A DNA stretch of 26,561 nt from a virus (Duplodnaviria > Caudoviricetes). A program made the position numbers and the translations under genes. The notes under the pieces were generated by a model. It saw only the letters and a program-made list of their open reading frames with translations, had not been told where the DNA came from and ran no database searches. The DNA lies in the IMG/VR virus record IMGVR_UViG_3300025498_000017, positions 1 through 26,561 of that record. The stretch is one strand, 5' to 3'. Numbering within the stretch: the first letter of the stretch is position 1; every line of letters starts with the position of its first letter. Below, piece after piece: positions 1 through 26,561 of this stretch.

Positions 1-30
1 TAGAAGTTCCAACGGTCTGCTCGTAACCAT
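1..30 (-). CDS. 5' end of a gene running off the window (MVTSRPLELL...)
   Basis: ATG at 30 preceded by GGAGGAAT Shine-Dalgarno; same orientation as the operon. Confidence 0.6.
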   Translation of the reverse strand, partial: MVTSRPLELL

Positions 31-81
31 ATTCCTCCTACAATCATTACGCTCGGGTAATTAGTCCGAGGATGCTATCAA

Positions 82-795
82 CTATTGCGACTCCAAAGGA
101 AGCAGTGTCAGATTCACCTGAACCTGAGTAGAACCGCCCGAAAGGTTGGTCACTGCGATGTACAGGTTCGTCGTCTGGGGCGTGTTCGAATTTGCCCCCA
201 CCCGATTCTGCCAATTCCAAATATAAGGGGCCGTGTCTAGTACCAAATCCGTAATCAGATTATTTCCAAGTTCAGCAGCCAATGGCGCATATTTTGGTCG
301 GCTAGCATCCGCTGCCATGGCAATCGAACTGCCATATATCCGAATTTCACACGGCCCTGTAGCAGTACACGTAATCAGTTGAAAGGATTTCGCCGTAAGA
401 TTCAACACCCCATAACTGGTATTTCCAGAATTCAACAAGGGTGTCACATACGTTATAGTTTGAGCCTTCAAACTCGTGGGCGCGCTTGTACTAGCGCCCG
501 ATGACGGTGCACTTACGACCGTAGTATTATTTACTGTAGACCCACTCCCAGAACCCGTAACGGTAGACGGAAGAGGAAGAAGTCTACGACGAGGGACGTT
601 TGCATCCCCATCATTAAACTGGCGTAATGTATCCGGCCCTGCTGCTGTCGGTGGGATCGGGCTTCTAATCCACGGATTGACTTTGAAACTATTAGTCTGG
701 CCCGGTACTGTTACCGGCGTGAGAGCCAACGGGGGTACCGCAGGGACAAACCCCGCTGGGCTATCTTTTCTGAGCGTATCTGATAAAGCTGGCAT
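82..795 (-). CDS. Putative virion structural protein (Pro/Ser/Thr-rich N-half, beta-rich C-domain)
   Basis: 237-aa ORF; start overlaps the upstream stop (TAATG); position in tail module. Confidence 0.55.
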   Translation of the reverse strand: MPALSDTLRKDSPAGFVPAVPPLALTPVTVPGQTNSFKVNPWIRSPIPPTAAGPDTLRQFNDGDANVPRRRLLPLPSTVTGSGSGSTVNNTTVVSAPSSGASTSAPTSLKAQTITYVTPLLNSGNTSYGVLNLTAKSFQLITCTATGPCEIRIYGSSIAMAADASRPKYAPLAAELGNNLITDLVLDTAPYIWNWQNRVGANSNTPQTTNLYIAVTNLSGGSTQVQVNLTLLPLESQ

Positions 796-3700
796 TATTG
801 CTCCACCTCATAGGCTCCCCACAATGAGAAGCTCTGTAATTCATTGGGGGCGTTCTCTGATGGCCATTGCACCATTAACTGAAGATGTCTGCAATAAGCT
901 GCTTCGTCAGGATCATCCGACAGATAGAATCTCTGTGAAAGAATCGACTTGCTTGGCTTCAATGTCGGCGGGTCATATTCCCACTTCTTGAGAATGTCGA
1001 ACGATCCCTTATAGTACGGAAGGGCTTCATCTACAAGCAAGCCGATTACCATAGGAGAACCAACGTTTACGGAATCAGTAGTAATGAATCCAACCTTGGC
1101 CACTTGTCCGGGCAGCGCGAGTATGTACGATCCGAATACTGCATATGCAGGGTACGGAACGCCTACAGAACTGAGCGATACTTCATCAGTATTAGCATTC
1201 AAATACCGATACAGTATGTTTCCGGCATTCGATCCTATCAAAAGGTTGTGTACGCCCGGAGATGTTTGAACCGATGCAATCGCACCTATTCCGCCTTGGA
1301 TAGTAGAAAACGGACTCCAGCATATCCCACTTTCGGGAGATGGCGTGTTAATCAGTTTATACCAACCAAATTGGCCGTCACCGACGAACCATCCTTGATC
1401 TTCACCATTAGTATACCATGCGACATATACTTTTGTAGTATCCCAAGAGGTGCCCGGTTTCCCGTTATTCTGGCGGAATTGATCGCCAATGGGATAGCCG
1501 ACATAGCTAAGTCCCGCGCTGGGGTCTAGGATTACGAACTGTTTATCGGTCGTAAAGAATCCAATCAACGTCCCATCGATGTCCAGTGCGTTGTAATTCG
1601 CCAACCCAACACCCTGTAAATATGGAACCGCAGGGAGGATTGGGGAATTAGTCGTCCCGTTTCCTCCGATTATGTATATATCCGAGATCGTCAAAACTAG
1701 TATACCTATGGAGAGTGGGACGAGCCGGACTACACGAGACGGTAGTACATCACTGCTCAGAGGACCCGTACCTGTGCCGTTTCCTGACGGACTGGATGAT
1801 CCAGACGTATAGTATACAGTATTCCCAATGCTATAAAATCCTCTACCTAAATGGTAGGTCAGATTGGCAACGCCGGGAAGCGGTGGAGTATTCTCGCCCG
1901 CCTGTGCACCTTCGATCAATTCATCGAGATCGATATCGGGGGTTGTGTCGATATACCCATTCTGGATATATTGCGTAAGTGGAACCGTCCAATATGAGTT
2001 CCCGAGACCCGGAATGAGTAGCGGGATAGACCCGCCATCCGTAGACCTAAATATCGCCACGTAATCTGCCTGTGGATCAATTACCGCAGGAAGACCCGAT
2101 CCCGCTGGAATTGTAATATTACCATTCGTAATCGGTCCTGTACCGAGACTGACCGGACTTACGTTGGATACGGTGTTGTCGAGCGTGTTTACGAGCGCAA
2201 TCCAGTACAGCCATCCTTGCGCGGATGTCGCGGAAATCTCGCCTAACCCCGGAGTAATTGGGGGAATTGAGCCTAGATTAAGCCATTGCAACGGCATCTG
2301 ATCGGCGGTAAGACTACCTTTAAGTGTTTGCCATGTTGGAGGAGTAGCGCCCGAAACTCCAGTTTCATACGACATCTCTTCGTTACTATTAGAGTCGATT
2401 ACTGTCACGTCAGGTAGAGTCACTGGAGTGAGATTCTGGACCGCAAAATCTGTCACAGGCCCGAGATTGTACCATTTCAACTGATCCCCGTTAACCGGCC
2501 CTGAACTAGAAACTGCCCCTATTAAAGATGCAGGAGAAGGGTTAGGAGACGCATTGTCATCAAGGACGCCCGGATACGTAAACTGCGGGGCAGAAAGAAG
2601 ATTCCATGATGCGCTTCCAAACGTAGGCGGATTCGTAACCGTTTCGAACCATGGCTGCGTCGTAGCAGATTCTGGAACAATCTGAGAACCATTCGCCGTA
2701 ACTATAAATGCGTTACGCGGATGAGCTTCACTTCCGTATGCACGAGCATAGTCGAACTCAATGCCGTATACGCCTGCGGTCGGAAAGTTAATCAAAGCGG
2801 TATAGCTACAAAAGTATTCATTGCCGGGACCGTTTACTCCCGCAAGAATTGGATATCCATTCCATGCGGTAAGTGTTCTTGTTCCCATGTGCGCGAGATT
2901 GGATTCCCCATTCTGTTGAGAACCAGAAGAAGGAGTCTGTGTAAAGCTGACTAACGTCGCTCCCGATGCGGCATCCACTCCAAAGTAGCATGTGCTATTC
3001 GCCGTATAATTGAATGCGACAGTCATATTGTCAACAGGAATTCGTATCTTTCCATATTGGCAAAATTCAAACCCTGCCGATTGACTAGGCATACCAGGCC
3101 AAGGTTCAGTCTGTGTCGCTGCGTTAACCTCTCCCGCACTATTCATCGTGGGAACTTGCATAGGGGTCTGAAGCCCATTAGTCGAGAAATAGTCCCAGAG
3201 TATAGATGTAATCCCTGTTGCAGAAGCCGTAGGTATCGCAGGAGTCGATGTCCCATACAATACAGGAGCGCCAACTGTACCACTGTAATTCAGATCGAAT
3301 GCGCCTGCGTGCGTACCGTCATCACTTACTTGGGAATTGGAGTGATTAAAGAATTGACACGTCCATCCGATATGGCCTGTTGTACCCCCGCCATACGTAC
3401 ATGAGATCGGAACGTTAATGTTATTCGCGGGAATGTTCTTTTGGAGCATGAACAGATTGCCCGCTGCAATTACGAATTGGCCTGTATACCAATCGGGTAG
3501 AAATGCACCGTCTTCAGGCGTTGCCGTCGGCCATGGATACGCACCTGAGTACGTGCCTTCTTTTACAGCTGTATGAGCCGCCCAAGTATCTTGTGAGGCT
3601 AGTACCGTTCCGACGTTCTTGAATACCGCAGTACCGCTGGTAACCGGTTGCCCGAGTGCAGGAGTAGGATATGCCAGAAATGGCGCAGCAGTCGATCCAG

Positions 3701-4928
3701 TAGTACCCGCAGTTGTAACCTGCCAGATGTTATTGTTGCTGTCGATGAACACACCGGGGGCGGAATAGTATGTATTCGCCCGCCATCCGACGGTAGTCGA
3801 GTTTATGTCCGAAGTCGTAACAGGAGCGTTCGGTGCGGCAATTCCCCAATTCTCAACAGTAGAGCCTCTGTTTATCCAGAGCACATTCCCATCAAGAACC
3901 AAATTCCCGCCATTCGTAACCGAAGCACCATAAAGTGAATTCGTAACGGAAACGTAACTTGTTCCCCACATCGGCTGTGTGCTTCCAGTCTCGGCGACTA
4001 TAGGAGTCGTTCCGATTTGCTGAATCCATCCTGTATCCGCTGCGGATGAATAATCTGCATGATGTACAGCGGCAGTAAACGTCCATGTTCCTGAACCCGC
4101 TACATATGGAGTTTGGGCCGTAACAATAAGCCCATTCAGCCAAGTCTCGGTCGAGAGCCCCCAAAGCATGAAGGACGAACCCAGACCCGAGGCTTTCAAA
4201 GGATAGCTGGTAGTGTCAGCATTCGGAGCAGCCATGTTGATGGTAAGCGTAAGCACATTGGACGCTACCGCGACGTTTGTAATAGTACCGGCTGCAATAC
4301 CGATGAGCTGCTGAATCTGTTGAGTGTTCGAAGTCGGAGAAGTCGTTCCCGTCAGCATATACGTAGTGAAGAACGGATACGTTCCCGCGAGCCCATTTGA
4401 TCCTTGAAACTGGAAATTCGGTGCCCATTCGATTAGGGACTGTAGCCACTTCTTGTTATCTACGCCATTCGAGAAATACAATTCATTCCCGATGGCTTGC
4501 ATGTATGTCTGGCCAGTGACCGCCGCGTCAGTAAATACATTCTGTTTTACACCGTTCAGGGATGCACTAAGCGATCCCTGCTCGGCGACCATGGTAAAAA
4601 TCTCTTCGAGAATAAGACCGAAGGCATCTGCGGCAGCTTTATTTACCGGAAACTCGTAGAAGGATTGAATGCCTGTATACGTATTGGTATCGAACGATGT
4701 AGTACCCGGTCTACGGATTAAAGTAAGCCGATTGGAAACTTCGACATTCGACCCGGCGATCATTACGTCACCGTACGATAGCTTATAGAACTGCTCGTAC
4801 ATGCTGGGAAGAGAACCGCGCAACGGCGAACGATTGGTATACAACCCCGAGAAGATTCTCCCAGTATAGATCGCGGCATACTTTGGTTGTTTCTGCGGTT
4901 GACCACCCGCGCCTTGAATCTGTGACAT
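795..4928 (-). CDS. Large tail nozzle / tubular-B-like (P22 gp10-like) protein with long internal insertion of putative carbohydrate-binding modules
   Basis: 1377 aa; SD AAGGAG; N-term GSNVEVSNRLTLIRRPG and a beta-propeller-like C-region resemble podophage nozzle/stabilisation proteins; follows the adaptor genes. Confidence 0.6.
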   Translation of the reverse strand: MSQIQGAGGQPQKQPKYAAIYTGRIFSGLYTNRSPLRGSLPSMYEQFYKLSYGDVMIAGSNVEVSNRLTLIRRPGTTSFDTNTYTGIQSFYEFPVNKAAADAFGLILEEIFTMVAEQGSLSASLNGVKQNVFTDAAVTGQTYMQAIGNELYFSNGVDNKKWLQSLIEWAPNFQFQGSNGLAGTYPFFTTYMLTGTTSPTSNTQQIQQLIGIAAGTITNVAVASNVLTLTINMAAPNADTTSYPLKASGLGSSFMLWGLSTETWLNGLIVTAQTPYVAGSGTWTFTAAVHHADYSSAADTGWIQQIGTTPIVAETGSTQPMWGTSYVSVTNSLYGASVTNGGNLVLDGNVLWINRGSTVENWGIAAPNAPVTTSDINSTTVGWRANTYYSAPGVFIDSNNNIWQVTTAGTTGSTAAPFLAYPTPALGQPVTSGTAVFKNVGTVLASQDTWAAHTAVKEGTYSGAYPWPTATPEDGAFLPDWYTGQFVIAAGNLFMLQKNIPANNINVPISCTYGGGTTGHIGWTCQFFNHSNSQVSDDGTHAGAFDLNYSGTVGAPVLYGTSTPAIPTASATGITSILWDYFSTNGLQTPMQVPTMNSAGEVNAATQTEPWPGMPSQSAGFEFCQYGKIRIPVDNMTVAFNYTANSTCYFGVDAASGATLVSFTQTPSSGSQQNGESNLAHMGTRTLTAWNGYPILAGVNGPGNEYFCSYTALINFPTAGVYGIEFDYARAYGSEAHPRNAFIVTANGSQIVPESATTQPWFETVTNPPTFGSASWNLLSAPQFTYPGVLDDNASPNPSPASLIGAVSSSGPVNGDQLKWYNLGPVTDFAVQNLTPVTLPDVTVIDSNSNEEMSYETGVSGATPPTWQTLKGSLTADQMPLQWLNLGSIPPITPGLGEISATSAQGWLYWIALVNTLDNTVSNVSPVSLGTGPITNGNITIPAGSGLPAVIDPQADYVAIFRSTDGGSIPLLIPGLGNSYWTVPLTQYIQNGYIDTTPDIDLDELIEGAQAGENTPPLPGVANLTYHLGRGFYSIGNTVYYTSGSSSPSGNGTGTGPLSSDVLPSRVVRLVPLSIGILVLTISDIYIIGGNGTTNSPILPAVPYLQGVGLANYNALDIDGTLIGFFTTDKQFVILDPSAGLSYVGYPIGDQFRQNNGKPGTSWDTTKVYVAWYTNGEDQGWFVGDGQFGWYKLINTPSPESGICWSPFSTIQGGIGAIASVQTSPGVHNLLIGSNAGNILYRYLNANTDEVSLSSVGVPYPAYAVFGSYILALPGQVAKVGFITTDSVNVGSPMVIGLLVDEALPYYKGSFDILKKWEYDPPTLKPSKSILSQRFYLSDDPDEAAYCRHLQLMVQWPSENAPNELQSFSLWGAYEVEQ

Positions 4929-4936
4929 GCTACTCC

Positions 4937-6250
4937 TTACGGCGTCGTATCCTCTAGATACATGTATTCTGTGATGAACGTGCTGACCATCGTGTTACCA
5001 GTAACCGGGACATTTGCATTATTACAAAACCACATCTGCTGAGTACTCGTCGGAATGCCGGTAGTAATGGTCTTAGTCCCAAGCACTACTCCATCGATTA
5101 TAGGAGTCAACACCCCACCGGACAAGGTAAACTCCAAAGTATGTCGAACTCCACTACCTACGGGTATGAGGGTATCGACTGGCGTTGGACTACCATTAAC
5201 ATCCGCTATGAGCAAAAAATTGCCGGGGCCAGCGACGGTAACGTTGATGATAAATCCGATACAATCTGTACCCGGATACAGAATATCCCCAATAGACCCT
5301 CCCCAAACATTGACAGTACCGATAAACCACATACCATAACCTGAAGTCACGGTTACCTGAGCCGTAGTCTTGAACTTCAACCCATGAGCAGGGAGAGCCC
5401 ATGAAAATGACGGTTCTTGCAAGTACGAAAGACTGTTATTAGTTGCATTAAATCTACAACCCCATCCGTTACTGGCGCTCGGAGAAATTAATGTTGCAGC
5501 ATTGTTAGCACTATAACCTATACTCTGGACGGGGATCGAATTCATGAAAGGGGGTACTATTGAACTCGGGCATACCTGAAAAAAATGAAATACGGATACA
5601 TCTGGTGACGGGAGTGATGCGGGAGCCAAAGGTGCAGTATTGTTTACTTTAACATCCCCTGATCCATCCTGAGTAATATGTATATTCGTCCCATCTACAA
5701 GATTCAAAAGTGCTTGATCACCATTAAGGATACTATTGGTCTTTAGGGTAGGCCCGCTAGGTATAGATGCCGAGGCTGAAACTCTCCCACCTCCATTATC
5801 TGTAAATGTTACGTTGCCCGTATTTACCAAATCAAGGACCGTAGATGAACTCAGCGGAGACCCCTCTACTTCCACCCCAATTCCCGCTTGAAGTGATGGA
5901 AACCAACTAATTACCTGATTCGGAACCCATGTACCTAGATCAAACGTTCCCGTACCTTCAATTTGCTGGTTATTAGGCCCGAAGGCGATTTGACCTTCAG
6001 AAGTATACCCGGTCACCGTGTAATAGCTGTTTATAGGTAACATTACATCATTACCCCACACAAATATTCCCGGTGAGGAAACTACATCTCCAAAAGCATC
6101 AAGAGGAACAGTGATAGTAATTCCCGCACAAATTTGGAAATCATTTACTGATTCATCATTATTAAGTACCATCTTTAGATAACCATCGCTAAGGAGGTTA
6201 CCTTGGCTATCTTGGAAGTGTCCACCTGTCAACTGTACCATTGCACTCAT
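4937..6250 (-). CDS. Putative tail fibre / receptor-binding protein
   Basis: 437 aa; N-terminal domain shared with the C-terminus of the upstream protein; LNLVDGTNIHIT-type fibre repeats; beta-rich C-terminal head. Confidence 0.55.
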   Translation of the reverse strand: MSAMVQLTGGHFQDSQGNLLSDGYLKMVLNNDESVNDFQICAGITITVPLDAFGDVVSSPGIFVWGNDVMLPINSYYTVTGYTSEGQIAFGPNNQQIEGTGTFDLGTWVPNQVISWFPSLQAGIGVEVEGSPLSSSTVLDLVNTGNVTFTDNGGGRVSASASIPSGPTLKTNSILNGDQALLNLVDGTNIHITQDGSGDVKVNNTAPLAPASLPSPDVSVFHFFQVCPSSIVPPFMNSIPVQSIGYSANNAATLISPSASNGWGCRFNATNNSLSYLQEPSFSWALPAHGLKFKTTAQVTVTSGYGMWFIGTVNVWGGSIGDILYPGTDCIGFIINVTVAGPGNFLLIADVNGSPTPVDTLIPVGSGVRHTLEFTLSGGVLTPIIDGVVLGTKTITTGIPTSTQQMWFCNNANVPVTGNTMVSTFITEYMYLEDTTP

Positions 6251-6257
6251 AATTTTC

Positions 6258-7493
6258 CTATGGGGTCAATACGACCAAATCCTCTTCGTACGCTAACTGT
6301 CCATCTGCGGTATATGCCCGTACCCTATACGTAGTATCGGGAGATATGGCATCTGAAGTCATCTGGTCACTCGGCCAAAGAAAACCTACAAGATTCCCGT
6401 TTACGTCTAGTGTGAAACTCGTAAGAATGCCCGCACTAATCTGCTGTCCATTTATCGTCATGGCATCAGTATTCAATCGAAAGGTAACCGTACCATATGA
6501 CAAGGGATTGCCGGATGCATCTTGAAAATTGTATAGGACTGGAATTTTCGAAGAAACGTATGTATATCCATTCGTAAGGGTTGCCGTACCTGCTGATTCC
6601 TGTACGATTACATTTACGGTCTCTGGAAAGTGTACTGGCGTTACGCACGTAATCTCTGTCAGAGAGACGACTACCACATCAGTTGCGGCAACGCCGCCAA
6701 AAGATACAATAACCCCGGATGTAAAATTTGTTCCCGTAATCGTTACTGAAGCTCCGCCTGAAGACGGCCCACTGTTTGATACTATGCTAGTAATCGTAGG
6801 CACAGGATTCGGAGTATGAAACGCTACAGCTACACAGGACCAATAAGGTGATCCACCCGGTCCATCAGACGATACACCAAATAACGTAGGAATACTACCC
6901 GCCGCTTGGCTCAATATGTATTGAATCGTATATCCCGTATATCCAGAACCCGGAGCGAAATAAGACCCATCAGCCGTATATGAAGCGACGAGGATAAAAT
7001 CTGTAGCACTTGTTACTAGATTTGCAGTATGAGCGGACGGAGTTCCTGTACCCGTCCCTGTCGCGCTAGTGTCTACCGTCCCCGCAAGTCCAGTCATTTC
7101 GTATAATTCTATTTGAACGGCAAGGGTATTACAAGTAGTCGGTGCTGTCGTGACAGTGACCGAAGTATGTGTAGTCGTCGCAAGAGCGGGGGCGTTCGCG
7201 CAAACATAGATCGCTACTGCACTTCCATAGGTCTTAATACCAGTAAATACACCCTCATTACCAATTCCGTTGATCAAGGTCCATGTCAATCCGGGGGTAG
7301 TAGGCGTATTTATCGTCGGTATAGGGACTGCACCAGTGTTTAGTAAATCTCTTACTGAAACTACGCAGATGAGGGTATTATCTAAAAGTGTTGAACTAGA
7401 AAATGGACTGCTGGAGTTATCAAGTGTCGCACTACTAACGCTACTGAAACTATGAAATGCGCCGGAAGTTTGGCGTATAACTGGTATACTCAT
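6258..7493 (-). CDS. Virion protein with IPT/TIG (Ig-like) domain
   Basis: PTITSIVSNSGPSSGGASVTITGTNF...VSFGG...ITCVTP...GYTY is a typical IPT/TIG signature. Confidence 0.7.
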   Translation of the reverse strand: MSIPVIRQTSGAFHSFSSVSSATLDNSSSPFSSSTLLDNTLICVVSVRDLLNTGAVPIPTINTPTTPGLTWTLINGIGNEGVFTGIKTYGSAVAIYVCANAPALATTTHTSVTVTTAPTTCNTLAVQIELYEMTGLAGTVDTSATGTGTGTPSAHTANLVTSATDFILVASYTADGSYFAPGSGYTGYTIQYILSQAAGSIPTLFGVSSDGPGGSPYWSCVAVAFHTPNPVPTITSIVSNSGPSSGGASVTITGTNFTSGVIVSFGGVAATDVVVVSLTEITCVTPVHFPETVNVIVQESAGTATLTNGYTYVSSKIPVLYNFQDASGNPLSYGTVTFRLNTDAMTINGQQISAGILTSFTLDVNGNLVGFLWPSDQMTSDAISPDTTYRVRAYTADGQLAYEEDLVVLTP

Positions 7494-7505
7494 TTGACCT
7501 CACCA

Positions 7506-8030
7506 TTAAACTCCTGCGACGGCGGCAAAGCGACCGAGTTCATCTTTCTGGCGCAACTTGCGGTGATCTATAAAAACGAAGGAATCATCTGTCATTCGGG
7601 CTTGCGGCAATTCTCTATTCACCGCTCGTTTGATCCAATTACAATTGGCACAAAGCAGTTGATAGATTTCGCCCGGAACTGTCTTCAAAACAGTATCGAG
7701 CAATCGAGAACCTTCCGCCCCTTTAACTCTTCGACATTGTGCCCCATCTCCCATCACGTGGTCGATTTGTAGACACCGGGTATCCTTACAACCTCGGGAA
7801 CCATCTGCATTAAAGGAAGTACAATCCTGGTCGGAACACCGTCCTCCGAGATACTCAATTACGGCTTCTCGCTTCGCCTGATACTTTAGATAAGCATTGT
7901 CTTTCTTGTAAACCCTTCGCCTGAACTTTTCATCGGTAGCGTACCTCTCTCGTTTCTTTTCATTCAATTTTGAAAGATACACTTTACGGGCTTCCGCAGG
8001 GAGCGATTCCAACCATTTATTATTGCTCAT
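7506..8030 (-). CDS. Free-standing HNH-type homing endonuclease
   Basis: LGGRC..C...LQIDHV.GDG...YQLLCANCNWIKR; likely start ATG 8030 overlapping the upstream stop (track start 8096 overlaps the previous gene). Confidence 0.8.
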   Translation of the reverse strand: MSNNKWLESLPAEARKVYLSKLNEKKRERYATDEKFRRRVYKKDNAYLKYQAKREAVIEYLGGRCSDQDCTSFNADGSRGCKDTRCLQIDHVMGDGAQCRRVKGAEGSRLLDTVLKTVPGEIYQLLCANCNWIKRAVNRELPQARMTDDSFVFIDHRKLRQKDELGRFAAVAGV

Positions 8031-8986
8031 TAGGTTTGCCTCGCTTGTATTCCTTGTTGGGTCCACATCGTCTGTTGTCCTGTTAAATTGTTCCACCCAT
8101 TTAGAAAAATGTTCCGTTCCTCTTCGGTAAGTCCTTCCGCCCTAGCGAGTAGCCCTGCGGTAAACTTCTGGTTTGCAATCTGGAATCTATTGTCATCCGC
8201 GAACATCCAGATTAGAGCGAGGAAGCCCCACGAATAAATGTACTGCATGAAGTCCGGCATCGGAGCCCATGTCTGGTTCAGACTAGTGATCTCCGGGGCC
8301 GCATTCATTACGTGTAATGATACAGGGAAGTTGGCCGACGGAGAAGGCATTACACGGAAGGTAACATTCCCGTTACCATCTTCCACCTCCGGGCCGATAT
8401 ACATTGGTCGGGCCTGAATGGAATCGAGGGCAAGATTATTCTCTACCTTCAACTCAATCCACTTTGCAGGCGTCTTCGTAATATCAAGAACAGACGCATG
8501 CTCAATGTGCGAAAAGTTCGGTACGGGGACTACATAATCCTGCGCTGTAGCCATTGTCAATACGGGCGTGCCTGTAGCGGCAGTAGGGCTTAGATTTACG
8601 AAGTCTACATTTGCTGTAATCTGCGTGGGAGATGTAACAAGATTTACAAGCAATTGACCGTTCAGGAATGCCGTCGCCCCGGTGAGTCCGCCTACTAGAA
8701 TCAAATTACCTAGAGCGAAAGAGTTTACCGAAGGGATTGTTACAACGCCATTCGTAATAGAGATGTTGCCAGCTATAGGAGCCGAATAAGGGGTCGAAGA
8801 GGTATTGAAGGATACTTCCTGCACGTTCCACCACCAAACAAACGGCGGGCCGAGTATGGTCTGCATCACCACATTCGCAATAGTTTTAGCAGGTTCGAGG
8901 GAGTTACCAATTCCAGAATTACGGTTGAAACTAAATCGTTTCGCCCATTCTACTGTATCCATGATCTTTACGGTTGATAATGCCAT
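8030..8986 (-). CDS. Head-tail adaptor / tail tubular A-like protein (paralog 2)
   Basis: 318 aa; IANVVMQTILGPPFVWWWN and C-terminal PMPDFMQYIY helix resemble adaptor proteins; aligns with 9491..10711. Confidence 0.55.
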   Translation of the reverse strand: MALSTVKIMDTVEWAKRFSFNRNSGIGNSLEPAKTIANVVMQTILGPPFVWWWNVQEVSFNTSSTPYSAPIAGNISITNGVVTIPSVNSFALGNLILVGGLTGATAFLNGQLLVNLVTSPTQITANVDFVNLSPTAATGTPVLTMATAQDYVVPVPNFSHIEHASVLDITKTPAKWIELKVENNLALDSIQARPMYIGPEVEDGNGNVTFRVMPSPSANFPVSLHVMNAAPEITSLNQTWAPMPDFMQYIYSWGFLALIWMFADDNRFQIANQKFTAGLLARAEGLTEEERNIFLNGWNNLTGQQTMWTQQGIQARQT

Positions 8987-9440
8987 TGGAGATTCCTTCT
9001 AAAAACTTAATCAGATCAGTCTTGTTGTACTTCACAAGATACTGAATGACTTTGATGATATGTGGCTCTAACTTTCCCAGAGCCGTGTTGCATGTCGCAC
9101 ACAAGATTCCACGATGTGTACCGGGCTTATCATGTTCATGGTCAGTGTGCCAAACATCGTTGAAGCCCTTACCCCACTTCAATCCAGTGCGTCCACAGAT
9201 ATCACAAGCATTTCCTTGTGCCACTAATTCAGCATCTCGTTCTGCGAGCGTCCAACCATATAAAGTCACGCATTGGCGTTCATTCTTTCGCAAGTTGTGG
9301 GCGGCGGGATCAAGGGCACGAGCTTTATTCGCCCTATCCCGAGCGCATTGCTTACAAAAACGAAAACTCACTTTGTCGTTAGAAAAATGACCCGTGTTTT
9401 CAGGGGTATACTCGTGACCATTGCCGCAATGTGTGTTCAT
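8931..9440 (-). CDS. Free-standing endonuclease VII-like homing endonuclease with N-terminal Zn-binding domain
   Basis: YGWTL...QGNACDICG...HTDHEH...RGILCATCNTALG (Endo VII motif); N-term THCGNGHEYTPENT...CKQC. Confidence 0.85.
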   Translation of the reverse strand: MNTHCGNGHEYTPENTGHFSNDKVSFRFCKQCARDRANKARALDPAAHNLRKNERQCVTLYGWTLAERDAELVAQGNACDICGRTGLKWGKGFNDVWHTDHEHDKPGTHRGILCATCNTALGKLEPHIIKVIQYLVKYNKTDLIKFLEGISNGIINRKDHGYSRMGETI

Positions 9441-9455
9441 AGTTTCTCCTATTTA

Positions 9456-9485
9456 ATAATACCATTAAGGAGAACCTATTGTCAA
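9456..9485 (-). promoter_or_regulatory. sigma70-type promoter for the Endo VII gene
   Basis: TTGACA(9485-9480)-18 nt-TATTAT(9461-9456) with TGn extension; SD AGGAG downstream. Confidence 0.65.
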
Positions 9486-9490
9486 GAAAA

Positions 9491-10711
9491 TTATGAACTG
9501 AACCCAAACAAAAGTTTCTTTGCTAAAGCCAATAACCCAAAAGAACCTGTAAACTCTTGATTTGAAAGGAGATAGCTCCAGGGACCATATGGGGCCGCCG
9601 GACTTATCGGGTTATATGAGTATCCAGTATCCATCACATTTGAACCAGGCACGAATCCCCAATCGTCCTCTTGGTTCGCTCCAAAGCGTACAGCGTTCTG
9701 CAATGCCTTCTGCCAGATTTCCCATTCGGTCTGGAATTTGGCACGCACCTTCTGGTCTGGGTTGCGCCTATAGCACTGCGCGAAGAATCCTTGCTTGAAG
9801 AAACTATAAAAGTCGTCCGGCACGGGGTCTAAGTATTGCTGTAACGAAGTGAAAAACGGAACTTTCGCTTGAGCGACAGGCTGAATCAGCCATTCTGGGC
9901 CGGTCTCCGCGACCAACGGGCTTACGCGGAATCCTTGTCCCTTGGGATTGATTGCAATCCATTGCACGGTTCCATCCATGACCGTAGTGGCTATTGCAGT
10001 CGGATTTTGCACGGTAGGATATACCGGATTCAGATTTGTAAGGAACGGGTTCGTAGGCCCGCACGTCAACACTTGGGAAGGATTATTTATCGGAGCGAGG
10101 TTATTTACTGTCCAGAGATTTCCGAATGCATCATGTATACTCGTAGAAGGCGCGAAAGGTTGCATTGCAGAAAGCCCAACGGGATTGAAATACTGCATTC
10201 CGGGTCCGGGGTTAAAGTTTCCCGTCGGATTGACTTGAGCGGGTAAACCCCACATGCCTGATTGCATCGTATCATTCTGCATCCAGCAAATACGAGCATC
10301 ATTGTTATTGGACAGGTTGAAGGTAATAAGAAGATCGCGTTTCACCATTACCGGATACACAGGTTTTGGATATTGCGTACAGGAATAGTTCACTGCTGAG
10401 CAACTTTCTAACCAGCCGAGCAATACCACATTTGGAACAAAATAATCCTGTTGCCAACTGTTTAGAAAGAAGTTTTGAACACCACCCCCAGTCGGGTCAT
10501 TCCCCGTTGCATATGGCGAGAAGAGTCGGTTCCACTTCCAGTTAAACGGTTCCCCATTAGGCCCGCCGCAAAGCATCGCTTGCATTACATCATTAGCAAT
10601 CGAAAGGGCAGGGGCGTCAGAGAATCCGCCCGTAGGGAGAGCAGGTGCCAAATCGGAGAATGCCCTTGCGTCGTCCACGAGGTCTTGCAATTTTATGGAG
10701 GATGAGCCTAT
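9491..10711 (-). CDS. Head-tail adaptor / tail tubular A-like protein (paralog 1); probable ATA start
   Basis: ORF track 9491..10690; in-frame extension (I)GSSSIKLQD aligns in register with MALSTVKIMD of the paralog; IANDVMQAML..PFNWKWN motif. Confidence 0.55.
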   Translation of the reverse strand: MGSSSIKLQDLVDDARAFSDLAPALPTGGFSDAPALSIANDVMQAMLCGGPNGEPFNWKWNRLFSPYATGNDPTGGGVQNFFLNSWQQDYFVPNVVLLGWLESCSAVNYSCTQYPKPVYPVMVKRDLLITFNLSNNNDARICWMQNDTMQSGMWGLPAQVNPTGNFNPGPGMQYFNPVGLSAMQPFAPSTSIHDAFGNLWTVNNLAPINNPSQVLTCGPTNPFLTNLNPVYPTVQNPTAIATTVMDGTVQWIAINPKGQGFRVSPLVAETGPEWLIQPVAQAKVPFFTSLQQYLDPVPDDFYSFFKQGFFAQCYRRNPDQKVRAKFQTEWEIWQKALQNAVRFGANQEDDWGFVPGSNVMDTGYSYNPISPAAPYGPWSYLLSNQEFTGSFGLLALAKKLLFGFSS

Positions 10712-10715
10712 ATAA

Positions 10716-11060
10716 TTACCCTTTACTTTCCCAGCGAACAGCGGCTGCTTTCTTTCCCGACTCTCTATAGGAGTCTAACTGTTCTTGTGTTACATTCTTC
10801 CAACGCAACTGAACGGCGTTGAGCAATTCCTCTTCAGTCAGATAGCCCCCGACGAACTGTTCAAAGATGAGCCGAGCGTCGGCAGTGGGAGCGAGGCCCT
10901 CCAAGCGGAGATCCGCGACAGCGTTTTCCACCGCTTCGCGACGAAGAAGACTCTCAGAAACCGCTATTGCCTTCAACTTCCAATTTCGACAAATTATAGG
11001 TCGTTTCTCTTTGTTGGCATCTAGCCAACGTTTCTTTGATTCTTTTGATGGTTGTCCCAT
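10716..11060 (-). CDS. Small protein with VbhA-antitoxin-like domain
   Basis: RREAVENAVADLRLEGLAPTADARLIFEQFVGGYLTEEELL resembles VbhA family helices; ATG 11060 with SD AAAGGA. Confidence 0.55.
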   Translation of the reverse strand: MGQPSKESKKRWLDANKEKRPIICRNWKLKAIAVSESLLRREAVENAVADLRLEGLAPTADARLIFEQFVGGYLTEEELLNAVQLRWKNVTQEQLDSYRESGKKAAAVRWESKG

Positions 11061-11168
11061 ATTCAATTCCTTTCCATATAAAAGAAAATGAAGGGCGAGA
11101 ATATATGGTTCCCGCCCTAGTCGAGTGTTCCCTCGCCAGGGCAAAACGGCACTCTGCCGCAATTTGTG

Positions 11169-11399
11169 TTATCGAGATGAGGGTCGCGGCTTTCGAGTCT
11201 TTTCAAGTTCATCAACTCGCGCCACAAACACAGGGTTCGTTTTGAGATGCACTAAATATTCATCGGACGAATAGGCATCTACATCAGCAAGCGTGAGAGC
11301 CGCGACTTGATCCGCTGATAGCGGTAACTTTCGCTGCTCCGACTGTGCTTGCCTGTTGGCTAGTTCCTGACGATATGCTTGGGCTTCTTTTTGGCTCAT
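11169..11399 (-). CDS. Small protein resembling the scaffold C-terminal domain
   Basis: LTLADVDAYSSDEYLVHLKTNPVFVARVDELEK aligns with scaffold LTMAEIDRMPSDVYRKNLQNPAFAKHVNELAEK. Confidence 0.6.
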   Translation of the reverse strand: MSQKEAQAYRQELANRQAQSEQRKLPLSADQVAALTLADVDAYSSDEYLVHLKTNPVFVARVDELEKTRKPRPSSR

Positions 11400-11401
11400 G
11401 G

Positions 11402-12058
11402 TTACCTCAGGGTCGTATTCTTCACATGGGTTCTGTAATCCTGAGTAGCGTCAACCCACTGCTCAGATGAATCATCCCATTTCGTGAACTTACAAATTAC
11501 CGAAGCCGACGGGCTATTGTTCGTTTCGAACTGCATAGCCTTGATGTACTCTTGCTGGGCTTTTTCGAAACGCTCTTGTGAGAACTTGCCGTCTTTTGGT
11601 GCAACACACTTGCCCTTTTCGTTGAAATAGAAATTATCTTTCACCGGGGGCAACCACGTTTTACCACACCGCAGGCACCGAATCCACATATCACCATTGA
11701 TCATCTGGTGCTTGATTACTGCATACTGTGATCCGTTACCACCTGTATGCAACACATGAAGGTCACGCTCGGAAACAACTCCACCCTTCCGGTGAGTGCA
11801 TGCGTTCTGCTTGGCTTCATCAGAAGCCCGCTGTTGGGCGAAAGTACGACCTTGCTGCTCGCGGTCCTGCTTACGCTGCTTGGCTTTGGTCTCTCGGTCC
11901 CCAAGGCGTCCCCTCAGGTCTTCGAGATTCAGTTCACGCTCTTTCTTCTGCAATTCGAGATCGGCAAGTTGTGCCCGCTTGATCTGCAATTCAATTAAAG
12001 CAATCTCTTCGGCGGCATTTTTCGGTGCCGTCATTACTTCTTGTTTCTTGTCTTCCAT
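11402..12058 (-). CDS. Hypothetical protein with coiled coil and Cys/His Zn-finger-like motif
   Basis: ATG 12058 after SD AAGGAGGAG; CTHRKGG...H...CLRCGKTW. Confidence 0.6.
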   Translation of the reverse strand: MEDKKQEVMTAPKNAAEEIALIELQIKRAQLADLELQKKERELNLEDLRGRLGDRETKAKQRKQDREQQGRTFAQQRASDEAKQNACTHRKGGVVSERDLHVLHTGGNGSQYAVIKHQMINGDMWIRCLRCGKTWLPPVKDNFYFNEKGKCVAPKDGKFSQERFEKAQQEYIKAMQFETNNSPSASVICKFTKWDDSSEQWVDATQDYRTHVKNTTLR

Positions 12059-12071
12059 ACTCCTCCTTAAA

Positions 12072-12704
12072 TTACTGCTCACGATTGCGGTGACTATGCA
12101 AGATCGTGTTGTATCGTTCAGCGCACGGTAACAACGCCGGACCAAAAACTTTATGTGCAAGTTCTTCAGTGAGAATGTTCTTTAGGATCAACTGTAATAG
12201 TACAGTGCGCCAGCCTCGATACTTCTCTGCGAGCGGTGCGCCGTGATCGTCAAAACCCATCACCGTATACTCGGGCATGTAGCCGTTCTGCACCCAACAC
12301 GCCATCTCGGGCTTTTTCATCCCTAAACTATCCGAGTACAACAGCACTAACTTGTCCGGGTGCGGGTGATCCCGGTAATACACTTTCAGATGGCATTCAT
12401 CGCGGAGTTTTGTAATCAACTCCGCATGGTTCATGATGCGACCGAATCGCATCTGAATCTCTTTGTACTCCTCTGGGGTACACCATTGATATTCCTTGGC
12501 GACCTCATTGGAATATTCTTTCTGTTTAGCCAATTCTTCCTTGGCCTGATTGCTGCTGTCGTCATGCCGATGCGTACTGTATTCAGCTACAGCCGCCGCC
12601 AACTCGGGCGTCATCTCATCTTGGAGATCGTACGTTTCCCAAGGTGCCCGAGAATCTAACCTTGTGCCCTGACTCTTTTGTATCTGTTCGGGTGTTGGTT
12701 CCAT
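12072..12704 (-). CDS. Hypothetical phage protein
   Basis: 210-aa ORF with strong SD AAGGAGGAG, co-oriented with the module. Confidence 0.65.
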   Translation of the reverse strand: MEPTPEQIQKSQGTRLDSRAPWETYDLQDEMTPELAAAVAEYSTHRHDDSSNQAKEELAKQKEYSNEVAKEYQWCTPEEYKEIQMRFGRIMNHAELITKLRDECHLKVYYRDHPHPDKLVLLYSDSLGMKKPEMACWVQNGYMPEYTVMGFDDHGAPLAEKYRGWRTVLLQLILKNILTEELAHKVFGPALLPCAERYNTILHSHRNREQ

Positions 12705-12839
12705 GCTATCACTCCTCCTTAGTTTGGCTCATCCGGCGAAATGAACGTCTGCCTTGGAGGAGCTTTAGCACTTCGATGTCGTATATTAGTACATAACTAG
12801 GGGATCAGCCCAGCCTGCCTCTAACGCTTTCAGCCCGTG

Positions 12840-13106
12840 TTAACCCAGACCTTCCACTGTTTCTATAGCAGATGCTAATCCAGCTTCTGCGGTAGAATCA
12901 ATCGTTTCATCAAAACTTTCTTGACACATACTTCTAAATTCTTCGTCATTCTGATGTTGAATATGCTTCAACCGTCGCAAATCGCTATTCACCCTCCTCA
13001 ATCGTGCGATAGTCTCTCGATGCAGTTTGATGCTCTGTTCGAGCGTGATAATGTGCTCGGCCATTGCATCAACTATTGATTGGCTGTAAAACTGTGGTTC
13101 TTTCAT
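12840..13106 (-). CDS. Hypothetical coiled-coil protein
   Basis: ATG 13106 after SD GGAGGAGG (track start 13157 lies in an upstream hairpin). Confidence 0.55.
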   Translation of the reverse strand: MKEPQFYSQSIVDAMAEHIITLEQSIKLHRETIARLRRVNSDLRRLKHIQHQNDEEFRSMCQESFDETIDSTAEAGLASAIETVEGLG

Positions 13107-13117
13107 ATCCTCCTCCA

Positions 13118-13155
13118 AGGAAAGAGTAGGGCTGTACCACCTATACAGCCCACTC
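13118..13155 (-). terminator. Possible intrinsic terminator or attenuator hairpin
   Basis: GAGTGGGCTGTA-7 nt-TACAGCCCTACTC followed by TTTCCTT (short, interrupted U-tract). Confidence 0.35.
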
Positions 13156-13160
13156 AATTT

Positions 13161-13370
13161 TCACGCTGCGGTCAAACCATATCTACGCCGAATACTCGCA
13201 GAATAAGATTTCATTTTGGCAGCTTCTGGGTTTTTTATAGCTCGCTCTTGTTGCCAAGCCCTTTGATACTCCCTACTTTTTTCTAAGTTGTCATAATATC
13301 GCTTTTTAGAACGCTCATTAATAGCGATACGTTTTTCTTCAGATGTATGATATTTCAAGGGTGTAGACAT
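13161..13370 (-). pseudogene. Truncated Endo VII-type homing endonuclease (N-terminal part only)
   Basis: Basic helical N-terminus ending RRRYGLTAA*; in Endo VII HEGs YGLT precedes the CxxC catalytic domain, which is missing here (compare 8931..9440). Confidence 0.55.
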
Positions 13371-13449
13371 ATTCTCCTTTCAAAAAGAATTGGGGCGTGT
13401 TGAAAGGCACGCCCCGCCTATCGTTCATGAGGCGACAGGTTAATAGACT

Positions 13450-14043
13450 TCAGGCAACGACTGTCACAAGCACCTGACAGTACACCATCATAACGGGGTC
13501 GCCGCTATTCTGTGTCGGTTCTGGGTCAAGTGAGCTAGATGCAAAGTCACAAAATGGAAATTGCACCTCAATAACTGCCTGGCCGACAGCCAGACCAGTG
13601 ATCAGACCTGTGGCGCTGACCGAGGCAACGTTGGCATTGTAACCTGCGAACGGCGACGGCTTATACCATGCGGGCGAATCTGCCTGCGGATCATTGTAAC
13701 TCTTGTACACTGGCGAGCCTACCCAAGAGACGTACGTAACATCGTGCACATCTTTCAGGACAGTCGTCAATTGACAAGTGTCGGAATACACAGTTCCACC
13801 GTACGTCTTGCCTCCAAGAGACAGAGTCAGAGCATACTGGGCATTTGCGCCCACAGGCTTGCTGGAACTGGCGACTGCGCCGTAGCCCTGCCCGTTTAGA
13901 CCACGAGTGTCATTGGCGGTAGCTTCGGTAGCGACGGTCAATCCGCCGCTGGCGCAGTTAGTGATGTTGGTGCCGGTGACTTGGACGTATGCTGCAACGC
14001 CCAGACCATCGGTCGGATTGTGTTGAGGATTTGGATTGCTCAT
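13450..14043 (-). CDS. Ig-like (Big_2-type) virion / head decoration protein
   Basis: NANVASVSATGLITGLAVGQAVIEV motif; located just downstream of the capsid gene. Confidence 0.6.
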   Translation of the reverse strand: MSNPNPQHNPTDGLGVAAYVQVTGTNITNCASGGLTVATEATANDTRGLNGQGYGAVASSSKPVGANAQYALTLSLGGKTYGGTVYSDTCQLTTVLKDVHDVTYVSWVGSPVYKSYNDPQADSPAWYKPSPFAGYNANVASVSATGLITGLAVGQAVIEVQFPFCDFASSSLDPEPTQNSGDPVMMVYCQVLVTVVA

Positions 14044-14055
14044 TGAATTTTCCTT

Positions 14056-14583
14056 TCAGAATTTGTAGCGGTCGCCAGAACAAATCTTACTTATATGCGA
14101 CTGATGAACCTTGAATCGCAAGGCGAGATCGCAAACTCGAACTCCACCCTGTCGCAATCTCCGAATCTCAGAGACTTGCGTTTCAGATAAAGTACGATGC
14201 GAATTACATTGTCGAATCCTTGCATCTAGGGAATGCTTTTTCCCATTCCATGGATTGAATTGTGACACCCTTAATCGGGCATTGTCACTCATCTTTCGGA
14301 GAGCTAATTCTGTATGCTTATATCCTGATGAACCGTCCCCACCATCTGTGAGATTCCTTAAATATCCCATCCCAAGGTCTTTACGACCATAGTAAGAGAT
14401 CAGAAAAGTTTCTGCAAATAGTGCGTCTTGTTCAGATACAAACTCTTGGATTAACACCCGTGACGCATCATTCGGCGGTTTAGCGCCTTTTCGTCCATGT
14501 CGCCAAAAGGCACGGTTTCCCGTACCCTTACCGACATAGTATGGTGTACCGTCTTCACGGAGCCATAGATAAGTGTAGAACAT
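14056..14583 (-). CDS. Free-standing GIY-YIG homing endonuclease with NUMOD3-like and C-terminal HTH domains
   Basis: FYTYLW...PYYVGKG..R, AE..LI, LRNLTDGGDG, GYKHT/GKKHS repeats, C-terminal HTH; ATG 14583 after AAGGAG. Confidence 0.85.
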   Translation of the reverse strand: MFYTYLWLREDGTPYYVGKGTGNRAFWRHGRKGAKPPNDASRVLIQEFVSEQDALFAETFLISYYGRKDLGMGYLRNLTDGGDGSSGYKHTELALRKMSDNARLRVSQFNPWNGKKHSLDARIRQCNSHRTLSETQVSEIRRLRQGGVRVCDLALRFKVHQSHISKICSGDRYKF

Positions 14584-14683
14584 AATTCTCCTTAAAGAAT
14601 TGGGAAGGATGTTAAGGCACCCTTCCCGCCACAGGATCATGACTTCCTGTAGTATCTTGTTCTGGCTTAAGCCATCAATTCAA

Positions 14684-17382
14684 TTAGCTAATAGCTGCAA
14701 TTTGTTACTCGCCTTTCGGCGGGATGAGCCATTTCTGCTCATCTCTCATGGTTGTATTCCCATGAGATCAGACTATCGCATCACCTTTCGGCGTTCTCTC
14801 GCTTAGTCGTTCAGGCTGCTTTCGCTTGCCCCTTGTTGGCATTTCAGCGTTCAAGTCAATCAGAGAGAATTTAAGCGGCTCCATTGTATTAAAGCCGCAT
14901 CGATTTGACGCATCATTTACAAATCGATAAAATCCGCATGCGTTAAGATTCCTAGCTCACTGCACTTGCAGCGTCGAGAAGTCTCATACGGATCGTAGTA
15001 TCGGGTCCAAGGCTCGTCGTGAAGTGCACACGATAGCTCGTCCATCCGGGGATCAACCCTTCAGGATCGGCAACAGTCGGCTCTGCGTTCTGCACGATGT
15101 TGCACTCGATGTTACGCCACTCACCGTTGCCATAGCCCACATCACCCTTCGCTCCAAGGTTGACGGAGAAGATACCGTCGCGCCCGAAGATATAGGTGCG
15201 GAGTGCGACCAGTCCAGAGTACCCACCGTAGTTCTGGGTCTGGGTGACGAGGTTCGTCTGGAAGAACTGAACGCCGGTAGACGGCAGTTCAATGACTTCA
15301 GTCAGATCGACCGAAACGAGACTTTCCATCTTCAACTGGCCCACCGGAGTGTGCTTCAGAATGTCGATGGGAGAATCGTTGCTGTTGTCAGCAATCACAT
15401 CGCCCAAAGCGAACGGGTGTATGTATTTGTGTTTAGGCTAAATTAGACAGAACACATATGCCCCATTTCATCATGCAAATACTCTTTGCATCTAGGGCAA
15501 TGATCTATATCTAAACCCTGATTCACATCAGGTGCACTCTCACAGTCGCCTGTGAGATCAGACTCTATCTTCACTTCCAGATCTTCGGAAGCGCTTGACG
15601 TATTAGTCGTTACAGATTTTTGATGGTGCAAAAGTTTCATCTCCTGATACATTTTTTCTCGCAAGTCAGGATTTTCTACTTTATGCAATCGAACAAACTT
15701 CAAGAGCAATTTTGCTTGTTCCCGTTTTTCTAATAGATACGGGAGTATCGCGAGCAAAAACTTCTCTCGGGATTCATTCGAATTCAATACCCATTTGTAG
15801 CAAATCTTGTTCGCACGTCTGTCACTGCAATAGTAAGTGCCGCCTACGACTTCAACCAACATTTTAAGCAACGGCAAATAGGTATTCGTCACACCCAGAT
15901 TAGCGGTGTAGTGGAAACAATTAGTTTTGCTATTTTCGGGCCTTCGTATCTTAGATATCGTAAGGTGTCCCTCGCCATCGATAATTCCAGCGATATAGGC
16001 AAACTTCGTTTTTCTCATCAAATCTTTCCTCGGTATTGTCTGCTACTATATTAGTATAACAGAGGTCCACCGATTTAGTCAAGTTTTTTAACGCAGGAGC
16101 CATACTAGCAACCCGCACAAGCGGACATTGCCTTTTGGTTAACCCCTGCGAACGTCTTCGTGCCTTCGTCGAACGGACGCACGCTGCGACCCGCCAGCGA
16201 CTGAACGCTGTTACGAATCTGAGAGAGCGACAGAGCGGTGAAGCTCGAAGTGCCCGAAGCGGCCAGTTCAGTAAGGACACTGGCATCGATGCTGGATGCA
16301 CCATCAGCGGTTGCACGCACGAGTGCGGACAACGATTCGCCAAGGCGATACGACATTTCGCGGGCAACGTTCTCGACGGTGTTGTCAATGGCAGTCGCCA
16401 AACTGAGCGAACTGAAATTGGCGTAGTCAGCATATTCTCCAATCGTGGCAGTGGTCGTAAGAACACTGACAGATAGAGAACTGCCGACAGTACCTTCCGT
16501 AGTCTGGGCCACGTTTGCGGCCAACGGAACGTACATGAACCAAACGTGTTTTGGATTTAAGACTTACTGTCCCTTATGTCACCATAAGGTCGCTCTCATT
16601 GTCACCAATGAGTTCGGGCTCTATCTTTGTCATTACTTGTGAAGAAGTAATGACATTTAGCGTATTAGTCTCTACAGATTCTTCTCTCTGATTTAGAAGA
16701 CAGCACTTTTGTACTAACTCCCGACGTTTTTCCTGTTCACCATAACCTAAACGACAGAAGTCCAAAGCGATTTCTGCTTGCTTTCGTTTGATTACGAGGT
16801 ACGGAAGAATTCCCAAAAGAAACGATTCTCGATTCTTTTTACCGGAAGGATGCCAAACGTATTGAATTTTCTTGGACCAATCAGTGTGTGATCTAGTGTA
16901 AAATTTTCCACCAAAATTACCCACCAACCATTTCATCAAATTCATAGACGTGTTGTAAATTATAATTTGCAAAAAGAAAGCGGATTGTCCATCCGGCTGT
17001 CGTTCGTGCAAACACACACAACCTTCACCATCAAATATTCCGGCCACATACGGCCATTTACTGCTCATAAGAAGCCTTTCCTCGGTATTGTCTGTTGTCA
17101 GATGTTCACCGATTTAGCTAAATTTATTTAGTACGGGACCATCATGTAATCTCGTACTGATTACCTGAATTAACAGGGAGGTCCAAACGTTCTGAACAAG
17201 CAACGAATGGGGTTTGCGCCTTCAGGTTCTCACGGAATTTCTTCATTTATATTCCGTTATTGTCAGTATACCACAATACCCTACTCATGTCAACAGCCTG
17301 ACGTTTACGACAAGAAATCGTAAAACTTTACCGTGGACTGAGGCAGGTTGGCTTGCTGGTTTCCTGCGGGTGAAAAACTCAT
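14684..17382 (-). CDS. Major capsid protein (N4-gp56-like), spliced: join(17382..17317, 17243..17149, 16540..16142, 15423..14988, 14913..14892, 14697..14684), 343 aa
   Basis: Follows scaffold; SD GAGG; joined exons give one frame MSFSPAG..VKFYD|KKFRENL..NQYEM|FMYVPL..FAGV|IHPFALGD..TTIR|MRQIDAAS|AIS*; motifs GEYADY, IHP..LGD, TYIFG, DP.G..GW. Confidence 0.8.
14698..14891 (-). ncRNA. Compact ORF-less group I intron (194 nt), capsid intron 5
   Basis: P1 GCGGCTT/GAGCCGC with U.G; core ACGACTAA...GCGATAGTCT (P7); terminal G; removal restores Ser-Ala-Ile-Ser-stop. Confidence 0.85.
14914..14987 (-). other. Core-less mini-intron B (74 nt) containing an alternative capsid C-terminus
   Basis: P1 ATCCGT/GCGGAT (U.G), P10 ACGCAT/ATGCGT, extra helix ATCGATTTG/CAAATCGAT, ends TAAATG; loop encodes MRLLDAASAVS*. 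Confidence 0.7.
15443..16021 (-). CDS. Intron-encoded single-motif LAGLIDADG homing endonuclease
   Basis: YIAGIIDGEG; ILPYLLEKREQA; C-terminal part reads through the 3' half of the intron core. Confidence 0.9.
   Translation of the reverse strand: MMRKTKFAYIAGIIDGEGHLTISKIRRPENSKTNCFHYTANLGVTNTYLPLLKMLVEVVGGTYYCSDRRANKICYKWVLNSNESREKFLLAILPYLLEKREQAKLLLKFVRLHKVENPDLREKMYQEMKLLHHQKSVTTNTSSASEDLEVKIESDLTGDCESAPDVNQGLDIDHCPRCKEYLHDEMGHMCSV
16053..16082 (-). promoter_or_regulatory. sigma70-type promoter inside intron 3 for the LAGLIDADG ORF
   Basis: TTGACT-18 nt-TATACT with TGn extension; the -10 box lies in an expanded hairpin absent from the related intron 2. Confidence 0.55.
16541..17148 (-). 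mobile_element. Group I intron (608 nt), capsid intron 2, with LAGLIDADG ORF
   Basis: P1 AGTACGAGAT/GTCCCGTACT; P10 TACATGA/TCATGTA; P3 TTTAGC/GCTAAA; core AGAGACTAA..AAGATAGAGCCC; P9.0 GAAC/GTTT before terminal G; junction AT+G = Met (a 1-nt shifted Ile junction is also in frame). Confidence 0.85.
16574..17068 (-). CDS. Intron-encoded single-motif LAGLIDADG homing endonuclease
   Basis: YVAGIFDGEG; ILPYLVIKRKQA; C-terminus overlaps the intron core. Confidence 0.9.
   Translation of the reverse strand: MSSKWPYVAGIFDGEGCVCLHERQPDGQSAFFLQIIIYNTSMNLMKWLVGNFGGKFYTRSHTDWSKKIQYVWHPSGKKNRESFLLGILPYLVIKRKQAEIALDFCRLGYGEQEKRRELVQKCCLLNQREESVETNTLNVITSSQVMTKIEPELIGDNESDLMVT
17244..17316 (-). other. Core-less mini-intron A (73 nt) containing a promoter
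   Basis: P1 TTTACGAT/GTCGTAAA (U.G), P10 TTCTT/AAGAA, extra helix ACGGAAT/ATTCCGT, ends TAAATG; in-frame TAA if retained; removal fuses YD|KKF. Confidence 0.75.
17265..17293 (-). promoter_or_regulatory. Near-consensus sigma70 promoter within mini-intron A
   Basis: TTGACA(17293-17288)-17 nt-TATACT(17270-17265), TGn extended -10. Confidence 0.75.
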
Positions 17383-17397
17383 TGGAGTTTTCCTCAA

Positions 17398-18438
17398 TTA
17401 TCGACGAGATGTAGGTTTTGGCGGCATTTTTTCCGCCAACTCATTTACATGTTTCGCAAATGCGGGATTCTGTAAATTCTTCCGATATACATCGGAAGGC
17501 ATTCTGTCGATTTCTGCCATAGTCAATTTTTCTATCACGCCTGTAGGAAGCGTATCAGAACCCATGCTGGATGCTATACGATTATTAAAGCCTGATGGAA
17601 CTGGACTAGGACGCTTTTCCGTCGGTACACTGACGGACGATTGCGACACAGGAACCTCGCTAATCCGAGCGGGTTCCGGTGCGGGTTCCTGCGATTTCGG
17701 AACCTCAACCCCGGGTGCTGGTACTTCCGGCACGGGTGTAACCTCACGCACGATAGGCGATGGAAAAAGCAATCCGGCTTTTTCCATCTCAACTTGGGCA
17801 TACTCAAAATTCTTGACTGTTGGCTTTAGCCCATTTTTAACCATCCAGTCACAGACCGTTGCTATGTTCTCCTGACACTTGTAGAATTCAGGATGCTGTG
17901 CTAGCCACTCTTCTGCATTCTGACGTGCCATGAGTTGATGCGTTTGTAATTGCGTAGTATTTAGAGTATCTCGAAGGACACTCGGCTTTACGCCAACTGC
18001 GGATTCCAAAAGTCTATCGCGAGCAGATTCGAACTTCTCGGGGTCATTCAACTCTTGAGAAATAGCAAATCGTTCTTCCGCAGATAGTGGCTTCTCCGCA
18101 AAGTTTACAAGCGGCTGAATCTTCTCAATTTCAGGTGCGATCTCATCTTTCGTGCCGCGACCTAACCGATTTTCACGGGAGAGAGTTCGCATCTTGCGAA
18201 CCAACTCCATATTCTGATCTCTTAACTTCTCGACCAATTCAAGTTCGGTAGTATACAGGATTACCTGCTTGCCACCGAGCGGTCGATTATGCTCATCTAC
18301 CGGCTGATACTCATACCGCTTTTGTACCGGGGCGAGCGGATCGGGAACTGCCTGAACTACTGGCACTACAGGTGCCACAACTTCAGCAACCGGGGTTTCA
18401 GGAACCTCTACTTCTAGAACAACTGGAACTGTGCTCAT
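17398..18438 (-). CDS. Capsid scaffolding protein
   Basis: 346 aa, acidic/Pro-rich with helical segments, immediately upstream of the capsid gene; C-terminal IDRMPSDVYRK motif typical of scaffold tails. Confidence 0.7.
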   Translation of the reverse strand: MSTVPVVLEVEVPETPVAEVVAPVVPVVQAVPDPLAPVQKRYEYQPVDEHNRPLGGKQVILYTTELELVEKLRDQNMELVRKMRTLSRENRLGRGTKDEIAPEIEKIQPLVNFAEKPLSAEERFAISQELNDPEKFESARDRLLESAVGVKPSVLRDTLNTTQLQTHQLMARQNAEEWLAQHPEFYKCQENIATVCDWMVKNGLKPTVKNFEYAQVEMEKAGLLFPSPIVREVTPVPEVPAPGVEVPKSQEPAPEPARISEVPVSQSSVSVPTEKRPSPVPSGFNNRIASSMGSDTLPTGVIEKLTMAEIDRMPSDVYRKNLQNPAFAKHVNELAEKMPPKPTSRR

Positions 18439-19109
18439 ATACTCCTCCGTATATACTGCTTGTACTCATCGGCGGACATGGCATCCGTCAAATCTATACC
18501 TTTCCAGAGTCGATGGACTCTGTGCATCTCTTCCGGCGAAAATTCCGCCGATGTAATCAACTCATTGTCTGGAGTAGGTGTCGCAGGAAATGGGTCTTTA
18601 TAAACCCGACGACGATATATTAATCGTTCATCATGCTTACCTTTGATACCTTTTTCAGCTAGGACTTTCGCCACCCATCCGTCTTCAGATTTACCAAATA
18701 TCGGTGCAGCAATTACCATATCCATACTCTGGGGGCTCAACCAATAGCCCGCCCCACCGTGCATGTACTCTAGATAATTTCCACCTACATACGCTCGAAC
18801 TTTCATACCAACGTAATAGTATTTCTCAAAACCACTTTTTAGAAGCCGATCTAGGCGAACATAGGCATCGTCATCGCACTTGAAAAAATGGGTGTATCCA
18901 TTTTCCTTTGCCCATTTTATCGCCGCCTGTACCTTAAGCGGCAGACCCATATATGTATCTGGTACTTCTAAAAAGACTTCATCCGGCAATGCTGTGCGAT
19001 CCCCACCACCATAAAAGAATCGGACATGCTCATCAGACCATGTCTCACGTATTTTTTGTGGGGCGTATATGTTCTTATGGCATGTAATTACTGCGATTAG
19101 GAGTTTCAA
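18435..19109 (-). CDS. GT31-like (beta-1,3-galactosyltransferase / Fringe-like) glycosyltransferase
   Basis: DTYMGLPLKV..AIKWA, FFKCDDDAYV (DxD), YMHGGAGYWLS, SEDGWV motifs. Confidence 0.8.
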   Translation of the reverse strand: MKLLIAVITCHKNIYAPQKIRETWSDEHVRFFYGGGDRTALPDEVFLEVPDTYMGLPLKVQAAIKWAKENGYTHFFKCDDDAYVRLDRLLKSGFEKYYYVGMKVRAYVGGNYLEYMHGGAGYWLSPQSMDMVIAAPIFGKSEDGWVAKVLAEKGIKGKHDERLIYRRRVYKDPFPATPTPDNELITSAEFSPEEMHRVHRLWKGIDLTDAMSADEYKQYIRRSI

Positions 19110-19450
19110 TTAAATTCCTCAATCACTGCGGTTACCGCGTCTTCCACGATATCCTGTCGGCGATTGTTGTAAGCATTGATCGAACACTCTTCTTGAATGC
19201 GCTCCATCAATCCTACATAAAACTGTGCTACTGCTTTCGCCAAATAATGATTGGCGCAGACTTCAGCGGAGTTAGCAGGGTTAGTGTTTATCAATTTGAA
19301 GTTGAACTTTCGAACTTGATCTTCCATGATCTTCTGTACGATATCGAATCCCCGTTGCTTTACATATGAAGAAAGAATTGCTTTTTCGACATCGTCGAGT
19401 TGTAATTCTACATCTAGTCCTTTCAATAGATCATTCTCAATTTTCAGCAT
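19106..19450 (-). CDS. Small helical protein between portal and scaffold
   Basis: 114 aa; SD AGGAGGAG; position typical of a conserved head-module gene. Confidence 0.6.
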   Translation of the reverse strand: MLKIENDLLKGLDVELQLDDVEKAILSSYVKQRGFDIVQKIMEDQVRKFNFKLINTNPANSAEVCANHYLAKAVAQFYVGLMERIQEECSINAYNNRRQDIVEDAVTAVIEEFN

Positions 19451-19466
19451 TCTCCTCCTAACATCC

Positions 19467-19856
19467 TTACTGTATTTCGCCGTCCCAAACTTTCTTAAAG
19501 ATTAGGGTAAGCCAAGCGATTACGCAGAATTCATTCGCCCATTGTCCGAGTTCGATGAGTCCGTCACCTATACTATAAATACCATCTTTGAAGTCAAACA
19601 CATCCGCAAGGGAATTAAGATGAGTATCCTTCGTCATTACGCAATGGACATCGTCCAGCATATCCGCAGGTAACGTTGTCTGACCTTGTATTCCTCTAAG
19701 ATCATCCAATTTAACGGGATTCATCATTACAGGGAATCGGTCATGGTTAGAGATTAGAACAGCTTCATTGCTGGCAATACCAAGACCAAGGGATGCCCAC
19801 GGTGCAAGTAAAACCCAGAGGCAAGAGACACGGAGGAATCTACGAATTTTATTCAT
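19467..19856 (-). CDS. Membrane protein, DUF5317-like
   Basis: Hydrophobic segments plus N..VLISNHDRFPV...H..MT..THL..LAD......YSIGD pattern; likely ATG 19856. Confidence 0.55.
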   Translation of the reverse strand: MNKIRRFLRVSCLWVLLAPWASLGLGIASNEAVLISNHDRFPVMMNPVKLDDLRGIQGQTTLPADMLDDVHCVMTKDTHLNSLADVFDFKDGIYSIGDGLIELGQWANEFCVIAWLTLIFKKVWDGEIQ

Positions 19857-19911
19857 ACAGCCTTTCCGTACAGGGCATTCATTTTCGTGGTCCGTAGACC
19901 CCTGCTCCACG

Positions 19912-22449
19912 TTACATCACCGTTGGCATCTGGCCTTCTAACCCACCTGTTGAGGGCTCTCCCAGAACCGTCTCGCTAAGCCCTGAGGCTTTTGCAGAGG
20001 CGATTACTAGATCACGCTTAATACGATTGTTGGATGACTGATCTTCCAATTCCTGCTTCTGTGCAAACTTGTCATTGCTCTGCTGTTGCGCGGCTTGCGT
20101 CCTCTGCGCGGCGATTGCAGCGGGAGAGTTCGCATCCTTTTTATCCTGCATTGCTTTCGGCATCGCCTTGACGATATCCTGTCCGTTCTTCCACTCAGAG
20201 GCTTCCATCCACATTTTGAAGACTACGTTGTAATCAATGTACAGACCCATCTCTCCTAATGCTTGGGTAAGCTGTGGGTTGTCAAGGAACTGCGTCAACA
20301 TAACCATCGACTGAGCCATGGTTCGTTTCGCAGCCATGCTTGCGCCCGCTAGGACTTCGAAGTCCATTTGGGCGTCCCAATACCGCTGCATATCAAGGGC
20401 CTGTGTAAGCGGACTGCCGAGCACATCACCCAATATATGGATGATGCTCGCGTCAGACATTTTCGTAAATACCAACTCGTCCACGATATACAGGAACGGT
20501 TTGAAGACTTGCTCAATGAAATTATCCAATGGGCCGTCTAATCTTGTCGCACTAGCTGATGCCTGAATTGTAGCACCACCTGAGGTTCGACCCATGGAAG
20601 AACGTGGTCCTGCTGAACTGCCTTGAACTAACTGTTGATCTGCGCCAGATGACGATTCCGTCGCCTGCTCAGATTCTTTTAGTGCATTCCAAATGTCACC
20701 GGGAACCTTAGGCGTCTCCATTAGAGTGAAAGCCTTGTCCGTTTCCCCATCAACCGTCATGATCTTGCCGACGTTTGTTTTGACCATCTGTGTAAGGTTA
20801 TTCCCGTCCCTACGTTTTAGGTAAACAGGATTTACGCCATACGAAAGGATTTTCAGGATAGCGTTAATCGTTCCTTGATCTACGCGTTGGTTCTGGCCGA
20901 CAATAAGGCCGAGCCCCATGCCGAAGAATGCTTTCGGTCGATTCCACCAGTTGGATGAAAGAAATGGAATGCGTTTGAATTCATTGTCTCCGGTATAGAT
21001 GACTTTCTTATTATCTAACACCCGGATTTTCCGTTTGCTGTCCCAATATTCCAACACCTCCAGTTTTGTGCGGAGTGGGTCTACTGAGTTCGCAACGTTT
21101 ACATCCTGTGCGTGATGAACCGCACCCTTCATGTAAAGGGTTTGCTCTGTCTGCAAATTGCTGGCGGGAGCCGGGGGTTGAATCCACGCGTCTTTCAAAT
21201 TCTCGGGGAAAGACCATCCATCCATTACAGATGCATCTTCTTTCGCAGCAAGTAACAATGCCTGCTGGAGATCATATAGTTCATAGAAGTCCATGTAACG
21301 AACGTCTACAACCCACTTCGCATCTCGGATATCGGGGACATCTAGTTTCGGGTCCACAAGAACTTTGTCCAGAGGACGATGCTCGAAGAATGGCATCGGG
21401 ACAGATTTTACAGTTGTCGTGATCTCTGGCGGCTGGTCTAATGAAACGCTTATCGTAGTCTTTTGTCCGTCTGGTCCTACGTCTTCCTTTAGAATAGCGG
21501 CTTTGCGCCGGGACGTAACAATTTCAGTCCAGTCGTATCCCCACTTCCAAATTCCCGTTCCTAGGTGAGCCATTGTCTCAAGACCCCATTTTGTTTCGGT
21601 CTTGAATTTGCTCTTGTCCAGAATGTACGAAAATAATGCTGTCTTTGCATCAATTATATTCTGATGTTCGCCGGGTCGCGGTCGTAGAATCATCGGCGGG
21701 TCATCGTAAAAGAGACCTTTGTACAGTTGTGGAACTACTGAATTCACAATCTTCGCAACAGTAAACCGCTGTATATTCGGTTCGAGGACATAAGTATTGT
21801 CGTAAACAGTCATCGGACGCGGTGCTTGAAATAGAAGGTCGGCATCCACCGTTGTTGCTACTAGCACTTAGTAGGATAAGTCATTTCTGCTTATCTCATA
21901 CGGTTACATTCCCGTATGGTCGGACTATCGCATCACCCATAATTAGGTGCCCGCTCATTTAGTCTCTCAGCGTGCCTTGCGGCTTCGCCCTTGTTGGCAT
22001 TTCAGCGTTCAAGTCAATTAGAGTAGGTTTTACTGGCGCAATACTCTTGACGCCAGAGCAAATTCCCAAATTTGTTACTGCTTTCGCAGGATCAGACATT
22101 TCTGCTGACCTCTCACGGTTGTTATTCCTCGTAAGTTCGGACTATTGCTTCGTCTTTAGACGCCCTCTCACTTAGTCTCTCACGGTGCTTTCGCTTCCGC
22201 CTCGTCTCCATTTCAGGGTTCCGAGTCAATCAGAGTGGGTTTTAAAACAGCAGATTTTGTTTACTGTTTCTGGAGAAGAAAATCTCTCGCAGCTTGTGCA
22301 GAGCCGACGACCAAAGCTAAATCGGAGGATAATCCTTTTGGATCACCTTGAGTTCCTTTGATATCGCCCGCTGGGGTAAAATTTTCAGCAGTCAGTGGCT
22401 TGTGTGCGTTACCGTCCGACTGAATTTTTGCATCAGTCACTTCAGGCAT
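19912..22449 (-). CDS. Portal protein, spliced: join(22449..22263, 22066..22050, 21846..19912), 712 aa
   Basis: Follows terminase; HLGTGIWK, VLVDP, EVLEYW, FFGMG..L, RTSGGA portal motifs; spliced junction reads LLQKQ-W-NLLWR-DADLLF. Confidence 0.85.
21847..22049 (-). ncRNA. Compact ORF-less group I intron (203 nt), portal intron 2
   Basis: P1 CTGGCGT/GCGCCAG (U.G); P10 GTATT/GATGC; P7 GAGACTA/TAGTCC; terminal G. Confidence 0.9.
22067..22262 (-). ncRNA. Compact ORF-less group I intron (196 nt), portal intron 1
   Basis: P1 AAACAGT/GCTGTTT (U.G); P10 CAAAATCT/GGAATTTG; P7 GAGACTA/TAGTCC; terminal G; junction T+GG = Trp. Confidence 0.9.
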
Positions 22450-22984
22450 GTGCCTCCCGTTCCTTTTTCGCAGCTCGATATTTTCGGTTTGCTAGAGCTG
22501 CCTTACTCGGATTTTCCGACCGTCTCCTGATATTTGATTCGATTACCGCAGGACACGGTATTCCTCTCTTGGACTCACTCAAATGCTTACGATGGTCTAG
22601 TGATTTGGGTCGTCCCGTCAAGGCTAAAGCAACGGCTAATTTTTGGTGTTCAGTATTCGTACATCCCTCACGAGTTGCCCCGCCTAGGCCACCTTCCGCC
22701 AAATTATAACCAATTTCCAAATCTCTTGAATCAAGAGTTTGAATAAAAAACTTTTCTAAGGCGTTCATTTGCTCTTTATCACAAGGACGAACTAGTGATG
22801 AAATCACAAACGCCTCAGGACCATATTTTCGTATGGCACGGTATAGAAGCGGCTTGTCGTTGGTTCTACCGCCAGATATAGCTCGACGACACTGCAAAGC
22901 GAGATATGTTGATAGGTCATCTCCTGAATGTTGCCCAATGTAAATCTTGGAATTCACCGTATTTGTGATTGCGTAAATATGCAT
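22442..22984 (-). CDS. Free-standing GIY-YIG homing endonuclease with NUMOD3-like repeats
   Basis: HIYAITNTVNSKIYIGQ, LYRAIRKYG..AF, LEKFFI, GYNLAEGG. Confidence 0.9.
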   Translation of the reverse strand: MHIYAITNTVNSKIYIGQHSGDDLSTYLALQCRRAISGGRTNDKPLLYRAIRKYGPEAFVISSLVRPCDKEQMNALEKFFIQTLDSRDLEIGYNLAEGGLGGATREGCTNTEHQKLAVALALTGRPKSLDHRKHLSESKRGIPCPAVIESNIRRRSENPSKAALANRKYRAAKKEREAHA

Positions 22985-22989
22985 AATTA

Positions 22990-23018
22990 ACTATACCATA
23001 TTCCCCAACAGTTGTCAA
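22990..23018 (-). promoter_or_regulatory. sigma70 promoter, probably giving a leaderless GIY-YIG mRNA
   Basis: TTGACA (overlapping the terminase TGA)-17 nt-TATAGT; ATG only 5 nt after the -10 box; no SD. Confidence 0.7.
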
Positions 23019-25030
23019 CCATAAATTCCTGCTTCTTCAAATGGATCGCAATACCCCGCCGCCATCACCTGTTCAGCTTGTACTGCCTCTCGCGCTGAAA
23101 GATCGGGATTTTCCAACGCAGCATTCAACGCCCTCTGCTTAAAACATTTGGCATATGTCCCTTTACCGTACAAATGGTCATATTGCTGTTGTGCTTGGCT
23201 GGAGATGCCGAAATCGGGGCTGGCCGCTTGACGCTTACCTTCCATATCAGCATACCCAGAAAACTGATCTACCAAAATCGACAATGCACTAACGATATCA
23301 TCATGTGTAGAAGCCGCAGTTCCGAAATTGGATAATTCGGAATACAACTCTTCGAGTCCGACGCATTGATTCGCAAAAAGAAGCCTGTCGTCACCAAGAT
23401 ACCTCAGCACCGGCTTCGCCTTCATATCTTTTGCGTTCTTCTTGTTTCCTTGACCGAGCGGGACGAACTCTATAGGAACACGAACACGTAATTTGTCCAT
23501 TTCCCGATAAATTTCTTTTCCTAACCATTTCACGCCTACCGAATCTTCGATACACATGCGTGATGGTTTCCATTGGTTTGCGACGGCGGCTATCTTACCC
23601 GGCAACTCATATTCATTCCATCGACCGCGTTGGCAATCAATGATGTAAAACCGCCCTCCGTAAATTAAAGATGTCAGAATTACTGTATAGTCCGCCCAAC
23701 TTTTCGTAGAGTAAGCAGTGTCTATACAGGTAACCACAAATCCCGTCTGCGGCAGTAAATTGGAATTGATCGTTTTCCGATGAAGCAATTCCAACGGAAA
23801 TTTTACAACGTGGGCCTTGGTCGGGTCGTTGAGGTATTTTACAGCAAATCCTTCTACGTCGTGACACTCGCCCTTTAGAAACTCGTAGGTAAGCTGGCCG
23901 GGAACGTTAAACCACAATTCCCAATCAGACTCTACCATTTCGCTCTCAACTTTGCCTGCTTTTACAGCAGCCTGATTCGGCCACCATGCAGGCCGTAAAT
24001 ATACCTTCATCTTTACAGGATCACCATTTTTGACACATTTTTCAATGTGCTTCATGTCCTGTCCGTAGGTATCGTCGGAGTCGTACCATGTCCCGATTTT
24101 ATCGTAAAATCCGTACGGGACTTTCATGGCTTTATTGATGCTAACCTGCTTGTTGACGTTCTTGATTCGGTCAACCGTCCGGCTATTCTCGTTCGTTACA
24201 ACGTCATCCAGTTTCATGACGCCGACGTGCCATCCTGACAAGTTCTGGTCAATGGATGCTGCGAACACCGTACATTCCTTGTCAACAAATGCCGACGCAG
24301 GAGTTTGAAACTCTTGCTGTGTTCCGTCGTCCTTAGGAATACAATGCTCAGGAAATAGTACCTGAAATAGAAATATTGACCCATCCGGCATCATGCGCGG
24401 CTTGATCGACTTCTTCGTGTGATACAGATTCTCAGCGTCAGGATCACTGTCGTCCAACTTGAAATGTCCCTTGATTTCTTTTACGAAATCAACCGCTAGA
24501 TCGAGCACGCCCGTAAGGATCATGATCGTAATTTCTGGCCAGTTAAGGATGTACTGAATTACGTCCGCCATGTCAATCGACGACTTAAAGCCGCCTCTAG
24601 GCACGAGCAATAGTCGCTCTTTCTGGTCGACGTACTGCGTTGCGAACTCCTTGAAAGTAGGAATCAGGGGATTCTTGCGGACGAAAAACTCGTTGCAGAT
24701 TTCCTCGTGAGTGTTGTGAACCGTTCCATCAATCCAGATGTAAGTCTTATCCGTCGTATCCCTGTACTTTTCCAGCAAATGGCATAGCGCGAATAAATTC
24801 GTTTGGGCCATGTACCGATATAGGAGCATGCGGTCTTGTGATGCGGGGTCATCTGTAATAACCCCGTATGCCTTACAAACAGCAATGATTTTCTTCTTGA
24901 TAGGGTCTGTCAACCGCTCGAAACTCTCGTACGCGTTGTGAGCCATGATGTCGAGGGGCATATCCTTGTGCTGATAATTGGTGTCTGCCTTGTGCTTGTT
25001 AAACCATGTTTCTAGTTGATCGACTCTCAC
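23015..25030 (-). CDS. terL: Terminase large subunit
   Basis: Walker A LLVPRGGFKSS, Walker B MKLDDVV, motif III IGTWY, nuclease CIDTAYS..ADYT, IEDS, HDDIVSALS. Confidence 0.9.
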   Translation of the reverse strand: MRVDQLETWFNKHKADTNYQHKDMPLDIMAHNAYESFERLTDPIKKKIIAVCKAYGVITDDPASQDRMLLYRYMAQTNLFALCHLLEKYRDTTDKTYIWIDGTVHNTHEEICNEFFVRKNPLIPTFKEFATQYVDQKERLLLVPRGGFKSSIDMADVIQYILNWPEITIMILTGVLDLAVDFVKEIKGHFKLDDSDPDAENLYHTKKSIKPRMMPDGSIFLFQVLFPEHCIPKDDGTQQEFQTPASAFVDKECTVFAASIDQNLSGWHVGVMKLDDVVTNENSRTVDRIKNVNKQVSINKAMKVPYGFYDKIGTWYDSDDTYGQDMKHIEKCVKNGDPVKMKVYLRPAWWPNQAAVKAGKVESEMVESDWELWFNVPGQLTYEFLKGECHDVEGFAVKYLNDPTKAHVVKFPLELLHRKTINSNLLPQTGFVVTCIDTAYSTKSWADYTVILTSLIYGGRFYIIDCQRGRWNEYELPGKIAAVANQWKPSRMCIEDSVGVKWLGKEIYREMDKLRVRVPIEFVPLGQGNKKNAKDMKAKPVLRYLGDDRLLFANQCVGLEELYSELSNFGTAASTHDDIVSALSILVDQFSGYADMEGKRQAASPDFGISSQAQQQYDHLYGKGTYAKCFKQRALNAALENPDLSAREAVQAEQVMAAGYCDPFEEAGIYG

Positions 25031-25091
25031 GACGCAGTCTCCTCGCTATTCTACTGCACAAAACCCCTCGTCAAGATAAAGAGCAGCATTT

Positions 25092-25742
25092 CTAAGAATC
25101 GTTGGTCGATACTGCGGGTGCTGCTGGTGTTGGCATCGGTGGGGCGGCTGCGGTTAAAGGGGCAGGTGCTCCCTCCGTTGGTGCCGCTTCACCATCATTA
25201 GGCGTGCCTGCATGATCCTCAAAATGATTGTGAAGATCAGACATATCATTCGAGACATGAGTCTCATCAGGATGATGAGCGGGATGATGATGCACATGAG
25301 TATGAATCAGTTTTCCGTCATGTGCACGAGTAGTACGAATTTCCTTGATATGCTTCGGTGGTGCCTTTTCTTTCTTGCCGGGAATCATATCGAATACATG
25401 TGAATCTGCCATATTGTCCTTTGCTGGGATAACCTTTTCTCCCTTGTGTAGCAATGCCAAACCTGTCTTGGGAACGTAATCAGTGCCGTGCTCAAAACTA
25501 CCCAGCGGCTTTATGTACTGGTCAACAGGGATTCGCTTCTCGGGCGGTTTATCTCCATACTTGGCACCCGGATGAATCTTGTCAACCTTCTGCGGGGGGT
25601 TCGCCTTTGGCATGTCAGCAGGACCGCTTACTGCCTTCTCGTATTCTTCCACATTCTGCTTGCGGTTACCTAGGCCCGATTCTTCACGGCTTCCGGCACC
25701 CATATTCAAAAGTCTTTTACTTAGATCGAGCTGGTCTGGCAT
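25092..25742 (-). CDS. Hypothetical protein with His-rich C-terminal half
   Basis: 216 aa; FEHGTDYVPKTGLALLHKGEKVIP motif and HTHVHHHPAHH tract. Confidence 0.6.
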   Translation of the reverse strand: MPDQLDLSKRLLNMGAGSREESGLGNRKQNVEEYEKAVSGPADMPKANPPQKVDKIHPGAKYGDKPPEKRIPVDQYIKPLGSFEHGTDYVPKTGLALLHKGEKVIPAKDNMADSHVFDMIPGKKEKAPPKHIKEIRTTRAHDGKLIHTHVHHHPAHHPDETHVSNDMSDLHNHFEDHAGTPNDGEAAPTEGAPAPLTAAAPPMPTPAAPAVSTNDS

Positions 25743-26265
25743 AAATATTCTCCAATTGATTCGCTGGTCCGATTAGATACTTATCCTTCAATTCATTCCA
25801 CAACTTTCTCGTCCAGAACTCCATTCCGTGATTTGGACTATACGTCGGATAAAATTTTTTGAACAATTTCATTGAGGTTCCAACAGCATGCGGCATCTCG
25901 CCAATTGCCCGCAAATACATAAGCACAAGAGAAGCACTACGGCTGTGACCAAAATTGCAAGCGACTAGAACCTTGTCGCCCGCCGCTAATCTCTCATGAA
26001 TGAAATCTAACCCTTTGAAGATCAATTCTTCTGGAATCATCTCGGGATCATCCAAGTCCAAAATGTTCAAGGCGAGAAGATTCCCCTTGCGAACCCAAAG
26101 GTAGTTCTTTCCGGGGGGCGCTCCGGGTGTGCTATAACCTAATATCTCTTTATGTCCACCGGGGCCATACTTCGCTGCACGAAGATAACTCCACCCAGCC
26201 CGCCCTTTGGTCTTCTCGTATGCTTCGTCGTTTCCTTCAAATAGTCTTGGAATTATCTCTTCCAT
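25717..26265 (-). CDS. Dual-specificity / tyrosine protein phosphatase family protein
   Basis: KVLVACNFGHSRSASLVLMYL = Cx5R(S) P-loop; upstream acidic loop ILDLDD. Confidence 0.85.
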   Translation of the reverse strand: MEEIIPRLFEGNDEAYEKTKGRAGWSYLRAAKYGPGGHKEILGYSTPGAPPGKNYLWVRKGNLLALNILDLDDPEMIPEELIFKGLDFIHERLAAGDKVLVACNFGHSRSASLVLMYLRAIGEMPHAVGTSMKLFKKFYPTYSPNHGMEFWTRKLWNELKDKYLIGPANQLENIYARPARSK

Positions 26266-26292
26266 AGGTGTGCTCGCCCGTCGCCAAAGCCG

Positions 26293-26561
26293 CTAAGCCT
26301 TGGGATTTACTTCAAACAACTTCAAACCGAGAGCGTCAAAAGCGTCCTCGATATGCATTCGAAAGTGGTAGTGATCTTTCTTTTTCTTAAATAGTTTTCG
26401 ACGAATGGCGGCTTTCTTCTTACTATCTGTTCCGTAGAAACTACGTTCTTCACAAGGATGTTTAGGAAATGCCTCACTGCGAATTATCGTAGTCGTGGCG
26501 TCTTTGATTCCCCATTTTCGGGAATCGGGTCCACGTATTGCTGAGAGAATGTCCCAAAGGT
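26293..26561 (-). CDS. 3' part of a hypothetical gene entering from the right edge
   Basis: Open frame LWDILSAIRGPDS...FEVNPKA* ending at TAG 26295-26293; 5' end lies outside the window. Confidence 0.55.
   Translation of the reverse strand, partial: LWDILSAIRGPDSRKWGIKDATTTIIRSEAFPKHPCEERSFYGTDSKKKAAIRRKLFKKKKDHYHFRMHIEDAFDALGLKLFEVNPKA

Follow-up and report, generated by a model that had tools for sequence, protein, structure and literature searches.

Bacteriophage T7 makes two capsid proteins with different C-termini, gp10A and gp10B, from a single gene, with frameshifting adding the extension. In bacteria, most group I introns contain an early in-frame stop codon, in a setting where transcription and translation are coupled (available text of PMC3073962), and the phage introns presented in the accessible parts of PMC2988022, PMC12880540 and PMC11878797 are ordinary ones; collaborative homing also features there. 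Much smaller introns, the PaSSU type of fungal nuclear SSU rDNA, are 56-81 nt long, contain P1, P10, an intron-to-3′-exon pairing and a putative P7, and are described as self-splicing in vitro in the portion of PMC3160393 available. Engineered group I cores (spliceozymes, trans-excision-splicing ribozymes and cis-splicing cores) remove coreless segments by means of P1, P10 and a terminal G, as far as the accessible sections of PMC4094466, PMC2532722 and PMC11417360 describe them. In addition, endonuclease insertions in Allomyces atp6, Ophiostoma rps3 and Phlebia atp6/cox2 bring along a duplicated or foreign C-terminus (available part of PMC4019555). In the open-access literature, no description was found of phage introns that are coreless or spliced by a neighbour, or of spare exons. 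Here, we describe a capsid gene with two complete ends and compare it with these systems.

A major capsid gene with two ends

The window, the whole 26,561-nt stretch analysed here (IMG/VR record IMGVR_UViG_3300025498_000017), carries on its minus strand a phage head module with terminase, portal (split), probable scaffold and major capsid genes, the last of these in six pieces (Table 1). The protein encoded by uninterrupted relatives is approximately 343 aa long, the commonest length among their open frames (23 of 39), and it matches PHROG 1357 (E 7e-16), which is annotated as major head protein. The TIGR04387 match of the capsid protein remained below the cutoff (41.8 bits versus 60). A structural model built from 79 homologues (pLDDT 89) resembled the N4 and Moo19 capsids in Foldseek (E about 1e-12), and by sequence and modelled fold the product is an N4-gp56-like protein akin to tailed-phage capsid proteins, for which we take the label HK97 fold to apply. 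None of 120 homologues or 28 listed cluster members was identical over its full length to either window product, the best of them reaching 326/343. A genome scan returned three relatives; two of them lie in assemblies from Acidobacteria and the third in one carrying the label Bacteroidetes, so that the host is uncertain.

Several other elements were observed around these genes. The portal gene appears to be split by two more compact group I introns that are separated by a short exon (approximately 22260-21870, minus strand), and a GIY-YIG ORF (22442-22984) with a consensus-like promoter lies upstream. Small ORFs are found between virion genes on the minus strand at 13161-13370, 8931-9440 and 7506-8096; the second matches endonuclease VII, and the other two gave no Pfam match. 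Near-identical strains may also differ in intron content, as L007 contains an extra 623-nt intron at codon 92 (L007:2360-2982) that is absent from the window.

Table 1. Features of the capsid locus. Mini-intron A and introns 2 and 3 were placed by spliced alignment; the boundaries of mini-intron B and intron 5 were read directly from the sequence.
Feature	Position	Strand	Description
Mini-intron A	17244..17316	-	73 nt, coreless; guide and exon-helix design like that of B; no spare
Intron 2	16541..17148	-	full group I intron with endonuclease-like ORF
Intron 3	15424..16141	-	full group I intron with LAGLIDADG ORF; terminal A
Capsid exon 4	14988..15423	-	last 7 nt form the 5′ strand of B's P1, ending in the U of U·G
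Mini-intron B	14914..14987	-	74 nt, terminal G, catalytic core absent
Spare C-terminus	14952..14987	-	MRLLDAASAVS*, in the P1 loop of B
P10 guide strand	14938..14943	-	6/6 pairs with start of downstream exon, 4/6 with start of spare
P1 guide strand	14931..14937	-	7 pairs with 5′ exon; predicted pair probabilities 0.97-1.0
Px strand	14920..14928	-	9-bp helix with exon bases 14907-14899
22-nt exon	14892..14913	-	MRQIDAA plus one base; 6 nt in P10, 9 nt in Px, 7 nt in P1 of intron 5
Intron 5	14698..14891	-	compact 194-nt group I intron, terminal G, no ORF
Last exon	14684..14697	-	completes SAIS*
Homing-endonuclease-like ORF	14056..14640	-	free-standing, after the capsid gene; likely start 14583, read from sequence

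The original prediction held that an unspliced message and one freed of B and intron 5 would each end in a complete C-terminus, and translation bears this out. The unspliced frame closes with MRLLDAASAVS*, and joining 14988 to 14913 and 14892 to 14697, the junctions originally proposed, yields MRQIDAASAIS*; both routes give 343 aa, which supports the idea of an intron-like insert whose copy makes splicing optional for a full-length protein. The two ends share 8 of 11 residues and only 2 of 12 codons (21 of 36 bases). Their roles can be assigned by comparison with relatives: 63 distinct uninterrupted tails read MRQID, IREID or QRQID, and judged from these tails, the downstream, intron-split MRQIDAASAIS is the family's native end and the upstream MRLLDAASAVS the spare. 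This point had been missed or understated, as had the lack of a core in B, which makes B dependent on the ribozyme of another intron. Leu336 of the spare occurs in none of these 63 tails and is likewise absent from all 119 full-length homologues whose tail is of the standard form; the motif IRMRLLDAA gave 11 viral hits, each of them a spare. The last eight codons of the spliced product recur in an uninterrupted relative (L170), in support of the intron 5 boundaries.

The claim that the spare had been recoded stood only in part. Leu336 is indeed distinctive; however, the spare and the split tail of the same gene share 18-24 of 36 bases in five lineages, and distant uninterrupted alleles share a median of 25 of 36 (443 pairs). 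Since such alleles differ nearly as much, most of the codon difference is ordinary synonymous divergence, and no more than a slight excess beyond this level is left for deliberate recoding.

The layout is shared by nine viral contigs (L001-L009, one of which ends inside intron 5) and three further metagenome contigs, a fourth, equal in length to the window, not being counted, and it is kept in two diverged phages, L075 and L100. Immediately beyond the capsid stop (14680-14056 in the window), the strains L007, L092 and L093, which are near-identical through intron 5, have an ORF and a promoter that differ from those of the window.

The coreless insert, its neighbour and their relatives

Mini-intron B is preceded by U and contains a 13-base guide, of which seven bases pair with the 5′ exon (with U·G at the cut, and seven pairs in all three coreless lineages) and six with the 3′ exon (6/6 pairs, with two two-sided changes). 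The Px helix encloses in its loop the terminal G of B and the exon strand of P10, and the 22-nt exon is used completely by P10, Px and the P1 of intron 5. No core motif for P3-P7 with its G-binding site, and no P7-like element, was found in B; only 17-19 bases follow the guide, leaving no space for a core, so B is a group I-like substrate and not itself a group I intron. Its last bases show only a weak P9.0-like pairing to intron 5. Intron 5, which gave no Rfam hit (below detection; in the window Rfam reported introns 2 and 3 alone, both under the gathering score), can be folded into P1, P3, P4, P6, P7 (14808-14804 with 14775-14771), P8 and P9. Across 15 related introns, 93.5% of 479 cells in the core helices are paired and 22 of 32 pairs show two-sided changes, P7 being invariant, and intron 5 is therefore a group I intron with a full core (P3, P4, P6, P7, P8 and P9), predicted to be self-splicing.

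The pairings of B favour the native exon over the spare. In the five carriers, the guide forms 6, 6, 6, 6 and 4 of six pairs with the true exon versus 4, 3, 4, 4 and 2 with the start of the spare, and Px forms 8-9 of nine pairs versus 4-5. Across the three coreless lineages, P1, P10, Px and the P1 of intron 5 are paired in 97.7% of 87 cells, compared with 28-45% in slid controls, and six two-sided changes were counted (two in P10, two in Px, one in the P1 of intron 5 and one at the gapped edge of the P1 of B); this is a small set, and not a fully independent one, as the cassette probably moves sideways. The 22-nt exons of the window and L075 differ at two bases, both compensated in B and both between natural residues. 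An exon-skipping product was rejected as a conserved form, being out of frame and different in all three lineages.

Relatives occupy site B in different ways. Most have no insert there; L079/L080 have a full intron without a spare, L064 and L122 a full intron with one, and the window lineage, L075 and L100 the coreless insert with a spare followed by intron 339, which stands alone in L035 and L069. The full introns of L064, L122 and L079/L080 establish site B as a real group I site. Most near-end introns (codons 313-339, plus that of L080 at site B) have no spare, which is thus not required. A search for spares of the QL type returned only L064, and 14 of 26 hits to a terminal-G motif lay in unrelated genes. 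The window and L075 are 71.5% alike in exon DNA, 88% in B and 90% in intron 5, whereas L075 and L100 are 86.5% alike in exon DNA and 67% in B, and intron 5 is 98.5% like that of L035. Because cassette likeness and exon likeness disagree in this way, the cassette probably moves and recombines between capsid lineages, as far as these comparisons tell; a test of the mini-B carriers as one clade, made without L100 (whose protein is identical to that of L075), was mixed (p-AU 0.077 and 0.003). The insert-free L010 is 95% identical over exon 4, yet of the four bases immediately preceding site B three are different, as might result from an endonuclease conflict.

Inserts of this kind are not confined to site B. 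Spliced alignment was applied to 35 of the 41 loci without an open capsid frame, plus L100 and L122; after removal of near-duplicates (L001, L002, L008, L042, L059, L062, L065, L079 and three L007 inserts) and artefacts (L037, L074 and one L069 frameshift), 81 inserts in 26 sequences were retained. All 24 distinct inserts shorter than 100 nt have a terminal G and a U·G guide that pairs better than in shuffled sequences (p<0.05). A long intron lies 22-120 nt downstream (within 125 nt) of every mini-insert (25/25) versus 5 of 56 long introns, where long means 180 nt or more, the core pattern having missed some of them, and where the rows are related and cover nine insertion sites. Since all mini-inserts precede a long intron, the downstream core would act in cis, and intron 5, from its position, is the candidate core donor of B. 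A Px-like helix was significant in 5 of 24 mini-inserts and is hence not a general feature.

Mini-intron A lies 95 nt upstream of the full intron 2. It contains a near-consensus sigma-70 promoter (TTGACA-17-TATACT, 11/12), and its 3′ end is an ATG in frame with exon 2; the two may serve expression of the endonuclease of intron 2 or of a shortened product. Several long introns have A as their last base, where G is usual (window intron 3, at 15424, and introns of L021, L022, L035, L051, L058, L063, L064 and L122). In addition, unspliced read-through into introns at codons 91, 186 and 313 gives recurring in-frame peptides (KAMSACAGC, KAMSAVAGR, SMAAVAGR and KAFAAAA) in the window (16141-16105, minus strand), L021, L022, L035, L051, L058, L061, L063 and L067-L069, which are possibly degradation tags and thus a second answer to unspliced translation.

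Both tails are conserved as protein. When the spares of the three lineages are compared in pairs, 4, 13 and 16 base differences cause 0, 1 and 1 residue changes, and between the three split tails, where some bases are also held by RNA pairing, 6, 9 and 8 differences cause 2, 2 and 0, the two changes being natural variants (simulation p 0.03 to 0.0003). The R-x-R-x-I-D pattern of the last strand persists in distant homologues. From this conservation, both ends are probably kept by selection and hence translated, in agreement with the suggestion that two capsid isoforms may be made, and the removal of B is implied because the conserved split tail lies beyond the stop of the spare. Of 76 distinct complete tails, five are followed by a second copy that is intact, as are the core and the U·G guide accompanying it, and two more by a six-base complement only; the degenerate downstream copy in relatives that would have counted against the original prediction was thus seen in none of the five.

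RNA data bear on close relatives of the window. Exact searches from the upstream exon gave no spliced form for B or intron 5 in 10 viral and 4 metagenome hits. RNA run X1 contains relatives only and gave no spliced junction of the window lineage. Its variants agree with L065-L067 at all 24 places and with L069 at 23 of them, and its contigs are approximately 99% like L067/L069; joins aligned to the window itself, such as 17243/17317, were discarded as proof of splicing, the contigs being mostly under 95% alike to it. Compared with L067, one RNA contig skips exactly a 33-nt coreless insert, where the shorter flank has 68 letters, and a 203-nt intron, where it has 22; part of this intron is present separately. 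Another continues past the site-313 junction and matches the following exon of L069 at 30 of 30 letters; the next intron of L069 (339) is 97% identical to intron 5. As these contigs come without a DNA run from the same sample, insert-free alleles may also explain the joins. Protein P0128, from a 1154-nt contig, is identical to L069 in every exon piece, and its end is the read-through product of intron 339. This state is the one expected if mini-inserts leave first, and would suggest such an order should P0128 derive from RNA.

Proposed mechanism and competing explanations

Starting from what is directly observed (both frames, the missing core, the pairings with their covariation and the amino acid conservation of both tails), we consider it likely that the ribozyme of intron 5 removes the spare-carrying coreless B and then itself, and that the spare rescues messages that are not spliced. 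In a first round, the P1 of B would dock in the core of intron 5, with Px and the P1 of intron 5 forming intervening hairpins, and ligation would be directed by the terminal G of B and P10; normal splicing of intron 5 would then produce the native end. A message translated before splicing would end in the spare and still have the predicted final beta strand (residues 333-339), which a stop at the splice site would cost. A dependent insert adds a second risk, because an early exit of intron 5 would strand B, and the spare would end such messages too. The spelling of the spare likely avoids competition for P10 and Px, and possibly the re-creation of a homing site or a deletable repeat; resistance to endonuclease cleavage, as first proposed, is plausible and remains putative. 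As for the origin, an intron at site B may have taken up an insert-free gene end into its P1 loop (compare L064 beside L134), and the core of B may have been lost once intron 339 was adjacent. With slightly less confidence, yet still as the favoured view, B can be regarded as a natural non-autonomous 'satellite' intron, consisting of the guide only, excised in cis by the next ribozyme in two splicing rounds, insured by a translated spare against the wrong order and mobile with its host intron.

Among the alternatives, the best surviving one, although unlikely, is that the spare is the sole working end and the old end is displaced, as happens with the fungal mitochondrial endonuclease insertions, with B, the 22-nt exon and intron 5 as 3′ untranslated relics. 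It would be in keeping with the homing-endonuclease-like ORF after the gene, with the close insert-free relatives L010 and L134 being respelled exactly at site B, with the resemblance of the sequence behind the spare of L064 to the 3′ flank of L134, and with searches giving no spliced read for the window lineage. However, the compensation in P10 and Px and the conservation of the split tail are sensible only if B is excised, since the stop of the spare lies upstream, and none of the five carriers is decayed. It is quite improbable that B is excised other than by intron 5 in cis, either by itself in the manner of PaSSU or in trans, through a host factor or an intron that has already been excised. 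PaSSU self-splicing and the trans excision of coreless introns by engineered ribozymes (accessible part of PMC4094466) provide precedents for it; nevertheless, it does not predict that every mini-insert should lie directly upstream of a long intron and only 5 of 25 close downstream of one, and B shows no P7-like element.

A regulated switch between functionally different capsid subunits, as the original prediction's wording of ends 'selected' by splicing would have it, we regard as very improbable. Three lineages retain Leu-Leu, with six Leu codons that vary from one lineage to another, and Leu336 is absent from uninterrupted close relatives, both of which could point to a special role. Against this, the ends are equal in length and their three differences, in or beside one predicted beta strand of the capsid model, are mild; 7 of 79 wider homologues have Leu at this position, QL or TI is found in other spares, a single form is made by uninterrupted relatives, and two of the three differences fall where the native exon pairs with B. 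Two forms with different jobs are therefore unsupported, and the two capsid forms, probably both made, are probably interchangeable. An assembly chimera of two strains, which had been named as a possible refutation, is excluded for practical purposes by the recurrence of the layout in 12 other contigs and two diverged phages.

Comparison with known systems

Taken together, the layout is real and conserved and probably spliced with a borrowed core, giving two interchangeable capsid ends rather than two functions. If this is true, the ribozyme of a natural group I intron is able to remove a coreless intron in addition to its own, and near-end introns can carry coding insurance against translated unspliced RNA. 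The locus would offer a 340-nt substrate for in vitro study of splice order and core sharing, and it is a warning for annotation, as such inserts escape Rfam and the apparent end of a gene may be a spare.

The fungal mitochondrial insertions share with this locus a differently spelled second end that keeps the protein whole and an endonuclease gene nearby (available part of PMC4019555). An in-frame replacement C-terminus lies upstream here as well; unlike in those insertions, the displaced native end is still selected for and splicing can rejoin it, a coreless guide module serves as carrier, and the interval between the ends, only 38 nt, holds no endonuclease ORF, the nuclease-like ORF lying downstream of both ends and differing between strains. 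B resembles the PaSSU introns in its size (<100 nt), P1, P10 and intron-to-3′-exon pairing, and differs from them, as they are described in the accessible text of PMC3160393, in lacking P7 and an rDNA IC1 ancestry and in residing in a coding phage mRNA beside a full intron. Engineered cores are laboratory designs with the guide mostly on the ribozyme, according to the available portions of PMC4094466, PMC2532722 and PMC11417360, whereas in B the guide is on the natural passenger insert.

With known group I introns, among which intron 5 itself belongs, B shares P10, a terminal G and a P1 that includes U·G, and the capsid gene shares several introns per gene and an in-frame stop soon after the 5′ splice site. 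In contrast to them, B lacks the P3-P9 core, and its stop does not truncate the protein, as a complete spare C-terminus precedes it; an exon-skipping product is not conserved. As with gp10A and gp10B of T7, one capsid gene has two C-termini, which here are of equal length and would arise by splicing.

Follow-up and report, generated by a model that had tools for sequence, protein, structure and literature searches.

Core-less group I mini-introns in a phage capsid gene, likely removed by the full intron downstream

Introduction

Phage capsid genes can carry group I introns, as in mycobacteriophage LittleE (PMC3706429), and small degenerate ones are described from fungal nuclear SSU rDNA, including the 67-nt intron PaSSU and those of Phialophora, Porpidia and Arthonia (PMC3160393). 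As described there, the fungal introns (56–81 nt) combine a U·G wobble in P1 with a P10 and with base pairing between their central part and the 3' exon; they keep a P7 of their own, end in U, occupy one rRNA site and splice themselves. In vitro, intron-derived ribozymes use their terminal G to excise internal segments (PMC2532722), and a truncated Tetrahymena core splices a P1/P10 pseudoknot in trans but needs free guanosine (Sargueil and Tanner 1993, as described in PMC2532722). In the exon skipping reported for tandem group I introns of Twort orf142 and Coxiella 23S, a downstream core reaches the upstream 5' splice site (PMC10136302), and organellar twintrons and tandem 'zombie' twintrons are described as linked modules spliced in order (PMC8393795).

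We analysed a window of 26,561 nt, the whole stretch of the Caudoviricetes record IMGVR_UViG_3300025498_000017 considered here, in which the capsid gene of an uncultured phage holds two short inserts, mini-introns A and B. Together with their relatives (minis), they resemble self-splicing group I introns of phages (Rfam RF00028) in the exon-U·G wobble of P1, in P10 and in the terminal G; like these they hold a stop codon or frameshift and use the same insertion sites. Unlike phage group I introns, minis have neither P3–P9 nor the P7 guanosine site and no RF00028 match, are fixed upstream of a full intron (the presumed helper) and bear an extra arm aimed at that neighbour's 5' exon. They share P1 U·G, P10 and the pairing between intron centre and 3' exon with the fungal introns (PMC3160393), but end in G (57/57), lack P7, occupy 13 sites of phage mRNA and always occur with a downstream helper. 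An earlier note on this DNA knew of no natural class of this kind, a statement that these core-poor fungal introns qualify, although they are described as self-splicing.

The removal proposed below resembles trans excision-splicing (PMC2532722) in that a core excises a foreign segment ending in G and the ribozyme's terminal G would be the first nucleophile; that reaction, as described, is engineered, runs in vitro and takes its guide from the ribozyme, whereas minis bring guide and tether and lie in natural mRNA. Exon skipping involves two introns with cores and loses the exon (PMC10136302), whereas minis carry their own P10 to keep it. Twintron modules are nested or abutting and each has a core or leaves as part of one unit (PMC8393795), whereas 15–216 nt of coding exon separate a mini from its helper.

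Results

When A, B and the three full group I introns are taken out, the capsid gene encodes a gap-free protein of 343 aa with up to 92% identity to uninterrupted homologues, and alignment with 73 full-length homologues shows no gap at any junction. The earlier note had given the positions and sizes of both inserts correctly (A, 17316..17244, 73 nt; B, 14987..14914, 74 nt; minus strand), and both fall between whole capsid codons, as it had claimed. Letter-identical copies occur in other contigs (B in nine, A in eight of those nine), which excludes an assembly error. In order of transcription, the gene comprises:

17317..17382, minus strand: capsid exon 1, codons 1–22
17244..17316, minus strand: mini-intron A, 73 nt, after codon 22 (P10 strand 17316-17312, P1 strand 17311-17304, terminal G 17244)
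17251..17257, minus strand: 3' arm of A, whose partner in exon 2 is 17238-17232
17149..17243, minus strand: capsid exon 2, 95 nt
16541..17148, minus strand: full group I intron 1, 608 nt, codon 53, terminal G; presumed helper of A
17068-16574, minus strand: LAGLIDADG-like ORF of intron 1 (motif spotted by eye)
16142..16540, minus strand: capsid exon 3
15424..16141, minus strand: full group I intron 2, 718 nt, codon 186, terminal A
16021-15443, minus strand: LAGLIDADG ORF of intron 2
14988..15423, minus strand: capsid exon 4
14914..14987, minus strand: mini-intron B, 74 nt, after codon 332 (P10 strand 14943-14938, P1 strand 14937-14931, terminal G 14914)
14920..14928, minus strand: tether arm of B, whose partner in exon 5 (14907-14899) comes immediately ahead of the P1 partner of intron 3
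14892..14913, minus strand: capsid exon 5, 22 nt, with the partners of P10, tether and helper P1 in tandem
14698..14891, minus strand: full ORF-less group I intron 3, 194 nt, codon 339, terminal G; presumed helper of B
14684..14697, minus strand: capsid exon 6 and stop codon

The ORF of intron 1 has no Pfam match. Intron 3 has no Rfam match, and across 38 relatives its core pairings hold in 237 of 259 cells for P3, 134 of 148 for P4, 186 of 190 for P7 and 142 of 152 for P8. Intron 2, which ends in A, has no mini upstream. The portal gene in the window contains two full introns and no minis, and a survey of 43 portal 5' ends for minis returned only alignment noise within the variable N-terminus.

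Much of the anatomy described earlier for A and B is borne out. In both, the exon U pairs with a G in P1, and P10 lies immediately 5' of that G (5 bp in A, 6 bp in B), giving a guide of 13 bp in each insert (shuffle p 0.0015 for A, 0.00035 for B). The extra helices exist as well, with 7 Watson-Crick pairs in A (p 0.010) and 9 in B (p 0.0005); guide and extra helix jointly were equalled by 0 of 20,000 shuffles of either insert. The absence of a core was also confirmed, neither insert having a P7 motif pair or an Rfam group I match; weak Rfam matches near B (snoRNA, E at least 0.14) are chance. The claim of a common design held for the elements themselves but not for their layout, since the guide occupies insert positions 1–13 in A and 45–57 in B. 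The ending TAAATG, listed as part of that design, is no signature of the family: AAATG closes 7 of 57 minis (TTG 23, ATG 20).

In related phage genes, where the earlier note had suggested a search, short inserts with such a guide occur, with compensatory changes in P10 and arm (B versus its homologue in L344/L586) and in the arm helix at codon 22 (site 22). We found 59 distinct inserts of 34–98 nt at 13 capsid codons and used 57 in the main tests; L184 and L555 (fragments of full introns, short loci) had been dropped before these 57 were counted, and only inserts of at least 25 nt were included. The rows of this family are related, and counts overstate independence. An exon T and a terminal G delimit all 57 minis, ends that the aligner slightly favoured through a small bonus, and the P1/P10 guide is better than shuffles (p<0.01) in 53. 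The P7 motif pair was found in 0 of 58 minis versus 49 of 51 helpers. Pairing between minis and the exon upstream, as a general feature, was considered and rejected (3/57 at p≤0.05). Wider scans added little: a metagenome scan gave mostly chance matches (capsid relatives at 17 of 120 loci), a viral scan with native spacing returned mainly uninterrupted genes, and prokaryote genomes held three relatives, two uninterrupted and one too distant for reading.

Full introns of relatives occupy mini sites at codons 20, 22, 28, 52, 53, 327 and 332, and at codon 332 one exists with the anatomy of B. Minis thus seem to derive from full introns at the same sites, as deletion products with a gained arm, which corrects the earlier argument against simple deletion relics.

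The position of minis relative to full introns is strict. The next interruption 3' of a mini is a full intron 15–216 nt away in all 58 informative cases (52 read from the alignment, 4 by eye, and L344 and L598), compared with 10 of 110 full introns that have such a downstream full intron. Complete interrupted genes contain mini and full introns (32) or full introns only (24), and never minis only (0). All 51 scored helpers end in G, whereas 23 of 69 other full introns end in A, a contrast that comes from few sites and is seen within a site at codons 31, 52 and 91 only.

For B, the arm closely matches its place beside the helper (duplex rank 0.001, pairing probability 0.97, 0/15 shuffles as close). 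Among the 57 minis, the best mini–exon helix ends 4–14 nt before the helper 5' splice site in 21, against 3.7 expected, and in none between −5 and +8 of it, so that the tether spares the helper's P1. Mini–helper duplex rank is at most 0.1 in 26 of 55 cases and above 0.1 in 29. When helper sites were swapped, the mini's own won 23 of 25 comparisons at codons 307/313 and 42 of 69 at codons 20/22/26, and the minis of L326 and L598 have 59 nt in common and then diverge, each arm fitting its own helper site. The tether is not universal among minis: none was seen in six site-22 minis, A included, with helpers 88–95 nt off. The extra helix reported earlier is present, and its role is corrected to that of mainly a tether beside the helper's P1, clear in B and absent for A with its present neighbour.

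A is a weaker case than B for removal by a helper. A helix of 6–9 bp is present at the location of A's arm in 12 of 13 site-22 minis, with compensatory change. A ranks 0.77 against its helper site, and folding predicts no approach of A to intron 1 (8/15 shuffles as close). The arm does match the helper position at codon 28; that helper is missing from this genome, so A would depend on intron 1 with no close tether to it. A stem in exon 2 that would place A's helix beside intron 1 appeared in one fold only, was no better than controls and was rejected. Exon 1 is, by codon comparison, under purifying selection in the 13 site-22 carriers, which differ pairwise by 361 synonymous versus 80 non-synonymous codons over codons 12–22.

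Each insert also holds a coding or regulatory element unmentioned in the earlier note:

17265..17293, minus strand: candidate sigma-70-type promoter inside A (TTGACA, 17 nt, TG, TATACT; 11/12)
14952..14987, minus strand: alternative in-frame capsid C-terminus in the P1 loop of B, 11 codons and stop

The promoter pattern recurs in 7 of 57 minis, all of them long site-20/22 ones, and the candidate in A faces the ORF of intron 1. A also has an in-frame ATG at its end (17246); site-22 minis end in ATG in 9 of 13 cases and in TTG, ACG or CTG in 4. The end encoded by B equals the spliced end at 8 of 11 residues (21 of 36 nt identical), and such a C-terminus is shared by mini L344 and the codon-332 full intron L124. 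Because the loop of B (its first 36 nt) encodes a complete alternative C-terminus, removal of B is not required for full-length protein.

RNA runs X1–X3 share few words with the window, and at 94% likeness none of their contigs covers A or B. One contig of X1 (203 nt), from a close relative, matches the last 89 nt of intron 3 and passes, exactly at the terminal G, into base 1 of the relative's upstream mini: 30 of its 113 unmatched letters, those after this G, were compared by eye, and 29 of them equal the first 30 of the L598/L326 mini. The DNA order in L598 is mini, 78-nt exon, then the intron of the junction contig, and among nine DNA matches to the start of that mini eight follow the exon and one is unrelated. 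A second X1 contig passes codon 313 without insert and agrees with the L326 lineage at all 33 listed SNPs (L598, 32/33; median 14 over 474 loci). The relative's RNA thus contains, in one contig each, a junction of helper G to mini base 1 and lineage-matched mRNA without the mini. The former could be a by-product circle of mini, exon and helper, and the latter could be explained by a mini-free strain. A joint that skips A, seen in X1 and X2 at 85% likeness, comes from contigs less than 94% alike and was not counted as splicing of A.

Discussion

A and B have a guide, a terminal G, no core and a G-ending downstream neighbour, and B's arm pairs directly alongside that neighbour's P1 partner. We think it probable that they are core-less group I mini-introns with their own guide that the downstream full intron removes by a relay. 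The full intron would splice itself out first. Its terminal G, now free, would attack the mini at the 5' splice site, after which the terminal G of the mini would occupy the active site for joining of the exons. The order of these steps, the place of the junction on the productive path and the likeness of A and B to the relative's mini are inferred. We lean, by a little, towards the view that minis form a natural, non-autonomous class of group I introns spliced in this manner: the excised intron would stay on the mRNA through its guide with the mini tethered alongside, and one ribozyme would carry out two splicing events and leave as a helper–mini chimera, with A-ending introns of these phages immune to such parasitism. 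The earlier proposal, that core-less guides are spliced by the core of a neighbouring intron, finds support in the family survey and the relative's RNA; its choice of any of five introns gives way to the next one downstream. As the helper would act through its own terminal G, a test for 5' G addition on the mini could be falsely negative.

The downstream intron might instead splice the mini in cis within the precursor, free guanosine being the first nucleophile and the RNA junction a by-product circle. Downstream position and tether fit this equally well, use of a distal 5' splice site by a downstream intron is described (PMC10136302), and the junction contig's length, which would fit an 83-nt mini plus 30 nt of the next exon, is the same for a circle. 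It leaves unexplained, however, that A-ending introns never help (0/51 versus 23/69), and the mini would have to leave first, whereas the tether keeps clear of the helper's P1; we regard it as possible but unlikely.

It is improbable that A and B stay unspliced here, B being read through to its own C-terminus and a capsid without residues 1–22 being made from A's promoter and ATG 17246. B does encode a full-length alternative end, and A combines an 11/12 promoter and a terminal ATG, shared by 9 of 13 site-22 minis, with the lack of a tether. Such use conflicts with purifying selection on exon 1 in carriers, with the 4 of 13 site-22 minis that end in TTG, ACG or CTG and with the compensatory change in B's P10 and arm relative to L344; a weak ribosome site would moreover be sequestered by A's arm, and the reading is inapplicable to minis at codons 300–327.

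Splicing in trans by whichever group I core is present in the infected cell, or by a protein, with adjacency reflecting co-inheritance in homing, would suit the six untethered site-22 minis, and trans splicing of P1/P10 substrates is described in vitro (PMC2532722). Set against the strict downstream polarity (58/58), arms that vary with the helper site and an RNA junction to the cis neighbour, it appears very improbable.

Minis occupy phases 0/1/2 in 43/9/5 cases. Programmed ribosomal bypass of the T4 gene 60 type jumps a gap that separates whole codons and is flanked by matching take-off and landing codons; B does start with the first codon of the following exon, but A has no matched pair and 14 of 57 minis split a codon, on which count phase-0-only insertion was rejected. 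Bypass and self-splicing as minimal ribozymes together merit the least credence: a 67-nt intron with P1, P10 and 3'-exon pairing is described as spliced in vitro (PMC3160393), but 58 minis lack the P7 motif pair, lengths go down to 34 nt, interiors are not conserved and minis are never alone in a gene.

Removal by the downstream intron through a relay, if true, would be the first natural case, within the literature searched, in which a group I core processes another intron that has no core of its own, and A and B would be parasites of a parasite. It would explain short frame-breaking inserts that annotation would label pseudogene damage, and would offer design rules (a guide and a tether, at least 34 nt) for cutting chosen segments out of RNA. 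In-cell multiple-turnover splicing by a group I ribozyme would become testable with transcripts of 200–400 nt. A split into catalyst and substrate has long been proposed as a step towards spliceosomal introns, and these phages would provide a living model of self-splicing introns dividing into a catalyst and a passive substrate.

The capsid gene and its interruptions

The window comes from an uncultured phage. Its interrupted gene, for which Pfam gave no match, has several homologues that their source names as major capsid proteins of the N4-gp56 family. Joined, the six exons encode 343 aa with up to 92% identity to uninterrupted homologues; aligned with 73 full-length proteins, this product shows no gap at any of the five junctions. 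Three of the five interruptions are full group I introns; the others are mini-introns (minis) A and B, short, core-less group I-like inserts with their own P1/P10 guide.

Capsid gene features (all minus strand)
17382-17317, exon 1
17316-17244, mini A, 73 nt, after codon 22
17243-17149, exon 2
17148-16541, full intron 1, 608 nt
16540-16142, exon 3
16141-15424, full intron 2, 718 nt
15423-14988, exon 4
14987-14914, mini B, 74 nt, after codon 332
14913-14892, exon 5
14891-14698, full intron 3, 194 nt
14697-14684, exon 6

Two further full group I introns, both ORF-less, split the 5' end of the portal gene (22262-22067 and 22049-21847, with a 17-nt exon between). Nuclease-like free-standing ORFs follow the capsid gene (14640-14056) and the terminase gene (22984-22442); the latter has a weak GIY-YIG match, and the former, similar to it by eye, has no Pfam match. 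Of two small ORFs among the structural genes (11162-10716 and 9440-8931), one looks antitoxin-like by eye and the other endonuclease VII-like.

A family of core-less inserts upstream of full introns

Related capsid loci (L-numbers) were gathered from viral contigs and metagenomes and then read by protein-to-DNA alignment with introns allowed; part of the scans targeted short inserts, and family frequencies are not population estimates. Distinct inserts of 25-110 nt initially numbered 58; removing two fragments of full introns and adding B left 57. L344 (codon 332) and L598 (codon 313), found later, bring the total to 59 minis, at codons 17, 20, 22, 26, 28, 52, 53, 300, 302, 307, 313, 327 and 332. 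Codons 300, 302, 307, 313, 17 and 26 held minis alone in this sample, without full introns. A T precedes and a G ends all 57 (the aligner slightly favoured such ends), none is an open in-frame insertion, and phases 0/1/2 number 43/9/5. A contiguous P10-G-P1 guide exceeded shuffles (p<0.01) in 53/57, and a P7 motif pair was found in 0/58 minis tested versus 49/51 helpers, the complete introns next downstream. The pairings that the earlier note described in A and B are present, guide and extra helix being jointly matched by 0/20,000 shuffles for each insert, but the shared TAAATG ending noted there is not conserved among the 57.

A long intron is the next interruption, 15-216 nt downstream, in 52/57 minis by alignment; in four more its start was recognised by eye, and the remaining locus is truncated. 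L344 and L598 conform, so that a full intron comes next in 58/58 informative minis, compared with just 10/110 full introns having such a neighbour. Complete interrupted genes comprise 32 with mini and full introns, 24 with full introns alone and none with minis alone. Among introns of at least 170 nt with a complete-looking end, a terminal G was found in 51/51 scored helpers versus a terminal A in 23/69 other full introns of the clade, although the entries compared are related to one another and codons 31, 52 and 91 supply the within-site contrast. The A-ending introns lie at codons 31, 52, 91, 104, 186, 189 and 212, have an apparently ordinary P7, and include window 16141-15424, L078, L096, L101, L113, L081, L151 and others. 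Codon-339 introns (window 14891-14698; L598 862-1056; L102) are near-identical or similar, and serve minis at codons 332, 313 or 327, depending on strain.

The extra helix as a candidate tether

Pairing predictions suggest a mainly tethering role for the extra helix, which would hold the mini beside its helper. When the 3' part of each mini was scanned along its own spliced gene, there was a sharp pairing peak (mean z -1.55; duplex rank <=0.1 in 26/55) just 5' of the helper's 5' splice site. The best contiguous helix ended 4-14 nt 5' of that site in 21/57 minis (3.7 expected) and never between -5 and +8, so the putative tether would adjoin the helper's P1 but leave it free. In swap tests, the own helper site was best in 23/25 cases at codons 307/313 and in just 42/69 at codons 20/22/26. 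The L326 and L598 minis have 59 nt in common and then differ, with an arm suited to a helper at codon 327 in L326 and at codon 339 in L598; on such comparisons, the putative arm changes together with the helper site.

By these predictions B is a textbook tether case and A is not. In exon 5, partners of B's P10, tether and helper P1 stand in tandem; the tether ranks 0.001, its predicted approach to the helper was equalled by 0/15 shuffles, and L344 differs from B by compensatory changes in both P10 and arm. A's extra helix recurs in 12/13 site-22 minis and ends 8-9 nt 5' of the codon-28 intron in the 6 relatives having one; in the window it ends 83 nt 5' of intron 1, with rank 0.77 and a predicted approach no better than controls. 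Separately, pairing is possible between a 46-nt mini at codon 26 (L131) and the guide region of its codon-31 helper, the sole G-ending intron among six at that codon. In the codon-53 introns of L155 and L260, the stretch just 3' of the helper P1 is predicted to pair with exon near the mini, possibly a second way to bridge long exons.

An RNA junction in a close relative

The window's own strain was in none of the RNA runs examined; a close relative was present in run X1. There, a 203-nt contig (depth 15.7) aligns to intron 3's final 89 nt without mismatch but with one gap, and departs from it at the terminal G (14698). The 30 letters shown beyond it agree, by eye, at 29 positions with the start of the L598/L326 codon-313 mini. 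DNA of L598 reads codon-313 mini, 78-nt exon, codon-339 intron, the tail of which shares the contig's one-base insertion, and all 8 capsid matches to the mini's start in viral contigs come directly after exon; the RNA junction therefore inverts genomic order. It sits precisely on two splice sites, with no letters in common at the joint. A second contig (814 nt, depth 51.4) passes codon 313 without insert and ends 30 nt into the next exon; it agrees with the L326 lineage at 33/33 listed differences and with L598 at 32/33 (median 14 across 474 loci), and could alternatively derive from a mini-free strain. The 113 unmatched letters of the 203-nt contig equal 83 + 30, from which we infer a run through the mini into that exon. 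The junction shows, for one case in a relative, that a helper's terminal G reacted at a mini's 5' splice site; it fits a productive intermediate and a circle alike.

How the minis may be spliced

The earlier note's central idea, core-less guides spliced by a neighbouring core, is strengthened by the 58/58 downstream full introns and the helper-mini junction, with its details revised. That minis depend on the downstream neighbour, by either route below, is likely. We favour, as the rather more probable route, a relay in which the helper would first splice normally and keep its pairing with the 5' exon, while the tether would hold the mini's P1 beside it, and, after P1 exchange, the helper's terminal G would attack; the mini's own terminal G and P10 would then prepare exon joining. 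Such a relay would account for the polarity, the G-ending helpers, the tether sparing the helper P1, the order problem and the RNA junction. Its precedents are in vitro only: excision primed by a terminal G, and splicing of a P1/P10 pseudoknot by a truncated core (PMC2532722). Splicing in cis by the helper with free guanosine is a less probable alternative; a distal 5' splice site is usable by a downstream core (PMC10136302).

Origin and contents of A and B

Of the other contigs, 9 carry B letter for letter, and 8 of these 9 also carry an identical A. The P1 loop of codon-332 introns (window 14987-14952; L124, L344) repeats the final 11 capsid codons and their stop in recoded form; in B, where the first 36 nt hold this copy, 8/11 residues equal those encoded after splicing and the stop falls at the matching position, with just 21/36 nt identical. 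Since this alternative end also occurs in mini L344 and in L124's full intron, B is derived from, or of common origin with, a full intron. mRNA left unspliced thus still encodes a full-length protein (343 aa for B). A contains a sigma-70 promoter pattern (11/12 positions, extended -10), found in 7 minis, all long site-20/22 ones, and this predicted promoter likely drives the helper's nuclease gene; internal promoters appeared in 0/6 helpers of such minis versus 5/12 others, a weak contrast from an ad hoc pattern. A capsid restart at ATG 17246 is unlikely because exon 1 is conserved among carriers.

Relation to known introns

No natural helper-spliced group I class was found in the literature searched, most subscription papers being outside its scope, nor any class like the minis in the available passages of reviews of bacterial group I (PMC3984707) and organellar introns (PMC8393795) or of two phage papers (PMC3706429, PMC11878797). 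Among natural elements already described, small fungal rDNA introns come nearest: in the passages available, they resemble minis in P1, P10 and 3'-exon pairing but have P7 and a terminal U and reportedly self-splice (PMC3160393). Lacking a core, A and B fall outside the self-splicing group I class and probably use group I chemistry lent by a neighbour.
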